From NCBI GenBank assembly GCA_964534625.1, contig CAZHRF010000006.1, positions 1 to 64,000 on the forward strand: a DNA stretch of 64,000 nt. Direction: 5' to 3'. Position numbers and translations under genes: made by a program. The notes under the pieces are model-generated. The model was given only the letters and a program-made list of their open reading frames with translations, was not told the DNA's origin and made no database searches. The stretch is from an uncultured archaeon. Lineage in GTDB: Archaea > Asgardarchaeota > Heimdallarchaeia > Heimdallarchaeales > Heimdallarchaeaceae. Positions 1 through 64,000 of the stretch are shown in pieces. Every line of letters begins with the position of its first letter. Position 1 is the stretch's first letter.

Positions 1-1
1 C

Positions 2-49
2 TTCCTTCCTCTGTCCCCTCAGAGGATGGAACTACGAACCCTTTTTTTT
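2..49 (+). terminator. GC-rich hairpin followed by T8 tract (3' end of an upstream transcript or structured RNA, truncated by window edge)
   Basis: TCCTCTG (7-13) pairs with CAGAGGA (20-26); TTCC (2-5) pairs with GGAA (28-31); T run at 42-49. Confidence 0.4.
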
Positions 50-91
50 CTTTATCACTAATTTTTTATTTTACACTTCTAGTTTAATTTT

Positions 92-979
92 ATGAATATA
101 ATTGGCTCGTATTCTGATTTCCTTAATATAGCTAGAGAGCATATTGTGGGTCGTGATGAAGAGCTTGTTTTACTTTACAAAGCTGTGCATCAACGATTAC
201 CTATTATTTTAGAAGGCCCCATTGCAACTGGTAAAACTGAGTTAGCAAAGACGTTAGCCAAACTCTTGGATAAACCTTTTTATCGTGTCGATGGCGATGA
301 CAGTTTAACAGCTATTAAATTAAAAGGGTGGTTTGACCCTCCTCTTGTACTTAAGAAAGGTTTTTCTTTGGATACATTCATTCCTGGTCCTTTAACTCAA
401 GCCATGCTTGAAGGAGGTGTTTTTTTCTTTAATGAAACCAATCGTGCTCCATCAGAAACTATTAACGCTGTTTTATCTGCGTTGGATGAAAAACTGATCA
501 CAGTACCTCAATTAGGAGAAATTGAAGCTAAAAACGGTTTTCTACCTATTTTTGCCTTTAACCCACAAGATACGATCGCAACCAATCCTTTGCCATCAGC
601 TTTTTATGACCGTTGTATTTGGATCAAATTACTTCCTCAATCATTGGAAGAGATGATAGAGATTACAACAATGCGTACAAAATGTAATGATACATTTCTT
701 ATAAAACTCGCGTGTGAGCTTGTCCAAGCAACTTTGGTTCATCCTGAATTAAAAAAAGCGTCAACCGTTAGAGGGGCTATCCAATTAGTTCATTTACTAT
801 ACCCCCAAGAAACGATAACCCGCAATACTTTATTATCAGTGGTCCTACCTATTCATTCTCGAAAAATAACCATCAAATCTACTTCAGCAAAAAATGAAGA
901 ATCCATATTAACCGAGATTACCGATAAATTATTGGTTAAATATCAAGACCATCCTAGAATAGAATCAAAAAAAGCATAA
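92..979 (+). CDS. MoxR-family AAA+ ATPase (CoxD/CbbQ-like)
   Basis: HIVGR N-terminus, Walker A GPIATGKT, GPLTQAM, variant Walker B FFFNETNR, NPQD sensor, LPSAFYDRC arginine finger; followed by a vWA gene. Confidence 0.9.
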   Translation: MNIIGSYSDFLNIAREHIVGRDEELVLLYKAVHQRLPIILEGPIATGKTELAKTLAKLLDKPFYRVDGDDSLTAIKLKGWFDPPLVLKKGFSLDTFIPGPLTQAMLEGGVFFFNETNRAPSETINAVLSALDEKLITVPQLGEIEAKNGFLPIFAFNPQDTIATNPLPSAFYDRCIWIKLLPQSLEEMIEITTMRTKCNDTFLIKLACELVQATLVHPELKKASTVRGAIQLVHLLYPQETITRNTLLSVVLPIHSRKITIKSTSAKNEESILTEITDKLLVKYQDHPRIESKKA

Positions 980-2004
980 AAGGTGACCCTCAATTAAAAG
1001 GGGATGAACCGTTTTTAAGAAATAAAACCAAGCAAATCGAACATAAAATATTACTTAATGATATCTATCTAGAACTAGGAAAACGCGAAGACGATTCTTC
1101 ACATATAATTAAATTAGCGAATACCGCTAAAGAAAGTCAGAGTCTAGAGGGGTTAAGGATTATTGCCACCAATTATCCCTCGATTGTAGGTATTGTTTTG
1201 AATAGCATGGAACTCAGCAATGTACTTTTTAATGAAGGTCTAGATAAAAATTTACTTGAACTCTTTAGTTTGACAAAGAGTACACTAAGTTATGAAAAAA
1301 GAAAAACTATCATAGAACGTTTGATACCCTACATTGTAAAAAAATCTTCAGATATTTTCACGAAAAGTCAATCGATTGGCCTTTCATCTTTTTCTTCTTA
1401 TGAACCAGGATTTGAATGGGATCTAATGCTTACCCTACAAAACATATTACAATCGGGTACAAAACACATTACATACGATTCAATCATAACCAAAAAGACA
1501 AGAAAGCGAGATTTAGCTTACTTCATTTGTATTGATAAAAGTTTAAGTGTATTTTCTTTAATTCATCAAATTGTCTTACTTGCTGCAGTCCTTTCATATG
1601 CAAGCAAAGGAGAGGATTATTCTATAGTGGTTTTTGACAGCCAAGCACGTGTTCTAAAAGAGATAAGAGAATACAAACACATAGAAAAAACAATAGAAGA
1701 AATTTTAACTATCGAGAGTGGAGGAAAAACGAATATTCATGCAGGTTTAAAAGCATCGTTACAAGAAATGATGATGAGCAGAAAAACAAGGAATAGATTA
1801 CTTTTAGTAACAGATTTTCAAAAAACAGCTGGAAAGGATCCTTTTTCTTTACTTACTCAATTTACTGATGTAAAATTGATATATGTGAGGAGTCATAGAG
1901 ATAGAGCTATTATAAACAAAGTTGAAGAATTAGAAAATACTGAAATCTTTGAATTATCTACAGATACAGATTTACTAACTCTTTGTAATCAACTATTAAT
2001 GTAA
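958..2004 (+). CDS. vWA-domain protein (CoxE-like MoxR partner); frame is open from 958, ORF track start TTG 1198 is probably not the true 5' end
   Basis: MIDAS motif CIDKSLS, GKTNI and LVTDF; frame 1 has no stop from 958 to 2001 and no ATG/GTG/TTG before 1198. Confidence 0.8.
   Translation, partial: NRIKKSIKGDPQLKGDEPFLRNKTKQIEHKILLNDIYLELGKREDDSSHIIKLANTAKESQSLEGLRIIATNYPSIVGIVLNSMELSNVLFNEGLDKNLLELFSLTKSTLSYEKRKTIIERLIPYIVKKSSDIFTKSQSIGLSSFSSYEPGFEWDLMLTLQNILQSGTKHITYDSIITKKTRKRDLAYFICIDKSLSVFSLIHQIVLLAAVLSYASKGEDYSIVVFDSQARVLKEIREYKHIEKTIEEILTIESGGKTNIHAGLKASLQEMMMSRKTRNRLLLVTDFQKTAGKDPFSLLTQFTDVKLIYVRSHRDRAIINKVEELENTEIFELSTDTDLLTLCNQLLM
967..1010 (+). promoter_or_regulatory. Candidate -1 ribosomal frameshift signal (A_AAA_AAA slippery site plus weak downstream stem)
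   Basis: TCA AAA AAA GCA TAA in the MoxR frame; CCCT (987-990)/AGGG (999-1002) and GGT (982-984)/ACC (1008-1010) can pair starting 8 nt downstream. Confidence 0.55.
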
Positions 2005-2036
2005 AGAAAGAGAGGAAATGAAAAAAGCAAAACAGA

Positions 2037-3374
2037 TTAGTCTCTTCTTCTTCTTCTTTTTTTAAAGAAAATAGCACTTTGTTCAGTTACTATAAGAAAA
2101 ATACCAAGAAAATCAAAAACTAGCCCATGATATTTTGCTTTTGTTCGTTCAAACGTATATGATAGACTTACTTCAATTCTATATCTAAATGATGTTGTTT
2201 CGTTAAAATCATCAGCAAGCAATATCAAATAATAAATATCAGTTTCTGGTAAATCAAATGATAAAACATCAATTGTGAGGTCATCTGTAGTAACATTCAT
2301 TTTCGTATAATATGTAGCATTGTCAAATAGATCAGATTTTAGATTTTCATAACTCGCGAATAATTCATCATAGGAGATATTAAATTGATAATAAGCTTTA
2401 GTAATATTTTCAAATTGATCAAAAAAAGCATTAAAACCATTCTCTTCTGCTAAAAGGATTGAAAGATTATAATCTACTCTTCCTTGCTTGCTAGATATAT
2501 TTAGATATTCTAGATTGTTTTCTTCATTTTCGATAATTAGTCCTAGTGTAGGATCGAAATGTGAGTTCGTTACTTCAAGACTACTTGTTGCCACATAATT
2601 TCTAGAATAACTATAGCCTATAATAGGGCCCATTAAGAGTCCTAAAAATAAAAGGTATATCCCAAACAGAGTGAATTTCTTGTTGATATGTCTATAAACG
2701 TTCGTACAAAAATCGTTTATTTTACCTTGATTTTCTTTTGGTTGTTTACGTTTTACTGTAGGTATGAATATAATAAATACCCATAGTACTACTATCAAAA
2801 CTTGAACTGCTAACTGGTCAATATACAAATCAATATACTCACCATATATTTGCATTCGCTCTTCTTGTGATACATTGATGAAGAAAAGATTTGTTCCTTC
2901 CTTGTATGAGTAAATTGTCCATCTAGGCAAGATACCAACCAAAACTAAAGGTAAAAACAACCATGCTTGATTAGAGAATCTAAAATAAACAGTCAAATCA
3001 TAAAATCTTGAATCGAGTGGCCAAAATAATTGAATTGGTCCCCATCCAAGATCTAAAAAAACATGTAAAAAGTACATGATAGCAGCTAACTTCATAGTAT
3101 AATTTTTATATTTACTCTCTTGATCAAATATATTCCTTGATTGATTCAGTTGTTCAAGTATGAGTATTCCGAGAAGAAAAAAAGTTGGTAATACAATACT
3201 ATGAGTTGGTCCCCTGTGTATACCGAAGAAAATATCTATATCGGGTAATAGTGCTACTAGGTTAATAAGCAGAAAGGTCCATCTATGTTGTTTATAATAT
3301 TCTTTCTTCTCTTTAGGGAGTAAACCCCAGACAAATAGTCCTTGTAATGCAAGATGAGTTGGTGTCAATGCCAT
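2037..3374 (-). CDS. Membrane-bound metal-dependent hydrolase (YdjM/DUF457-like) with C-terminal extension
   Basis: TPTH, LLPDID, HRGPTHS and HVFLD motifs, multiple TM segments. Start re-set to ATG 3374 (MALTPTH), preceded by AGGAG on the minus strand. Confidence 0.8.
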   Translation of the reverse strand: MALTPTHLALQGLFVWGLLPKEKKEYYKQHRWTFLLINLVALLPDIDIFFGIHRGPTHSIVLPTFFLLGILILEQLNQSRNIFDQESKYKNYTMKLAAIMYFLHVFLDLGWGPIQLFWPLDSRFYDLTVYFRFSNQAWLFLPLVLVGILPRWTIYSYKEGTNLFFINVSQEERMQIYGEYIDLYIDQLAVQVLIVVLWVFIIFIPTVKRKQPKENQGKINDFCTNVYRHINKKFTLFGIYLLFLGLLMGPIIGYSYSRNYVATSSLEVTNSHFDPTLGLIIENEENNLEYLNISSKQGRVDYNLSILLAEENGFNAFFDQFENITKAYYQFNISYDELFASYENLKSDLFDNATYYTKMNVTTDDLTIDVLSFDLPETDIYYLILLADDFNETTSFRYRIEVSLSYTFERTKAKYHGLVFDFLGIFLIVTEQSAIFFKKRRRRRD

Positions 3375-3547
3375 AGTGATATTTCTCCTTTTAGATACAT
3401 AGTATACATTCAGTATAAAGCATTTTTTCTGTATATTTATATATGAAAACCTGTTTGTATTTATTGAACATTTGCTTATTACAACTAAAAACAAAGACTT
3501 ATTATTCTTAGAAGTCATAAACGATTCAGAACATTTGGGGTATTAGA

Positions 3548-6500
3548 ATGATTGAAAACATGCAATCTCAGTATATTGAGAGATTAAAAAGTTTCTTCCA
3601 AGGATATGTGAACGAATCTGGAAGGCATATTTATGTTGAACAAATTCAAAAAATATCGTTAGAAGGATTGCTCTCACTTTACATTAATTATGATGATCTA
3701 TTACGGTTTGATCCAGGTACAGCTCAAGAACTGAGGGAAGACCCAGAAACTATCATCCATGACGCTGATGAAGCATTTAGAGAGGTCTTAAAAATTGAAG
3801 ACCCGATTTATGCAGAAGAACATAAAAATGATTTACGTGTTCGTTTTACTAATATCCCCGACCAAGTAGATCTACGATATCTACGTTCTGTTCACCTTGG
3901 AAATCTTATTTCTGTAGAAGGCATGATTGTTAGACAAAGTGTGGTTAAACCACTGTTAGTTCAAGGTGTTTTCCAATGTCTAAATTGTGGAGAAACATCT
4001 CTTGTGCACCAAGAATTGGGATTGTATACAGAACCAACACAGTGTCCTAACGCCAATTGTGGAAAAAAAGGACCATTTAAGTTATTAACTGATGATCCCT
4101 ATACAACATATACCGATTTACAAACAGTTACTATTCAAGAACGCCCCGAAAACCTCCCTCCTGGACAAATTCCCCGTTCTCTTCCTGCTAGGTTGGTTGG
4201 TGATCTTGTAGATAAGGTACGGGCAGGAGATAGATCTATTGTCAGTGGTATAGTAAGAATGAAGGCTAGTTTCCAAGGAAAAAAAGGAAGACTAGCAACA
4301 TTCAACCCATGGATGGAAGTGAATTTTGTTTCCTCAAGAGAGAAAGAATTTGAGGAGATAGATATTGATCCAGAAACAGAGAGAAAAATAGTTGAATTAT
4401 CCAGAGATCTAAATATCCATCAAAAAATAATTCGATCAGTGGCACCGTCAATATATGGAATGGAAACAATAAAAGAAGCAATAGCAACAGTACTTTTTGG
4501 TGGAGTGTCAAGAGTAGCACCAGATGGAATGAAACAAAGGGGAGAGTCAAACTTACTGATAGTAGGAGACCCGGGAGTAGCTAAATGTGTAGCTCCCGAC
4601 ACCAAAGTGTTACTGGCCAATGGTGAATTAAAAGAAATACGTGATATAGTTGAATCTCAATTGTCTATAAATAAAACAGAAATTGATGATGGCTATTATG
4701 CAGAAGGAATTTTACCAATAATGACACTTAGACCCGATGGAAAAATTGTTGAACATTATGCCAATATATTTTGGAAAAGAGAAAGTCCTAAGAATATTTA
4801 CCTGATTACCACAAAAACAGGGAAAAAACTACATGTTACACCTACTCATCCATTTTTCACAATAAAAAAAGGGAAAATTGCTTCTATCCGTGCTCAAGAT
4901 TTAGAAACAGGTCAATTTATAGCAACTCCTAGATTGATAAAATCTAATATTGATATAGTACCAAATTTGCAAGAATTATTTAGAAATACTAGAAAAGAAC
5001 TGGACCTATCCCAATATAAAATGGGGATTTCTCGAACAACTTATCAGCATTATGAAGAGGGTGATTGTAATCCTTCAATGGCTAAATTGCAAACAATAGT
5101 AAAACATTTAGAAAATACTGTAATGAGCTCTAAATCGCTTAGTTTAAAGAAATTAAAGAAGCACTCTACCTCCGATATATTTTGGGATCAAGTTATAGGT
5201 ATTAAGAAAATTAAACCTAAATTCGATTATGTTTATGATTTGCAAGTACCTATTACTCATAATTTTATAGCTAATGGTGTTGTGGTACATAATAGTCAAT
5301 TACTACAATTTACTCATAGATTAGCTCCAAGAGGAATTTTTACATCAGGGAAAGGATCGTCAGCAGCAGGGTTAACAGCAGCAGTTGTACGAGATGCAGA
5401 TACAGGAGAGTTTACATTAGAAGCAGGTGCACTAGTGCTTGGAGATCGTGGAATTGCGTGCATGTTACCAGATTCCAAGGTTGTTTCCAATGGAAAAATA
5501 GTACGAATTGAGCAGTTATTTGATGAGAATAATAAATACGTGGGCAAAACCAGTCAAGAAATAATCGAGATTACTGACATAGAAATTGAAACATTAGTAT
5601 TGGATGATACTCTAATCTCAAAGAGCGCAATAAGTTCAAAAATACGTCGTAAGAGATATGATGGTCGTATATTGGAATTAACAACAGATACTGGATTTAA
5701 ATTAAAATTGACCCCAGACCATAAAATAATTGATGGTGCAACGCTAGAATGGAAAGAAGTTAACGAATTAAATTCCGGTGATTCTGTTGTTGCTCCATTG
5801 CTACTAAAGAATAATACAAAAGATATATTTGTTTTAGATGTTTTGCCTAATGATTGGATAGCGATTCTATCTATTGAAGAAAAGAATAAACTCAGAGAAT
5901 ATATTTTAAGGAAATACTCATCTTTGGCTGAATTTAATAGAAAATATGGTATCGATAAAGGAGTCTTTTCTGGAAAATCACCTCTAAGGATATCAATTTT
6001 CAAATCAATCCTTGATGAATTCAATGTTTATACTAAATGGAAAAAACACCCATTTAAATATGGTAGAATTGCATCTGGGGAAAAATTAAAAGTCTCTAAA
6101 ATAACACCAGAAATGGCTTATTATTTTGGATTCTTATATTGTGATGGGTGGGTACAAGATACAGGAAGATCGCTTAACTTGGCGATTAGTCAATCTGAAC
6201 CAAATATGAAACAAATTAGTCAAATCAAACAAATGTTCAATACTTTTTCGAATAGAAAAATTAATAGCTATAAAAGAAAGACAGAAAGTAATATTAGAGG
6301 TCAAGATGTAAGGAGTGTTCAATATCACCTAAAAATTGGTTCCAATCTCCTTGGTACATTATATGAACACATAACTCGTGATAATCTATCTCATATATTA
6401 GAACTAAAGGATGAACAGCTTAAAGCTTTTCTTGCTGGATGTATAGATGCTGATGGTTGTATTTCAACAAAATCAAACAGAAATGGCGGAAAAACTTACA

Positions 6501-8458
6501 GAATAGTGCATTTTGATTCGTTACTTTCTGATAGCCAAGACGTTAATGAAAACATTTTGTTAGCGCTCAGAAGATTTGACATTTATGCAAAAATACAAAA
6601 AACTCAGAATCCAAACGTTGATTCTATTCTAATAACTTCAAGAAAAGACGTTAAACGTCTCTCAAAAACAATTTGTGATTATAGTGTGAAATCAAAAAAT
6701 ATCGAATCAAGAAAGAATAAAGTATCTTCTAGTCGAGATAAATTACCTCAAAAAGTTGTAGCAGAAATCTGCTCAGATATAAGAAAAGAATTTTCTACCC
6801 CTATTTTACTAGAAAAGGGTCTTTGGAGCACGATTTATTCGTATCAAAAAGAAAAATATCTACCTAGTAGAGGACAATTAGGAAAAATTAAAAATCGCTT
6901 ACCATGTTTAAGTGACAAAGTTAATGCAAAAATAAACATGCTTCTAAGAGAAGACTTCTTCTTAGAACAAATTGTTGATATCAAAGAAAAGCAATATAAT
7001 GGCTATGTATACGATTTGTATGTTCCAGAGTATCATAATTTCCTTGCAGATGGAGTAATAGTCCATAATTGCATAGACGAGTTTGACAAGATGAACCACT
7101 TAGATCGTTCTTCTATTCATGAAGCTATGGAACAACAAAGTTATCATCCCTCCTTCGATCTTACTTTAAGTGACAAGACTTCCGTTTCCATTGGTGATTT
7201 TGTAGATGATCTATTTTTGATGTATCCTTCCCGTAAAGTTGATGGTATTGATTGTGAGATCCTTGATATTGATGATTTGGATCTTGGTATTTTTACCACT
7301 GATTTTTCAACAACTTACCGTACAAATATCAATAGAGTTAGTCGCCATACGGCACCAGATTATTTCATTAGGATAACCTATGATAATGGTAGAAATATAT
7401 TAGTAACACCTGAACACCCTGTTTTCGTTTCAGAAGAAGGTAAGATTATAACTAGAGCAGCTGAAAAGATTTCTAAAGGTGATTTCGCGCCTGGTGTAAA
7501 TGAACACTCATTTGAAGATGAGCAGTATATTGACACAAGGTTACGTGTAAAAAATGTTGAAATTATCAAGAATGAAGGCAAGTACAAAACAGATTGGGTA
7601 TACGATGTTACAGTTGAACCAACAGAGACTTTTATTAGTCAGGGTTTAGTCCTGCATAATACGGTTAGCATAGCCAAAGCGGGTATTGTTGCTCAACTTA
7701 ATGCACGTACTGCTATTGTGGCAGCTGCCAATCCCCGTTTTGGTCGTTATGAAAAGAATCGTCCTGCCTTAGAAAATATTAATCTCACGCCTACTATCCT
7801 TTCACGTTTTGATCTTCTTTTTGTTGTAAAAGACGAACCTGCCCCCGACCATGATCGTAAAATGGCACGTCATATTTTAGATCTTAGACGCGGGCAAATA
7901 AGTGAATATTCGGATCCCCCTATTGATATGATTTTATTACGTAAGTATATTAGTTATGCTAAGCAACATGTACAACCTAATTTAACAGATGAAGCTATGA
8001 AACGTATAGAAGATTTTTATTTGGGATTGCGTAGGCAATCTGATGATAAAACATTAGCTATTACTCCACGATATCTTGAAGCGATTATACGTCTTTCCGA
8101 AGCCCAAGCTCGTATGGCACTTAAAGATGATGTAACAATCGACCATGTAGAAGCTGCAATTCGTCTTCTAAATGATTCATTAGAACAAGTTGGGAAAGAT
8201 CCCATTACGGGGAGAGTTGATATTGACTATATTATTTCAGGTACAACTAGTGCTTCACGTTCAAATATGCAAGTGGTTATGGATATAATCAAGGTCCAAA
8301 CGAAGAAAGGCAAAAGCGAACTGGTTTCTATTGACAAGATAAAAGAACTTGCTAAAAAGGAAGGAATCGATAATGATTTTATTGATCGATTAATCGTGCA
8401 ACTACGGCAAAATGGTGAAATATACTTGCCAAAAGAAGGATATGTTAAGTTGGTATAA
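3548..8458 (+). CDS. mcm: Replicative helicase MCM precursor containing three inteins (spliced product ~689 aa)
   Basis: Zn finger CLNC...CPNANC, Walker A GDPGVAK/SQ, Walker B CIDEFDKM, EAMEQQ/TVSIAKAG, SRFD arginine finger, C-terminal wHTH. Confidence 0.97.
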   Translation: MIENMQSQYIERLKSFFQGYVNESGRHIYVEQIQKISLEGLLSLYINYDDLLRFDPGTAQELREDPETIIHDADEAFREVLKIEDPIYAEEHKNDLRVRFTNIPDQVDLRYLRSVHLGNLISVEGMIVRQSVVKPLLVQGVFQCLNCGETSLVHQELGLYTEPTQCPNANCGKKGPFKLLTDDPYTTYTDLQTVTIQERPENLPPGQIPRSLPARLVGDLVDKVRAGDRSIVSGIVRMKASFQGKKGRLATFNPWMEVNFVSSREKEFEEIDIDPETERKIVELSRDLNIHQKIIRSVAPSIYGMETIKEAIATVLFGGVSRVAPDGMKQRGESNLLIVGDPGVAKCVAPDTKVLLANGELKEIRDIVESQLSINKTEIDDGYYAEGILPIMTLRPDGKIVEHYANIFWKRESPKNIYLITTKTGKKLHVTPTHPFFTIKKGKIASIRAQDLETGQFIATPRLIKSNIDIVPNLQELFRNTRKELDLSQYKMGISRTTYQHYEEGDCNPSMAKLQTIVKHLENTVMSSKSLSLKKLKKHSTSDIFWDQVIGIKKIKPKFDYVYDLQVPITHNFIANGVVVHNSQLLQFTHRLAPRGIFTSGKGSSAAGLTAAVVRDADTGEFTLEAGALVLGDRGIACMLPDSKVVSNGKIVRIEQLFDENNKYVGKTSQEIIEITDIEIETLVLDDTLISKSAISSKIRRKRYDGRILELTTDTGFKLKLTPDHKIIDGATLEWKEVNELNSGDSVVAPLLLKNNTKDIFVLDVLPNDWIAILSIEEKNKLREYILRKYSSLAEFNRKYGIDKGVFSGKSPLRISIFKSILDEFNVYTKWKKHPFKYGRIASGEKLKVSKITPEMAYYFGFLYCDGWVQDTGRSLNLAISQSEPNMKQISQIKQMFNTFSNRKINSYKRKTESNIRGQDVRSVQYHLKIGSNLLGTLYEHITRDNLSHILELKDEQLKAFLAGCIDADGCISTKSNRNGGKTYRIVHFDSLLSDSQDVNENILLALRRFDIYAKIQKTQNPNVDSILITSRKDVKRLSKTICDYSVKSKNIESRKNKVSSSRDKLPQKVVAEICSDIRKEFSTPILLEKGLWSTIYSYQKEKYLPSRGQLGKIKNRLPCLSDKVNAKINMLLREDFFLEQIVDIKEKQYNGYVYDLYVPEYHNFLADGVIVHNCIDEFDKMNHLDRSSIHEAMEQQSYHPSFDLTLSDKTSVSIGDFVDDLFLMYPSRKVDGIDCEILDIDDLDLGIFTTDFSTTYRTNINRVSRHTAPDYFIRITYDNGRNILVTPEHPVFVSEEGKIITRAAEKISKGDFAPGVNEHSFEDEQYIDTRLRVKNVEIIKNEGKYKTDWVYDVTVEPTETFISQGLVLHNTVSIAKAGIVAQLNARTAIVAAANPRFGRYEKNRPALENINLTPTILSRFDLLFVVKDEPAPDHDRKMARHILDLRRGQISEYSDPPIDMILLRKYISYAKQHVQPNLTDEAMKRIEDFYLGLRRQSDDKTLAITPRYLEAIIRLSEAQARMALKDDVTIDHVEAAIRLLNDSLEQVGKDPITGRVDIDYIISGTTSASRSNMQVVMDIIKVQTKKGKSELVSIDKIKELAKKEGIDNDFIDRLIVQLRQNGEIYLPKEGYVKLV
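4586..5293 (+). mobile_element. Intein 1 in MCM Walker A (236 aa; no endonuclease; contains XRE/Cro-like HTH)
   Basis: Starts C-VAPDT after GDPGVAK; block B TPTHPF; ends VYDLQV...GVVVHN followed by +1 Ser; internal RKELDLSQ...ISRTTYQHYEEGDCNPS. Confidence 0.93.
5459..7069 (+). mobile_element. Intein 2 just before MCM Walker B (537 aa) with LAGLIDADG homing endonuclease
   Basis: Starts C-MLPDS after GDRGIA; TPDHK; LAGLIDADG motifs AYYFGFLYCDG and AFLAGCIDADG; ends VYDLYV...GVIVHN followed by +1 Cys (CIDEFDK). Confidence 0.95.
7139..7660 (+). mobile_element. Intein 3, Ser-initiated mini-intein (174 aa) in EAMEQQ/TVS
   Basis: Starts S-YHPSF after EAMEQQ; TPEHPV; ends VYDVTV...GLVLHN followed by +1 Thr. 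Confidence 0.93.
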
Positions 8459-8483
8459 CCAACTAAAAAAAGGAGCAGATTGA

Positions 8484-10730
8484 ATGGAAATTTCATCACT
8501 ACCTATTCCCCCTCAAATTATAGATTTACTAAATGAAGAGGGTATAAAAACCTTATATCCCCCTCAGACCAAAGCAATCGAACAAGGCCTCTTAGATGGA
8601 ACAAATATGGTCGTGGCTATCCCGACAGCTTCAGGAAAAACTTTATTGGCACTATTAGCCAGTCTTAAAAGTTTAGAACAACCGGGAGTAAAAGTATTAT
8701 ATTTATCCCCATTAAAAGCATTGGCGTATGAAAAATATCAAGAATTTAGGAAATATTTTAACAAATTAAACAAAAAAGTCGTATTACTTACTGGCGATTA
8801 TGATGCAGAGGACAGAAAAGCATACTATTCAGATATAATTATAGCAACAAACGAAAAAGTTGATTCAGCATTAAGACACAGTTCAAAATGGTTGACGCAG
8901 TTGGGGGTGATTATTGTTGACGAAGTACATCTTATTAATGATGGACATAGAGGACCAACTTTAGAGGTCGTATTGGCACAACTCAGACAGATAACAAAAG
9001 CCCAAATACTTGCACTTAGTGCCACCATTAAAAATGCAGATCAAATTGCGAGGTGGTTACAAGCCGAACTGATATCAAGTGACTGGCGGCCAGTAGAGCT
9101 AAAAGAGGGAGTGTTGTATGGGAACAGAATAATTTATGCAGATGAAAAAGAAAAAAAAATCACCCATTACAAAGATGATAGCTTTTTAAATCTAATAGAA
9201 TATATACTAAAAAACAACGCACAAGCACTTATCTTCAATACTACACGGAGAACAGCTGAATCTACCGCCAAAAAAATGGCCAGATTGGTCAAAAACACTT
9301 TGTCGATAGATGAACAACGAGAGTTGGTAGGATATGCCAATATGATAGTAGATTCAGGAGAAAAAACGAAACAAGCCAAAGAGATAGCTGAACTACTAAA
9401 AAATGGTAGCTGTTATCATCATGCAGGATTAAGTCCAACAGAGAGAAGGGTAATAGAAGAAGCTTTCAAAAAAGGATGCATAAAGATAATATCTGCGACG
9501 CCAACTTTAGCTGCTGGAGTAAATCTTCCAGCAAGATATGTAATTATCAAAAGTGTTTATAGATATAATGTGACACTTGGCAATGTTCCCATTCCTGTAT
9601 TAGAATTTAAGCAACAATCAGGGAGAGCAGGAAGACCGCAATATGATAAACAAGGAGACGCAATTGTATATGCTAGATCTCAAAAAGAGGCTACAGATTT
9701 ATTCAATCGCTATATTCTATCCGATACTGAAGATATAGATTCTAAACTAGCCTCCGAACCAGCTTTACGTAGTATTATTCTGGGTCAAATTGCTTCTGAA
9801 AATACGCAAACTATGGAAGAAGTGTATGACTTCTTTAGTCAAACTTTTTATGGATTTCAACAAAATCCGGCAAATTTATCTACAATTCTATCTAATGTCA
9901 TAGACTTTCTAAGAGAAGAAGCCTTAATTACAAATGATGAACAATATCTGCTTCCAACAAAATTTGGTAAAAGAGTAAGCCAACTATATATTGATCCTTT
10001 AAGTGCGGTTGTATTAAGATCAGGAATAATACGTGCGAATCAAATGGCAGATTATTTTCTGAAGGACTTGAGTTTTCTTCACTTAGTGTGCTCAACTCCT
10101 GATGTACGGTTTATAAATGCAAGGAAAAATGAACAAATACAATTGATGAATTTTATAACCAATCATGAGGAAGAATTCATTACAGAGATGCCCCAAACAT
10201 CATTTGATTTAGAACTATTCATCAACCGAGTAAAAACAGCATTGATATTAAGAGATTGGATAAAAGAGACTCCCGAGGATACTATTTTAGATAAATATAA
10301 TGTATATAGTGGAGATGTATATAGCATTGTTAATAATGCTGAATGGATATTGTATGCAGCAGGAGAAATAAGTAAACTCTTAGGATATGAAAAAATTTCT
10401 GCAAAAATCACCATTCTTCATCAACGAGTCATTGATGGTATCAAACAAGAATTATTAAACTTGGTACAAATAAAAGGGATCGGAAGAGTGAGAGCTAGAA
10501 CGTTATTCAATCATGGATATAAGACAGTTGAAGATTTAAAACAAACGAAACCTTCAAAAATTATTGATTTACCAGGTTTTGGTGCTGAATTAGTAAAAAA
10601 TATTTATATTGAAATCTTTGGAAAACAACAAGGGGAAATATTGGTACAAGATTTAACAATAAAAGAAGATGAACAAAAAGCAGATACTAGTTGGACAGCA
10701 ACACAAAAATCCCTCGATGAATTTTTTTAA
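8484..10730 (+). CDS. hel308: Hel308/Hjm Ski2-like DNA helicase with C-terminal PIP box
   Basis: PTASGKT, DEVH, LSAT, HHAGL, TPTLAAGVNLPA, QQSGRAGRPQYD, HhH GIGRVRAR; ends QKSLDEFF. Confidence 0.95.
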   Translation: MEISSLPIPPQIIDLLNEEGIKTLYPPQTKAIEQGLLDGTNMVVAIPTASGKTLLALLASLKSLEQPGVKVLYLSPLKALAYEKYQEFRKYFNKLNKKVVLLTGDYDAEDRKAYYSDIIIATNEKVDSALRHSSKWLTQLGVIIVDEVHLINDGHRGPTLEVVLAQLRQITKAQILALSATIKNADQIARWLQAELISSDWRPVELKEGVLYGNRIIYADEKEKKITHYKDDSFLNLIEYILKNNAQALIFNTTRRTAESTAKKMARLVKNTLSIDEQRELVGYANMIVDSGEKTKQAKEIAELLKNGSCYHHAGLSPTERRVIEEAFKKGCIKIISATPTLAAGVNLPARYVIIKSVYRYNVTLGNVPIPVLEFKQQSGRAGRPQYDKQGDAIVYARSQKEATDLFNRYILSDTEDIDSKLASEPALRSIILGQIASENTQTMEEVYDFFSQTFYGFQQNPANLSTILSNVIDFLREEALITNDEQYLLPTKFGKRVSQLYIDPLSAVVLRSGIIRANQMADYFLKDLSFLHLVCSTPDVRFINARKNEQIQLMNFITNHEEEFITEMPQTSFDLELFINRVKTALILRDWIKETPEDTILDKYNVYSGDVYSIVNNAEWILYAAGEISKLLGYEKISAKITILHQRVIDGIKQELLNLVQIKGIGRVRARTLFNHGYKTVEDLKQTKPSKIIDLPGFGAELVKNIYIEIFGKQQGEILVQDLTIKEDEQKADTSWTATQKSLDEFF

Positions 10731-10782
10731 AAAATGAGTACTAGAGCAATATTCAAAAAAGAGTTGTTTTAATTATTAATAT

Positions 10783-11346
10783 ATGATTCCCCTTGAAGAC
10801 TTTGCTTCAAAAGAATTAGAACGTATACAATATGATTTTGAAAGTCAAGATATAGAAGTTAAATGTCTTAAGAATATGGAAGATTTGCAACTAATTGGTG
10901 AAAAAACCATCAGATTAAGAAAAGGCTCTGTTATACGGATACCTTTTTGGTTAGCATTAATACTAGAAAAAGAAGAATATATTGAGATTGAAATGAATAT
11001 TATGAACATAGATATTCCTCAACTGCATAAAATGTCAGATAGTGAACAAGAGAATTCTCCATTACAGAAAGTGAATACATTCTTTTATATTTTAGCCAAG
11101 AATTCCATAAAAGAATTAAAGACGGGTAACAGTTTTAGTTCTTTCAAAAAAAAGGAAACCATAATTACCAATTTAAGTGTATTAATGAGACAGAGACTAA
11201 ATAAAATAATCAGAATCGCAGCTAAGGGGAAGGATATTACAACAACTACGCGTAACATGACACCTGAAGAAAGTTGGTTATTCGAAATTGTTTCTGATGC
11301 AATAGAAAAATGGAAAGACATAGTGACAAGTAAAGAAACCTTGTAA
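10783..11346 (+). CDS. gins23: GINS subunit, Gins23 (Psf2/Psf3-like) type
   Basis: N-terminal B domain IPFWLALIL, A domain RQRLNKII and NMTPEESWLF; clustered with mcm. Confidence 0.8.
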   Translation: MIPLEDFASKELERIQYDFESQDIEVKCLKNMEDLQLIGEKTIRLRKGSVIRIPFWLALILEKEEYIEIEMNIMNIDIPQLHKMSDSEQENSPLQKVNTFFYILAKNSIKELKTGNSFSSFKKKETIITNLSVLMRQRLNKIIRIAAKGKDITTTTRNMTPEESWLFEIVSDAIEKWKDIVTSKETL

Positions 11347-11403
11347 TCGGATTTCGGTTTATGTTAACCTAAAATTTATAACCGAGTTCAGCAAATTTAT
11401 TAT

Positions 11404-13023
11404 ATGCCTAAATACATATTTGTTTGTGGAGCGTTAATTTCAGGGTTAGGAAAGGGGATTGTTACTACTTCTATAGGACGTAATCTACAATTAAGAGGAA
11501 AAAAGGTTAATGTGTTGAAGATTGATCCTTATTTAAATATAGATAGTGGAACAATGAACCCTTATGAACATGGCGAGACATACGTTTCTTCGGATGGATC
11601 TGAGCTTGATGTCGATTTCGGACATTATGAACGGAATTTAGGTCTTGAAATTCAAAAAGAACAAAATATCACTACTGGACAAGTATATCTGTCTGTTATC
11701 GAAGCTGAGAGAAGAGGAGATTATTTAGGTAAAACAGTGCAAGTTGTTCCACATATTACAGACGAAATTAAGCACCGAATACGTTCTTTTATTGATAAGA
11801 ACCCACAAATAGATGTTTTAATCATAGAAGTTGGAGGGACAATTGGTGATATTGAAAGTCAACCATTCCTAGAAGCTATACGGCAAATACGCAGAGAAAT
11901 GCCTAGTGAGGATACACTACTCGTACTTTTAACGTATATTTTAGAGCCTCCAAACATAAATGAACAAAAAACAAAACCCACTCAACATGCGATAAGAGAA
12001 TTACAATCAATGGGTTTAAGTCCAAATTTTGTAATTGCACGAGGGAGAAACCCGCTAACTGAAAAAGCAAAAGAAAAAATTGTGTTATTCTGTGATGTTC
12101 CCGCTAATGCGGTTTTCTCTTTACCCGATTTACCCCATGTACTCATGGCACCACATTATTTAGACAAACAAGGATTTGGATCAGCATTAAATCTTATGTT
12201 GAGATTTGAAGATATTAGCGCTGATTGGTCTGAAGAAGAGAGACTCGTTGATAAATTTCTTCATGCCAATAAGACTATTAATATTGCAATAACGGGAAAA
12301 TATACCAAATTGGCTGACTCCTATATTAGTATTAAAGAAGCCTTATATCATGCAGGAGCACATAATGGTGCAAAGGTTAATATTGACTTTATATCAACTG
12401 AAAATTTTGAAATAGACGAAAACAAATTAAGTATATTAAACAAATATGATGGTATACTTGTACCAGGAGGGTTTGGTTCAAGGGGAGCAGAAGGTAAAAT
12501 CGCTGTTATCAAATATGCAAGAGAAAAAAAAATACCATTTTTAGGGATCTGTTTTGGGTTTCAATTGTCTGTGATTGAATATGCACGCAATGTAATAGGA
12601 ATGGAAAATGCTAATTCTACAGAAATAAATCCAAATACAGAATATCCAGTAATAACTTTGCTACCAGAGCAAAAAAATGTTGTTGACATGGGAGGAACAA
12701 TGCGGTTGGGAAAGCATAAAGTATTGATTAAACCTGATACACAATTTGAACAGATGTATGAAAATACAATAATTTATGAACGACATAGGCACAGATATGA
12801 GGTTAATCCAAAGTATTTAGGGAAATTGGAAGAAAAAGGATTGTGTTTCTCTGCAACCTCAGCTGATGGTGTTCGAATGGAAACATTAGAATTAAAAAAT
12901 CACCCATGTTTTATTGCAACGCAGTATCATCCAGAGTTTAGGTCCAGACCTCAAAACCCATCACCCCCATATTTTCGATTTGTTCAATGTTCTATAGCAC
13001 ATCATAATAGTAAATACCAATAA
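11404..13023 (+). CDS. pyrG: CTP synthase
   Basis: SGLGKG, KIDPYLN, GTMNPYEHGE, KTKPTQH, GICFG, RHRHRYE, QYHPEF. Confidence 0.98.
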   Translation: MPKYIFVCGALISGLGKGIVTTSIGRNLQLRGKKVNVLKIDPYLNIDSGTMNPYEHGETYVSSDGSELDVDFGHYERNLGLEIQKEQNITTGQVYLSVIEAERRGDYLGKTVQVVPHITDEIKHRIRSFIDKNPQIDVLIIEVGGTIGDIESQPFLEAIRQIRREMPSEDTLLVLLTYILEPPNINEQKTKPTQHAIRELQSMGLSPNFVIARGRNPLTEKAKEKIVLFCDVPANAVFSLPDLPHVLMAPHYLDKQGFGSALNLMLRFEDISADWSEEERLVDKFLHANKTINIAITGKYTKLADSYISIKEALYHAGAHNGAKVNIDFISTENFEIDENKLSILNKYDGILVPGGFGSRGAEGKIAVIKYAREKKIPFLGICFGFQLSVIEYARNVIGMENANSTEINPNTEYPVITLLPEQKNVVDMGGTMRLGKHKVLIKPDTQFEQMYENTIIYERHRHRYEVNPKYLGKLEEKGLCFSATSADGVRMETLELKNHPCFIATQYHPEFRSRPQNPSPPYFRFVQCSIAHHNSKYQ

Positions 13024-13126
13024 GAATGCATGCATTTTTTATCTAATGGAACGTTTTTATCTTTATTTTTGCTTTAAATACTAAAAAAGTCTTTAAATAC
13101 TAAAATAAAGTATAATTATTTGTCAA

Positions 13127-14287
13127 GTGAACTTTATGGCATTAAAAAACAATATTGATGTAGCAATTGACAATATTACAAAAAAAATTGAAAAATATAA
13201 CTTAAATAGGAAAATGTTTCAAGACCTATTCAAGAAAATAAAGTATAGCTTGAATCCCTCAAAGTTTCCTGATGCTTTCCAGTTCAATACGCATGATAAT
13301 TCATTTGTGGTGAAAGTGTCAAAATCTGATGAGGAAGGTTTAAAATTTGCTGGGGTTGACGGAGGTATATGTCATCGTTCTCTTAATTATTTTGATATTG
13401 CTTTAATTAGAGCTGTTGGGGTACTATTTTTTCATCAACCCAATAATAAACCCTATGTAAGATATTTCCCAAGTAAAAATCCTTTCCCCGACATTTTAAC
13501 TAGTATTGAACCTTTAAGGAGCACCGAAGTGGATTTACTTATTGGCATGTGGAGAATGCAAAAAGAAATTAGGTGCGCCATATCGTTACTTGAACAGGAC
13601 TTACCTGATATCATAATATTGGATGGTTCTGTTTCACCTTTAGTCGATTTAAGAGAAGTAAAACAGAGTAATTACTTACTTGATCAATACATACGATTAA
13701 AAACACTCTATAGAAAACTCTACACATTGTCTGCAAAGAATCACACTTTACTTTGTGGAGTAGTAAAAGATTCACGTTCTGCTGTTTTGAGTGCAAAACT
13801 ATCAATGCTATTGCCACATTTAACAAAACGACCCGAACTAGAAGAACTGTTATCAATAGATTATAGACCAATCGTGCGTTTATTACGGGATATGGATTTA
13901 CTTTATCCTGTATTAGATAAATATGAGAGAACATTCGAATTCTTTTTATCATACTTCAACGATGAAACCGATCACGATCTAAAAGATTATCCCATACATT
14001 GCTTTTATCAAAAAACAGCCAGATATGATAATCCCTTACGAGTAGAATTTCCCATTTTATTTTCCGATTCTAGCACCTTATCAAAAAGGATAGCCTCTTT
14101 AATAGCCTCTATTTCAAGTTACAATCGAGAATATGGACTACCTAGTGTCATTATTGAAGCAGATCATCGTGCAAAAATTAATGAAATAGATGCGGATATA
14201 TTGATTGATCAAATCGCAGCAAAAATTGGGCACTCAAGTTTCTCTCTTCAGAAACGAAGAACACGAACACCATTTTCAAGGAGATAA
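13127..14287 (+). CDS. nurA: NurA 5'-3' nuclease
   Basis: AGVDGG, ILDGS, GVVKDS, YGLPSVIIEADHRAK; adjacent to herA. Confidence 0.9.
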   Translation: MNFMALKNNIDVAIDNITKKIEKYNLNRKMFQDLFKKIKYSLNPSKFPDAFQFNTHDNSFVVKVSKSDEEGLKFAGVDGGICHRSLNYFDIALIRAVGVLFFHQPNNKPYVRYFPSKNPFPDILTSIEPLRSTEVDLLIGMWRMQKEIRCAISLLEQDLPDIIILDGSVSPLVDLREVKQSNYLLDQYIRLKTLYRKLYTLSAKNHTLLCGVVKDSRSAVLSAKLSMLLPHLTKRPELEELLSIDYRPIVRLLRDMDLLYPVLDKYERTFEFFLSYFNDETDHDLKDYPIHCFYQKTARYDNPLRVEFPILFSDSSTLSKRIASLIASISSYNREYGLPSVIIEADHRAKINEIDADILIDQIAAKIGHSSFSLQKRRTRTPFSRR

Positions 14288-14293
14288 AAATCA

Positions 14294-15793
14294 ATGAAAA
14301 ATAGAATGAATATTGGAACTGTAATTGTACAACAAGACACACCTAACCCTCATGAATTCAGTTTTGTACTAAACAAACCCGAAACAGAAATTACCATCAA
14401 ATTAGGGATGTACGTTCTAGTACCGATTGATGAAGGTGAAGTAATTGCGGCTATAATGGACGTGTTTAAAACAAATAGGTATTTTTCCTCTCCCTCAGCA
14501 GTAAAAGGATATGAAGAGAGTGGTAGATCCTTATCATCTATCTTCCCTTCAGATTCATGGGAATATATTATAGCAAAAGCCAAACCATTAGGTATAATTA
14601 CTGATGGGGGCATTACACGTCTACTTTCACCCGTCTCTCCTGGTTTGGAAGTCTATTTGGCAGAAAATTCCATTTTACGTGAGTTTTTAGGATTCAATCA
14701 TCAAAACGGTTTGAAAATAGGACATATTCTAGAACATCAACTAGATGTCGAAATAGATCTCACTAGAATGCTACAAAAACATGCAGCGCTTTTAGCAATT
14801 TCTGGTGCTGGAAAGTCTTATACAACTTCTGTAATAATTGAAGAAATACTCTCCCGTAAACAGAATGATGGACGTATTGCACTTGTTCTATTTGACGTAC
14901 ATGGCGAGTATAAGGGGTTGGGTTCACCCAGTTCTCCGTTTGAAGATCAAGTAGAAGTTTTTCCAGGTCCCTTTATTCAATTTGCTACACATAAGATTAC
15001 TGCAGGAGAATTTGCCATGTTACAACCCCAAATTTCTCCTGCCCAACTAAGAGAACTCTATAAAATTTTAGGGAAACTTTACCAAAACAAAATTAGAAAT
15101 GGACAGTCTTATTTATTAAATGATATCATCAAAGAAATTGAAATTGATGAGACAATTAATGCAAGAAGTCGTGAAGCACTAGTTGGATGGTTATATACAC
15201 TTGAAAATACTCGTTTATTTGGTCCCTCAGAAAATCCTAACTTAAAAGAAAGCATCAAACCGGGCCATCTCCTTATTATAGATTTAAGCGAATTTACAAG
15301 CTTAAGAAAAAAACAAATGATAGTCGCATATATTCTTCAAAGATTATTTGATTTTAGAAAAAAAAACGAGATCCCCCCCACAACAGTTATTGTAGAAGAA
15401 AGTCACCAATTTTGTCCTGAAGCAAGTATTTCTCTTGCTTTATCCCGTAGTATAATTGAAACGATAGCTCGTGAAGGGAGGAAATTTTTCTTATCCCTTC
15501 TCTTGATAAGCCAAAGACCAGTCAAATTATCAACAACTGCTTTAAGTCAATGCAATACTCATCTTATAATGAGAATATTAAATCCCTATGATCTAGATTT
15601 TATAGCTAAATCGTCTGAGGGGATTAATAGGGAAACACTTGATGCAATCACTATTCTTGGAATAGGGGAAGCAATAATTGTCGGAAATGCAGTAAATTAT
15701 CCTATATTTCTTAAAGTAAGAGAGAGACTAACAAAATCCTTAGAAACACAGAGCCTTATTGATGTAGCAAGAGCTTTCGATAATGAAGAATAA
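14294..15793 (+). CDS. herA: HerA DNA translocase/helicase
   Basis: N-terminal HAS barrel, HAALLAISGAGKS, FDVHGEY, VEESHQF, AREGRKF, SQRP. Confidence 0.93.
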   Translation: MKNRMNIGTVIVQQDTPNPHEFSFVLNKPETEITIKLGMYVLVPIDEGEVIAAIMDVFKTNRYFSSPSAVKGYEESGRSLSSIFPSDSWEYIIAKAKPLGIITDGGITRLLSPVSPGLEVYLAENSILREFLGFNHQNGLKIGHILEHQLDVEIDLTRMLQKHAALLAISGAGKSYTTSVIIEEILSRKQNDGRIALVLFDVHGEYKGLGSPSSPFEDQVEVFPGPFIQFATHKITAGEFAMLQPQISPAQLRELYKILGKLYQNKIRNGQSYLLNDIIKEIEIDETINARSREALVGWLYTLENTRLFGPSENPNLKESIKPGHLLIIDLSEFTSLRKKQMIVAYILQRLFDFRKKNEIPPTTVIVEESHQFCPEASISLALSRSIIETIAREGRKFFLSLLLISQRPVKLSTTALSQCNTHLIMRILNPYDLDFIAKSSEGINRETLDAITILGIGEAIIVGNAVNYPIFLKVRERLTKSLETQSLIDVARAFDNEE

Positions 15794-16027
15794 GAAATAA
15801 CATGATAATAAAAAATAAATAAGGTGAAAGGAAAAACTCCTTAACTAAGTCTTTTTCTGTCAATGATTAATCTTAGATGGTTTCTTGTTATTAAGAGCCT
15901 AAAAACATCCACTTTAATTTTTGTAATAATCATTCTCAAAATCAAATACATTTTTATCAAAATATTTTTAAGCAATATTCTAGCAGAAGTATTTGAAGAA
16001 GTATATTTGAACTTCTTGGTGAAATTA

Positions 16028-16261
16028 ATGTCTAGTATTCCAATCAATAATTTACGCAAGGTCATTGGCAAACAAGTTGTTATACGTTTGAAGGATAATG
16101 TGAAGTATGCAGGACGATTAGAAAGTTTCGATCAGTATATGAACTGTCGTCTCTCTGAAGCTGTAGAAGTAATAGATGACGAAGAAGTATCCAAATATGG
16201 AGATCTCTTTGTACGCGGTAATAATATATTACTAATCCAATTAGAGGCTCCAGAAGATTAA
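16028..16261 (+). CDS. Sm-like archaeal protein (SmAP/Lsm)
   Basis: Sm1 GRLESFDQYMNCRL and Sm2 VRGNNI; true start ATG 16028 after GGTGA, not 15863. Confidence 0.92.
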   Translation: MSSIPINNLRKVIGKQVVIRLKDNVKYAGRLESFDQYMNCRLSEAVEVIDDEEVSKYGDLFVRGNNILLIQLEAPED

Positions 16262-16358
16262 AAGTATCCGTTAATTTCTTCTCAATAATATCTTTTCGCA
16301 ATGGTACTTTCTACTGTTAACAATTTATTGAAGGTTAAGAATAGAAATATTATTTTCC

Positions 16359-18497
16359 TTAATCTTCATTATCTGAATATGATTCAGTTCGATATTCTGC
16401 TCGCTCTTTAATTTCTTCTTGTACTATTTCGTCATACTCTTTAATTTCTTTTCGTCTTACTTGCTGGTAATTAGTTACAAGATTTGATAATAGATCTTCT
16501 TTTTCCTTTGTAACTTTTTCTTCTAATCTAGATTCTGCTTGCTTTAACAACTCTTCCAATAATTCTTCCTTGATTATAGCAATTTCATCTATACGTACAA
16601 TATCTTCAGATTCTGGTATATCCACAATTGGTATCCTCATTTCAAGAAGTTTATTCTTCGCATAATAAGATAGGAGAGAAGGATCACCAAGTATTGCTTT
16701 TATATTAAACGAAGCAAGCATTTCAGCTGTAGTTTCTCCTCCAACTCCTGTATCTAATATAAGAACGGTATCATTAGCATTCAATCCATATCTATTTGCT
16801 GTTCGTTCTATTTCATCTTTAGTGAACTTCTTTATTACCTTAAGTGGGACCCACCCTTTTTTTCCCCGCAACCATGCTACTCTTTTTAATTCATCAATTC
16901 TTGCAGCGAAACGCTCTAGTTCTTTATTTAATTGAGTGATTTTCTCTTTTTGTGAAGAAATAAAGTCATCTTTTTTTTGTATTACTCTCTCTCTCTGTAC
17001 TTGACGAATATATTCTGATTTACCTTCAAAGATTTTATATTGCAAAAATTCTATTTTTTTTCTTAATTGTTCATTTTCCGCAAAAATTTCTCTATTCTTT
17101 TTAGCTTCATAATCAACTCTATCTTGTAACAACTCTATCTTTTTTGATAATTCCTCAATGGTAGGCTGTTTTTCCTTCTCTTCTTTCTTCTCAACAATCA
17201 ACACTGGTTGTTCATCATCACGTTCTTGTTCTAATTGTTTTTGAATCTGTTCCACAGCTTGAGAAAGAGAGATACCTTTAACAAACATATCTTTTATTTG
17301 ATCTCGTAATGATTTTCCATAAGTGTCAAAGAATTTGTTTTCTATTTTTTCAAAATCAGACTTGTAATAAAGATAAGCTTTATGAGCTGCAGCTAGTGAA
17401 TCTCGCTGATGAGCATCATCTGTAATGATACCTTGTTCGACAGCAAGTTTACGAGATATATCATTTTTTTCTGAGACAGTCATTATACTTCTTGGAGCAT
17501 ATAATTTAGCGTTTAGCATAGCTGCAATTTTCTCAACATACTGAGGATAAGGAAACTTATCTACTGCAACAATAGAGGGTTTTCCATATCGGCTAATCTT
17601 TCTTACAATATCTCCTCGACTCGCCTCACGATGGCTATCAACATTGAGTATTTTACCATTTAGATCTAAAATTGATATACCAACAGTCAAACCTGGATCA
17701 ATTCCGACTATAAGATTGCGCAGTTTTTGTTTTTTAGTTACTTCTTGCGTTAAAGGAATAAATTCAACTCTCTCTTTATTAACAGGTACAATTTTGATTC
17801 TGACAAGTTTTCCTTTTCCTTTTTTAACATGTTTAGTTATCTCATGAATAGGAGCATAAACAGAAAAAGTTACTTTTTTGGAACCGTATTTACTTCTAGC
17901 ATATCTAGCATCATAATCGAAATTATTTTCTTTCAAAATATCCTCTATTTTTAATCCTTCCTGTTTTACAGCTGTATCTAATAACCTACCATATCGTGCT
18001 TGAGACCAGCCACCCGGACCTTTTGATCGTGATCTTGCTACAATTATATTTGTTTCATCTTCAAAAGGTTCAATCAAGTATCCCAGTCGTCTACTAGCTA
18101 AAATAGCACATGCTTCTGCAGCTTGTAATGGGCGAAGTTTTCCTTTTACAGATAAATCTTGATCATTCATTAGTTTAGTCAAAGAAGTAAAACCATGAAT
18201 AGGTGAGCCTGTCACTTGAACGAGTTTAGTGGTAGGCATTAGTTGTAAACATAAATAGGGAATTTGATGTGGTCTCTCAACTAGCTCGTATATATTATCA
18301 GAAACCAAATAATCAGCTTTAAATTCTTGTACAATTCGTATTAGTTTGCTATAACTTGCTTTATTGTAAGATTCTATTCCTTCTTCCTTTTGTGTATCAT
18401 ACACAAATACAGCATAGTAAGGTTTAGACGAAACGCTGGTTTTAGGTAAAATATCAATTCCTATGATAATTGATGATTCTTTGGCTATAAATATCAC
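16359..18497 (-). CDS. DUF460-family protein (RNase H-like folds plus coiled coil)
   Basis: IIGIDILP, LVQVTG, GPGGWSQARY, IVGIDPG, HQRDSLAAA, long coiled coil. Confidence 0.85.
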   Translation of the reverse strand: MIFIAKESSIIIGIDILPKTSVSSKPYYAVFVYDTQKEEGIESYNKASYSKLIRIVQEFKADYLVSDNIYELVERPHQIPYLCLQLMPTTKLVQVTGSPIHGFTSLTKLMNDQDLSVKGKLRPLQAAEACAILASRRLGYLIEPFEDETNIIVARSRSKGPGGWSQARYGRLLDTAVKQEGLKIEDILKENNFDYDARYARSKYGSKKVTFSVYAPIHEITKHVKKGKGKLVRIKIVPVNKERVEFIPLTQEVTKKQKLRNLIVGIDPGLTVGISILDLNGKILNVDSHREASRGDIVRKISRYGKPSIVAVDKFPYPQYVEKIAAMLNAKLYAPRSIMTVSEKNDISRKLAVEQGIITDDAHQRDSLAAAHKAYLYYKSDFEKIENKFFDTYGKSLRDQIKDMFVKGISLSQAVEQIQKQLEQERDDEQPVLIVEKKEEKEKQPTIEELSKKIELLQDRVDYEAKKNREIFAENEQLRKKIEFLQYKIFEGKSEYIRQVQRERVIQKKDDFISSQKEKITQLNKELERFAARIDELKRVAWLRGKKGWVPLKVIKKFTKDEIERTANRYGLNANDTVLILDTGVGGETTAEMLASFNIKAILGDPSLLSYYAKNKLLEMRIPIVDIPESEDIVRIDEIAIIKEELLEELLKQAESRLEEKVTKEKEDLLSNLVTNYQQVRRKEIKEYDEIVQEEIKERAEYRTESYSDNED

Positions 18498-18508
18498 CTA
18501 ATATTAAT

Positions 18509-19405
18509 TTATCCCTTTGTAATATACTCTAAGACAGATTTTACTTCCGCACTTATATTATATTTCTTTGCAAAGAAATTACAAATGTGTTCTAAATCTC
18601 TCTTCAATAGATTCAAAGCTTCGGGATGTGATTTGTTTACTGCTTGTGGAAAATCTATGAACGTAAGTTTATGGGTTTTTTCATTATATAGTATATTATA
18701 TGCTGTCAAATCTCCATGGATCAGCTCAAGTTCTTTATATAATCTTTTTGCGAATTCAATGATTTCTTTTAACGTTATTTCAGGGTTTTTAATTTGATTA
18801 GCATTAATGTTTATCAATTCCAAACCTTCTAAGATCTCCATAACAATAAGATGCCGATTATGAGCAAAAACCTTAGGGACAGCAAATGATTTCTCATTAA
18901 GGAGTTGTAAAACTTCATATTCTCTTTGAGCAGAAACAGCAGCTAAGAAGAACATGTTATAATGTGTTCTATTCTTTACATATCCACGCTTTCTTTTCAC
19001 ATGCTGAAAACTTGTTCTTCCAGTACGGTTAAATTTTAAGAGTTTTTCATTTTCTTCAAAGTCAATACCGTAATAAACATCGCTCTCTTTTCCAACTCCC
19101 AAGCTCATACCTACACCATAAATCTCTTTCTGATTGTAGAGAGCATTAAGAGCTAGAATATCAAAACCAGAAATTGTTAAAGTATAACCAACAAAATGTC
19201 CTTTCCATCTTTGGAGAAGATTCAGTTTATGGAGTTTGGATAACTTCATCTCAACATCACTTTCATAGTATCCAGAAAATTTAGTGATTAAATGGACAGG
19301 TGCATACTCTCCTCTTTTTAGTAATGTTTCTACCATATGAAGAACTCGTATATCTTCATTACTAAGTTCCTTCAATACTTTACTGGCACGAAGAGTGATA
19401 GGCAT
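18509..19405 (-). CDS. rio2: RIO2-type atypical kinase with N-terminal wHTH
   Basis: GVGKESDVY, GRTSF, SAQREY, IHGDLTAYNIL, IDFPQ; likely start ATG 19405 (MPITLR). Confidence 0.9.
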   Translation of the reverse strand: MPITLRASKVLKELSNEDIRVLHMVETLLKRGEYAPVHLITKFSGYYESDVEMKLSKLHKLNLLQRWKGHFVGYTLTISGFDILALNALYNQKEIYGVGMSLGVGKESDVYYGIDFEENEKLLKFNRTGRTSFQHVKRKRGYVKNRTHYNMFFLAAVSAQREYEVLQLLNEKSFAVPKVFAHNRHLIVMEILEGLELININANQIKNPEITLKEIIEFAKRLYKELELIHGDLTAYNILYNEKTHKLTFIDFPQAVNKSHPEALNLLKRDLEHICNFFAKKYNISAEVKSVLEYITKG

Positions 19406-19591
19406 TATAAAAAATAAGTAGATTAAACTTAAAATACTTTTTATTTGAGGTACTTGTAATTTTGTCATCAGCTACTAAAGTATAGCCAGAAAGCCAGAAA
19501 AAATACTCCTTTAGACAATATCAATTCATTTCATATCATAAAAAGGTTCAAAAAAGTAGTAAAATAGGATACATTTAAGGGCGATTTAAGG

Positions 19592-20155
19592 GTGAGAAAA
19601 AAAAGTAAAATTACAAAAGCCTATGATGAAACAGCAGATAAATACGACAATAGATATAGGAATATACAAATGCAAAAGTATATGCAGACTATGGTAAAGA
19701 CATTAAATGAAACAGGGTCAAATACTAATAAGTTTCTATTAGACGTTGGTGGGGGAACAGGCTTATTGATGGAATTTATGAAAAAGTATATACCCACTAA
19801 GCAAAATATTACGTATATCTGCGGGGATATTAGTATTAATATGCTACAAGTTGCAAAAAACAAATCTCCAAAAAATTCATTTATATTATTTGATGCAGAG
19901 TATTTACCAATAAAACCAAATTCAATTGATATTATAACTTGTTTCTCTGTTCTTCAAAACTTAAATGAACCTAGAAAAGGAATAGAAGAGATTGAAAAAG
20001 TTCTAAATAGCCAAGGACTAGGGATTATTAGTGTTTTAGAAAAAAAGATCAATAAGTCAAATCTTCTATCTCTATTCAAAGGAATAGACCTTAAACTAGA
20101 AGAGGTTCATAGATTAGCCATAGAAGATTTGGCAATTGCGTTTAGAAAGAAATAA
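19592..20155 (+). CDS. Class I SAM-dependent methyltransferase
   Basis: YDETADKYD, LLDVGGGTG, GDISINML, DAEYLP. Confidence 0.88.
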   Translation: MRKKSKITKAYDETADKYDNRYRNIQMQKYMQTMVKTLNETGSNTNKFLLDVGGGTGLLMEFMKKYIPTKQNITYICGDISINMLQVAKNKSPKNSFILFDAEYLPIKPNSIDIITCFSVLQNLNEPRKGIEEIEKVLNSQGLGIISVLEKKINKSNLLSLFKGIDLKLEEVHRLAIEDLAIAFRKK

Positions 20156-20175
20156 AGAAAAACCATTTTTCTATC

Positions 20176-20469
20176 TTATAGAATCTTTATTACAATCTGC
20201 TTTACATCTGTTTTACAAACTTTTCTTACCCCATGTGCACCAGGTTCATATCTACATTTCAAAATTTTAGCTTTTTCTAAGTATTTAATTTGAGCAGATG
20301 CATTTGCTTCGGTTTGCCCCAGCTTTATTGCTATAGTACTAACATCTATTTCTTGATCTTTTAAAAGTTTGGTTATTTTAAATCTTGTATCTGAAGAAAG
20401 AGCCTTTGCTAAAGCCATAATGTCTTCTTTTTCAGATATTTCTAGTTTGTCACTCATTTTTTTTCTCAC
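20176..20469 (-). CDS. ArsR-family HTH transcriptional regulator (alternative start ATG 20457)
   Basis: AKALSSDTRFKI, DVSTIA...TEANASAQIKYLEKA. Confidence 0.85.
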   Translation of the reverse strand: MRKKMSDKLEISEKEDIMALAKALSSDTRFKITKLLKDQEIDVSTIAIKLGQTEANASAQIKYLEKAKILKCRYEPGAHGVRKVCKTDVKQIVIKIL

Positions 20470-20800
20470 CTTATTTATGACTATACTTTGTCTTTTAACT
20501 ATGTATTTAAATATAATGTTTATATCAAATACTTTAAGATATACTTTTGAAAGCTTTTATGTTATACAGCATATTTTGATATATTGTCCATCAGCTTTAC
20601 GTTATAAAAATAATGTACTTATTATTAGTCCGTGCCGTACTTATTATTAGTGTATTGGATTGATTTTTTTCAACACCAGTCGTGTAATCAATAAATATCC
20701 TATAGTTTTTAAGAAATCGACAATCAATAGATTTTAATCTCAAGAAAAAATAGACAGCTAAAGCACGTAGTAATATCTGCCTCCATTTAAAGGGATAATT

Positions 20801-21916
20801 ATGTCTACTATTGATGAAAAAATCAAAGCGATTGAAGACGAAATCGCTAGAACCCAGAAGAACAAAGCCACTAATCAGCACCTAGGTGTGCTAAAAGCTA
20901 AAATTGCCAAACTTAAACGTAAAAAGTTAGATATCCAATTTTCTTCTTCCGCAAGTGGTCCAGGTTATGGTTTTGATGTTAGAAAATCAGGAGATGGAAC
21001 AGTGGCGTTGATAGGCTTACCAAGTACAGGAAAGTCCACACTTATTTCCAAGATTACCAATCAAGACTCTAAAATTGGAGCATATGATTTTACCACTCTT
21101 GAAGCGATTCCAGGTATACTGGAATATGAAGGAACACAAGTACAAATAATCGATTTACCAGGCATTATTGAAGGTGCATCCAAAGGGAGAGGGCGAGGTA
21201 AAGAAATTTTATCTGCAGCACGGTCAGCAGACTTAATTTTAGCATTGTTAGAGCCATACGATACCAAAAAAAATTTTGATAAAATCATGTATGAATTAAA
21301 GAGCGTAGCAATTCGTCCAAGCAAAAAACGTCCAGATATATCAATGACAAGAACAAATCGAGGAGGATTGGCTATTGCCTCTATTAAACGTCTTACTCAT
21401 TTAACAGAAGAGCAAGTCGCTGATATATTTAGAGAATATCGGATCCTTAATGCATTGATTACAATTCGCGATGACCCAACAGATGATGAGATTATTGATT
21501 GGATCGAAGGAAACAGGGTGTATCCAAAACTCCAAGTAGTTATTAATAAAATTGATTTAGTAGATAAAAAGAAAATTAAAAAACTAAAAAGTCATTTTCC
21601 TGATGCTATTTTTATAAGCGCATTAAAAGAAGAGAACCTAGAAGAATTAAAGAAAAAATTAATAGACAAACTTGAGTTAATAAGGATCTATATGAAAAAA
21701 CAAGGTGAAAAAACGGATTATGATGAACCACTCATCATAAGCTCAGGTAGTACAATTAGAGATATTTGTTACAGAGTACACAGAAAATTTGTTGAAGAGT
21801 TTAGATATGCCATAGTAGACGGACCTAGCTCAAAACATCCCAATCAAAGAGTGGGATTAGATCATGAAGTTATGGATAAAGATGTTGTTTCTATAATTGT
21901 AAAAAAATATTGGTGA
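20801..21916 (+). CDS. drg: DRG-family (Obg superfamily) GTPase with TGS domain
   Basis: RTQKNKATNQH, GLPSTGKS, YDFTTL, DLPGIIEGA, NKID, QRVGLDH. Confidence 0.95.
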   Translation: MSTIDEKIKAIEDEIARTQKNKATNQHLGVLKAKIAKLKRKKLDIQFSSSASGPGYGFDVRKSGDGTVALIGLPSTGKSTLISKITNQDSKIGAYDFTTLEAIPGILEYEGTQVQIIDLPGIIEGASKGRGRGKEILSAARSADLILALLEPYDTKKNFDKIMYELKSVAIRPSKKRPDISMTRTNRGGLAIASIKRLTHLTEEQVADIFREYRILNALITIRDDPTDDEIIDWIEGNRVYPKLQVVINKIDLVDKKKIKKLKSHFPDAIFISALKEENLEELKKKLIDKLELIRIYMKKQGEKTDYDEPLIISSGSTIRDICYRVHRKFVEEFRYAIVDGPSSKHPNQRVGLDHEVMDKDVVSIIVKKYW

Positions 21917-21965
21917 GGATTTCAGCTTTTTCTTTATCTTATCCATTTGATAGGTCAACTTTTTT

Positions 21966-23552
21966 CTACTGTTTCTTGTTTTGTGTGATGTTGTCTTTTT
22001 TGTAAACTATTTTTCCTCCTACAATAGTACAATCAACTTCAATAGAATCAAATTCTTCTAACCCTATATTTTCAATATTTTTATTTAATACTATAAGATC
22101 AGCCAATTTTCCATAAGAAAGGCTGCCCTTTTCAGTTATCTCACCAGATACTTTTGCTGGTTCTAAAGTATAACATCTAATTGCTTGTTCAAGATCTAAC
22201 CGTAATTCTTCATTGGGATGGAATAACGCCCCTTTTATTCCAAATAACGGATCCATTGGCATGCAATCACTTCCAAAAGCTAGAATTAGACCATTATTAA
22301 GTACCCATTGAGATGGATTATTTCTTAATGTTCTTTCTTTCCCTAAACGTTGTTCATACATCCCGTTTACACCTATTCTTCCCCATCGCCAAACAAAGTT
22401 AGGTTGCATCGAATAAACGATCCCATATATTCTACTTCGTTCTATATCTTGTTCCAGAACAAGCTCTGCGTGTTCTATTCTGTGTCTGGCATTTTTGCAC
22501 TCATCAGCAGGTATTGTTTTTTCTATTGCATCCAAAAGTTTAGTAACTGCTTTATCTCCAATTGTATGAACTGCCAACTGTAATCCTGCCTTATGTACTT
22601 CTTCAACTTTTTTTTCAAGCATTTCAGAATCATATAATGCGAAGCCTTTTTCACCTTTCATATCAGAATAATCTTCAAAGAGATAAGCTGTACGCGAACT
22701 AATGGCACCATCTGTCATCAGTTTAACTGCTCCTATCTTGAACCATTTATCACCCAAACCTTTCTTAATGCCTACTTTTTTTATCTCAGTAAATAAATCT
22801 TGATAAACTATGCCATATACCCGGATTTGCATACATTGATCTTCTAAAATTTTCCTATAAGCTTTAAGACTATCAAAAGTAAGGTTATCATGAATTGAGG
22901 TAATACCGACTTTTATTGCTTTTTCCATACCCAGCTTTAAAGCATCAACATATTCATCCAACGATGGTTTAATTTCAGGATGATCATCTAATTCAACATC
23001 TCGTAAAGTACCAATTATTTCACCATCATCATCTAAATCAACTCCATCTATATCTTTGCTGAGTTCTAAACGATTAAAACCAACTGTATTAACTGTTGAG
23101 AGATGACCAGAGACGTGTCTAAGTAAAATGGGATTCCTGCCCCCAAGTGTGTCTAGATCTGACGCAGTAATATACCGTTCTTCTTTCCACTCACTTTGAT
23201 CCCAATTTCTGCCGATAATCCATTCGCCTTCAGTTGTTTTGTGTATTTCTTTTTCTAATGTCCCTAAAACTTCATTAATACTCTTTTTTCCACCCAAATC
23301 AATTTGAATGCTGTTCAATCCCACACTTGCTAGATGTGTATGAGCATCAATAAATCCAGGCAGAACAGTATTACCTTGACCATCGATAATTTTTGTTTTT
23401 GGACCAATTAACTCAGATATCTCCTCCATTGTTCCTACTTTAACTATTCTATCTAAAAAAACTGCTAAAGCATTCGCTCGCGGATTTTGTTCATCCATTG
23501 TCCATATATTTCCATTTTCAACGACTAAATCTGCAAAAACTCTATCTTTCAT
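21966..23552 (-). CDS. Amidohydrolase 3 family (YtcJ-like)
   Basis: PGFIDAHTH, KLMTDG, HTIGD, RIEHAE, FGSD, GKLADL. Confidence 0.9.
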   Translation of the reverse strand: MKDRVFADLVVENGNIWTMDEQNPRANALAVFLDRIVKVGTMEEISELIGPKTKIIDGQGNTVLPGFIDAHTHLASVGLNSIQIDLGGKKSINEVLGTLEKEIHKTTEGEWIIGRNWDQSEWKEERYITASDLDTLGGRNPILLRHVSGHLSTVNTVGFNRLELSKDIDGVDLDDDGEIIGTLRDVELDDHPEIKPSLDEYVDALKLGMEKAIKVGITSIHDNLTFDSLKAYRKILEDQCMQIRVYGIVYQDLFTEIKKVGIKKGLGDKWFKIGAVKLMTDGAISSRTAYLFEDYSDMKGEKGFALYDSEMLEKKVEEVHKAGLQLAVHTIGDKAVTKLLDAIEKTIPADECKNARHRIEHAELVLEQDIERSRIYGIVYSMQPNFVWRWGRIGVNGMYEQRLGKERTLRNNPSQWVLNNGLILAFGSDCMPMDPLFGIKGALFHPNEELRLDLEQAIRCYTLEPAKVSGEITEKGSLSYGKLADLIVLNKNIENIGLEEFDSIEVDCTIVGGKIVYKKDNITQNKKQ

Positions 23553-23606
23553 GGTAACTACCTTCTATTATGTAGATAATATCTGATACACATTAATAAA
23601 AATATT

Positions 23607-24938
23607 GTGCGTTTCAAAAAATATTTTAATAGAGAGTTTTTAAGTGAAATGAATATAATGCAAGCGGCTAATTTAAGGGAGAAAAAAGTAGAACAAAACA
23701 AATTTAAAGAATTTATCCAATCAGAAGAAACAAAGGAAATGATAGCCTTTTTTACAAGTCAAATGCTTGTGTTTATGGTATATATTTCAATTAGAAATCT
23801 GTATCCTCTGTATTTACAAAAGAATACATCGTTATCTGAAGCAGAAATAGTCACAAAATGGGCAATAATTATTTCAGCACACTCTCTTGCAGGTATATTG
23901 ACTAGGATCCCAGCAGGTAGTTTAATTGAATCATTAGGGAGAAAAAAGATGGCCATAAGTGCCTATCTGTTAATGATGATTTCAATGATTGGATTAACAG
24001 TGCCCATTATTAACACCATATGGCTTGTAAGTTTATTTATCATTCTCAAAATAAGCAACAATGTTTTCGGATTAGTGGGGCGATCCGCTTTGGCAGATAT
24101 TGAAACTGAATTCAAGGGCATATACAGCAGTTTACTATCCACTTTTGGTCGTATTGGAAACCTTATTGGTTCATTAGCTCTGGGGTTCATATTAGAACTT
24201 TTTCCTCCAATCTTCATGTTGATAACAGCGGCGTTAATAACTGCATTAGGATTAATCGTATTTCTCATACTATTTAGAGAGGGAGAAGGAGAAATAAGTT
24301 ACAAAAATAGGAAAGAAAAAAACAGAAAAGAGGGAAAAACAAAAGTTAATCTCCACGAATTTTTATCCTTTACGTTCGTTTTTTTCTTAATTCAGTTCTT
24401 AATATTTGGCCTAGAAGAAGGCTTAACAAGCCCACTTTTTTCGATTTATGGAAAGAATGTTTTAGGCTTAAAAGAGAGCTTAATTGGGTCTTTTCTAGGT
24501 GTCTCCCAGCTGGCTTTTATAATCATCTCCCCTTTAATAGGTGTAATAATAACTAAGAGCCAAAACAATATTAGTGGTTTGCTATTAGTATCTTCTCTAA
24601 TCACAACTGCCAATCATTTTTTTATGTTTATCTTTTATGATTCTGTTTTCTATTTTGTAATCTTTTTATTCGTTAGAACCATAGGCCACGCATTGTTTTT
24701 TCCTATTGTGATAACCATTTTAACAACAACTTTACCGAAAGATCACTTCAATCTCATGTATTCAGTTATTACAACCAGTTTTTTTGTAGGCTTGATGATA
24801 ACCTCACCTATTGGAGGTGTTATTTATAATAATACAAGATATCATCAGTGGTTTTATGCAGCAGCAACAACTTTCTTATTAGTTATAATGAATATCATCT
24901 ACCTCTACGTAGAACATAAAAAAAGTGTTAGCACCTAG
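23607..24938 (+). CDS. Major facilitator superfamily transporter
   Basis: About 12 TM segments, motif A GSLIESLGRK; start may be a later ATG. Confidence 0.85.
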   Translation: MRFKKYFNREFLSEMNIMQAANLREKKVEQNKFKEFIQSEETKEMIAFFTSQMLVFMVYISIRNLYPLYLQKNTSLSEAEIVTKWAIIISAHSLAGILTRIPAGSLIESLGRKKMAISAYLLMMISMIGLTVPIINTIWLVSLFIILKISNNVFGLVGRSALADIETEFKGIYSSLLSTFGRIGNLIGSLALGFILELFPPIFMLITAALITALGLIVFLILFREGEGEISYKNRKEKNRKEGKTKVNLHEFLSFTFVFFLIQFLIFGLEEGLTSPLFSIYGKNVLGLKESLIGSFLGVSQLAFIIISPLIGVIITKSQNNISGLLLVSSLITTANHFFMFIFYDSVFYFVIFLFVRTIGHALFFPIVITILTTTLPKDHFNLMYSVITTSFFVGLMITSPIGGVIYNNTRYHQWFYAAATTFLLVIMNIIYLYVEHKKSVST

Positions 24939-25000
24939 TAATCATGTTAATATCCTGTGAAAAAGAAAAAGGAAAAAGGAAAATTCTTCTAATAAATTTT

Positions 25001-25642
25001 CTACAGCAGTTTTAAGAAATTATTTACTGTTTCTTCAATTGAATCAGCTTGTGTTATAGCTCTTCCTATTACAATAACATCTGCGCCTTTTTGAATGGCT
25101 TTTTCACTTGTTTGAAGATTTAATCCCCCTGCTACAGCTATCAAGGTATTTGGATATTCTTGTTTTATCAAAGATATCAACTCCCATGGGTGCTCTTGAT
25201 TGCCTTCTTGATCTATTCCTCGATGAAATAAAACAATCGGGGGAATTTCACTTAAACTAGAAAGCAACTCCATTGGTGAAGAAACATTCATGAGATCTAG
25301 TATAATATCTACTTGATGCTTCTTTGCTTCAAATAGAGCGGATTCAATTGTTTCTCGTGGAGCTAATCCACTAACAGCTACAGCATTAGCATTTTCTTCT
25401 ACAGCGATTTGTACTTCCAACCATCCCACATCTAGAGTTTTCATATCTGCAATGATATAACTCTTTGGATGATATTTTTTTATTGAATTTAACAGATTTA
25501 TCCCAAATTTTTTGATTGTGGGGGTTCCTGCTTCTAACAAAATTTTATTGTTTTTTGGGATACCTTGAAGGATATCGTCAAGGTTTTGCGCATCTATAAG
25601 ATCTAATGCAATTTGTAAATAAGGAGGTTGATCTAACTTCAT
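25001..25642 (-). CDS. 3-hexulose-6-phosphate synthase family (OMPDC/HUMPS barrel)
   Basis: PPYLQIALD, LEAGTP, ADMKTLDVG, HRGID, IAVAGG, GRAIT; resembles the HPS domain of archaeal Fae-Hps. Confidence 0.85.
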   Translation of the reverse strand: MKLDQPPYLQIALDLIDAQNLDDILQGIPKNNKILLEAGTPTIKKFGINLLNSIKKYHPKSYIIADMKTLDVGWLEVQIAVEENANAVAVSGLAPRETIESALFEAKKHQVDIILDLMNVSSPMELLSSLSEIPPIVLFHRGIDQEGNQEHPWELISLIKQEYPNTLIAVAGGLNLQTSEKAIQKGADVIVIGRAITQADSIEETVNNFLKLL

Positions 25643-25643
25643 T

Positions 25644-27017
25644 TTAATCCGCTACCACAACTTCTTTTTTTTGTAAATCTAGTGTTTTTGGTTTGGCGTA
25701 ATCTGAAACTAGATCCATTATATATTTTTGGTTTCTAGGCTCACCATGAACAAGGAATACATCAGCATTAACCGCACGTTTAATGTACTCAGCCAATCCT
25801 TCAGCAGAAGAATGACCGGAATAAGGAAATTTCATGATTTGAGTTTTAACAGTTATCTCTTTCGTTTTTTTGTGTCTATATCCATCAAATAATTCAATCT
25901 GCTTATCACCATCGTACAATTGTCTTCCTGTTGTACCGTCCACTTGATATCCAGTAAAACCTAAAACATTGTTTTCATTTCCACCACAGTATTCTAAATA
26001 AGAATGAATAGCTCCACCCTCAAGCATACCTGAAGTTGTTATTATAACAAGTCCTTTATCATTTTTTGCTATATATTCCCTAAAGTCATGCGTTCTATCT
26101 GTTATATCATAAATGTTAATAATATTATTCTTACGGAAAGGAGAGAGTAAATCAGCTTCTTTCAGTTCATTGAGAAATCGAGGAGAAACCCATTGGTCAA
26201 TAAGATATTTTTCTGTAATTTCATTCATTGTATTAATCATTCCATCTACATAGATGGGAATAGAATCAAACTCTGGATCCAGAGCGAAGGTAGAAATAAG
26301 TTCTTGTGATCTACCTACAGCAAAAGATGGTAAGAGCATTTTATTTCGTTTTTCAACTGTCTGTTTTGTTAAAAGTTTTAATCCTACATCAATTTTTTTT
26401 CTTTCTGGTACATAGCGTTTTCCATTAGTTGATTCAATGATGAATGTATCTACTTCTTCAATTTCTGGAGGTATTTCAAATCCATCAAATAGAGGTGTTA
26501 CTCTATCATTAATATCACCAGTGTATAAAATCAAATGTCCATCCCAATCTAATAAAATCTGGGTCGCGCCTAAGATATGGCCAGCATTATAATATTTTGC
26601 AGTGATTCCATCTGCTATTTTAAATTCTTCATGATAATCATGGGTTATAATGTCTTGAGGATAAATCCACCTCAAATTTGTTTCTGACCAATGTCTTGGT
26701 CCTTCAATTTTTAAATGATCTAACCACAATTTTAATGCAATATCCCTCGTTGGTTTGGTCATGTAATATTTTCCTCGATAACCATGTTTCGTTAAAGAAG
26801 GTAAATACCCACTATGATCGAAATGTGCATGGCTAAGTAATACCGCGTCTAAATGTTCCGCTACAGGGTCTAATCCTTTAGGCGCAATAGATGGTTTTTT
26901 GGGAACAAGTTCAATACCACAATCTAGTAATACTTTATGGTCTTTATCTTCAAGCATAAAAGCGCTTTTCCCAACATGGTCTGTTGCACCATAGGGTATA
27001 ATTTTAATATTTGTCAA
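25644..27017 (-). CDS. MBL/beta-CASP ribonuclease (CPSF73-like, no KH domains)
   Basis: LSHAHFDH, AGHILG, YTGD, ESTNG, FAVGRSQE, SGML, SGHS, VHGE. Confidence 0.92.
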   Translation of the reverse strand: MTNIKIIPYGATDHVGKSAFMLEDKDHKVLLDCGIELVPKKPSIAPKGLDPVAEHLDAVLLSHAHFDHSGYLPSLTKHGYRGKYYMTKPTRDIALKLWLDHLKIEGPRHWSETNLRWIYPQDIITHDYHEEFKIADGITAKYYNAGHILGATQILLDWDGHLILYTGDINDRVTPLFDGFEIPPEIEEVDTFIIESTNGKRYVPERKKIDVGLKLLTKQTVEKRNKMLLPSFAVGRSQELISTFALDPEFDSIPIYVDGMINTMNEITEKYLIDQWVSPRFLNELKEADLLSPFRKNNIINIYDITDRTHDFREYIAKNDKGLVIITTSGMLEGGAIHSYLEYCGGNENNVLGFTGYQVDGTTGRQLYDGDKQIELFDGYRHKKTKEITVKTQIMKFPYSGHSSAEGLAEYIKRAVNADVFLVHGEPRNQKYIMDLVSDYAKPKTLDLQKKEVVVAD

Positions 27018-27201
27018 TTTTTGTCATCCTATAAAATTGTAAGTAATATGTTTTCTTTACTTCTTAAGAACAAAGGATAAGGAGATTTCTAAAACTTTTG
27101 CTTTACGCCAGATTCGGTAAGCTATTACTAGATGGAATGATTATATTTAACTTGTAGACTTGGTTTGGATACGTTTTTATACGGTAAAAACTTCTTTTTT
27201 C

Positions 27202-27960
27202 ATGGTAAGAATGGGAAAAGGAAAAGAGGAAGAGAAAAAAAAAGAAAAAAATCTTTCAGCTGATGCATTTAAAGGATCACTAAGCACGGCTTACAATTCA
27301 TTTAGTAACGAGATTATTGAAACTGAAAAAAGAGATAAAGCCACTAAAAAGAGAGTTTTAAGAGAAGGAATTACAAAAATTGAGAAAGATTCAAGAAAAG
27401 AATTGGATACATCTCGAATTATAGTGAATAAATTAGTAGAAATGAAGAAGAAAGCGGGATTATCCCCAACATTAGGTACATCGGGTGAGGTCAAGTCTCC
27501 AAAACTATTTGGAAAGCAAAATTTCAAGGACTTATTAATCAAAGAAATCTTATATATGGGAAATGAAGAATTAGCGGGTAAGGGGATATATGCAATAAGT
27601 TCTAAAAATTTCATTGATTACTTTAGAAATACAAGAGAAAATTGGAAAGTAGATGACACAGAGATATTAGATACAATAATAGAATTGGAAGTAACAGAAG
27701 TTATACCTAAAACAGTAGAGATTACGGATGATGAATTTTTGATAAGATTTAAACCAATAGAATTATCTGGTGATATACAAGATATTCTACGAATGGCTAC
27801 AGGAAGAAAAGCTTTATCCATAGAAGATATACATGACTTTATGGGATGGGATAGAAAAAGAGCACAGACTGCAATGAATCTAATGGTAGAAAAAAATCTA
27901 GCCATACATGATGAAGAGACAAAGAATTATTATTTTCCATCAATAAGTGTTGTAGAATAA
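27202..27960 (+). CDS. EAP30-family (Vps22/Vps36-like) ESCRT-II winged-helix protein
   Basis: C-terminal PIELSGDIQDILRMA...LSIEDIHDFMGWDRKRAQTAMNLMVEKNLAIHD...YYFP matches the Vps22/Snf8 pattern PxELxxD...LxWxxxRA...L...G.A..D....YW.P. Start probably ATG 27202 or 27211. Confidence 0.75.
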   Translation: MVRMGKGKEEEKKKEKNLSADAFKGSLSTAYNSFSNEIIETEKRDKATKKRVLREGITKIEKDSRKELDTSRIIVNKLVEMKKKAGLSPTLGTSGEVKSPKLFGKQNFKDLLIKEILYMGNEELAGKGIYAISSKNFIDYFRNTRENWKVDDTEILDTIIELEVTEVIPKTVEITDDEFLIRFKPIELSGDIQDILRMATGRKALSIEDIHDFMGWDRKRAQTAMNLMVEKNLAIHDEETKNYYFPSISVVE

Positions 27961-28004
27961 AAAATTTAGATAAAAGAAGAGTTTAAACGACAATTTACAA
28001 AGAA

Positions 28005-28012
28005 TTTATATA
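28005..28012 (+). promoter_or_regulatory. Candidate archaeal TATA box with purine-rich BRE
   Basis: CAAAGAA-TTTATATA; no downstream protein gene, but a hairpin starts 23 nt after the box. Confidence 0.45.
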
Positions 28013-28034
28013 TGTCCCATGAGAATCATTATAT

Positions 28035-28084
28035 GGTGTGAGAACCCTTTTTACTCTCACACCCTCCCTCCCTCCCTCCCTTTT
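28035..28084 (+). ncRNA. Candidate small RNA: 9-bp hairpin, (CCCU)5 tract and U tract
   Basis: GGTGTGAGA (28035-28043) pairs with TCTCACACC (28055-28063); CCCT x5; TTTT at 28081-28084; TATA box at promoter distance. Confidence 0.3.
28062..28081. repeat. (CCCT)5 microsatellite; (AGGG)5 on minus strand, G-quadruplex-competent
   Basis: Direct reading of ccctccctccctccctccct. Confidence 0.9.
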
Positions 28085-28086
28085 AT

Positions 28087-28479
28087 GTGAACGTCTTCTT
28101 GAAAACCCCGTCCTTGAGGGCGAGGATGAAACGAAGAAAAAACAATACACGTTTTAGCATACAAACATTTTGTAAGTATGCTGTCTTTGTGTACGTGTCT
28201 TGGTACCATCTCGAAAACCAAGAGTGGTACGAAACAAAAAGAAAAAGATGGAAGTAGAAGATAGGGCTACACATTAAACAACGATAATGGGTATATGTAT
28301 CGACCTAAGTAAGAGTATTGAGGACTTCCGATGTAGAGTCGGTACGTTGTGTGTACTAGAACCATGTACCGTCGGGACGACGGGAACTATAGACGACACT
28401 TGTGGAGAAGAGGTAAGCCCTCATTTTGAGGGCACTTCGTTGAAGCAAGAAACGCCATCCTTTAGGGTGGGGTAGTTCA
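28087..28479 (+). mobile_element. Non-autonomous IS200/IS605 (tnpB-type) derivative, PATE-like, with omega-RNA-like 3' end
   Basis: Follows TTTAT (28082-28086); left hairpin CCCCGTCC-TTGA-GGGCGAGG (28106-28125); related right hairpin CCATCC-TTTA-GGGTGG (28455-28470) then GGTAGTTCA. The 3' part translates as the typical TnpB tail TVGTTG...CGE...SLKQETPSFRVG. No TnpA or RuvC ORF. Confidence 0.8.
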
Positions 28480-28570
28480 TAATAAGCTAATTAAAGGCGA
28501 ATAGATTGAAGATATTAGCTCAACGATACAGATTGAAGTAGATGATAAAAAAAGTAGGTTGCAATATGTC

Positions 28571-29410
28571 TTAAAACATATTTCTATGCCAATGTTTTTT
28601 CTTTGAGTCTTTTTTATCTTGATTCATCTCATGTAAAATCTTTACTGCCAAATTAGCAGCTTTTATCGCTTCTTTTTCTCCTTTAGTTGCAAATTCATTT
28701 TTATGTCTATTAGCATATACTGCACATATTGCCCCCGCCCTGAATCCATATATCTGTGCCAAACTAAATATGTGGGAAGCCTCCATTTCAAAATTGAGTA
28801 CTCCCATTTTTTGTAAATCGGGAACGATTTTTTCTGTCCAACTAACTTTATAATCTTTAAAACCAGGTCTTCCTTGCCCCAGATAAAAACTTGATGAAGA
28901 AGCTGTAATCCCTAGATGGTAAACATACCCTAATTCTTCACAGGCTTCTATTAATGCTAATACGACTTCATAATGTGCAATAGCCGGAAAAGTTTCTTTC
29001 ACGTACCATCTGCTTGATCCCTCCATTTTCATCGCACCTGTACTGATAATCAAATCACCAAGTTCAATTTCAGGTTGGATAGCACCAGTTGAACCAACTC
29101 GAAGAAAAGTGTTACAACCAATATTGGCTAACTCAGTTAGAGCAATCTCACACGCAGGAGTACCAATACCAGTAGATGTGACGCTTATATCTGTACCATG
29201 AACATTACCAGTATACGAGTAATATTGTCTATGTTCAGCGATTTTTTTATAAGTATCCCATGTTTTTGCAATTCTCAACGCACGTTCAGGATCACCAGGC
29301 ATTAGAACAGGTCCTTTCAAATCACCAACTTTTGCCTCAATGTGATACTGTTTTCCCTCTTCAAAAACAGGTTTATCAGCTGAAATTTTTCGCTTGCTCT
29401 CTTTATTCAT
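28571..29410 (-). CDS. udp: Uridine phosphorylase
   Basis: QYHI, LMPGDPER, STGIG, RVGSTGA, FYLGQGR, NFEME, YANR. Confidence 0.92.
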   Translation of the reverse strand: MNKESKRKISADKPVFEEGKQYHIEAKVGDLKGPVLMPGDPERALRIAKTWDTYKKIAEHRQYYSYTGNVHGTDISVTSTGIGTPACEIALTELANIGCNTFLRVGSTGAIQPEIELGDLIISTGAMKMEGSSRWYVKETFPAIAHYEVVLALIEACEELGYVYHLGITASSSSFYLGQGRPGFKDYKVSWTEKIVPDLQKMGVLNFEMEASHIFSLAQIYGFRAGAICAVYANRHKNEFATKGEKEAIKAANLAVKILHEMNQDKKDSKKKHWHRNMF

Positions 29411-29454
29411 ATAATGGTATTATATCAATTTAATAAAAATATTTCAGTGAAAAA

Positions 29455-30732
29455 CTAGTCAAAAGTTTTACCCTTTTTTGTCTCCTTATAAATTCTTTTT
29501 GCTTCATCATAGCTTACCTCTTCATTTACAATCATTTGTTTTGCTATCTTTTCTATTTCATCGCCTTCCGCACCGATTGCAATGGCTATATTCCTAGCAT
29601 GTAAAGACATATGCCCCTTTTGAATCCCTTCAGCAACTAACGCACGTAAAGCTGCAACATTTTGAGCCAATCCCACTGCTACAACTACTTTAGATAGCTC
29701 TTCTGCAGTTTTAACATTCATAAGCTGTAAACATACTTTGTAAATCGGATGAACATTAATGGCTCCACCCAATACACCTATCCCCAGAGGAACTTGTAAT
29801 TCCCCTATTAAGTTACCCGTTTCATCTTTCTCAAAACGAGATAAAGAGCGATATACTCCATCTCTAGCAGCATATGCATGCACACCTGCTTCAATGGCTC
29901 TACTGTCGTTACCTGTAGCAATTACAACAGCTGTTATCCCATTCATTATCCCTTTATTATGAGTAACTGCCCGATAAACATCATGAAAGGCAAAATCATT
30001 AGCCTTGAGAATATCGTCAACAACATTTTTCCCACCCAATAAATCTCTATCAAAAGTAGCTTTCACCGTAACGACTCTGCGTGTGGCATAATTTGATAAA
30101 ATGCGTAAAAGAACGCGTCCTTTTGTGAGTTTTTCTATATCCCCCTTTAGATGCTCTAACATAGTATTTACTGCATTAGCTCCCATTGCATCTTTTGTGT
30201 CAACAATTAATTGCACAATAAGATATGTTTCGATATCTCCTTTTATTTTTTTTAATTCAATTTCTTTTGCCCCACCTCCCAATTTAACTAAAATATCGTT
30301 TGTCTCATTAGCTTTATTTAATAAATATGTCTTATTTTCTCTAATTGCTTCTTCAGCTTTATCAAAATCTTTTATATCTAAAATTTGAATTTGTCCAATA
30401 GTAAATGAACCAGTATAGTCAGCTTCAAACCCGCCACATGCTCTTGCGATTTTTGCTGCGTGACTAGCTGCTGCAATTACAGACGATTCCTCTATTGCCA
30501 TTGGGATCAAATAATCTTTATTATTTACTCGAAAATTAGTTGCAATACCCAGAGGTAAACAAACTTTGCCTATAACATTTTCAACTAAAATCTCATAAAT
30601 TTCTTCATCTATATTCTTACCTTGCAGTATATCTATTTGTTCTGGAGATAAATTAAGCATATCTGCAATTATATTTCTTCTTTCTGCTGAAGAATATTTA
30701 TAGAATTGCTTCAGACGGGATGTAAACTTCAT
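29455..30732 (-). CDS. mvaA: HMG-CoA reductase, class II (bacterial/MvaA type)
   Basis: ENVIG, EESSVIAA, DAMGANAVN, LRILSN, RAVTHNKGIMNG, GIQKGHMSLHARN. Confidence 0.93.
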   Translation of the reverse strand: MKFTSRLKQFYKYSSAERRNIIADMLNLSPEQIDILQGKNIDEEIYEILVENVIGKVCLPLGIATNFRVNNKDYLIPMAIEESSVIAAASHAAKIARACGGFEADYTGSFTIGQIQILDIKDFDKAEEAIRENKTYLLNKANETNDILVKLGGGAKEIELKKIKGDIETYLIVQLIVDTKDAMGANAVNTMLEHLKGDIEKLTKGRVLLRILSNYATRRVVTVKATFDRDLLGGKNVVDDILKANDFAFHDVYRAVTHNKGIMNGITAVVIATGNDSRAIEAGVHAYAARDGVYRSLSRFEKDETGNLIGELQVPLGIGVLGGAINVHPIYKVCLQLMNVKTAEELSKVVVAVGLAQNVAALRALVAEGIQKGHMSLHARNIAIAIGAEGDEIEKIAKQMIVNEEVSYDEAKRIYKETKKGKTFD

Positions 30733-30793
30733 ATTTTCAATAGTTCAAGGAAGAATAAAAGAATTTTCATAAATAAAATAAGTAAAAGCAGAG

Positions 30794-31012
30794 TTATAGG
30801 CTTTCTATAACTTGTATTTTGTTCTCTTTTAATTGTCTAATAATACGGGTAGCATATCCTGCTATCCTGTTTCTCATTCTTTTAGACATTGGTGAACAAA
30901 CTTCTTCAACTACATGTTTATTAATTTCAAAATCCTCTGCCAACTGATCGTTAAAATCTCTAACAATTTGTTTTGCTAGTCGTTTAATTTGGGAAGTTCT
31001 AATATTACCCAT
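30794..31012 (-). CDS. rps17e: 30S ribosomal protein S17e
   Basis: MGNIRT...IKR, DFEINK, SKRMRNRIAGYAT. Confidence 0.96.
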   Translation of the reverse strand: MGNIRTSQIKRLAKQIVRDFNDQLAEDFEINKHVVEEVCSPMSKRMRNRIAGYATRIIRQLKENKIQVIESL

Positions 31013-31097
31013 TCATTTACACCTATTTCGAGCATTTATCTAATAATTTTAAATGTTACTATGATAGATTAGAATTATCACTCAGTGGATTAAGTTT

Positions 31098-31817
31098 TTA
31101 GAAATAAAATTGTTCTTCAGAATGCACCACTATTCCCTTTGAAGTAACTCTAAATGGCTTTTCAAACATTTCGTGTTCTATACCCCTCATTTTTCGTATA
31201 TTAAGACTACGCACACCAAGAGAATCTCTAAATTGATAATTCAATATAATGACCCCCTCGCTCATGAATTCCTCTACACCAAATCGAGAAACTATCCCTT
31301 CATGCATTTCACTAGTTAATATTGTCGAACATTCAAGAGAGCTCATTACAGCACTAAGTTTAAGGATTTCTTTTCGTATCTGCTTTTCTCCCACCATAGC
31401 CAACGCGAGAGCAGTAATAGAATCAATAACCACTCGCTCAGCACTTATTTCGTCAATAATACTAATTAAATTGGTAATTAATTCATCTACATCGACTAAA
31501 GTTTGGTATTTTTCATTTGAACTAACACCAGCACGAGGAGAAAAACCATCCATGAGAACCAATAAATTTTGATCTTCCAGCTCTTTTAAATTCCAACCAA
31601 AATTTAAGGCCTCTTGCCTTACTTGCTTTGGGCTCTCATCAAAACTAACAAAAACACCACTTTCACCTGCTGTTATTATCCCATGATATAAAAATTGTAA
31701 ACCAAAAGTACTTTTACCAGCACCAGCGGGACCTGATACTAGAATTGTTCTACCTTTAGGTAAACCACCTTTAAGCATTCGATCTAAACCGGGTATTCCG
31801 CTTTCTACAAAGTCCAT
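31098..31817 (-). CDS. Single-domain KaiC-like RecA-superfamily ATPase
   Basis: SGIPGLD, GPAGAGKS, FVSFDE, RVVIDS, EEFMSEGVI, IRKMRG. Confidence 0.9.
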   Translation of the reverse strand: MDFVESGIPGLDRMLKGGLPKGRTILVSGPAGAGKSTFGLQFLYHGIITAGESGVFVSFDESPKQVRQEALNFGWNLKELEDQNLLVLMDGFSPRAGVSSNEKYQTLVDVDELITNLISIIDEISAERVVIDSITALALAMVGEKQIRKEILKLSAVMSSLECSTILTSEMHEGIVSRFGVEEFMSEGVIILNYQFRDSLGVRSLNIRKMRGIEHEMFEKPFRVTSKGIVVHSEEQFYF

Positions 31818-31871
31818 ACCCTACATAAAATAATCTGATAAAAAAGAGTATCGGAAGAAGAAAGAATAAGT

Positions 31872-33677
31872 TCAATTTAATCCCGAGGAATCCCATCCCC
31901 CAGCTGAACGAAAAATGAAAGCTGGAGGGTCTTCATCATCAAATTCAATTATTAATTCTATATCATACTTTCTTCTAACATATGCTGTAGGCTTTTCTAG
32001 TTTAATTTTTCCTTTTATTGGATAAATGGTTGATCCCAAAGAGGCTTTTTCTAATATTGCTCTATTTTCATCCTTGATACCTATTCGAGCATTAATTTCC
32101 CAGTTGATTGCTTTAATTAACAGATCAGAGCCTTTCCCTCTTCTCTTTAATTGATCTTGACCAATGCAATACCAAGGAGCTTTAATTTCTTCGGGTAACT
32201 CTTCAATATCTACAAATTCTTTACCTAAGAAATTGGAAAGTTTAGATGGAAATATGTCGATTTCAAGGTTAGGTGAATAAGAAGTTTTGATTGTGGGTTT
32301 TTGTTTTATAAGATTACTATACATTGAATTGATAATTTGTCTAAGGTGATCTAAACCCGAAAAGTGAAGCCAGGTCAGATATTCTAAACTTGCTATTGCT
32401 AATCCCGTATTGTCACTATTTAATGCCAAATAGAAGGTTTGTTGAAACATCAAGGAAGCTTCTTCGAGTGCTTCTAACTGAAAAAACTTAAAACCAAGCT
32501 GATTGATAAATTCAATACTTTCATATGTTGGGACCTCAGCTGTCTCTTCAATTTCTTTTCTTCCTATTACCACCGTTAGAAGTATAAGAGCAGGTATTAG
32601 ATTTAAGATATCTTCCCGTTGATTTTCTACACATGTTTCTTGAAAAGCAGGAGTAAAATAGGATGTTAAACGATGAATTTGCCCCGATAAAAGTAGTATA
32701 ATCATTCTTAAAAAGTGAACATCCATGCCATAATTTTCTACTGCCCCAGTATTCTCAAGAAGGATCATAACAAGTTTATCCATATATACTCGAGATAACT
32801 CAACTTTCTTATTTTCAATTAAAGAAATGCAAACTAAGTATTGGAGTCTTCCTAGAATTTCTAATGCTGCATTGTATGTCTTATGATTTTCGATATTATC
32901 GACAGCAAGTTTCCAATCTACTAATAAATCAGTAAGTTCTCGAACCCTCGTAATTAATTCTTGTTCTAAAATTGCAAATTTTCCTTCCTTAAAATCGTTT
33001 TCTAAGTCTTTAAAATCACTTTGGATCTCGCATGTCAATTCATGTACTTGCATACCTTCAATCGTAATCATACTGTCTTCAGCATCTTCAGCTTTCACTT
33101 TTTGTTCTATTTTTTGTTCATATTCGGTTCTAATAACTGATATTGCAGAATCAACTATTTTTTGAATACGTTTAACAGGGTCATATCTGTTAGAACTAGA
33201 AACAGAATAACGTATTTCTTCAGTAAAAAGTCTTGCTTCGAGATCCTTTATATGAGCATGTTCTTTAGAAGAGAGAGATTCATCGGTGAACGTTTTAACA
33301 AAAGCACTATTGGCAAAGGCTTTAAGTCCCAAATCTTCAGCAACTTCTAACAAACGTAAATCGCTACTAACAACAGGGCCGCCAATTTTATGTGCAAAGT
33401 ATATAACTGTCATATCATTTTTTTGAGGAAGATTTCCCGATATACGAGCTGCTTTTCTCATATATTCATTAAATTCATCATGGTCAATATTTTCAACAGT
33501 TATATAAGGGACTATCTCTCTTTGAAGAAAATGACGCATTTCATACCGAATTTGACTCGTTATAACTATTTCAACACCCAATTTTTCACACAGCTCTCCA
33601 AAAATTTTATACTTTTGAGGTTGAGACTGGTATCCGGTAATAAAAAAATTAGTATCAAGGACGTATTTTTGCATCAC
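31872..33677 (-). CDS. PIN-domain protein with TPR-like helical region and beta-rich C-terminus
   Basis: YVLDTNF, IRYEM, KNDMTV, VSSDLRL (four acidic PIN residues); INQLGFKFFQLEALEEASLMFQQTFYLA is TPR-like. Confidence 0.7.
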   Translation of the reverse strand: MMQKYVLDTNFFITGYQSQPQKYKIFGELCEKLGVEIVITSQIRYEMRHFLQREIVPYITVENIDHDEFNEYMRKAARISGNLPQKNDMTVIYFAHKIGGPVVSSDLRLLEVAEDLGLKAFANSAFVKTFTDESLSSKEHAHIKDLEARLFTEEIRYSVSSSNRYDPVKRIQKIVDSAISVIRTEYEQKIEQKVKAEDAEDSMITIEGMQVHELTCEIQSDFKDLENDFKEGKFAILEQELITRVRELTDLLVDWKLAVDNIENHKTYNAALEILGRLQYLVCISLIENKKVELSRVYMDKLVMILLENTGAVENYGMDVHFLRMIILLLSGQIHRLTSYFTPAFQETCVENQREDILNLIPALILLTVVIGRKEIEETAEVPTYESIEFINQLGFKFFQLEALEEASLMFQQTFYLALNSDNTGLAIASLEYLTWLHFSGLDHLRQIINSMYSNLIKQKPTIKTSYSPNLEIDIFPSKLSNFLGKEFVDIEELPEEIKAPWYCIGQDQLKRRGKGSDLLIKAINWEINARIGIKDENRAILEKASLGSTIYPIKGKIKLEKPTAYVRRKYDIELIIEFDDEDPPAFIFRSAGGWDSSGLN

Positions 33678-33819
33678 ATCTATATTTACTTCGTCTCATT
33701 TTAATGTTTTGCATAATTATGTGTATTTAATTTAAAAGTGTAAGGTTGTGCGTACTTAACTTAATTTTTCTCAATTTTTAGTGATTTTGAAGCTTAAACT
33801 ATTGGTTTCTTAGCAAGAA

Positions 33820-34743
33820 TTAGGGATTAATCTTTGTGAACATTTCTGTCAAACCTGGTTTTAGTGGTATTTGGGGAACAAAATGTAGTGTTTTTTCAGC
33901 TTTTTTGATACTAGAATAGCTCTCACGTATATCACCAATTCTAGGAGGCATATGTTTTGGTTTTAAATTCTTACCACTTATATCTATCAAGAGATTCGCT
34001 AAAGAGAGAATAGATAAAGGTTTACCAGAACCTATATTGAAAGTTTCACCTTTAGTGTTGTTAATTTGTAAAGCGCTTTCAATAGCTACACTCACATCTT
34101 TTGCGTGTATAAAATCGCGAGTTTGTTTTCCATCTCCTTCAATTTTGGGGGGAAGATTAGATTTAAGGCGTTTAATGAACTTATAGATAACACCAGCGTA
34201 AGGATCATCTTCTTTTTGTAATGGGCTGTAGATATTAAAAGGTAGAATTGAACATATATCCATACCATATAAGTTGGCATACATTTTACTATATCTCTCT
34301 GCTACTAGTTTGCTTAATCCATAGGGAGATAAGGGATCCCGAGGATGAGACTCTGTAATCGGTAGAAACTGTGGTTCTCCATAAGTTGCAGCAGAACTGA
34401 TGGTGATAAACTTTTTGACATCATTATTTCTTGCATATTCTAGTAAATTTAGTGTCCCCATAATATTTATATTGGCATCAAATAAGGGATTTTGTGTTGA
34501 TTTAGATATGCTGATTTGGGCAGCACAATGAATAATATGTGTTATATCAGGAAGCGAAGAATAAGTCTTTTTATTTTTTATATCTTTTTTAATATAGGTA
34601 CAATCCAAGGGAGGAGCTATTTTAGCATTTGATTCATTATCAAGTATAACAATGGAATACTTGTCTTTAAGACGAGAGTACACATAACTACCTAATTGAC
34701 CTAATCCTCCTGTAAGAAGAACAATCTCGTTATCTTCAGTCAT
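33820..34743 (-). CDS. NAD-dependent sugar epimerase/dehydratase (GalE-like SDR)
   Basis: TGGLGQLG, HCAAQ, SSAATYG, PYGLSK, GDGKQTRDFIH. Confidence 0.92.
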   Translation of the reverse strand: MTEDNEIVLLTGGLGQLGSYVYSRLKDKYSIVILDNESNAKIAPPLDCTYIKKDIKNKKTYSSLPDITHIIHCAAQISISKSTQNPLFDANINIMGTLNLLEYARNNDVKKFITISSAATYGEPQFLPITESHPRDPLSPYGLSKLVAERYSKMYANLYGMDICSILPFNIYSPLQKEDDPYAGVIYKFIKRLKSNLPPKIEGDGKQTRDFIHAKDVSVAIESALQINNTKGETFNIGSGKPLSILSLANLLIDISGKNLKPKHMPPRIGDIRESYSSIKKAEKTLHFVPQIPLKPGLTEMFTKINP

Positions 34744-34982
34744 ATGAACTACTTTTCTCTCTAAATCTTATAAATTTTCATATTCTATTTGTTTATGTTT
34801 AATGAATTAAATAGACTGATAGTTCTACTTTATTTAGGTGAAATACTCTACTTTCTTTTATCCATTAAATCCTTCGTTAAGTTAACCTAAAACAAGAACG
34901 CAAGGTAAAAGTTTTTAATGCTCAATTCTAACCGGGCAATATAGTTTGAGAGCCTAACTAATCTTTTAAAAAAGGTGATTAT

Positions 34983-36083
34983 ATGTCAAAGAAAGTTAGA
35001 ATTGCAATAGCTGGATTAGGGAATTGTGCATCAGCTCTAATTCAAGGCTTAGAATATTATAAAAATGCTGATGAGAATGTTGAAATTCCTGGTGTGATGC
35101 ATGTACGTTTTGGTGACTATCATATATCAGATGTAGAAGTTGTGGCAGCATTTGATGTCGCCACAACGAAGATAGGTAAAGATATTTCGGAAGCAATATG
35201 GGCATCACCAAATTGTTGTAGAAAATTTTCTGAAGTTCAAGAAAAAGGAGTAATTGTCCAACCCGGACCAATCTTAGATGGAATTGAGTCCCATACTTTT
35301 GATTATTTCCATTGCTATGATGAAAATAAAATAAAACCAGTTAATGTAGCTGATGTTTTACGTAAAACACAAACTGATGTTTTGATTAATTTCCTTCCTG
35401 TTGGTTCTGAAAAGGCCACACAATCTTACGCACAAGCATGTTTAGATACAGATGTCGCAATGGCTAATGGCATCCCCGCTTTTATCGCATCTAATCCCGA
35501 ATGGGCGGCAAAATTCAAGGAGAAGAACATACCTATTGCAGGAGATGACATCAAATCTCAATTAGGTGCCACTATTCTTCATAGGATGCTTGTTAGATTA
35601 GCTTATGAGCGCGGTATTAAAATGGATGAAACCTTTCAATTAAATGTTGGCGGAAATGGCGATTTTTATAACATGAAAAAAGAGTATAGATTAAAAACAA
35701 AACGCGTTTCTAAAACCCAAGCTGTAACATCGATGATCCCGTATGATGTCCCTACGAGAATTGGTCCTTCCGATTTTGTAGAATTTTTGCAAGACGAAAA
35801 AATCTGCTATTTATGGTTGAAAGGTAAAAATTTTGGAGAACAACCTGTTACTGTTCAATTAAAATTAAGTGTGCAAGATTCACCCAATTCAGCGGGAGTC
35901 ATGATTGATGTTATTAGGGCATTGAAAATTGCAAAAGATAGGGGTATAGGCGGTCCGCTCGTAGGTGTTTCATCCTATTTCTTTAAACATCCACCCAAAC
36001 AAGTACCTGATCCTATAGCGCGAGAAGAAGTTGATAGATTTATTCGTGGAGAAAAATCTTTAATCGAAGGTGATAATAAATGA
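34983..36083 (+). CDS. ino1: myo-inositol-1(3)-phosphate synthase
   Basis: GLGNCAS, NFLPVGSE, GDDIKSQ, QLNVGGNGDF, KRVSKT, DSPNSAG, FKHPP. Confidence 0.95.
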   Translation: MSKKVRIAIAGLGNCASALIQGLEYYKNADENVEIPGVMHVRFGDYHISDVEVVAAFDVATTKIGKDISEAIWASPNCCRKFSEVQEKGVIVQPGPILDGIESHTFDYFHCYDENKIKPVNVADVLRKTQTDVLINFLPVGSEKATQSYAQACLDTDVAMANGIPAFIASNPEWAAKFKEKNIPIAGDDIKSQLGATILHRMLVRLAYERGIKMDETFQLNVGGNGDFYNMKKEYRLKTKRVSKTQAVTSMIPYDVPTRIGPSDFVEFLQDEKICYLWLKGKNFGEQPVTVQLKLSVQDSPNSAGVMIDVIRALKIAKDRGIGGPLVGVSSYFFKHPPKQVPDPIAREEVDRFIRGEKSLIEGDNK

Positions 36084-37150
36084 GTAAAAATGGTATTAAA
36101 GTAGCAATCGCAGGAATAGGTTCTTTAACCTCAGCTTTCATTCAAGGAATAAAATATATTGAAATGCATCCTGAAAAAAATGAAACGTTAAGATATCCTA
36201 TTCTTGGAGGTAACAAGATAACCGATATAGAAGTCGTTGCTGCTTTTGATGTATGTGATACAAAGGTAGGAAAAGATATTTCGGAAGCCATCTTTTCACC
36301 CATTAATTCCACTCCCAAATTTATTGAGGTGGAACCTTTTAACATAAAGGTAAAGAAAGGGCCAGTAAAAGATGGGATTACGGGAACACTCGAAAACGCC
36401 ATCAATATCGCTCCTGGCGAAGAAGTAGATATGGTTAAAGAATTAAAAAAATCCGAAGCAGAGATACTTATCTGTTGTATCCCAACTGGTTCAAATGAAG
36501 CAGTAGAAACTTACGCTGAAGCAGCAATTGAAGCTGATGTTGCATTTATTAATTGTACTCCCACATATATAGCAAGTAAACCAGAGTGGGCAAAAAGATT
36601 CCAAAAAGCAAATGTGGCATTAGTAGGTGATGATCTCCAGTCAATGCACGGAGGAACCGTACTCCATAAAGGATTGCTCGAAGTGATGGAAGAACAAGGT
36701 ATAAAGGTGATAGATACATATCAGCTAGATGTAGCAGGTGGTCTGGAAACACTAAATACACTTGATGATGATAGAAAAGCATACAAAAGACATGTAAAAG
36801 AAAGAACTATACAAAAAGCCACAAAAAGTAAGATTAACATAGCATCAGGTACAAGTGATTATCTTGAATTCCTTGGTAACAGAAGAATTGGACACTTCTG
36901 GGTATATGGCGAAGGCTTTTTAGGTATGCCTATTAAGATGGATATTAGATATGAAACATTAGACGGTCCTAATGGTGCAGCAACTCTAATAGATGTTGTA
37001 AGAGCAACAAAGGTGGCTATAAATCGGGCAGATTTTGGACCATTAGTTTCAGTTAGTGCATATGGATTTAAAGCACCAGCTGTATTAACAAGTAGACATG
37101 AGTCTATAAAATGGTTAGAAGACTATATAGAGGGTAAAAGAGCAAAATAA
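36080..37150 (+). CDS. Inositol-phosphate synthase-like paralog with diverged active site
   Basis: Full-length homology to the upstream gene, but GDDLQSM, QLDVAGGLET and GTSDY replace the consensus; ATGA overlap. Confidence 0.85.
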   Translation: MSKNGIKVAIAGIGSLTSAFIQGIKYIEMHPEKNETLRYPILGGNKITDIEVVAAFDVCDTKVGKDISEAIFSPINSTPKFIEVEPFNIKVKKGPVKDGITGTLENAINIAPGEEVDMVKELKKSEAEILICCIPTGSNEAVETYAEAAIEADVAFINCTPTYIASKPEWAKRFQKANVALVGDDLQSMHGGTVLHKGLLEVMEEQGIKVIDTYQLDVAGGLETLNTLDDDRKAYKRHVKERTIQKATKSKINIASGTSDYLEFLGNRRIGHFWVYGEGFLGMPIKMDIRYETLDGPNGAATLIDVVRATKVAINRADFGPLVSVSAYGFKAPAVLTSRHESIKWLEDYIEGKRAK

Positions 37151-37160
37151 CCCCTAATCA

Positions 37161-38147
37161 CTATTTTTCTATTTTTAATAATCTTGTGATTTTGATTAAT
37201 TTTTTTCTGGCGTGAGATTCAGGATATTTGGAAAGAATATCGCTTGCCAAATCAACATATGTGGATATTAAATCTTTTGTTGATTTAAGAGCTCCAGAAG
37301 AGACAATAATATTGCGAATAGTTTCTATAGAATAATCTTTCTTGTGTAAATAGTATTGCTCAAAAATATATTTTTGTTCAGAATTTATTTTTTCATAGGT
37401 CTTTATAACGATATAATTCTGAATACGATTTTCAATATCTGTTTTAACGCTTGATTTTCCTATATTTTTTATATTTGAAGTAATGGCAAGATAATCATCT
37501 CTCAATTGAAAAGCACGACCGAAAAATTTTCCAAAAGTTCTCATATCTTCAATTTCCTCAACGGTAGTATTTCCCAATAAAGAACCAATAACAGTGGCCC
37601 CTTCAAAAAGAGGTGTTGTTTTGACATCAATAAGTTCAATGATTTTTTCGATTGAAAAAAACTGTTTTGCTTCTCTTATCTCTTGTTCTAAAAATAGTGC
37701 TTTTGACATTTTTTGAGTGATATGATTTATTTCTTGGATTATTTCTGATTTTTTTGTTCGAGTTGCAAGTTCATATGCATAACTGCTCAAAGAGTAAGTA
37801 ATAGCTAACGTTTCAAATGTTGAATACTCTAAATAAAAAGATTTTTTGTTTCTTCGGATTACATCATGATCAAAGAGGTCATCAATTAAAAGAGACGCAT
37901 TATGAATGATTTCTAGTGCACATGCCGCAATATAACTTAGATTAGTTCTGATTTTTGTATTAATCATTTCAAAAGAGAGGAGGCAAATAAGAGGACGAAG
38001 TCTTTTTCCCCCTTCTTGGAAAACATGATCAAATAGAGTGGATCTAGGTTGTTCAGCAATATATTTTTCAGAGATTTTTCGAAGATGAAAATCAATTTCC
38101 TTTATATCTTTGTTAAAATCTGAAAATGAAGAACACATTGTTTGCAA
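37161..38147 (-). CDS. trans-polyprenyl diphosphate synthase (probably medium/long chain)
   Basis: GGKRLRP, FARM HNASLLIDDLFD..RR, KTT, SARM FQLRDDYLA, GKS...D. Confidence 0.85.
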   Translation of the reverse strand: MQTMCSSFSDFNKDIKEIDFHLRKISEKYIAEQPRSTLFDHVFQEGGKRLRPLICLLSFEMINTKIRTNLSYIAACALEIIHNASLLIDDLFDHDVIRRNKKSFYLEYSTFETLAITYSLSSYAYELATRTKKSEIIQEINHITQKMSKALFLEQEIREAKQFFSIEKIIELIDVKTTPLFEGATVIGSLLGNTTVEEIEDMRTFGKFFGRAFQLRDDYLAITSNIKNIGKSSVKTDIENRIQNYIVIKTYEKINSEQKYIFEQYYLHKKDYSIETIRNIIVSSGALKSTKDLISTYVDLASDILSKYPESHARKKLIKITRLLKIEK

Positions 38148-38181
38148 TGTGAAATACTCTTTAAAAAAGGTATTGTTTTAT

Positions 38182-39672
38182 TTAAAAAGGATGTATCATT
38201 TTTTCAAAGAGTGTTAGTAAATTGTTTGCAAATATAATACACAACATAATTGCAAAGAAGGATAAAATAACAGCCAAATAAGAAAATTGTTCATTCGACA
38301 ATAAATATAGCGTTTTCTCATCTTTTATTCTTCTCTTTTTTTCTTCAAAAAGCATTGAAACATGCTTTATAACATAAATCAGGGACAGAATTATGGAGAA
38401 TGTTATAAGAGTTGAACTGTATATCCATTGAAAGCTAAATACAAATTGTATATAGAAAAAACTACCAATTATTAGGATAAGAATAGGAAATGAAAACAAG
38501 AAAATATACATTGAAATAAATAAAATGAATGCCAAGTTTGACTTAGAGCTGATGGTTGCAATATTTTTTATTGTAGGATTATCTATAATCTCTTTTGAAA
38601 AGTGGACAAGTGAAAATGAAAATAGGCATAAAATAGGATATAGAAAGAGAAAAGCAGAAATTGATTTAATAGTCAAAAGGTAAGAATCAGATGTAAGAGT
38701 AAATGAGAGAAGTAAAAGATAAATTCCACTAAGATACAAAAGGATATACTCTAGTAACTTTTTAAGATTATTAATTGTCAAAGTTGAAAATATCCCCCAT
38801 ATTAAGCTTATTGAGCTCATTATTAGTAATATTGTTAGCAAAAAAATGTTTTGAAATAGATTTCGCATGAATAGCACATATTTAGTAAGAATGAATAGTG
38901 ATACCCATTTCTGTATAATTATATAAATCTCTACAGGCGCAATATTTTGTTCTTTAAGATTGAAATAGTAGAAATGAAAAGGTGGAATACCGATCTGTAT
39001 AAAAAGAAAGGTTAGAATAAAGACGCTACTAATACCCAACCAAGTTAAATTTATTGAATTCTTTCTTTCAAATAAGAATGTATTAAGTGAGAGATAATGT
39101 GTAATAATTCCCAAGAAAAACAGAAGTAGACTAATAATATACATCTTAGAGTGGTTCTTATATTCACTTACTTCTTTTTTTTCGGGTTTTTCAAAACTAA
39201 ACATAAATAGAGAGATACCAAAACCTAAGACAACATACATGAATAAAATATAAATAAGAGATGAAAAAAGAGTTATAAAAAATCCAGATATAAGAATAAT
39301 TAAAATAGAAAGAAAAGGATTGAAGTTGAGGTCGTCAAAAACTATTCCTTCTACAGATACTTTCATAGTACAAATGATTAAAGTAAAAGATAAAGGAAAA
39401 AATAATGGAAAAATAAAATTTGAAAAGGAAAAGATAGGCAATAATTTGGATATATTAAATAAATTTTCATGATTGTACCAATAAATAATGTTGCTACATA
39501 TTATACACACAATTGTTGTATATCCATAAATAATTCTTATTCTTGTCTTAAGAAGAGGGATTCTTTTTATTAGTAAGTTCTTGAATGCACCAATTAAGAG
39601 AAGTACTAGAACACCTCCAAGTAATATTCCAATATGTAAGAAAGCTTTGATAGTAATAATTGCGAAAGACAT
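38182..39672 (-). CDS. NuoN/MrpD-like antiporter-type membrane subunit, highly diverged
   Basis: About 13-14 TM; QIGIPPFHFYY resembles KxGxxPFHxW; NLKKLLEY resembles xxKRLLAYS. Start re-set to ATG 39672. Confidence 0.6.
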   Translation of the reverse strand: MSFAIITIKAFLHIGILLGGVLVLLLIGAFKNLLIKRIPLLKTRIRIIYGYTTIVCIICSNIIYWYNHENLFNISKLLPIFSFSNFIFPLFFPLSFTLIICTMKVSVEGIVFDDLNFNPFLSILIILISGFFITLFSSLIYILFMYVVLGFGISLFMFSFEKPEKKEVSEYKNHSKMYIISLLLFFLGIITHYLSLNTFLFERKNSINLTWLGISSVFILTFLFIQIGIPPFHFYYFNLKEQNIAPVEIYIIIQKWVSLFILTKYVLFMRNLFQNIFLLTILLIMSSISLIWGIFSTLTINNLKKLLEYILLYLSGIYLLLLSFTLTSDSYLLTIKSISAFLFLYPILCLFSFSLVHFSKEIIDNPTIKNIATISSKSNLAFILFISMYIFLFSFPILILIIGSFFYIQFVFSFQWIYSSTLITFSIILSLIYVIKHVSMLFEEKKRRIKDEKTLYLLSNEQFSYLAVILSFFAIMLCIIFANNLLTLFEKMIHPF

Positions 39673-39673
39673 T

Positions 39674-41569
39674 TTAGGATACCCCCATAAATAATAAAAT
39701 GACAAAGAATGTAATAATGCAACATATTAGTATTATTAATTGTTTTTGGAAAGTAATAGTTTCAAGATTGCGGAAGAAACATGAAAGAGTAATTAGGCTT
39801 TGCTTAATGGTAGGATATATTTTTGTTCTAATAAAATGGTTTGCTTTTTTGAACAAAAGGAAGATATTGTTTAGACTGGACAATATGATTTTTTTCCAGA
39901 TGAATTGTTTCCAGAGTTTGTTTTTGAGATAATGACCAGATGGTAATAGAACTTTATTATAGCAATAAAAACAAGTTACAATTAAAAATGGAAAACTCAT
40001 GATATCAATTAGTTTATTTCCAATTAATACTATTTTTTTCTTTATTTCATCCATTTTATTGATTCGTCTAATGAAAAAGCCACTACTTGATAATATCAGA
40101 ACAATAATACCAAGTAAAAGAATGAGTGTATTCAATAAACTACGAATATTGATACTCATAGGTAAAGTATCAATCTTTACCAAACCATAGAGAGGATAAA
40201 GTAGTGATTGAACGAGCAATAATAGAATACAACAAAGCAGTAGAAAAATTTCTTCTATTGACAGAAGATCATAATTTATCTCTTCAAAAAGATAAAATAA
40301 TTTGATTAAAATAATAAGTTCAAATATCGTTTTTATTACATATATAATGATTGCGTATGTTTTTGTTCCGACATAGAAACTGTTTAGTATATATGTAAAG
40401 AGAAGTGCAGAACTATTTAATGGAGGAAAGCCAATTAAAGAAGTAGAAACAATAAAATAACAAAGCAGGACTAGCCATTTTTTTCCTAATTGTTTATCTT
40501 TCTTTTTAAGAGAGTATTTCGACCATATAAACTGATTAATCCACAATGAGGAAAAAATTAATGGTGCCACTAACAAAACATGATTAAATATACTTTTTAG
40601 ATTAAAACTTAAACTGAACAACGCAAAGGCCAGATAAGCTACTTGTAAGTTTTTGCCAATTGAAAGTTTATCATTCATAAATCCTGTACTCATTAAAGTG
40701 ATTATTAGTATAACACCAGATATAATCCTAGTTGGAAGAAAATAATGGGTAAACAAGGTGTAAATTGGGGTAAGGATAGTACAAACAATAGGTAAACAAA
40801 GATAAACAGAGCTAATGTGCATTGTAGAACATAATGAAAGTCTGTTAATGTACCATGACTGAAAAGGGGGAAAAGCTGTTTTCAAAGTGATTCCAAGGAG
40901 AATCAAAACATAGTGAGGTACTAAATTTACATCCTTTAATCCATCTTGAAAAATGATTTCCATCTCCGCTATAACCGACGTCCCAAATGTAATTATGACT
41001 AAAAGAAAACCAAAGAGCAATAATATAGTCCCAAGCACCTGAGTGATTATCAATTCCAATGAATAATTACTTATAGTGTTAGTTTCATTAATTTGCTCTC
41101 GAACATAGATAGAAATGAAACATAAATCAACTATAAAGAGAAGAAGGAGAATTTGAACCAAACTATGAGAAAATGATAAGAAAACAACAAATGTAAAAAA
41201 AACGGAAGGATTAATATCCTTGCTTAAATCATTTTTTGCAGTCATATAATTCTGAAAATCAACTAAGAGTAAAACGATAACAAAAACCATGTAAAACAAA
41301 AAACTTTGAATAGTGATATATAAACCAAAAGAAAAATCGATATTGTAAATTGAAAAATCGAAAAATAGTGTTTCAATCTTTTGAGTACCTTGTATAAAAT
41401 AACTAATGGTGTTAAAGGTTACTAGTCCAGCATTAGTAATAAATGAACTATATACTTTGATCTTTTTATAGAGTGAATACTCAATATCTGAACGCAAAAA
41501 CAAATAAAAAAACGTACTCAGTAATAACCATACCAAGTGACAGATAATAATGAGAGACAGATTATTCAT
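39674..41569 (-). CDS. NuoL/MrpA-like antiporter-type membrane subunit, highly diverged
   Basis: LKTAFPPFQSWY resembles GKSAQxPLHxWL; SLIGFPPLNS resembles LxGxPPFxG; C-terminal amphipathic helix plus TM. Confidence 0.6.
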   Translation of the reverse strand: MNNLSLIIICHLVWLLLSTFFYLFLRSDIEYSLYKKIKVYSSFITNAGLVTFNTISYFIQGTQKIETLFFDFSIYNIDFSFGLYITIQSFLFYMVFVIVLLLVDFQNYMTAKNDLSKDINPSVFFTFVVFLSFSHSLVQILLLLFIVDLCFISIYVREQINETNTISNYSLELIITQVLGTILLLFGFLLVIITFGTSVIAEMEIIFQDGLKDVNLVPHYVLILLGITLKTAFPPFQSWYINRLSLCSTMHISSVYLCLPIVCTILTPIYTLFTHYFLPTRIISGVILIITLMSTGFMNDKLSIGKNLQVAYLAFALFSLSFNLKSIFNHVLLVAPLIFSSLWINQFIWSKYSLKKKDKQLGKKWLVLLCYFIVSTSLIGFPPLNSSALLFTYILNSFYVGTKTYAIIIYVIKTIFELIILIKLFYLFEEINYDLLSIEEIFLLLCCILLLLVQSLLYPLYGLVKIDTLPMSINIRSLLNTLILLLGIIVLILSSSGFFIRRINKMDEIKKKIVLIGNKLIDIMSFPFLIVTCFYCYNKVLLPSGHYLKNKLWKQFIWKKIILSSLNNIFLLFKKANHFIRTKIYPTIKQSLITLSCFFRNLETITFQKQLIILICCIITFFVILLFMGVS

Positions 41570-41840
41570 TGGATATACCTCCCTTTTCCGCTGATTTTGG
41601 ATAGAATTGTTTTTCCAAAAATATTACAAATAGAAATAAAATGACAATTTGAAAGGAAGCGAAAATAAAAATAATTATCTCAATAGTGATTTGCTTTATT
41701 GATAGTAAAGTTATACCTGCACCAATAATAAAAAGACATCCAATAAGGAAAGTATAATCGCCTTTTGCTCTTACAATTAAATATAAACCCAGTACAATAT
41801 TAAATAATGCTAAAATAAATAACGAAATTACATAAACCAT
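41562..41840 (-). CDS. Small 3-TM protein, NuoK/MrpC-like by size and position
   Basis: 92 aa, three hydrophobic segments, overlaps neighbours in the operon. Confidence 0.4.
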   Translation of the reverse strand: MVYVISLFILALFNIVLGLYLIVRAKGDYTFLIGCLFIIGAGITLLSIKQITIEIIIFIFASFQIVILFLFVIFLEKQFYPKSAEKGGISNE

Positions 41841-42469
41841 ATATCCACCTTCTTTCGTTTATTTTCTTTTGAAACCAAAACTAACAGCCCTAAAAATAAG
41901 AAAAACTCTAGTATAAAAAAAGTCATGAATAACATAAGCGTTAGCAGAGTATTTTTAATGAATGAATGAAAGATTAATTGCTGGCCAAGATCCAGATTAG
42001 CTTTAACAATGGGATAAAGAACGACACCAAACAATAACAAAAACAAAATTAGACTAGGATCTTTTATAGTAAATATTTCTTTAGTCTTCTTCTGCTCAAA
42101 TGTTAAAAAAAACAGGACAATAAAGCAGAATATAATGATCCAAGAAACAAATAAAACATAATGTTTACTTGCAAGAAAAATTAAAGCAAAACTAAATAGT
42201 GAGCTAAGAAGAAAATAATGTATTTTCTCTTTATCCAAAAAGGCAGATATAAAAAATCCTGACTGCATACTGATACCCAAATAATAGACAAAATGAAAAA
42301 AGTTTTTCAAAAGTATAATGAGTACAATATTAGCTGTTAATCCAAATATGATCACAACCCCTCTGAACCACCAATTTTTAAATAAATTGCCACACACAAT
42401 TGCTGATATAGTTACACTAACTACTATGTAAGTTATAATTAAAATTATCAAACTAGAGATATCAACCAT
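41828..42469 (-). CDS. Membrane protein, NuoJ-like by position
   Basis: Polytopic; C-terminal FFILEFFLFLGLLV resembles NuoJ FExxSxLLL; first gene of the cluster. Confidence 0.35.
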   Translation of the reverse strand: MVDISSLIILIITYIVVSVTISAIVCGNLFKNWWFRGVVIIFGLTANIVLIILLKNFFHFVYYLGISMQSGFFISAFLDKEKIHYFLLSSLFSFALIFLASKHYVLFVSWIIIFCFIVLFFLTFEQKKTKEIFTIKDPSLILFLLLFGVVLYPIVKANLDLGQQLIFHSFIKNTLLTLMLFMTFFILEFFLFLGLLVLVSKENKRKKVDIWFM

Positions 42470-42596
42470 GCAATCACATAAAATACAGAAAATCTCAGAT
42501 ATAAACTTTTGTGAATTAAATTTTGAGATTATTTGATATGCTGTTCTTTCCGACCTAACATAAACTTTATTACGTTAAAATTTTCCTTTAAACTAC

Positions 42597-44417
42597 ATGT
42601 CTTCTCATTACAACCCAATTGCGCATAAAAGACAGAGTTCTGTTAAAGATATCTATAAAGTACTTAAGCCTTATTTTTCAAGAAGAAAATGGACACTATT
42701 ATTTATCGCGTTTGTTTCCTTTATATCTTCTCTAATGGCCTTATCAACCCCATTATTGATAAGAGAGGTAATGAGGATAGCCATCCCTAGCGAAAATATT
42801 AATATGGTATGGTTGTTAGGGGGAGCAATTTTTGGGGCGGCATTAATTGCGGGTTTAATGCAATTTCTTTCAAGATATTTTGGTGCTTTCATGAGTGAGA
42901 GAATCATTCTTGAATTACGAAACGACTTATATCGTACGTTACAAGAACTTAGATTGGAATTTTATGATGAAGAAAGCACAGGACAAATAATGACAAGAGT
43001 GACAACCGACTTAAATCATATCCAAAGATTTGTCAATTTTACTCTTCGATTAATTATGAACGGACTTGTACTTTTTACTGGATCATATATTGCTATGATC
43101 ATAATTAATTGGCAATTAGGATTAATATTGCTTGTCATTTTTCCGGGATTTATTTGGTTAATTTATTGGTTTAGCTCTAAAGTAAGACCTTTATTTTATG
43201 AATCTAGAATTAAGTATGGATCTGTGACAGCAATTATCCAAGAGAATATTACGGGCGCTCATATTGTTCGAGGGTTTGCCCAAGAAGAAAATGAAATTCA
43301 ACGGTTTACAGAAGCCAACAAAGAATATAGAGATTTACGAATAAAAACTCTTTCTTATAGGGCAGTTTATTTTGCTACTATGAATCTACTTATTGGGATT
43401 GGAGTTGGTTTAACTCTTTTACTAGGTGGGCTAGCTGTAACAAATGATGCCATGGTTAGAGGAGATGTAGTAGCATACATATTCTTACTAGGCTTACTTG
43501 CTACACCTACTCGACATCTTACTTGGTTAGTTGGTCTCATACAACGTACTTTAGCTAGTGGTGATCGAATTATTGAGTTAACTTCTGCTAAAAAAGAAAT
43601 CAAAGAGGCACCTGATGCGATATCGCCACCAAGATTTCAAGGCAAAATTACATATGAGAACGTGTTCTTTGAGTATGAGGAAAATCGTCCTATTTTAAAA
43701 AATGTAAATGTGGATATCCCACCAGGACAAAAAGTTGTTGTGATGGGAGGAACAGGATCAGGCAAAAGTACCTTTATATTAATGTTACCGCGCTTTTATG
43801 ATCCTAATAAAGGGATAATTAAGATAGATGGTCATGATATTAAAAAGTATAAGCTAAAAGAGATGAGAAAACAAATAGGGCTTGTATTACAAGAAACTTA
43901 TTTATTTAATGGAACAATAAAAGAAAACATCGCTTTTGGTAAACCAGATGCTTTAGATGAAGAGATTATTCAAGCAGCAAAAGTTGCCAAAATACATGAA
44001 TATATTGACAGCTTACCAGATAAGTATGATACACATGTGGGTGATAGAGGAATTACATTATCAGGAGGACAAAAACAGCGAGTATCTATAGCTCGTACAT
44101 TAGTCACGAACCCATCCATATTAATTTTTGACGATTCTACAGCTTCAGTAGATGCACATACAGAAGCGCAAATACAAGAATCTCTCGATATTTTGAGCGA
44201 AGGAAGGACGACGTTGATAATTAGTCAGAGGATATCCTCAGTTCAATATGCGGATAGAATATTGGTTTTTCAAAAAGGAGAAATTGTACAAGATGGAAGC
44301 CATGAAGAATTAATCAATCAAGAAGGATTGTATAAAAATATCTATGATACATTATCAAGAAGCTATGAGGACAGAACCGTAGTCATACCAGAAAAACCAG
44401 TACAAAGAGGCGATTAA
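42597..44417 (+). CDS. ABC exporter, heterodimer subunit with degenerate ATPase site
   Basis: 6-TM domain, GGTGSGKST, LSGGQKQR, degenerate IFDDST and ISQR. Confidence 0.93.
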   Translation: MSSHYNPIAHKRQSSVKDIYKVLKPYFSRRKWTLLFIAFVSFISSLMALSTPLLIREVMRIAIPSENINMVWLLGGAIFGAALIAGLMQFLSRYFGAFMSERIILELRNDLYRTLQELRLEFYDEESTGQIMTRVTTDLNHIQRFVNFTLRLIMNGLVLFTGSYIAMIIINWQLGLILLVIFPGFIWLIYWFSSKVRPLFYESRIKYGSVTAIIQENITGAHIVRGFAQEENEIQRFTEANKEYRDLRIKTLSYRAVYFATMNLLIGIGVGLTLLLGGLAVTNDAMVRGDVVAYIFLLGLLATPTRHLTWLVGLIQRTLASGDRIIELTSAKKEIKEAPDAISPPRFQGKITYENVFFEYEENRPILKNVNVDIPPGQKVVVMGGTGSGKSTFILMLPRFYDPNKGIIKIDGHDIKKYKLKEMRKQIGLVLQETYLFNGTIKENIAFGKPDALDEEIIQAAKVAKIHEYIDSLPDKYDTHVGDRGITLSGGQKQRVSIARTLVTNPSILIFDDSTASVDAHTEAQIQESLDILSEGRTTLIISQRISSVQYADRILVFQKGEIVQDGSHEELINQEGLYKNIYDTLSRSYEDRTVVIPEKPVQRGD

Positions 44418-44418
44418 A

Positions 44419-46233
44419 ATGGCATGGAGAGTTATGCGAGCAGCAAGAATGGAAAAAGAAGAACGAACACAATACTCAGATTGGACGTTGTTTAAGCGTA
44501 CATTGAAATTATTTAGATATTATATCGGCGAAACGATAAGTGTTATAGCTATCGTTATTACAGCTTCTATAATATCTATATTACTCCCGATACTAGTACA
44601 AAGAACTTTAGATTATTATATCTATCCAGGAAACCAAGCATTTCAAGATGAGATTATCATAATGAGTGGTATTTATCTTGGTTTTATTATATTGAACTTC
44701 TTTATCATGCTAGCAAGAACTATATTTTTTGCTAGATTGGGACAGAAGATAATTTACAAACTTCGAAATAACGTATTTAATAAATTACAAGGGTTAGGAC
44801 TAGATTATTATACAAAAGTGGAATCGGGCCGTACAATTTCTAAAGTTACTAATGATGTGGATAGTCTAGGAGAACTACTTACATCAGGTATAATCGATAT
44901 TTTTGCAGACTTTTTTTCCCTCATATGGATAATTGCAATTATGCTTACCTATGACGTGGGCATGACATTAATGACATTCACAGTTATACCAATCTTGGTA
45001 ATTGTTTCATTCATCTTCCAAAAGAGAGTTAGAAAAGCTTATCGTAAAACAAGGGTTGCAATAGCAAAAGTTACAGCCAATCTCCAAGAGACTATTACAG
45101 GCGTTAAGGTAACTCGTTCATTATCAAGAGAAGATAGAAGTATAACAAACTTTCGAGAAATAAACAAGGAAACTTTTGAAGCTAACGTAGAAGCTGCAGG
45201 TATTTCTTCATTTTTCATGCCATTAATTCAATTAATATCAGCATTAGGTAGTACTATTATTGTATTATACGGAGGCTACTTAGCTATAACTACCGGGAGA
45301 ATAACTTACGGAGAATTATATATATTCTTGGATTATTCTAGTAAATTCTTTGCACCTATTATGAGTCTATTTATGTTCTATACCGTCATTCAAAGTGGTT
45401 TTGCTAGTGCTGAACGAATATTTGAGATTATGGACGAAGAACCATCAATCATCAATGCCGATGACCCAATAATCCCAAAAAAAATCAAAGGACATATCAA
45501 ATTTGAAAATGTTTGTTTTAGATATGAGGAAGATATAGCAGTCTTGAAAGATATAAATTTAGAAATACAACCAGGGGAGAGTTTGGCTCTTGTTGGACAT
45601 ACAGGGGCAGGAAAAACTACGATGACAAAACTTCTTTCCCGTTATTATGATGTCAACCAAGGCAGATTATTAATTGATGGTATTAATATTAGAAAAATTG
45701 ATCTACCAACCTTACGCAAGAACATTGCAGTAGTACCACAAGATGTATTTCTTTTTAGTGGCACAATCATGGAGAATTTAAAATACGGTAAAAAACAAGC
45801 TAGTGATGAAACTGTTTATAGGATATGTAAGACTTTAGGGTTATATGATTATATATTGGATCTCCCAGATCAATACGAGACAGACGTACGAGAGGGCGGT
45901 TCTCGATTATCCTTAGGACAAAGACAACTTTTATCATTAGCACGTGCTATGATTGCCGACCCAAAGATACTCATCATGGACGAATCATCAAGTTCTGTTG
46001 ATCCAATAACCGAAGAATTAATTCAGAAAGGAATAGAAGAACTACTAAAAGGACGAACCTCAATAATTATAGCCCATCGTTTGAGTACAATTAAAAATGT
46101 TTCAAGCATTATTGTACTGGATCATGGCAAAATTGTCGAAAGAGGAACACATCAAGAACTAATTAAAAAACAAGGAGCTTATTACGGATTATATAGTACT
46201 CAGTTGACAAGTAACATTATTGATGAAACCTAA
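44419..46233 (+). CDS. ABC exporter, heterodimer subunit with consensus catalytic E/H
   Basis: GHTGAGKTT, LSLGQRQ, IMDESS, IAHRLST. Confidence 0.93.
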   Translation: MAWRVMRAARMEKEERTQYSDWTLFKRTLKLFRYYIGETISVIAIVITASIISILLPILVQRTLDYYIYPGNQAFQDEIIIMSGIYLGFIILNFFIMLARTIFFARLGQKIIYKLRNNVFNKLQGLGLDYYTKVESGRTISKVTNDVDSLGELLTSGIIDIFADFFSLIWIIAIMLTYDVGMTLMTFTVIPILVIVSFIFQKRVRKAYRKTRVAIAKVTANLQETITGVKVTRSLSREDRSITNFREINKETFEANVEAAGISSFFMPLIQLISALGSTIIVLYGGYLAITTGRITYGELYIFLDYSSKFFAPIMSLFMFYTVIQSGFASAERIFEIMDEEPSIINADDPIIPKKIKGHIKFENVCFRYEEDIAVLKDINLEIQPGESLALVGHTGAGKTTMTKLLSRYYDVNQGRLLIDGINIRKIDLPTLRKNIAVVPQDVFLFSGTIMENLKYGKKQASDETVYRICKTLGLYDYILDLPDQYETDVREGGSRLSLGQRQLLSLARAMIADPKILIMDESSSSVDPITEELIQKGIEELLKGRTSIIIAHRLSTIKNVSSIIVLDHGKIVERGTHQELIKKQGAYYGLYSTQLTSNIIDET

Positions 46234-46315
46234 TCCTTTTTTCTAACTTCATTTCACAATCTTTTTTAAATCACTTTTTTTATATCGATTAATCACATTC
46301 TATGGTGTATAATTT

Positions 46316-48172
46316 ATGGCGACCTTAAAAGAACTTATAGCTAAAGAAGATAATGAGGTCCTTTGTTTAGGTAATGAAGCCATCGCCCGTGGAGCTATCG
46401 AGGCAAGTGTTCAAGTTTTTGCTGCCTATCCAGGTACTCCAAGTTCAGAGGCAAGTATGGCGCTCAATGCTGCGGCCCCTAAATTGGGATTTTATGCTGA
46501 GTGGAGTGCAAATGAGAAAGTTGCGCTAGAGACGGCTTTTGCCGCTTCTATTAGCGGCGTAAGAGCTATGACTGCAATGAAACATGTTGGAGTTAACGTC
46601 GCAGCTGATGCTTTGTATTCTATGACTTATATGGGAACTAAAGGAGGATTAGTCATTCTAGTTGCTGATGATCCGCACATGTTTAGTTCTCAAAACGAAC
46701 AAGATTCGAGATGGTTAGGAGTATCAGCTCAAATACCTATACTTGAACCAAGTAATCCTCATGAAGCAAAGAAAATGACCAAAATGGCATTTGATATTAG
46801 TGAAAAATTTGAAATGCCAATAATATTACGATCTACTACAAGGATTTCGCATGCACGTGCAGATGTAAAGTTTGAGAAATTTGATTCAAAGTATCGAGAG
46901 GGTGAATTTGACGGTACAAATCGGTTTAAGTGCTTACCAGCTCTTGCTCGTGCTAATCATCCCAAATTAAGAGCAAGAATGGAAAAAATCAAAGAGTGGT
47001 TACCTGAAAGCGGTTTAACAGAAATTGAAGAAGCTGACGATAATACCTATGGTATTATTACAAGCGGAATTTCCTATGCATATGTCAAAGATGCACTACA
47101 TTTGCTAGATAAAAAAGTACCTATCCTCAAACTAGGAATTGTTGCTCCATTAGATGAAAAATCCATTTTAGATTTTGCGAAAGGTAAAAAACAGATTATC
47201 TTCATTGAAGAAGTTGAATCTTATCTTGAAGACAGAATTTCAGCTTTACTATTGCAAAAAGGCATTACGCCTAAGATTCATGGAAAATCTTCAGGTATTA
47301 CTAAAAGATATCATGAACTCAATGCTCGTTTAGTTGCAAAAGGATTAGCTGAAGTAATTGGAGGAGAAAAACTAGTAAATACTGAACCAATTCTTGAAGC
47401 AAAAAATGAAACGAAAGATTTTGTACCTTTTAGACCCCCTCTATTTTGTGCTGGATGTCAACATAGAGCTGCTTTTTATGAATTATCAAAAGTCGTAAAG
47501 AAGAAAGATGGTATATTTTCAAGCGATATTGGGTGTTACTCGCTTGACCCATGGGTTACTGACACAATTCTCTGCATGGGTGGAAGTATAGGTATGGCAA
47601 ATGGTTTTACAAAAGTAATTAAAGACAAACCAGTTTTTGCAATAATAGGTGATTCAACCTTCTTCCATACGGGTTTACCCGCTTTAGCCAATGCAGTGTA
47701 TACGAACGCAAACATGAATGTTTTAGTTTTAGACAATAGAATGACAGCCATGACTGGATTTCAACCAAACCCTACTGAAACCATCGATATTATTGACGTA
47801 GCCAAGGGGTTAGGTGTAAAATATGTCGTAGAGTTTGATCCATACGACTTTGAAAAAGGAAAAGAAGTTTTTGAAAAAGCAATTGAATACGAAGGTCCTA
47901 CGGTTATTGTAATGCGCAAAATATGCGCAAATGAGGATTGGAGACGGAAACGTCGTGCTGGAGTAGATATTCAAACTTATGAAGTTGATCCAGAAAAATG
48001 TATTGCATGTTCAACCTGTCTTGTCAGATATGAATGTCCAGCCATTTCTTGGAGTATTGATACAAATTCTAAGGGTAAAAGATATGCTGTGATTGATGCC
48101 TCAATGTGCACTGGTTGTAGTGTGTGCTCACAAATTTGTCCAGTAAAGGCTATTTCTAAAAAGGAGGATTAA
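46316..48172 (+). CDS. iorA: Indolepyruvate:ferredoxin oxidoreductase alpha subunit
   Basis: GNEAIARGA, YPGTPSSE, NEKVALE, SSQNEQD, RPPLFCAGC, GDSTFFH, C-terminal 2x[4Fe-4S]. Confidence 0.95.
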   Translation: MATLKELIAKEDNEVLCLGNEAIARGAIEASVQVFAAYPGTPSSEASMALNAAAPKLGFYAEWSANEKVALETAFAASISGVRAMTAMKHVGVNVAADALYSMTYMGTKGGLVILVADDPHMFSSQNEQDSRWLGVSAQIPILEPSNPHEAKKMTKMAFDISEKFEMPIILRSTTRISHARADVKFEKFDSKYREGEFDGTNRFKCLPALARANHPKLRARMEKIKEWLPESGLTEIEEADDNTYGIITSGISYAYVKDALHLLDKKVPILKLGIVAPLDEKSILDFAKGKKQIIFIEEVESYLEDRISALLLQKGITPKIHGKSSGITKRYHELNARLVAKGLAEVIGGEKLVNTEPILEAKNETKDFVPFRPPLFCAGCQHRAAFYELSKVVKKKDGIFSSDIGCYSLDPWVTDTILCMGGSIGMANGFTKVIKDKPVFAIIGDSTFFHTGLPALANAVYTNANMNVLVLDNRMTAMTGFQPNPTETIDIIDVAKGLGVKYVVEFDPYDFEKGKEVFEKAIEYEGPTVIVMRKICANEDWRRKRRAGVDIQTYEVDPEKCIACSTCLVRYECPAISWSIDTNSKGKRYAVIDASMCTGCSVCSQICPVKAISKKED

Positions 48173-48174
48173 AA

Positions 48175-48771
48175 ATGGAAGATACATATCAAATGATCGT
48201 TGTTGGTGTAGGAGGACAGGGAATATTGACCATTTCAGATGTTATATCTATAGCAGCAAGAAAAAAAGGTTTGCATATTCTAGGTTCAGAAGTTCATGGA
48301 ATGGCTCAAAAAGGTGGTAGTGTTATCACTAACCTAAAAATTGGTACAGAGTTATATTCACCGACCATACCCCTAGGTTCAGCTGAAGTTTTAATAGGAT
48401 TAGAACAAAATGAAACTCTGAGATATCTTGAATATCTCAAACCTAACGGAATGGTAATAACATCTAGAACTGTTCTTTATCCTGTTACATGGAAAAAAGA
48501 TAAAAAAGCAGCTGATCAAGCGAGAGAGAACATTGAAGAAAATTTAAGGAAATTCAATGCCAAAATAATACAAATTGATGCTGAAAAACTAGCTATTGAA
48601 GCTGGTCTTTCTTTAGCTCAAAATGTTGTCCTTCTAGGTGCCCTTTCACAAGTAGAAGGATTTCCACTGGCTGAAGAAGAATTGAGAGAGGCATTAAAAG
48701 AAAGAGTACCTTCAAAATACTTAGAACAGAATTTGAAAGCGTTCAAATTGGGTATTAAAGCAATGAAGTAA
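48175..48771 (+). CDS. iorB: Indolepyruvate:ferredoxin oxidoreductase beta subunit
   Basis: GVGGQG, SEVHGMAQKGGSV, NVVLLGA, NLKAF. Confidence 0.95.
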   Translation: MEDTYQMIVVGVGGQGILTISDVISIAARKKGLHILGSEVHGMAQKGGSVITNLKIGTELYSPTIPLGSAEVLIGLEQNETLRYLEYLKPNGMVITSRTVLYPVTWKKDKKAADQARENIEENLRKFNAKIIQIDAEKLAIEAGLSLAQNVVLLGALSQVEGFPLAEEELREALKERVPSKYLEQNLKAFKLGIKAMK

Positions 48772-48901
48772 ATTCTTTTTCATTATTTCTTTTTATTTTG
48801 TATCTTTTTTATCTTATTTTGAATAAACAAGTTTACTTTGGAGTAGGTGAATCTATCACCAGCGAGGTTTTATTCATTTTTTAATTACTTAAGAATTGAT
48901 T

Positions 48902-48921
48902 TTTTTTGACCTGTCAAAAAA
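48902..48921. promoter_or_regulatory. Operator-like palindrome upstream of the DUF211 gene
   Basis: TTTTTTGAC-CT-GTCAAAAAA. Confidence 0.35.
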
Positions 48922-49032
48922 CTGGGATTTTAATTTCCCTTTTCGGGGTTTGATTATAGAACAAGTAGAAAACACAAATATTATATGGGAGATAAATAAA
49001 TCCTATTTACTCAATAAAAATGGGAAACAAAA

Positions 49033-49353
49033 ATGGCAAATAATGATAAAGAAGGTAATTTGCGTATTCGAAGATTAGTGTTAGATGTACTAAAACCACA
49101 TCAACCAAGAATGGACGAACTTTCTCTGGTAATTGTTGGCATTCCAGGAGTAAATTCGGTAAATATAATACGAACAGAGACGGATAAATCCACAGAGGGT
49201 ATCAATGTGACAATTGTAGGATCTGATTTGGACTATAAACGTATAGAAAATGCATTAAGAGATTATGGCTGTTCAATTCACTCTATTGACGAAGTTGTCG
49301 CTGGTGAAAGCATTATTGATACCGTTGTCTTACCAAACGAAGAAGAATCATAA
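49033..49353 (+). CDS. DUF211-family archaeal protein
   Basis: IRRLVLDVLKPH...P, GCSIHSIDEVVAG. Confidence 0.88.
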   Translation: MANNDKEGNLRIRRLVLDVLKPHQPRMDELSLVIVGIPGVNSVNIIRTETDKSTEGINVTIVGSDLDYKRIENALRDYGCSIHSIDEVVAGESIIDTVVLPNEEES

Positions 49354-49553
49354 GAGAAATTATTTTATCTAAATCCGTTTTATATCTTTATTTCTCTCTT
49401 TCTTATAACGTTTCTATATATTAAAAATATTTAAAAAATCAATCAAGAGATATATTTAAGATATCTCTGCCATTCACTACTAAATTTTAATTTAATTAAA
49501 TAATATTAAGTATCAACATAACAGGATTAGAGATCATATTGATCGTAAAAAAA

Positions 49554-50120
49554 TTATTGGTCTCGGGCTTCTAATTCGTTAATAAGCCATATAAAGGATT
49601 CTTTTACACCTTTCCCATGTAATATAGAACAATCAAACACAGCAAATGTTGTATTTTTTAAATCCAAATGTAGTCCCAACATTTGTATCAATAATGGTGC
49701 TTCTACAGCTCCTGGTAAATCTTGTTTATTTGCTAAAATTAACAGAGGAACGCTTTCCATGTATGGATTATTGAACACATGTGTTTTCATAACCTCCCTT
49801 GCTTCAGGTAACCTTTCAATATCTGCAGCATCAATTACAAAAATTACTGCTTCAGTTCCCGGATAATGAGCCTCCCAGAGAAATCGAAAATGAGCTTGTC
49901 CAGCCAAATCTACTGCTGTAATAGTCCAATTTTCAAAAGTAAAAGATTCTATGTTTTGTCCAATAGTCGGAGTTAAATTATCATTAAACTTACCAAAACG
50001 CATATATCTTGTCAATGTGGTTTTGCCAGCACTATCTAACCCTAAAATAAGAATTTTGGCTTTATGTTCTTTTTTTAGTCTGGTCTTAAGCCACTGAGAG
50101 AACCCAGTAAACACACTCAT
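49554..50120 (-). CDS. Arf/Arl-family small GTPase
   Basis: G1 GLDSAGKTT, G2 PTIGQN, G3 DLAGQ, FRFLW, G4 NKQD, G5 CSI; N-terminal amphipathic helix. Confidence 0.93.
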   Translation of the reverse strand: MSVFTGFSQWLKTRLKKEHKAKILILGLDSAGKTTLTRYMRFGKFNDNLTPTIGQNIESFTFENWTITAVDLAGQAHFRFLWEAHYPGTEAVIFVIDAADIERLPEAREVMKTHVFNNPYMESVPLLILANKQDLPGAVEAPLLIQMLGLHLDLKNTTFAVFDCSILHGKGVKESFIWLINELEARDQ

Positions 50121-50516
50121 CCTATTATCAGTCCATCCTTTAATTGAAATAATTTAAGTAATTTTTAAGACTTGCTATTTTTAAGCTTATCATTCTTTAT
50201 GATAATTATAACCAACTACTTTTATATTTTTGTATACTCTAAGCAAGTTAGTGTTTAACATGTCAGACTAATTAATATACTATACTCAGTCTGAATTACT
50301 TGTTAACGAATATTCAGTACTACTTTAAAATATTTATTATAACGGAAAAGATTCATTCCTCTATTTACCTTCTTTAAAGAAAGAGGTATCGACAGATTTC
50401 ATTACAATTGGTTTAAATTAATACATTACATAGAATTTATTTGCCCGTTTATGTAAACATTTTTAAGAATCAATTATTCATTGATTTCGGTATTAAATTT
50501 TGGTGAGTGCTGCTCC

Positions 50517-50828
50517 ATGAGTCTTAATGATACTTCTGCAGATGAAGATTTAGAAATTGTTTCAAATGAAATAAAAATAGGGCCTGATCGGCTTACTCGT
50601 TTTGAACGTGCTAGAATTATTGGTGCTCGAGCTTTACAGCTCAGCATGGGAGCACCTGTCCTGATTTATATGGAAGAAAAAGGGAATAAATCACCTCTCG
50701 TTATTTCTGAAAATGAACTAAAGAGTAAAGTTTTACCAATTAGCATTAGACGTGAAAATCCTAACAAGACGTATCAAATAATTCCACTACAAGATCTGAA
50801 AGATGTACAAGCAATAAGAGAGATTTAG
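50517..50828 (+). CDS. rpo6: RNA polymerase subunit Rpo6 (RpoK)
   Basis: LTRFERARIIGARALQLSMGAP, ELK..VLPISIRR; start ATG 50517. Confidence 0.95.
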   Translation: MSLNDTSADEDLEIVSNEIKIGPDRLTRFERARIIGARALQLSMGAPVLIYMEEKGNKSPLVISENELKSKVLPISIRRENPNKTYQIIPLQDLKDVQAIREI

Positions 50829-51000
50829 TTTGACTTCTCTTCAGATGTTTTTTAGTAACGTCAATATTTAAGGCATATAAAATTGTATTCCGTAATTAAT
50901 TTTCTATCCCTATTATTTTTTGAGTGCTTAAAGGAAAGAAATAAAAAGAAATCATTTTGTATAATACATAAGTGTAAATTTCGTATTAGTTGTGATTAAT

Positions 51001-51309
51001 ATGGTTAAAATTCCAGATAAGATGAAAAAACATTGTCCAAAATGCAATAAACACACAGAAATGAAGGTTAAACAAAATAAAACTTCTCGTAGAGGAGGAG
51101 GAATGACAGCCACAGCACGTAAGGCAAAAATCCGTCGTCGAGGGTATGGTAACTTAGGAAAATATAGTAAAAGACCGGTTACTCAAACAAAAATGGCATC
51201 AAAAACCTCCCGTAAGGTAGATCTAAGATTAACATGTCCCGAATGTAAAAAAGTATGGGTATTAACCTATCCTAGAGCAAAAAGAGTAGAAATGATCAAA
51301 AAACGATAA
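51001..51309 (+). CDS. rpl44e: 50S ribosomal protein L44e
   Basis: MVKIP, HCPKCNKHT, GYG, KTSRKVDLRLTCPEC. Confidence 0.93.
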   Translation: MVKIPDKMKKHCPKCNKHTEMKVKQNKTSRRGGGMTATARKAKIRRRGYGNLGKYSKRPVTQTKMASKTSRKVDLRLTCPECKKVWVLTYPRAKRVEMIKKR

Positions 51310-51468
51310 CAAAACTTCAAATTTTTTGATATTTCATCTTTCACGTATCCAATAGTTTTTCTTTAAACATTAAATTAACATACTTTTTGTTATTAGATGG
51401 TTTCATGTTTATTTTCACTTTTTTCAATTGTCAAATCATTTAAATATACTTTAGTATGAACTACAGAT

Positions 51469-52611
51469 ATGAGCATGTTCTACGAATATGAAGCTAAAAA
51501 ACTTTTTAAGGATAACTCAATTCCAACGCCACAAATTAGGCTCTATGATGGTCTTGATAGTGTCAAAGAATTTGCCAAAGAGATTGGTAAAGATTCAATG
51601 ATGGCAAAAGCTCAAACCCTAGCAGGAGGAAGAGGTAAAGCAGGCCTTATCAAGAAGGTAACTGTTGATGAAGCTGAAGATTACATTAAAAGCATAATTG
51701 GAAAAGAACATAAAGGTTCTACCGTCAATAAAGTGCTTTTAGAAGAACCTGTTACAATCAAACAAGAGTATTATCTTACTGTAATGATGGATAATGCTCA
51801 AGGTTCTTACATGGTATTAGCTAGTCCAATGGGTGGTGTTGATATAGAAGAAGTTGCAGATAAGCACCCAGATAAAATCTTTAAGAAATACTTTGGTGTC
51901 AATGAAGAACCGTTATCTTACAAGTTTATGAAACTTGGGAAACAAATGGGTTTCGAAAGCAAAACATTGTTGAGATTTACACGCGTTCTTTCACAAATGA
52001 TAAAGATGAGTAAAGATAAAGACTTAACATTAGTAGAAATCAACCCATTAATTTTAACGGAAGACGATAAAATCATAGCAGCCGATGCAAAAGTTGTAGT
52101 AGATGGAAATGCGTATTATCGACATCCAGACATTGCAGAACTCCAGTCTCAACGTGATCAATACACAGACCTAGAGTATGAAGCAAAAAAAGCGGGTATA
52201 TCTTATGTCCAACTTGATGGCGAGGTAGGGATTATTGCATGTGGTGCAGGTTTGTCCATGGCAACTTGTGATTTGTTGAAATTCTATGGTAGTTCTCCTG
52301 CCAACTTTTTAGATGTTGGTGGTGGAGCTGATGAAAAAAAGGTCGACAAAGCGCTTGAAATTCTATCTTCTCAAGATATTAAAGGGATATTCGTTAATGT
52401 TTTTGGAGGCATAACACGAGGAGACCAAGTAGCAGAAGGGATTATTAGTGCCACTAAACGATTAGATATTGAAATCCCAATGGTTATAAGGTTGATAGGT
52501 ACTAATGATCAACAAGGTATTGCTTTACTTGAAGAAAATGGATATAATGCGTACGGAGAGATGGAACCAGCCATTAAGAATATAGTTACATTAACTAAAG
52601 GAGGTAATTAA
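51469..52611 (+). CDS. sucC: Succinyl-CoA synthetase beta subunit
   Basis: EYEAK, KAQ..AGGRGKAG, GGVDIEE, EINPL, GAGLSMAT, NFLDVGGG, NVFGGITR. Confidence 0.95.
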   Translation: MSMFYEYEAKKLFKDNSIPTPQIRLYDGLDSVKEFAKEIGKDSMMAKAQTLAGGRGKAGLIKKVTVDEAEDYIKSIIGKEHKGSTVNKVLLEEPVTIKQEYYLTVMMDNAQGSYMVLASPMGGVDIEEVADKHPDKIFKKYFGVNEEPLSYKFMKLGKQMGFESKTLLRFTRVLSQMIKMSKDKDLTLVEINPLILTEDDKIIAADAKVVVDGNAYYRHPDIAELQSQRDQYTDLEYEAKKAGISYVQLDGEVGIIACGAGLSMATCDLLKFYGSSPANFLDVGGGADEKKVDKALEILSSQDIKGIFVNVFGGITRGDQVAEGIISATKRLDIEIPMVIRLIGTNDQQGIALLEENGYNAYGEMEPAIKNIVTLTKGGN

Positions 52612-52612
52612 A

Positions 52613-53482
52613 ATGGCCATATTAATTGATAAAACAACGAAAGTAATTGTACAAGGTATAACAGGAACACAAGGACGTTTTCACACCAAATCAATGAAAG
52701 ATTATGGTACAAATATTGTTGCTGGAGTAACACCAGGTAAAGGAGGAGAAGAAGTGTATAACATTCCTGTTTTTGATACTATGGAGGAAGCAGTCAATGT
52801 TACTAAAGCTGAGGCTTCAGTAATATTTATCCCCGCACCCTTTGTGTATTCAGCTGCAATGGAAGCCATTGATGCAGGAATAAAGTTACTAACAATAATT
52901 ACAGAAGGAGTTCCTGTAAAAGATAGTGCAAAAATAAGAAATAAAGCTATTCAAGAAGGAGTTATTTTAGTTGGTCCCAATTGTCCAGGTTTAATTACAC
53001 CAGAAGAAAGTAAAATAGGGATTATACCAGGACAGATATGCAAAAAAGGTAAGGTAGGTATAGTGTCTCGTAGTGGAACATTAACATATGAAATTATTCA
53101 AAACCTTACTGTAAATGGATTGGGACAGTCTACTTGTGTAGGACTAGGAGGAGATCCAGTCCATGGTATCGATTTTACAGAAGCTTTAATGATGTTTGAA
53201 CAAGATCCACAGACTGAACACATTATCCTAGTAGGAGAAATTGGAGGAACAGGTGAACAAGAAGCGGCTAAATTGATTAAAGAGGAGATATCCAAACCCG
53301 TATATGGATTTATTGCTGGCCAAACAGCGCCTCCAGGTAAAAAAATGGGTCATGCAGGGGCTATTGTAACAGGTGAATCAGGAACTGCAGAATTCAAAAT
53401 GCAAATTTTGGAAGAAGCAGGTGTCATTACTGTAAAAACGCCACAAGAGATACCCGATAAAATCATGAAGAAGAACAAATAA
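52613..53482 (+). CDS. sucD: Succinyl-CoA synthetase alpha subunit
   Basis: VQGITG, GVTPGKGG, GPNCPG, SRSGTLTYE, MGHAGA. Confidence 0.97.
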   Translation: MAILIDKTTKVIVQGITGTQGRFHTKSMKDYGTNIVAGVTPGKGGEEVYNIPVFDTMEEAVNVTKAEASVIFIPAPFVYSAAMEAIDAGIKLLTIITEGVPVKDSAKIRNKAIQEGVILVGPNCPGLITPEESKIGIIPGQICKKGKVGIVSRSGTLTYEIIQNLTVNGLGQSTCVGLGGDPVHGIDFTEALMMFEQDPQTEHIILVGEIGGTGEQEAAKLIKEEISKPVYGFIAGQTAPPGKKMGHAGAIVTGESGTAEFKMQILEEAGVITVKTPQEIPDKIMKKNK

Positions 53483-53552
53483 TAAATAGATTACCATTTC
53501 TATTTTTTATATTTCTTTTTTTAACCCCGATATAGGCTAGGGGTTATACTAT

Positions 53553-54818
53553 CTAAAATGAGGGAGAGGGGAGATTGATTTCTTTATAATATGTTTTTTC
53601 TTCGTTTCTACCGAAACGTCTCTTTATACAATAATCAATTTGGATCCCCAGAGAAGTATTGTAATCAAACTCATCATATGGTAAGATTAATGTTCCTCCA
53701 ATTATCATATCTCCTTCTTTTTGATAAAAGGAATACCATTCCATAATACTAAGAGTCTTATTATTTTGTATACCTAAAATGGTGAAACTTTTCATCACTT
53801 TATTCCATGATCCATCATGACTAAAATAAATGTCTAAAGGAACATACACAATGCCTTCATTTATTGCGTGTTCATAATATATACCTGATGGTTTGCTTAC
53901 AAGAGATAAATCATAAATCTCCGTATCCAATGAGCGATCACTAATTATTGCATCTAATACAGGTATAGCAATTATAAGACCTATAATAATTGCAACTTTA
54001 ATTAGTAATTTCTTTCTTTTTTGTTTATTGGTAAACAAACTTACAGCACTTCTTTTGGCTTTATTAAAGGAATTTTCTAAATATCCTCCAATATTGAACT
54101 TGCTATTTTGTGTTTTTTCTTCTATTTTTGTACTCTCAATCTTTTGAGTAGTGTCTTGATTTTCTTTCTCCGTTTCCTTTTTGACATTAGTTTCTTCTTC
54201 TTTTTCTCCTTCTTTTTGTCCTTCTTTTTGTCCCTTCTTATCCTTATTCTCTTTTTCATCCTCGGGTGCAAAAAGTATGTAAAGTGCAATAACTACCAAT
54301 AAGCCTATCATTACGAACCTCGCAATAGATAATTGTGTCATCCATAGGCGCAAATAGCCTATTTTTGGTAGCATAAACACTGTTTTTCCGACTACTGCAT
54401 TATAAGGGATCAAGGTTGAAGTACTGTTATATTTATCAACAAATGTATTTGTATTGGGATTATCCCCACTTACTCTATAATAATAATTCATTCTACCTGA
54501 TTTTTCTATTATTGTTATATTCACAACCCTGTGAATAATTAAATCGCCCATTCCAAAAGAAGGGTTCTGAGATCGATAGACAATAACATCGCCCATTTGG
54601 ATATTCTCTGGTTTTGCTGCATATAACAAAAACATATCTCCCTGATCATAAGTAGGCCACATACTCGAGCGAGGGCCATTTTCAATGACAACAAATGATA
54701 GACCTAAAAAACCACCAAATATCATTTTAATTATCAGAAAAGCAAATAAAGCTAGCAAGGATAATACTAAGATCTCTTTAAAATCAATTTTCTTCAAATA
54801 TTTCTTCAATGAAGACAT
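53553..54818 (-). CDS. Signal peptidase I (S26B/Sec11-type) with charged linker and extra C-terminal domain
   Basis: SSMWPTYDQGD, IIHRV, SGDNP, VVGK...LPKIG; then a K/E-rich linker, a TM and a ~130 aa domain. Confidence 0.88.
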   Translation of the reverse strand: MSSLKKYLKKIDFKEILVLSLLALFAFLIIKMIFGGFLGLSFVVIENGPRSSMWPTYDQGDMFLLYAAKPENIQMGDVIVYRSQNPSFGMGDLIIHRVVNITIIEKSGRMNYYYRVSGDNPNTNTFVDKYNSTSTLIPYNAVVGKTVFMLPKIGYLRLWMTQLSIARFVMIGLLVVIALYILFAPEDEKENKDKKGQKEGQKEGEKEEETNVKKETEKENQDTTQKIESTKIEEKTQNSKFNIGGYLENSFNKAKRSAVSLFTNKQKRKKLLIKVAIIIGLIIAIPVLDAIISDRSLDTEIYDLSLVSKPSGIYYEHAINEGIVYVPLDIYFSHDGSWNKVMKSFTILGIQNNKTLSIMEWYSFYQKEGDMIIGGTLILPYDEFDYNTSLGIQIDYCIKRRFGRNEEKTYYKEINLPSPSF

Positions 54819-54967
54819 TGAATGAAGTTTAGTATAGAAGTTTAAAATGTTTTCTTATTGAACTGCCTTCTACCCGTGAAGAAAGGGAAAACAAAGCTAA
54901 ATTCAACCCGAGACACAAGTCAATAAAAAAGGGTTTATATGTGTGGCTGGTTCCTTAATATTATAAA

Positions 54968-55663
54968 ATGGACACTATCGCTAAATTATTTTTGAAATCA
55001 ATATCTTCCATTTATGAAGGTACAATCAGCGATAGCTCTTTTTATCCCTCGCTCTATTTTAATGATAATGATCATAACTCAATCTATTATGGATATCGGG
55101 TATCCAATATCCTTCCTTCCAGAATGTTTGTTCGTATTAAGTCTATAAAAAAATGGAAATATATGGACGTATTATGGTTAGTAGATAACTCAGAATTAAC
55201 TGGTGAGGGATGTACCACTTATGAAAAGAAAAAGAAGGATATAAATATTTATGGAGAACCTGACGACTTTATCAAAGTAATTACAAAAGATGCAACCATT
55301 AAAGCTTGTTTTCCAGATATTAGTAATGATAACAACTTATTTGATAAAGCAGTAGTGGGGAGTAGGGATTGTTTTAAAGAAAAGGGAGAACAATTGGGCA
55401 TTAATCCTGCTAGCATCCCTTGTCAATACATAGCCTTCTCATCTCTTCGAGTAGATAATAATTTAACAGATAATAAACAATATCAAGATAAAATCATATA
55501 CTCATTCCTATCTTTGATCGACCTTGTCCACCGGACATTAGATATACTTACAAAACGAGAACAAAAATCAAAAAGTAAAGAAAAGAAAGTTTTCTGCGTT
55601 CGGTGTGGATATTCTATCCCTGAATCTTCTTATTATTGCCCATTCTGTGGGAGTAAACAATAA
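54968..55663 (+). CDS. Hypothetical protein with C-terminal zinc ribbon
   Basis: FCVRCG...YCPFCG at the C-terminus; upstream TTTATAT box. Confidence 0.75.
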   Translation: MDTIAKLFLKSISSIYEGTISDSSFYPSLYFNDNDHNSIYYGYRVSNILPSRMFVRIKSIKKWKYMDVLWLVDNSELTGEGCTTYEKKKKDINIYGEPDDFIKVITKDATIKACFPDISNDNNLFDKAVVGSRDCFKEKGEQLGINPASIPCQYIAFSSLRVDNNLTDNKQYQDKIIYSFLSLIDLVHRTLDILTKREQKSKSKEKKVFCVRCGYSIPESSYYCPFCGSKQ

Positions 55664-55691
55664 CAAACTAAAACGCAATAAGAATAAAAAT

Positions 55692-56033
55692 TTACGTGTG
55701 GTACAATATATCAGCACGTTCAATTAACACTATACCCTCAGTTTGATCAGCTAAATCAAAAGCATTGGGGGAGAAATAATTAGAGACCACAAATGCAGCA
55801 TTTAAGTTAGATTGTTGTAATAAACGTTCAATGTGGATGATTTTATCTGTACCTACACTCCTTTTCCAATCTAAAATCCATACACCAATTAATAGATTAT
55901 CCACTAAAATAAGATACTTTAACGATTTTTGAGAGACGCCTTCAACTAAGGATAAGTCATCTGTAATTTTTCCATGCTGTTTTAAATAATCTATTGCAAT
56001 TTCGTCTAACGAGATTTGTTGATCTTGATGCAT
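55692..56033 (-). CDS. Small Mrr-like restriction-endonuclease-fold protein, apparently inactivated
   Basis: WKRSVGTDKI...AAFVVSNYFSPNAFDLA resembles the Mrr catalytic domain C-half; PD-(D/E)xK residues not evident. Confidence 0.55.
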   Translation of the reverse strand: MHQDQQISLDEIAIDYLKQHGKITDDLSLVEGVSQKSLKYLILVDNLLIGVWILDWKRSVGTDKIIHIERLLQQSNLNAAFVVSNYFSPNAFDLADQTEGIVLIERADILYHT

Positions 56034-56257
56034 AGGTCCTTCTCCTTTAAGTGATTTATAGATAGCTATTAAAGAGTTTGTATGATATCAATTTACTATA
56101 AGTCTAAAAAAAATAGTTATGAGATGAATAATAAAGACAAAACTAAATACTTCCAATAGGAGCATATAATATAATCTGTAAGAATAGAATAAAAGACGAA
56201 TGAATAGCTCTAAAAACCATACACAAAAATTAGATGAAAAATAAGAATATCTTAATC

Positions 56258-56578
56258 TCATTTTTCATTGGTCACATGTACAGTTCTCGTCACGTTATTA
56301 CATTTAATCTTCCATTCACCTGTTTCAGAAAAACTAGTTTCAACGAAAGTATTAAATGGAGTAATAACTTGTGCTGCCATAACATTAGGATCTCGTGTTC
56401 CAGTAACAAGAATGTTCAAGAGCTTATCGGAAATATTTACATCCAATTGTGGATCATTCAATTTCCATCCAGCATCAGAAAAAGTACCTGAAATAGAAAT
56501 AGAAACGGGTTGGTTTACCTTTACACTTGAACTTACGGAAACATCCGTTATATGGACAGATTTAGATTGCTTTTTCAT
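56258..56578 (-). CDS. Hypothetical beta-sandwich protein
   Basis: Alternating beta-strand pattern, AAQVITPF motif, AT-rich promoter upstream. Confidence 0.6.
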   Translation of the reverse strand: MKKQSKSVHITDVSVSSSVKVNQPVSISISGTFSDAGWKLNDPQLDVNISDKLLNILVTGTRDPNVMAAQVITPFNTFVETSFSETGEWKIKCNNVTRTVHVTNEK

Positions 56579-56918
56579 ATATATATAATATGTACATGTT
56601 TTTTAAAGATTTAGAACAAAAAGTTAACAAATTGTTCATGGGGTGAAAGAAAGATACCATTAGAGTTAGTAACAATTGACATGTTCATGTGTGTTGGTTA
56701 AGTTTATTGCTGTCTATGTTTAGTATAAAAGCATAAATCAAAGTTCTGAAAATGCTGAATTCAATATAATGTAAAAGTGGATTTTGATCAATTTTCCAAA
56801 GGAATATAATGAAAGAGTTTACTGAAAAACATTGATATTTTGGACTAGGACAAACATTATATTTTTAAACAACTTCCACTTTATAGTTAATTGACTAAAA
56901 CTTTTAGGTGAAAACAAA

Positions 56919-57347
56919 ATGTTGAAAAAATTAACAAAAAAACGAGGAGTTTCCCCAGTTATAGCAACAGTTCTACTTATTGCACTAGTCACAGCAGCAG
57001 CGGCAATAGTATTCTTAGTCGTTCTACCTATGATGCAACCAAGTGGAGAACTAATAGTAACAGCAAATGGCGATTTAGCGGCCTATAATGATACTAGTCA
57101 GACTTTCAGCCTTCAAATTAAAGCACTAGGTGCAGATGTTACAATCGATTCAATATCAGTAGATGGTACATCAACAGAAATTGTAACTACCCCATTAACA
57201 ATCAACAATGGTCAAACTAGAACGTTCACAGTACGTTGGGACAACAGTACCACTAATTTAAGTAGCACTAGTAGTTATACCATCACCGTCGCATTTTCTT
57301 ATGGTGACAGTGAGGGGCTCTGGACTGGTTCTCTAACATTAGGTTAA
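56919..57347 (+). CDS. Archaeal type IV pilin (class III signal peptide)
   Basis: KKRG/VSPVIATVLLIALV prepilin motif; S/T-rich globular domain with N-x-S/T sequons; GGTGA SD; T-tract terminator. Confidence 0.92.
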   Translation: MLKKLTKKRGVSPVIATVLLIALVTAAAAIVFLVVLPMMQPSGELIVTANGDLAAYNDTSQTFSLQIKALGADVTIDSISVDGTSTEIVTTPLTINNGQTRTFTVRWDNSTTNLSSTSSYTITVAFSYGDSEGLWTGSLTLG

Positions 57348-57462
57348 TACTAAATTCTTTTTTTCCCTTTTTCTATTTTGATTTGATGAATAATTTTCAC
57401 GTATTTGATTCTTTTTCTTGAAGGAACACCTTTATTAGTAAGTATTTTTTTTTAATGATTCA

Positions 57463-58164
57463 ATGTTCAGAGATTTAGACAATCCCAAAGTTTCACCACA
57501 ATTAAAACAATTACTCTATACACTATATGGAAATGAGATTTCCATAGATGAATTTGTTGATTCAATTTTAGGCGATTCTCAAGAATGTATAAGTTTACTT
57601 GAAGTCGAGGGAGAATCTCTTGGTTATTGCATTTGGCTAATCGATATTGAAACTGATGAAGATAATGAGGAGAGTAGGATTTTTGTTGTAGATGATCTTG
57701 TTCTCAAATCGTTTGAACAAGTTAAACAAGCGAGTAAAAACATCCCCTCCCTTATCAAAGAAAAAGCCCAGCAAACTAATTGTTCTCTTATTGATCTTTC
57801 TCTTCCCAGTCAATCTTTTTGGCTTATTCCTATTTTTGCTGAACAAAGTTTTGAGTTAACTGTTCTTCGTGTTAGTAAGGAGTTAGTTAAAAAAACTGAG
57901 TTTGTATCTATTTATACTAGCATTACCCAATCTATTTCTCCCCAATTAATCGAAGTGATGGTTTCTAAGGACGACAATTTTCATTTAGAGCTAATCGAAG
58001 AACCTAAAGATTATCGTCGTTTATTGAATGAAAATTATACGCCTGAAGTTGTCAGTATTATTTTTGACTTAGATACTTACGAACTTTTAGATCTTACAGA
58101 AAAGGTGAAAGAGATAACTGAATGGCAAGAATATGCTGTTTCTTTAATTTATTATTTCGAATAA
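57463..58164 (+). CDS. Hypothetical acidic protein, possibly degenerate GNAT fold
   Basis: LLEVEGESLGYCIW, FVVDDLVL, AQQTNCSLIDL follow GNAT strand order; acetyl-CoA motif A absent. Confidence 0.45.
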   Translation: MFRDLDNPKVSPQLKQLLYTLYGNEISIDEFVDSILGDSQECISLLEVEGESLGYCIWLIDIETDEDNEESRIFVVDDLVLKSFEQVKQASKNIPSLIKEKAQQTNCSLIDLSLPSQSFWLIPIFAEQSFELTVLRVSKELVKKTEFVSIYTSITQSISPQLIEVMVSKDDNFHLELIEEPKDYRRLLNENYTPEVVSIIFDLDTYELLDLTEKVKEITEWQEYAVSLIYYFE

Positions 58165-58271
58165 TATTCCTATGACGTTGTTATATCTTTAGTTTATTCT
58201 CTCCTTTTTGATCAATTTATTTGCTTTTTTTCAGCTGTATCTTTGGATCTATACGTATCTCTTATTTTCTC

Positions 58272-58973
58272 TTAAATTAGCCTTTCTACAATTTTTCTTG
58301 TTTCTTTTGGATAATTAGTTATTATCCCATCTACTCCTAATTTTATCATCCTTTCTATACTTTTCTCTTTATCTACTGTCCACACGTTTACTTTTTTTCC
58401 CATTTTTTTGTAATTCTTTATTCTTCTCTTAGTTAGCAACATATAATATGGATTAATGGTGTCTAGATAGTCTTTTTTTGTCATTTGCTTGTTTTTACAA
58501 AATGGAACAATATATAATAATCCCATCTTAAATTCTGCTTTTTGTTTTACTTCTTTTAGTTCTTCTAGCACTTTTCTCTTAAATGAGGTTATTAATATCC
58601 TCTTCTGATCTACTCCCGTTTCTTTTAGTAGTTGCATAAATTCCTCTTTTCTTATTTCACTTTTTATTTCTATATTCAATTCTATTTGGGGTATATATTT
58701 TTCTACTACATCTTTTAGCAGGGGTATTTTTTCTCCATTTGGCAATTTTACTTCTCTTAACCTATCCATCGTTGTTTCTGCTATTTTTATTTTATTTCCA
58801 TTTTCTTTTACCTCATAGTCATGATATATCACGTAGTGTCCATCTTTTGTTCTATGTGTATCTAGTTCTATCATATCTGCTTTTTGTTTAACTGCTAAAT
58901 CAAATGCTTCTATTGTATTCTCATATGCCTCACCCGAAGCTCCTCTATGTCCTATTATCTTTATTTTTTTCAT
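58272..58973 (-). CDS. glpQ: Glycerophosphodiester phosphodiesterase
   Basis: IGHRGA, ENT, ELDTHRTKDG, IYHD, NIEIK, WTVD, GVDGIITNYP. Confidence 0.93.
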   Translation of the reverse strand: MKKIKIIGHRGASGEAYENTIEAFDLAVKQKADMIELDTHRTKDGHYVIYHDYEVKENGNKIKIAETTMDRLREVKLPNGEKIPLLKDVVEKYIPQIELNIEIKSEIRKEEFMQLLKETGVDQKRILITSFKRKVLEELKEVKQKAEFKMGLLYIVPFCKNKQMTKKDYLDTINPYYMLLTKRRIKNYKKMGKKVNVWTVDKEKSIERMIKLGVDGIITNYPKETRKIVERLI

Positions 58974-59043
58974 TAGTATACTCCATTTTTCTTTTTTGGC
59001 TCATTTAAGAAAAACATTTTAAAAACTAATAAAACCTTTTCCT

Positions 59044-60297
59044 ATGAATTATAAAGTTAAAGATATTACCCTTGCTGATCAAGGTCGTAATAAAATCGAC
59101 TGGGCTGAATCTCGTATGCCTGTTATGATGGCTTTACGCGAGAAGTTTTCTAAAACCCAACCTCTGAAAGGTATGAAGGTTGCTGGTTGTTTACATGTTA
59201 CTAAGGAGACTGCTGTTTTAGTTGAAACCATTCGTATTTGTGGTGCTGAAGTTGCTTGGTGTGGTTGTAATCCTCTTTCTACTAAGGATGATATCGCTGC
59301 CGCTTTAGCTTCTAATGATACCCCCATTTATGCTTGGTATGGTATGTCTACTGAAGAATTTTATTGGGCTATTGAACAAGTTCTTAAGATTAAACCCAAC
59401 CTTACTTTAGATGATGGTGCTGATCTTATTTTTACTGTGCATTCCAAGCATGAAGAATTAGCTGATTCCATTATTGGCGGTACAGAGGAAACCACTACAG
59501 GCGTTCATCGCTTACGTGCGATGGAACGTGCTTCTAAACTTCTTTATCCTATTGTTGCCGTTAATGATGCTGAAACCAAATGGGATTTTGATAATGTTTA
59601 TGGAACTGGTCAATCTACTATTGATGGTATTCTCCGTGCTACTAACATTTTCATTGCAGGTAAGACTTTTGTTGTTGCTGGTTATGGTCATTGCGGTAAA
59701 GGTGTTGCAAAACGTGCTTCTGGTTTAGGAGCGGATGTTATTGTTACCGAAGTTAATCCCATTCAAGCCCTTAAAGCTACACTTGATGGCTTCCGTGTTC
59801 TTAAAATGGATGATGCTTCTTCTCTTGGCGATATTTTTGTTACCGCCACTGGTATGAAAGATATTATTGTTAAACGACATTTCAATAATATGAAAGATGG
59901 AGCCATTGTCTGTAACACTGGTCATTATGATGTTGAGATCAACATTCCCCATTTAGAAGAACTTTCAACACAAAAACGAGAGATTCGTACCAATTGCGAT
60001 CAATATGTTCTACCTACTGGCAATCGTGTTTATTTGCTTGCTAAAGGGCGACTAGTTAATCTTTCTGCTGCTGAAGGCCATCCTTCTGAAGTTATGGATA
60101 TGTCATTTGCCAATCAATTATTAAGTCTGATTAATCTAGCCCAGTCCGGGCATGTACTTCAAAATAAGGTTTATGATGTCCCAACTGAACAAGATGCTGA
60201 AGTTGCTTCACTCAAACTTTCTTTAATGGGGCATCAAATCGACAAACTTACTCCTGAACAAGAGCAGTATCGCGATGCGTTTTATGAAGGCACATAA
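59044..60297 (+). CDS. ahcY: S-adenosylhomocysteine hydrolase
   Basis: GCLHVT, NPLST, DDGADL, EETTTG, FDNVYG, GYGHCGKG, GRLVNL..AEGHP. Confidence 0.97.
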   Translation: MNYKVKDITLADQGRNKIDWAESRMPVMMALREKFSKTQPLKGMKVAGCLHVTKETAVLVETIRICGAEVAWCGCNPLSTKDDIAAALASNDTPIYAWYGMSTEEFYWAIEQVLKIKPNLTLDDGADLIFTVHSKHEELADSIIGGTEETTTGVHRLRAMERASKLLYPIVAVNDAETKWDFDNVYGTGQSTIDGILRATNIFIAGKTFVVAGYGHCGKGVAKRASGLGADVIVTEVNPIQALKATLDGFRVLKMDDASSLGDIFVTATGMKDIIVKRHFNNMKDGAIVCNTGHYDVEINIPHLEELSTQKREIRTNCDQYVLPTGNRVYLLAKGRLVNLSAAEGHPSEVMDMSFANQLLSLINLAQSGHVLQNKVYDVPTEQDAEVASLKLSLMGHQIDKLTPEQEQYRDAFYEGT

Positions 60298-60402
60298 ATT
60301 TTCTTTATTCTTGCTTTTTTACTTCTTTTAGAATTTTTCAGCACAAGATTTTTAGACTAGTATCAGCTTATTTCAGTTATAAGAAACAAGGACTTCCTTA
60401 CA

Positions 60403-61704
60403 ATGATAAAACATATTCTTATACTTACTACATATGGTCAGATATTCTTTTCACAAGAATTTGGCGAAGGAGAAGAAACTGTTGACGTAGCCTTAACTGG
60501 TGGTTTAATGAGTGCCATCTATTCTATGGCTACCGAGACTCAAAGAGAAAAGATTTCTGAATTCGAGATGGTTACTTCGCGTATTATTTTCAAAGAAGAG
60601 AAGAACGATCTTCTTTTTGTTCTCACTGTTGACAAACGAATGGACAACAAAGATGCTGACGACTTGTTGAATATGATTGCTAAGAGATTTTTCAATCGTT
60701 ATGGATATGAATTGCAAATGGATGGCCTTATTCTTTCCGAATTTGAAGAAGATGTAACCCAAGTTATCAATCAAAAACTTTGGTATCTAGAAACAGATAA
60801 AGAGAGATTTAGATGGTATGATCATCTTTCTGTTTTCTGTGTTTCTGCCATTTTATTTTGGTATATTCATCTTCTTTTTAACATCACTGACTTTATATGG
60901 GCGCCATTAATTACCCGTCTACATACCCCGCTTAGTTTCTTACTCTATCTTTTGATGTTAACTGCTAGTATTTCTGGTCCCGGAATTATTCTTTATTGGC
61001 TTTTTAAGAAAACAAAAGTGGACTATATTTTCCGCTTTTCTCGCGAATATCTTATGCGCCCCACTAGGGCTAGTTATTCCGAGCTACTGCCCAATTATTT
61101 CCTTTATACTATCTTCATCTCGTATATCCTATATTTTGCTTTTATGATAGCAGCGAGGGCATATTTCTCTGAGATTACCGCCTTTCGTTTATTCCCTGGT
61201 GGATTGTATGGAGAAAGATATAATCAACCTTTTACTGGGTTTAATTGGGATGTCTCAGACGTGGGTGACCAGTATATTATTGGTTCCTTCACTTGGTTTT
61301 CATGGGTGTTTCTTTTTCCTCTTATTTATTCTTCTATTTTAGGAGAAAAGGATAAACAAAAACGGAGAAATGTCTTCAGAAATGCCATGTTCATTTCATC
61401 TATTGCAATTGCTTTAATCTTTGGATGTCTAGTTGTTGGAGGAACACATTATCAACAAATGGTTGGGTTTAATCCTACCGATTTAGCCAAATATGCGTAT
61501 GAAGCCGAGACTGTAGCACATCAATTTTTAGTTCGGTTTCCTCTTAATATTTTCTTCTATGGTTTTCTTCTCTTTCTAGGCATAGGTATAGCTAGAGTTT
61601 CACCTTCAAAAACCAAAGTTAATTCCCTCATCGGTATTTGGGTATCAATATACTTAACATTGATGTTACAACGACTTTTCTATTCATTCTGGTCTTATGT
61701 TTAA
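60403..61704 (+). CDS. Longin-domain protein fused to a ~7-TM membrane domain
   Basis: N-terminal ~125 aa MIKHILIL..YGQIFFSQEF...LTGGLMSAI.SMA.E...LLFVLTVD...F..F is longin-like; then seven hydrophobic segments. Confidence 0.75.
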   Translation: MIKHILILTTYGQIFFSQEFGEGEETVDVALTGGLMSAIYSMATETQREKISEFEMVTSRIIFKEEKNDLLFVLTVDKRMDNKDADDLLNMIAKRFFNRYGYELQMDGLILSEFEEDVTQVINQKLWYLETDKERFRWYDHLSVFCVSAILFWYIHLLFNITDFIWAPLITRLHTPLSFLLYLLMLTASISGPGIILYWLFKKTKVDYIFRFSREYLMRPTRASYSELLPNYFLYTIFISYILYFAFMIAARAYFSEITAFRLFPGGLYGERYNQPFTGFNWDVSDVGDQYIIGSFTWFSWVFLFPLIYSSILGEKDKQKRRNVFRNAMFISSIAIALIFGCLVVGGTHYQQMVGFNPTDLAKYAYEAETVAHQFLVRFPLNIFFYGFLLFLGIGIARVSPSKTKVNSLIGIWVSIYLTLMLQRLFYSFWSYV

Positions 61705-61806
61705 AAAAAATTCTTTCCTTTTCTTTTCCTTTCTATTTCGCTTTCTTTTAATTAGAAACTTTTAAATTAATTGTATTCCTCAAAGGAATAACAATATCTT
61801 TAGTAT

Positions 61807-62979
61807 GTGAGGTTTATATCTTTGAGTTTAGAATTCATGATCAGGTTCTTTTTCAACAACAAAAAAAGGACATATCAATCTATATTGACTTTATCCTTAG
61901 GTTTAGTAATCTATCTCGCCACAACTATGCTCATTACAGGATATTCTAGTCATATAAGTGGTATGGCTGCAACCATCCAACCCTCACAATATGTACTGAT
62001 TACTGAAAAAGGCAAATCTCTTTCTGATAGTCGACTCTCTTTAGATATGCTCATTTTTTTAGAGGAATATGCAGAAGAAAAACCTAATATCCAGCTTGTT
62101 TTTCCTCAAATATATTTTCCTGTCGTTGTTAGGGGGGAAACAGGCATTGTCAAAGCATCTCATTTACGATTGTTGAATTTCACTTTATTTGAACAAGTTC
62201 GAAACACAGAGTATGAATACGACTTTACTGCACCCAATGAAGGAGAGATAATTGTTGGAAAACTACTATTCAATCAAATTTCCACAGGTGTAGGAGGGAG
62301 ACTTACGCTGATTAACGACGATTTAAACCTAAATGGGAATCTTTCTGTTCTTAATATAGTAACGACACAAGTTGAGCACGATATTGAAATACTTGCCCCC
62401 ATAGACTTATTCAATTTGCTTTCATTTGATTATTATTCCTTAATTGAACTTAAAGTCAAAGATAATAGAGAGATACCAGCAATAAAGAGTCATATTTCAA
62501 ACCATTTTTCTAATGTTTCTATAGAAGATAAAAAACAAACACAAAATTTCATTAAATATGGAACAAGAGAGGTTGTAGAAACAATTACACTCTTGCAATC
62601 ATTATTTTTTGTTTTAATGTTAGTTTCTATCACATATAGCATTTACACGCTAGTCAAAGAAAGTGAACGGGAAATATTCATTCTTCGTTCTATTGGTGCA
62701 ACAACTCGTTATATAATAGCATTATTTGTTGTACAATCGTTGATGATCGGTATAATCGCTGCCCTTATCTCGATTACAATTGGGTATCTTCTTATTACTG
62801 CTATTGTTGCTATCGTTGCTGCAACGACTGCTTTACCTTATATTTCTCTAAGCTTTGGATTTGATTTAATTGGTACAATATTCTTTTTTTCACTTATTGT
62901 CTCTACACTTTCTGGTATTTACCCTTCATTCTTAGCTGCCAAAATTAAAATCGTCAAGGAGGATCTCTCATGGATTTAA
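61807..62979 (+). CDS. FtsX/MacB-like ABC permease
   Basis: TM1, extracellular domain, EREIFILRSIGAT, GIYPSFLAAK. Confidence 0.88.
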   Translation: MRFISLSLEFMIRFFFNNKKRTYQSILTLSLGLVIYLATTMLITGYSSHISGMAATIQPSQYVLITEKGKSLSDSRLSLDMLIFLEEYAEEKPNIQLVFPQIYFPVVVRGETGIVKASHLRLLNFTLFEQVRNTEYEYDFTAPNEGEIIVGKLLFNQISTGVGGRLTLINDDLNLNGNLSVLNIVTTQVEHDIEILAPIDLFNLLSFDYYSLIELKVKDNREIPAIKSHISNHFSNVSIEDKKQTQNFIKYGTREVVETITLLQSLFFVLMLVSITYSIYTLVKESEREIFILRSIGATTRYIIALFVVQSLMIGIIAALISITIGYLLITAIVAIVAATTALPYISLSFGFDLIGTIFFFSLIVSTLSGIYPSFLAAKIKIVKEDLSWI

Positions 62980-64000
62980 CAAAGATATTCCTCTATAATG
63001 TTTTACCTAAAAAAAGGATATTTATAGCCTTCATTGGTTTTTTAATTAGTTCCGTCATTATTACTGGAACCTCCATTTTACTTTCTAGTATGATAGTATC
63101 CTCACAAAGTTATTTTGGTGTTACCGATGATGTAATAGTTATTTCTAATCCAGAGGCCAATACTCCTTTTACAAGTATATTACCTTTAGATCTCATTTCT
63201 GCTATTCAATATGTACCTGGTGTAAAGGTTGTCAGTCCTGAGATTATGACAGCAGCCGTATATAATGATCAAGCAATTTATTATCGGGGAATTGACCCAA
63301 TTACCTTCTGGAACTTCACAGATGTTGAGTACATTAAAGGGACCCCTATCACTCTTGATGATACATATAATGTCAGCGTGGGTGAACGTTTTGCCCAAAG
63401 GAACAATATTGATGTAGGTGACTTTTTTACTATTTATTCAACTCGGGCAGATTCTGCACTCGAGTTAAGGGTAAAATCTATCTTTAAAACGGCTACTTTA
63501 TTAGACGATGAGATCATTGGTCCATTGTGGATCGGTCAGTTCTTATCGTTTGGGAATTTTGATTACATCTCACATATTCGCGTTAAAGTCGATTTAGATA
63601 TAATAAGGAACAAAGAAAAAATTGCTGAAATGGTTAACAGCAAATTTACATTACGAGTAGACTTATCAACTTCAAATAAAACCACAGCCTACAATGCAAC
63701 CCTATATATCAAAACATTTAAGGATACTACTATATTGGAACGAAAGTTCATTAATAATAGAACCATTCAACAGATTTTGCCTTTTAGGATGTACAATTTA
63801 CAAGTAGAGATGAATGAACTAGTCTCAAACACTACAACAATATTAGTCGCAAAAAACGATACAAGGGTTGATCTATTTCTACCTCGTATTGAAAGAAAAA
63901 TAGACTTTAATATCACCACCGACGAAGGGACGCCAATTGAGGGGGCAAAATTAGATATAACACCGATTATGGATAATGTTGAGCGGGAAAATCAGAAATC
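62970..64000 (+). CDS. Second FtsX/MacB-like ABC permease (partial, runs off window; absent from ORF track)
   Basis: AGGAGG SD then ATG 62970: MDLTKIFLYNVLPKKRIFIAFIGFLISSVIITG...VPGVKVVSPE...YRGIDP; MacB-like extracellular core. Confidence 0.8.
   Translation, partial: MDLTKIFLYNVLPKKRIFIAFIGFLISSVIITGTSILLSSMIVSSQSYFGVTDDVIVISNPEANTPFTSILPLDLISAIQYVPGVKVVSPEIMTAAVYNDQAIYYRGIDPITFWNFTDVEYIKGTPITLDDTYNVSVGERFAQRNNIDVGDFFTIYSTRADSALELRVKSIFKTATLLDDEIIGPLWIGQFLSFGNFDYISHIRVKVDLDIIRNKEKIAEMVNSKFTLRVDLSTSNKTTAYNATLYIKTFKDTTILERKFINNRTIQQILPFRMYNLQVEMNELVSNTTTILVAKNDTRVDLFLPRIERKIDFNITTDEGTPIEGAKLDITPIMDNVERENQK

What the first reader, a model, noticed from the sequence alone, without database searches (positions are those of the whole stretch)
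92..2004. MoxR AAA+ and vWA genes appear joined by a -1 programmed frameshift, giving two subunits from one gene
Seen: MoxR ends GAA TCA AAA AAA GCA TAA (962-979). The vWA frame (-1) opens right after TAG 955-957 and runs stop-free to 2004, but has no ATG/GTG/TTG for its first 80 codons, which read as plausible protein (SIKGDPQLKG...LLNDIYLELG...LRIIATNYPSIVG). The ~20 nt overlap contains an in-phase X_XXY_YYZ heptamer, A_AAA_AAA (967-973), and a weak stem begins 8 nt downstream. Slippage would give a 637 aa AAA-linker-vWA fusion alongside the 295 aa ATPase. Known: chlD chelatase genes make ChlI-like and ChlD-like subunits by frameshifting, and Sulfolobus fucA1 uses -1 frameshifting. Inference: a MoxR/vWA chaperone whose hexamer:adaptor stoichiometry is set by recoding. 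I do not know of this being described in Asgard archaea.
Basis: partly seen in the sequence, partly recalled or inferred. Interest (0 to 1): 0.85.

Follow-up and report, generated by a model that had tools for sequence, protein, structure and literature searches.

The report
Conserved -1 frameshift joining ATPase to vWA
In this Heimdall-group (Asgard) archaeon and about 45 related genomes, an AAA+ ATPase gene and the start-less vWA gene behind it are best read as one recoded gene: some ribosomes probably slip back one base at a conserved run of A's before a hairpin, giving the ATPase alone and an ATPase-vWA fusion. This is inferred from sequence comparison only.

Summary
The MoxR-type ORF is 92-979. 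The -1 frame is open from 958 to 2004 and has no ATG/GTG/TTG for 80 codons. An in-phase A_AAA_AAA heptamer lies at 967-973, and a weak stem starts 8 nt downstream.

Comparative evidence supports programmed recoding:
- 27 distinct junctions in the window's own family (public titles: Candidatus Heimdallarchaeota) keep exactly A7 in the same phase.
- 18 genomes of a second family and one Hodarchaeales contig keep A_AAA_AAA/C/T, or longer A runs, always with vWA in the -1 frame.
- A 3' hairpin is conserved. It shows compensatory changes in family 1 and forced GC-rich codons in family 2.
- The start-less stretch is under purifying selection (median dN/dS 0.23) and folds into a helical domain that the first TTG would cut.
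- Natural in-frame AAA_5-vWA fusions exist. One reads P-K-K-R at the junction, as the slip predicts.

The logic matches the published frameshifted chlD chelatase genes. However, the ATPase is AAA_5 (NorQ/CbbQ-like), not ChlI-type, and the genome has no CobN/ChlH. Public annotation shows two genes with truncated vWA proteins.

No RNA, protein or raw-read evidence was available, and transcriptional slippage is not excluded. This scan has already noted similar MoxR-vWA frameshifts on other DNA.

The parts
92..979 (+). Zero-frame ORF: MoxR-type AAA+ ATPase, 295 aa. This is the product when no slip occurs.
   Evidence: ORF. Pfam AAA_5 at 64 bits against a cut-off of 22; Mg_chelatase only 14 bits against a cut-off of 20.3; the best single-domain match among solved structures is NorQ (50 bits).
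955..957 (+). TAG, the last stop codon in the -1 frame. The -1 frame is open from 958.
967..973 (+). Slippery heptamer A_AAA_AAA, in phase with the ATPase frame.
   Evidence: It is exactly A7 in the same phase in 27 distinct family-1 junctions. At the site Lys is AAA in 54 of 54 codons, against 24% AAG elsewhere in the same ORFs, and the preceding codon always ends in A.
977..979 (+). TAA stop of the ATPase frame, one codon after the heptamer.
   Evidence: In relatives the stop lies 0-15 nt after the heptamer.
982..1010 (+). Two-part stem-loop: GGU/ACC lower helix and CCCU/AGGG upper helix, 8 nt downstream of the heptamer. It is the putative frameshift stimulator and is weak in this genome.
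   Evidence: RNAalifold consensus; 88% of cells are paired against 25-58% when the partners are slid, 7 pairs change on both sides, and 0 of 500 shuffles reach the observed score. (single-sequence folds).
973..2004 (+). -1 frame coding part, read after the slip: 343 codons plus TAA. It comprises a flexible linker (about 973-1020), a helical domain (about 1009-1380) and a vWA domain (about 1486-2001) with MIDAS Asp at 1534-1536.
   Evidence: the alignment is conserved from the first post-slip residues; dN/dS 0.23. D188, S190, S192, T253 and D281 are invariant. AlphaFold2 pLDDT 81, residues 1-16 disordered, helices 13-136; the best fold matches are NorD in NorQD complexes.
1198..1200 (+). TTG, the first canonical start codon in the -1 frame (codon 81 of the open frame). 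Starting here would give a 268 aa protein cut off inside the helical domain.
   Evidence: Called proteins in public collections begin at various internal positions and are 265-331 aa long.

Best explanation
Positions 92-2004 form one recoded gene. Most ribosomes read 92-979 and release a 295 aa MoxR-type (AAA_5, NorQ/CbbQ-like) ATPase. A fraction slip back one base on A_AAA_AAA (967-973), probably helped by the stem-loop that starts 8 nt downstream. These continue in the -1 frame to 2004 and make a 637 aa ATPase-linker-helical domain-vWA(MIDAS) protein. The cell therefore gets a plain ring subunit and a ring subunit with a tethered vWA adaptor from one mRNA, in a ratio fixed by slip efficiency. 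Shown by comparison: the cassette is conserved, the -1 frame is coding from the slip site onward, and in-frame fusions exist in relatives. Inferred: that the slip is ribosomal, how efficient it is, that the two products form mixed hexamers, and what the machine acts on (no client is evident from the neighbouring genes).
For: (1) Family 1 (public titles: Candidatus Heimdallarchaeota, MAGs from many studies) has 27 distinct junctions. All have exactly A7 followed by G, in the same phase. The ATPase stop follows 1-2 codons later, vWA is in the -1 frame, and the first canonical start falls at codon 16-81, not at a conserved position. Lys at the site is AAA in 54 of 54 codons, against 24% AAG elsewhere. 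An Arg four codons upstream uses all six Arg codons, while the Arg just before the run uses only CGA or AGA.
(2) A second family of the same class has 18 of 18 junctions in the -1 frame. The heptamers are A_AAA_AAC (6), A_AAA_AAA within runs of A7-A9 (9) and A_AAA_AAT (1), all in phase, plus A10 and A11 runs (2). In 16 of these a GCGGGA/UCCCGC hairpin follows 4-7 nt later. Its codons are CGG in 16 of 16 (4.9% of Arg codons elsewhere) and CCC in 16 of 16 (13% of Pro codons elsewhere).
(3) A Hodarchaeales contig shows GAA_AAA_AAA_TAA, a -1 frame, and an 8 bp hairpin.
(4) The family-1 stem-loop has compensatory changes, including changes that alter both encoded amino acids: CCCUAC/GUAGGG, CCUUAC/GUAAGG and CUCUAUC/GAUAGAG.
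(5) The 75 post-slip codons upstream of TTG 1198 have a median dN/dS of 0.23. They form four confident helices of a helical domain.
(6) Natural in-frame AAA_5-vWA proteins of 580-710 aa are common among homologues. The fusion in G025 reads CCG AAA AAA CGC (P-K-K-R), which has the residues the slip predicts and a broken heptamer. In G025 and in the Hodarchaeales contig a separate plain ATPase gene sits beside the fusion, so both products appear to be wanted.
(7) On the vWA tree all frameshifted forms fall in one supported clade (98/90) that also holds two fusions. The ordinary separate-gene paralogue falls in the other clade.
(8) Precedent: -1 frameshifting at A_AAA_AAA and longer A runs in chlD-type genes gave 10-63% efficiency in E. 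coli reporters (PMC3711429).
Against: There is no RNA, peptide or reporter evidence for any member. No raw reads were available, so A7 in this genome rests on assembled contigs that may be its own source. The window's own stem is weak, with a 4 bp upper helix and z -1.7. In family 1 the main helix begins 13 nt after the heptamer, beyond the usual 5-9 nt; only a 3 bp lower helix begins at 8 nt, and two of its three pairs never vary and so say nothing. The stem arms lie on conserved codons (G-D and D-E-P), so protein constraint explains part of the conservation. Two genomes have A10 or A11 and no hairpin, which fits polymerase slippage as well. Related genomes are not independent samples.
Confidence: 0.8

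Rival explanations
1. The frame change is made by RNA polymerase, not the ribosome. Polymerase stutters on the A run and adds one A to a fraction of transcripts, which then encode the fusion in a single frame.
For: The site is a homopolymer. Two relatives have A10 or A11 and no hairpin. In chlD cassettes efficiency rose with A-run length (PMC3711429), and that paper discusses both mechanisms.
Against: The run is in the X_XXY_YYZ phase at all 46 junctions, which polymerase slippage does not require. Seven genomes have only A6, as A_AAA_AAC (6) or A_AAA_AAT (1). A 3' hairpin at 4-8 nt is conserved, with compensatory changes or forced rare codons, and it has no known role in polymerase slippage.
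Confidence: 0.12
2. These are two ordinary genes. The vWA protein is started independently, either at a non-canonical codon near 958-1000 or by reinitiation after the ATPase stop.
For: The ORFs overlap like many coupled gene pairs. GGTGA (982-986) resembles a Shine-Dalgarno core. A paralogous MoxR-vWA pair elsewhere in the same genome is organised as two genes, with a GTG start and a 47 nt gap.
Against: No start codon of any conserved kind or position follows the stop. The first ATG/GTG/TTG ranges from codon 2 to codon 195 of the open frame across relatives. The GTG inside GGTGAC is in the wrong frame. This reading does not explain the invariant in-phase heptamer, the hairpin or the natural fusions.
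Confidence: 0.04
3. It is an assembly error in a homopolymer, or a recently broken fused gene (pseudogene).
For: A7 versus A8 is a typical homopolymer error, and A8 would restore a single frame.
Against: The same interruption is present in 46 junctions from species-level genomes assembled in many different studies. Both halves are under purifying selection. Four separately assembled runs show A7.
Confidence: 0.01

Closest known systems
Frameshifted chlD (Mg/Co-chelatase medium subunit) genes: Antonov et al. 2013 (PMC3711429); Kuznetsov et al. 2022 (PMC9227772)
   Same: One gene gives an AAA+ subunit alone and, after a -1 shift at A_AAA_AAA or a longer A run, an AAA+-linker-vWA subunit. Relatives have in-frame fusions. 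The genes are annotated as two adjacent genes. Archaeal members are known (Methanocaldococcus, Methanococcus).
   Different: Here the ATPase is Pfam AAA_5 (NorQ/CbbQ/MoxR type), and it falls below the Mg_chelatase cut-off. No CobN/ChlH large subunit was found in the genome, which is 90% complete. The hosts are Heimdall-group Asgard archaea. A 3' hairpin is conserved and supported by covariation, whereas the 2016 review calls the chelatase structure 'not strongly conserved' (PMC5009743).
NorQ/NorD and CbbQ/CbbO MoxR-vWA chaperone pairs (PMC9976466; PDB 9qhd, 9qh6, 6l1q)
   Same: Both have an AAA_5 ATPase and a partner with a C-terminal vWA/MIDAS domain. NorD is the best fold match to the vWA part, and NorQ is the best single-domain sequence match to the ATPase. 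One NorD binds each NorQ hexamer (PMC9976466), which fits a minority fused subunit.
   Different: In those systems the two proteins are separate genes with their own starts. The adaptors are larger (NorD about 70 kDa) with unrelated N-terminal domains. Their clients are known (cNOR, Rubisco); here no client is known.
Sulfolobus solfataricus fucA1 -1 frameshift (reviewed in PMC8211752)
   Same: It is a cellular archaeal -1 frameshift at an A-rich heptamer (A_AAA_AAT) with a putative stem-loop. The same heptamer occurs in one relative here (L082).
   Different: fucA1 is interrupted in only a few strains, and its relatives are full-length. Here the interruption is conserved across two families. 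The zero-frame product of fucA1 has no known function.
E. coli dnaX tau/gamma (established knowledge; shift site cited in PMC5009743)
   Same: A -1 shift at an A-rich heptamer with a 3' hairpin gives two forms of an AAA+ subunit that assemble into one complex in a set ratio.
   Different: In dnaX the shift gives the shorter product, the heptamer is A_AAA_AAG, and an upstream SD-like element contributes. Here the shift gives the longer product, and Z was never G in the 46 junctions.
Eukaryotic midasin (Rea1/MDN1)
   Same: AAA_5-type domains and a MIDAS domain lie in one polypeptide. The MIDAS domains of MDN1 and Rea1 are among the fold matches. Midasin heads the sequence search with the ATPase.
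   Different: The midasin score is the sum of several AAA domains. Its best single domain scores 34 bits, against 50 bits for NorQ. Midasin has six fused AAA domains and no recoding. No specific relationship is shown.

Membership tests
-1 programmed ribosomal frameshift cassette | X_XXY_YYZ heptamer in phase with the upstream frame, inside the overlap of the two frames | tested here: met
   A_AAA_AAA at 967-973. The heptamer is in phase at 46 of 46 related junctions.
-1 programmed ribosomal frameshift cassette | Downstream RNA structure at a short spacer (usually 5-9 nt) | tested here: met
   Family 1: the structure starts at 8 nt and the upper helix shows covariation. Family 2: a GC hairpin lies at 4-7 nt and is held by rare codons. 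In the window itself the stem is weak, and the main helix lies 13 nt away.
-1 programmed ribosomal frameshift cassette | The downstream frame is coding from the shift site and lacks its own start | tested here: met
   dN/dS 0.23. The alignment is conserved from the first post-slip residue. There is no conserved start.
-1 programmed ribosomal frameshift cassette | A trans-frame protein is actually made, and the shift is ribosomal | not testable with these tools
   No RNA run is listed and only contigs are available. This needs a reporter assay, proteomics or RNA sequencing.
Frameshifted chlD / Mg-Co chelatase | ChlI-type AAA+ module (Pfam Mg_chelatase PF01078) | tested here: not met
   14 bits against a cut-off of 20.3; the best family is AAA_5.
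Frameshifted chlD / Mg-Co chelatase | Works with a CobN/ChlH large subunit | tested here: not met
   No PF02514 match in the window's own genome, which is 89.8% complete. The control genomes gave matches.
Frameshifted chlD / Mg-Co chelatase | C-terminal vWA domain reached by a -1 shift at an A-rich heptamer | tested here: met
MoxR AAA+ / vWA partner systems (NorQD, CbbQO type) | AAA_5 / MoxR-class ATPase | tested here: met
   AAA_5 at 64 bits and AAA_3 at 38 bits. NorQ and CbbQ are among the sequence matches in the PDB.
MoxR AAA+ / vWA partner systems (NorQD, CbbQO type) | Adjacent vWA protein with an intact MIDAS motif (DxSxS...T...D) | tested here: met
   VWA_2 at 33 bits against a cut-off of 27. 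D188, S190, S192, T253 and D281 are invariant. NorD is the top fold match.
MoxR AAA+ / vWA partner systems (NorQD, CbbQO type) | Hexameric ring that binds one adaptor and remodels a client | not testable with these tools
   No complex was predicted and no client is evident from the neighbouring genes (a YdjM-like membrane protein and MCM).

The most novel reading that the evidence does not exclude
The frameshift acts as a stoichiometry device. Slip efficiency would place about one vWA/MIDAS-bearing subunit in each AAA_5 hexamer, mimicking the 6:1 NorQ:NorD complex with a tethered adaptor. This Asgard AAA_5-linker-MIDAS polypeptide could also be a surviving relative of the lineage that gave rise to eukaryotic midasin (Rea1/MDN1). 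The heptamers used are of the eukaryote-like type (A_AAA_AAC/A/T, never G).
Probability: 0.07. Interest if true: 0.85.

Novelty: new member of a known kind. Interest (0 to 1): 0.55.

Why it matters
Few conserved cellular -1 frameshifts are known in archaea, and I found none described for Asgard archaea in the paper library. This one offers three things. First, it is a natural, phylogenetically supported cassette (heptamer, spacer, hairpin) for studying frameshifting on the ribosomes closest to those of eukaryotes. Second, it is a second, independent AAA+ family that uses recoding to make a plain subunit and a vWA-bearing subunit, which suggests a general solution for ring-plus-adaptor machines. 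Third, it corrects annotation: in every genome examined the vWA protein is called with a truncated N-terminus, and the 637 aa product is missing.

Tried and rejected
- RNA evidence: no RNA holder was listed for this stretch.
- Reads: only Logan contigs of four runs from one study (possibly the source of this DNA) could be laid. They show A7 with no indel but are not independent. No raw-read pileup was possible.
- Rfam: no family matched 850-1150 at E up to 1.
- A profile search of PDB sequences with the vWA alignment found nothing.
- Midasin tops the sequence search with the ATPase. I rejected this as a specific relationship because its score sums several domains and its best single domain scores below NorQ.
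- The word-based protein search with the G025 fusion found only 4 clusters. The exhaustive HMM search was needed to see how common fusions are.
- GGTGA after the stop was considered as a Shine-Dalgarno site for an independent start. I rejected it because no in-frame start follows and the embedded GTG is out of frame.
- A fused trans-frame protein could not be built by reference, so it was neither folded nor searched. Natural fusions were used instead.
- No complex prediction was run.
- A place-based look-up of earlier scan findings gave nothing.
Full report
**What is in the window.**
- The ORF at 92-979 (295 aa) ends GAA TCA AAA AAA GCA TAA.
- The frame one base back is closed by TAG 955-957 and is then open from 958 to 2004.
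- Its first ATG/GTG/TTG is TTG 1198, codon 81.
- The seven A's at 967-973 sit as X_XXY_YYZ relative to the first ORF.
- Pfam calls the first ORF AAA_5 (64 bits; Mg_chelatase only 14 bits, below its cut-off). It calls the second VWA_2, with weaker VWA_CoxE and VWA matches.
- A slip would give 294 + 343 = 637 residues.

**Is it more than chance?** I scanned the window's whole genome (3.37 Mb) for the same anatomy: an ORF of at least 100 aa followed by a -1 frame that stays open at least 150 codons past the stop with no start within 20 codons. Six places qualified. This one has the longest start-less stretch and is one of two with an in-phase heptamer.

**The window's own family.** A search of relatives and of named genome contigs (titles mostly 'Candidatus Heimdallarchaeota archaeon', MAGs from many different projects) gave 27 distinct junction sequences.
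- All have exactly A7 followed by G, in the same phase.
- The ATPase stop follows one or two codons later.
- The vWA frame is at -1, open from 4-10 codons upstream of the run.
- The first canonical start falls anywhere from codon 16 to codon 81.
- The two Lys codons are AAA in 54 of 54 cases, although AAG makes up 24% of Lys codons elsewhere in the same ORFs.
- The Arg codon just before the run is always CGA or AGA (the window has TCA), whereas the Arg four codons upstream uses all six Arg codons.

**A second family and a third lineage.** A phylum-wide search of 400 genomes found a more distant set of orthologues in another family of the same class. All 18 junctions examined have vWA in the -1 frame.
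- The heptamers are A_AAA_AAC (6), A_AAA_AAA within runs of A7 to A9 (9) and A_AAA_AAT (1), all in phase, plus A10 and A11 runs (2).
- In 16 of the 18 a GCGGGA(n)UCCCGC hairpin follows 4-7 nt later.
- That hairpin is built from Arg CGG in 16 of 16 cases and Pro CCC in 16 of 16. These codons make up 4.9% and 13% of Arg and Pro codons in the same genes, whose GC content is 35%. Selection therefore acts on the RNA, not only on the protein.
- A JGI contig labelled Hodarchaeales has GAA_AAA_AAA_TAA, a -1 frame and an 8 bp hairpin.
- Across the 46 junctions the last heptamer base varies (A, C or T, never G) while the A6 core and its phase stay fixed. The tandem-slippage model predicts this pattern.

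**The RNA structure in family 1.** RNAalifold on 20 junctions predicts a 3 bp lower helix (GGU/ACC) starting 8 nt after the heptamer and a 5-7 bp upper helix.
- For the named structure, 88% of cells are paired, against 25-58% when the partners are slid.
- Seven pairs change on both sides, and 0 of 500 shuffles reach the observed covariation score.
- The upper helix changes as CCCUAC/GUAGGG, CCUUAC/GUAAGG and CUCUAUC/GAUAGAG. These changes alter the encoded residues on both arms together (Pro..Gly, Leu..Arg, Ser..Glu).
- Caveats: two of the three lower-helix pairs never vary and so say nothing. The main helix starts 13 nt from the heptamer. In the window itself the upper helix is only 4 bp.

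**The start-less stretch is protein.**
- The post-slip residues align from the first position (GD..EPF..LELG..ED..ELA..IATNYP).
- The 75 codons before TTG 1198 have a median dN/dS of 0.23, against 0.10 for the rest.
- AlphaFold2 on the 343 post-slip residues, using relatives as the alignment, gives pLDDT 81. Residues 1-16 are disordered (a linker), helices span 13-136, and a vWA fold follows. A start at TTG 1198 (residue 76) would remove four confident helices.
- The MIDAS residues are invariant.
- The best fold matches are NorD in the NorQD complexes, followed by complement and MDN1/Rea1 MIDAS domains.

**Fusions and paralogues.**
- G025, in a neighbouring family (a near-identical protein is named Kariarchaeaceae), has a plain 277 aa ATPase gene followed by a 638 aa in-frame AAA_5-vWA gene.
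- The G025 junction reads CCG AAA AAA CGC (P-K-K-R): the residues the slip predicts, with the heptamer broken.
- The Hodarchaeales contig has the frameshifted pair next to a 618 aa fusion.
- An exhaustive HMM search of 1.8 billion representative proteins found many AAA_5-vWA fusions of 580-710 aa. The called vWA proteins of this group begin at varied internal positions and are 265-331 aa long.
- NCBI names them 'MoxR family ATPase' and 'VWA domain-containing protein' or 'hypothetical protein'. No frameshift is annotated.
- The same genome also has an ordinary MoxR-vWA pair with its own GTG start and a 47 nt gap.
- On a vWA tree all frameshifted forms lie in one supported clade together with two fusions, and the ordinary pair lies in the other clade. 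The tree is rooted at its midpoint only, so which state came first is open.

**Artefact tests.** Contigs assembled separately from four runs of one microbial-mat study all show A7 with no indel. They may be the source of this DNA, so the weight rests on the 46 junctions from many studies.

**Mechanism.** The best reading is a programmed -1 ribosomal frameshift that gives a 295 aa ATPase and a 637 aa ATPase-linker-vWA protein. I put this at about 0.8.
- Polymerase slippage on the A run is the main rival (0.12). It fits the A10 and A11 variants but not the phase conservation, the A6 heptamers or the hairpin.
- Independent initiation (0.04) and an assembly error or pseudogene (0.01) are poorly supported.
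- NorQ hexamers bind one NorD (PMC9976466). It is therefore reasonable, but unproven, that a minority fused product supplies about one tethered adaptor per ring.
- Where the fusion is in frame, a separate plain ATPase gene sits beside it. This suggests that both products are needed.

**Comparison with what is known.** The logic matches frameshifted chlD genes. These have a -1 shift at A_AAA_AAA or longer A runs, produce an AAA+ subunit alone plus an AAA+-vWA fusion, have fusions in relatives, and include archaeal members (PMC3711429; PMC9227772; PMC5009743). Membership in that family fails on two counts: the ATPase is not ChlI-type, and the genome has no CobN/ChlH. By domain content and fold the system belongs with the NorQ/NorD and CbbQ/CbbO type of MoxR-vWA pairs. 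I found no paper on frameshifting in MoxR-vWA genes or in Asgard cellular genes.

**Earlier scan notes.** This scan's own notes already hold many similar findings on other genomes, both Asgard Hodarchaeales and bacteria. They agree with this reading but are not independent evidence.

**Verdict.** This is a new member of a known kind of recoding. It is well supported by comparison and untested at the RNA and protein level.

Noticed in passing
window 3548-8458 (+): A 1636 aa MCM helicase ORF whose translation contains long insertions with intein-like ends (Cys ... HN followed by Ser/Cys/Thr) and a LAGLIDADG-like motif. It probably carries two or three inteins.
   Followed up: no
window 2037-3518 (-): A 493 aa YdjM-family membrane protein (Pfam YdjM), convergent with the vWA gene. 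The order MoxR-vWA, YdjM-like, MCM is also found in G002.
   Followed up: partly
G000:C8:52645-53927 (-), outside the window: The only other place in this genome with a comparable anatomy and an in-phase heptamer (A_AAA_AAG near the end of a 191 aa ORF, with the -1 frame open for 263 codons). It is a possible second frameshift site or a chance overlap.
   Followed up: no
L021 1895-3811 (-) (G025): The AAA module of the natural 638 aa fusion has a deviant Walker A (GRSGSGKR: Arg where Thr/Ser is expected), while the plain ATPase next to it has GDVGTGKT. This recalls the degenerate AAA module of ChlD.
   Followed up: no
L094, L095 (G069, G070): These two family-2 genomes replace the A6-A9 run plus GC hairpin with an A10 or A11 run and no detectable hairpin. 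The ATPase frame runs on for five more codons after the run before its stop.
   Followed up: partly
L098 5946-8532: In the Hodarchaeales contig, three small Arf/Ras-family GTPase genes lie directly beside the MoxR-vWA genes and the fusion paralogue.
   Followed up: no
G004, G007 (genus g5), G008, G018: Four genomes of the window's family, two of them single-contig, have only the ordinary separate MoxR-vWA paralogue and no frameshifted orthologue.
   Followed up: partly

Follow-up and report, generated by a model that had tools for sequence, protein, structure and literature searches.

Insertion sequences of the IS605 type that were reduced by deletion of their core are known as PATEs in Haloquadratum walsbyi, where some of them retain part of the C-terminal region of tnpB, the 52-bp forms consist of termini only, and most tnpA and tnpB genes are pseudogenes (Dyall-Smith 2011, PMC3119063). 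It was reported for Geobacillus stearothermophilus that PATEs often encode omega-RNAs, which need TnpB in trans (Meers 2023, 10.1101/2023.03.14.532601), and thus the idea of a gene-less guide cassette has already been published. The RAGATH-18 motif was described as the core of the guide RNAs (reRNA) of IS607 TnpB (PMC11061315).

Here we characterize an element of 394 nt that occupies positions 28087-28480 (+ strand, as are all element features below) of the window, that is, of the whole stretch of 64,000 nt analysed in this study. With a probability of roughly 0.85, this non-autonomous IS200/IS605-type element (a PATE, or MITE) is an internally deleted, protein-free derivative of a tnpB insertion sequence; the way in which it would work is outlined below. 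Its likeness to PATEs is extensive. Terminal inverted repeats are absent, hairpins lie near the termini, a short target oligonucleotide is found on the 5' side, and the target is not duplicated; the element is too short for a transposase and derives from tnpB (IS1341-type) elements by core deletion; the C-terminal part of tnpB is kept, terminal-only forms of about 50 bp coexist with it, and tnpB pseudogenes are present in the host. It differs from the described PATEs in its host, an Asgard-type archaeon from a microbial mat, in the retention of an additional mid-tnpB scrap, in a new junction segment that is palindromic, and in that most copies join left and right ends of different tnpB subfamilies.

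The second close system is that of ISDra2 and IS608. In common with these, the RNA scaffold lies across both the 3' end of tnpB and the right end of the element, the predicted TAM coincides with the transposon target and is a T-rich pentamer, the ends are spaced at 19 nt and 10 nt and follow a target/guide tetranucleotide rule, and the TnpB proteins of the relatives are closest to that of ISDra2. In contrast to them, the 394-nt element itself has neither tnpA nor tnpB, its TAM is TTTAT rather than the TTGAT of ISDra2, and the core of its scaffold resembles a shortened RAGATH-18 motif.

The 394-nt family is a well-documented example of elements that have already been described, and not a new system. 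It adds a clean, well-bounded, guide-RNA-bearing and nuclease-less IS200/IS605 derivative to those known and leaves the current understanding unchanged. The host lineage, of the Asgard type, is a group of interest for the TnpB-to-Fanzor story. The series at hand comprises tnpA+tnpB elements of sister genera, decaying tnpB-only elements, RNA-keeping 394-nt copies, and 47-bp terminal-only forms, and it is a natural one for testing both the use of gene-less omega-RNAs in trans and the end parts needed by TnpA.

Boundaries, Copies, and Target Site of the Element

A search of the host genome (G000; 3.37 Mb, 120 contigs denoted here by C-numbers, 89.8% complete) revealed 11 full-length and two 5'-truncated copies with 77-94% identity to the window copy. 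The bounds of the element were taken from the alignment of these 13 copies with their flanks. Homology begins directly 3' of TTTAT (or TTTAC) and ends at TTCAT, and the flanks on both sides are unrelated, which already speaks against an origin of the copies by segmental duplication. The copies end with TTCAT in 12 cases and with TTCAC in one; at the window locus the 3' terminus is GGTAGTTCAT, with the right-end cleavage motif TTCAT at 28476-28480, 10 nt past the hairpin foot. Given these ends, the element spans 28087-28480 and the flank begins at 28481. The target site and predicted TAM, TTTAT, lies immediately 5' of the element (28082-28086), and the same pentamer precedes 23 of the 26 left ends in the genome, the remaining three being preceded by TTTAC. 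The right flanks are mutually unrelated and contain no repeat of the target, indicating insertion without target duplication. Terminal inverted repeats are absent; imperfect hairpins are located near both ends, on the same strand.

The first-pass annotation had proposed a protein-free IS200/IS605-type element with TTTAT as target and TAM, and had suggested a search of the genome for further copies. The element and its target are borne out, and the element is clearly multi-copy. The proposed end GGTAGTTCA is indeed present, but the right boundary had been placed one base short of the true end at 28480. In line with the established mechanism of TnpB, the 3' flank is retained as the predicted RNA guide segment, whose start moves from 28480 to 28481, so that the guide would be 28481-28500 instead of 28480-28499; this segment is outside the mobile DNA.

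The GC content of the element (28087-28480) is 38-47% versus 27-33% around it. In four metagenome runs, the depth summed over contigs is higher over the element than over its flanks by a factor of 10-45. Among public runs, no RNA run was listed with the locus; it is present in four DNA runs of one microbial-mat metagenome study and, with a small share, in two DNA runs of a second study, on microbialites. The ORFs that overlap the element are all short (41-63 aa), and a Pfam scan of the two on the + strand (56 and 62 aa) gave no match. Among 40 relatives searched at the DNA level, no full 394-nt copy was found, the right-end 40-110 nt alone being in common.

Terminal Hairpins

The left-end tip of 19 nt (28087-28105) closes with AAAA (28102-28105) at the foot of an imperfect hairpin (28106-28125) with 8-bp arms and a TTGA loop, in which 28106-28113 pairs with 28118-28125. 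In the alignment of copies, 92% of the cells of this hairpin are paired, and compensatory changes occur at two pairs. The imperfect hairpin of the right end (28455-28470; 28455-28460 pairs with 28465-28470) would serve both as the TnpA site in DNA and as the last stem of the RNA; across the family it occurs in several arm variants with compensatory changes. Both hairpins follow the design CC.TCC/GGG.GG, each with a T.G pair, in agreement with the initial suggestion that the two ends match.

The four nucleotides at the foot of the left hairpin change with the target. They are AAAA in most TTTAT-flanked copies (AAGA in one, on C15) and AAAG in three of the four TTTAC-flanked elements, including that of the sister-genus genome G001, with one exception. 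We take this correspondence of AAAA with TTAT and AAAG with TTAC to be the target/guide rule of the IS608 type. The spacing of the ends, with 19 nt between the cleavage point and the left hairpin and 10 nt between the right hairpin and its cleavage point, follows the IS608 geometry as well.

The hairpins also reveal the mosaic nature of the family. The window copy alone has a right hairpin of the C30/C7 type (28452-28480), matching its own left hairpin, and the other 12 copies have a left end of the C30 type joined to a right hairpin of the C16/C4 type. Therefore the 394-nt family is a chimera of two tnpB subfamilies, and a further recombination appears to have given rise to the window copy. 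The combination of a C30-type left with a C16-type right hairpin, seen in most copies, might impair recognition by a single TnpA.

Six still shorter elements, of 47 bp, consist of termini only (G000 C2:42301-42356, C2:61231-61294, C7:31516-31568, C8:66085-66124, C21:32670-32721, and C25:11805-11862), and a damaged seventh is located at C42:15418-15454. Their layout is TTTAT, a 19-nt left tip, a single hairpin whose 5' arm is that of the left end and whose 3' arm is that of the right end, and a right tip ending with TTCAT; the RNA scaffold is absent. As with the 52-bp PATEs of Haloquadratum, this layout fits a deletion between the end hairpins, which are similar to each other. Since these forms have multiplied too, the RNA module is dispensable for spread.

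Relatives and Candidate Partner Proteins

Positions 2-85 of the element are 96-98% identical to the left ends of two tnpB-bearing elements of 1.1-1.4 kb in the same genome (C30:32981 and C7:61031), and its last 57-120 nt match the right ends of elements on C30, C7, C16, C4, and C64. The ORFs of these long elements carry HTH_OrfB_IS605, OrfB_IS605, and Cas12f1-like TNB domains and thus encode TnpB. All four assembled cognate tnpB elements are broken, each at a different place, by a frameshift (C30), an early stop (C16), a deletion (C7), or a 5' truncation (C4). In addition, long elements are represented at contig ends by about 12 fragments, of which at least seven are left ends and about five are right ends; because they are cut by the contig edges, an intact tnpB or tnpA may be unassembled. 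A search of G000 for the Y1 transposase (PF01797) gave no match, which does not prove the absence of tnpA in an assembly of 120 contigs that is 89.8% complete.

In three genomes of sister genera (G001, G005, and G002), a tnpA of the Y1_Tnp family (PF01797) is located directly upstream of tnpB. The tnpB genes of these elements are 58-60% identical to that of the family of the 394-nt element; the frame is open and intact, with 427-429 aa, in G001 and G005, and is cut by a contig end in G002. In G001 both genes lie on the minus strand of locus L058 (contig C8 of that genome), tnpB at 937-2208 and tnpA at 2192-2614. Among solved structures, the encoded proteins are closest to ISDra2 TnpB (E 8e-62). 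The right-end scaffold is homologous in the autonomous elements of G001 and G005, both of which end with TTCAA, and the right end in G001 is nearly base-for-base equal to the scaffold in the window. Moreover, the left hairpin of the tnpA+tnpB element of G001 is homologous, with compensated arms. Thus the proposal to look for tnpB and tnpA genes with the same ends was rewarded in part: tnpB-bearing kin are present in the host genome, but all the assembled ones are broken and no tnpA was found in that assembly, and complete tnpA+tnpB pairs occur in the sister genera.

The only intact TnpB in the assembly (C42:7112-8386, 425 aa) belongs to a different family. As a partner in trans it was rejected, being too distant (22-27% identity) and having an unrelated 3' end. 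A 149-aa fragment of a TnpB of this type lies at C19:46918-47364, about 0.8 kb from another 394-nt copy.

The Right-End RNA Scaffold

We aligned 20 right ends, of which ten are from gene-less elements, six are adjacent to tnpB remnants, three belong to tnpA+tnpB elements, and one comes from another family. In their consensus, a 6-bp stem is followed by a three-tier core stem and then by the terminal hairpin, and double compensatory changes are observed in eight of the 26 consensus pairs. In the 6-bp stem-loop (28369-28383), such changes affect two pair positions, with CG replaced by UA in seven and by AU in four of the 20 sequences. They fall, as read by eye, on synonymous codon positions in the tnpB-bearing relatives, as one would predict for an RNA stem that lies within coding sequence. 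The core stem (28399-28451), which includes the hairpin 28417-28433, is conserved in the 20 homologues, and both its outer and inner parts show compensatory changes across them.

A covariance model built from the same 20 right ends identified about 25 strong scaffolds in the genome (E below 1e-7), 13 of them in the gene-less family and the others beside tnpB remnants. The window copy scores 132.9 bits, and all 13 gene-less copies are intact, with 119-145 bits. These results identify the right ~120 nt as a genuine scaffold of a TnpB right-end (omega) RNA, and the earlier suggestion of an omega-RNA-like right end is confirmed by the match to the covarying scaffold of tnpB-linked elements.

The core resembles a described RNA family, since Rfam RF03064 (RAGATH-18) matches 28399-28451 at E 0.019, although its 25.8 bits fall short of the gathering score (44.9 bits); no RAGATH-18 match was found in eight related loci at E up to 0.1. 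The right end in G025 (L032:1525-1621) gives a match, also below the threshold (32.9 vs 37 bits), to the Helicobacter sRNA HPnc0580 over the first stem. Both likenesses are a resemblance and not membership. They hint that the Rfam families RAGATH-18 and HPnc0580 may be TnpB right-end RNAs with a shared core. RAGATH-18 has been reported only with IS607 TnpB, and here a RAGATH-18-like core is found where the relatives have a Y1 TnpA.

The match to RAGATH-18 is what one would expect if the element were of the IS607 type, moved by a serine recombinase and encoding a RAGATH-18 reRNA. The conserved bases of the outer stem and of the internal loops are indeed common to both RNAs. However, apart from the score below the threshold, the inner stem is shorter here and the RNA overlaps coding sequence, the scaffold being embedded in the tnpB reading frame, and the two systems differ in the type of transposase, the TAM, and the clade of TnpB. 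The TAM is the AT-rich TTTAT and not AGGAG or GAGGG, the relatives have a Y1 TnpA and no serine recombinase, their TnpB is much nearer to ISDra2, with E 8e-62 against E 7e-31 for the 384-aa chain 8iaz, and the hairpin geometry of the ends is IS608-like. The IS607 reading is already contradicted by these observations and is hardly credible. At the same time, the shared ends, the hairpin geometry, and the relatives with Y1 tnpA provide good support for membership in IS200/IS605.

Origin of the Interior and Its Stems

The interior of the element contains the following pieces. The first, 28126-28171, is the rest of the left end common to tnpB-bearing elements, with a TATA-like box at 28152-28161, and is presumably the promoter region of tnpB. 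It is followed by a junction segment of 28 nt (28172-28199) that has no counterpart in the long elements, with no local alignment to the tnpB elements being found. The third piece, 28200-28284, is a remnant of mid-tnpB, around codons 160-190, with 70% identity over 85 nt to the tnpB of C16 and 96% identity over 28 nt to those of C30 and C16. Finally, 28299-28454 is what is left of the 3' end of tnpB (its last ~55 codons, beginning at the third RuvC motif and closing with the stop); it overlaps the RNA scaffold and has a tblastn match to the C-terminal piece of the C16 TnpB (aa 189-241, 57% identity, E 5e-10). The opinion that the interior is not recognisable as tnpB is therefore overturned by the mid-gene and C-terminal pieces. 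The first-pass annotation had named a single copy, an interior aligning with degraded tnpB, and lack of a cognate TnpB as observations that would speak against it; the second is indeed observed and the assembled cognate tnpB genes are broken, but the element is not single-copy.

The tail remnant is in frame with the 62-aa ORF (28287-28475), and this frame is open in most copies, as might be expected of a small-protein gene. Nevertheless, what the ORF contains is an in-frame tail of tnpB with most of the RuvC domain missing and no Pfam match, and in one copy it has a 1-nt deletion, which makes a gene at this place barely tenable.

All the stems noted initially do exist at their places: 28148-28197 enclosing 28156-28182, 28198-28223, the nested stems within 28268-28355, 28369-28383, and 28417-28433. 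(A pattern search with the 28156-28182 hairpin matched two unrelated contigs, by chance.) The dense base-pairing is real too, as the + strand folds with -123.7 kcal/mol (z = -4.9 against shuffles); the - strand has z = -3.6. These features, together with the complementarity of the 28-nt junction to both of its neighbours and with the high conservation of the mid-tnpB remnant (92% mean pairwise identity, more than any other part of the copies), are those that would favour a free-standing mobile structured ncRNA of about 390 nt, whose 5' domain is under RNA-level selection as a ribozyme, an intron, or an extended scaffold. Still, several lines of evidence argue against it, and we regard it as very improbable. 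The search of the whole window against Rfam gave no match at the gathering score, and group I introns or IStrons, group II introns, and HEARO (the IscB RNA) were rejected, with no match at E up to 10 in 27900-28650. Palindromic DNA should fold well on either strand, and here the minus strand does so too. The 28172-28199 segment resembles (as read by eye) 28147-28162 in inverted orientation; it provides the 3' arms for the stems 28148-28197 and 28156-28182 and begins the 5' arm of the stem 28198-28223. The 5' arm of the latter is missing from the long elements; thus the left-interior stems were created at deletion junctions, and the stem 28198-28223 is a by-product of such a junction. The 5' arm of the stem 28156-28182 is the TATA-like box of the shared left end, and this box would be expected to lie upstream of any transcript from that promoter.

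The pattern of substitutions leads to the same conclusion. According to helix counts over the 13 copies, compensatory changes are found mainly in the 28369-28383 stem and in the hairpins of both ends. Helices of the left interior are either invariant or vary by breakage, with one double change at most, among copies too similar for a strong test of covariation in the 5' part; in the 8-bp helix 28297-28304/28338-28345, the pair 28302/28340 is mismatched in eight of the 13 copies. The RNA-level selection that had been suggested for the structured 5' region is not supported: the region is made of tnpB remnants and the 28-nt junction, and its helices lack real covariation.

Proposed Mobility and Use in Trans

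Returning to the derivation from an IS200/IS605 tnpB element, its workings may be outlined as follows. The deletion derivative has kept both single-strand ends required by a Y1 (HUH) TnpA, the promoter-like left end of tnpB, two scraps of the tnpB frame, and the complete ~120-nt omega-RNA scaffold. It would spread by peel-and-paste transposition 3' of TTTAT, with TnpA supplied in trans. Transcription through the right end would yield an omega-RNA whose guide is the flank from 28481, and with this guide and the TAM TTTAT a cognate TnpB from elsewhere might cut the locus's own empty site, after which the copy would be restored by recombination.

Given that the cognate tnpB genes are broken and no tnpA was found, the copies may be recent fossils rather than active cassettes, and present-day activity as a guide cassette acting in trans, although plausible, is unproven and, for the genome as assembled, doubtful. 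Accounting for the same deletion derivative, one may suppose that its RNA module is a leftover of recent descent that is never used, that it is not expressed as a guide, and that the element is immobile in this lineage. We give this account a sizeable chance, if somewhat short of even. In line with it, conservation is spread evenly over functional and non-functional parts: the mean pairwise identity of the scaffold is 76-90%, compared to 90-92% for the tnpB scraps, and since the scaffold is conserved no better than the scraps, there is no sign of selection on individual copies. The lack of covariation in the left-interior stems and the multiplication of the scaffold-less 47-bp forms are also in its favour. 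On the other hand, the fragments of long elements at contig ends leave room for an intact tnpB or tnpA outside the assembly, the 87-94% identity of copies implies fairly recent bursts, and the covariance model finds the scaffold intact in each of the 13 copies.

At the opposite extreme, the 13 copies could be a working dispersed set of guide RNAs, each transcribed from its retained tnpB promoter region and all serviced by one TnpB in trans, with RNA-guided homing maintaining the gene-less elements; this seems unlikely to us. If it were true, the single servicing TnpB would be either unassembled or only periodically acquired, and the mid-tnpB remnant with the palindromic junction would act as a 5' domain of the RNA or as a processing signal.

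Insertion Site and Flanking Sequences

The element lies between two convergent genes, encoding an EAP30/Vps36-family (ESCRT-II-like) protein (27160-27960, + strand) and a purine/uridine phosphorylase (PNP; 28571-29410, - strand). The ESCRT-II-like gene and a TFB-like frame found elsewhere in the genome are indicative of an Asgard-type archaeon. The EAP30/PNP pair is syntenic in five genomes of three related genera, with spacers of 187-248 nt that lack the element. In the window the spacer is 610 nt, that is, 216 nt plus the 394-nt element, and this length fits, by comparison with the relatives, an insertion. The exact empty-site pattern (left and right flanks joined) had 0 matches in metagenome contigs, and no junction skipping the element was seen in contigs of the four mat metagenome runs. 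The joined flanks of 12 elements also revealed no paralogous empty site in the genome. Second-site targets of the flanking guides, sought with 16-mers and up to two mismatches, gave chance-level matches only, without TTTAT.

Upstream of the element, the region 28005-28081 contains a TATA-like box (28005-28012), a hairpin (28035-28063), and a (CCCT)4-5 run (28062-28081), and this arrangement is kept in the EAP30/PNP spacer of five relatives (L071, L072, L073, L075, and L077). The region, which matches no Rfam family, is a candidate small RNA gene, and the 394-nt element is located directly after its T-run.

On the other side, the right flank 28481-28564 shares 84% identity over 81 nt with the 5' portion of a small-GTPase-like gene (C32:20563-20643); the homology begins at the right-end junction, and none is found in the left flank. 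Likewise, the copy on C24 (right flank C24:44000-44075) abuts a fragment of a DUF433-like gene with a paralogue at C14:46278-46350. These gene fragments at two right ends may result either from adjacent deletion or from co-moved flanks, which are indistinguishable; as a side possibility, the fragments might suggest that the elements occasionally carry 3' flanking DNA along. As a general rule, flank transduction is not supported, as just two of the 25 right flanks have paralogues elsewhere, compared with three of the 26 left flanks that match other repeats. One further dispersed repeat, of ~70-100 nt with 74-89% identity, occurs at 48772-48871 of the window, at C9:76456-76615 and C39:8791-8961, and in more than 20 other places, and it forms the left flank of two left-end copies (C7:31521 and C60:11726).
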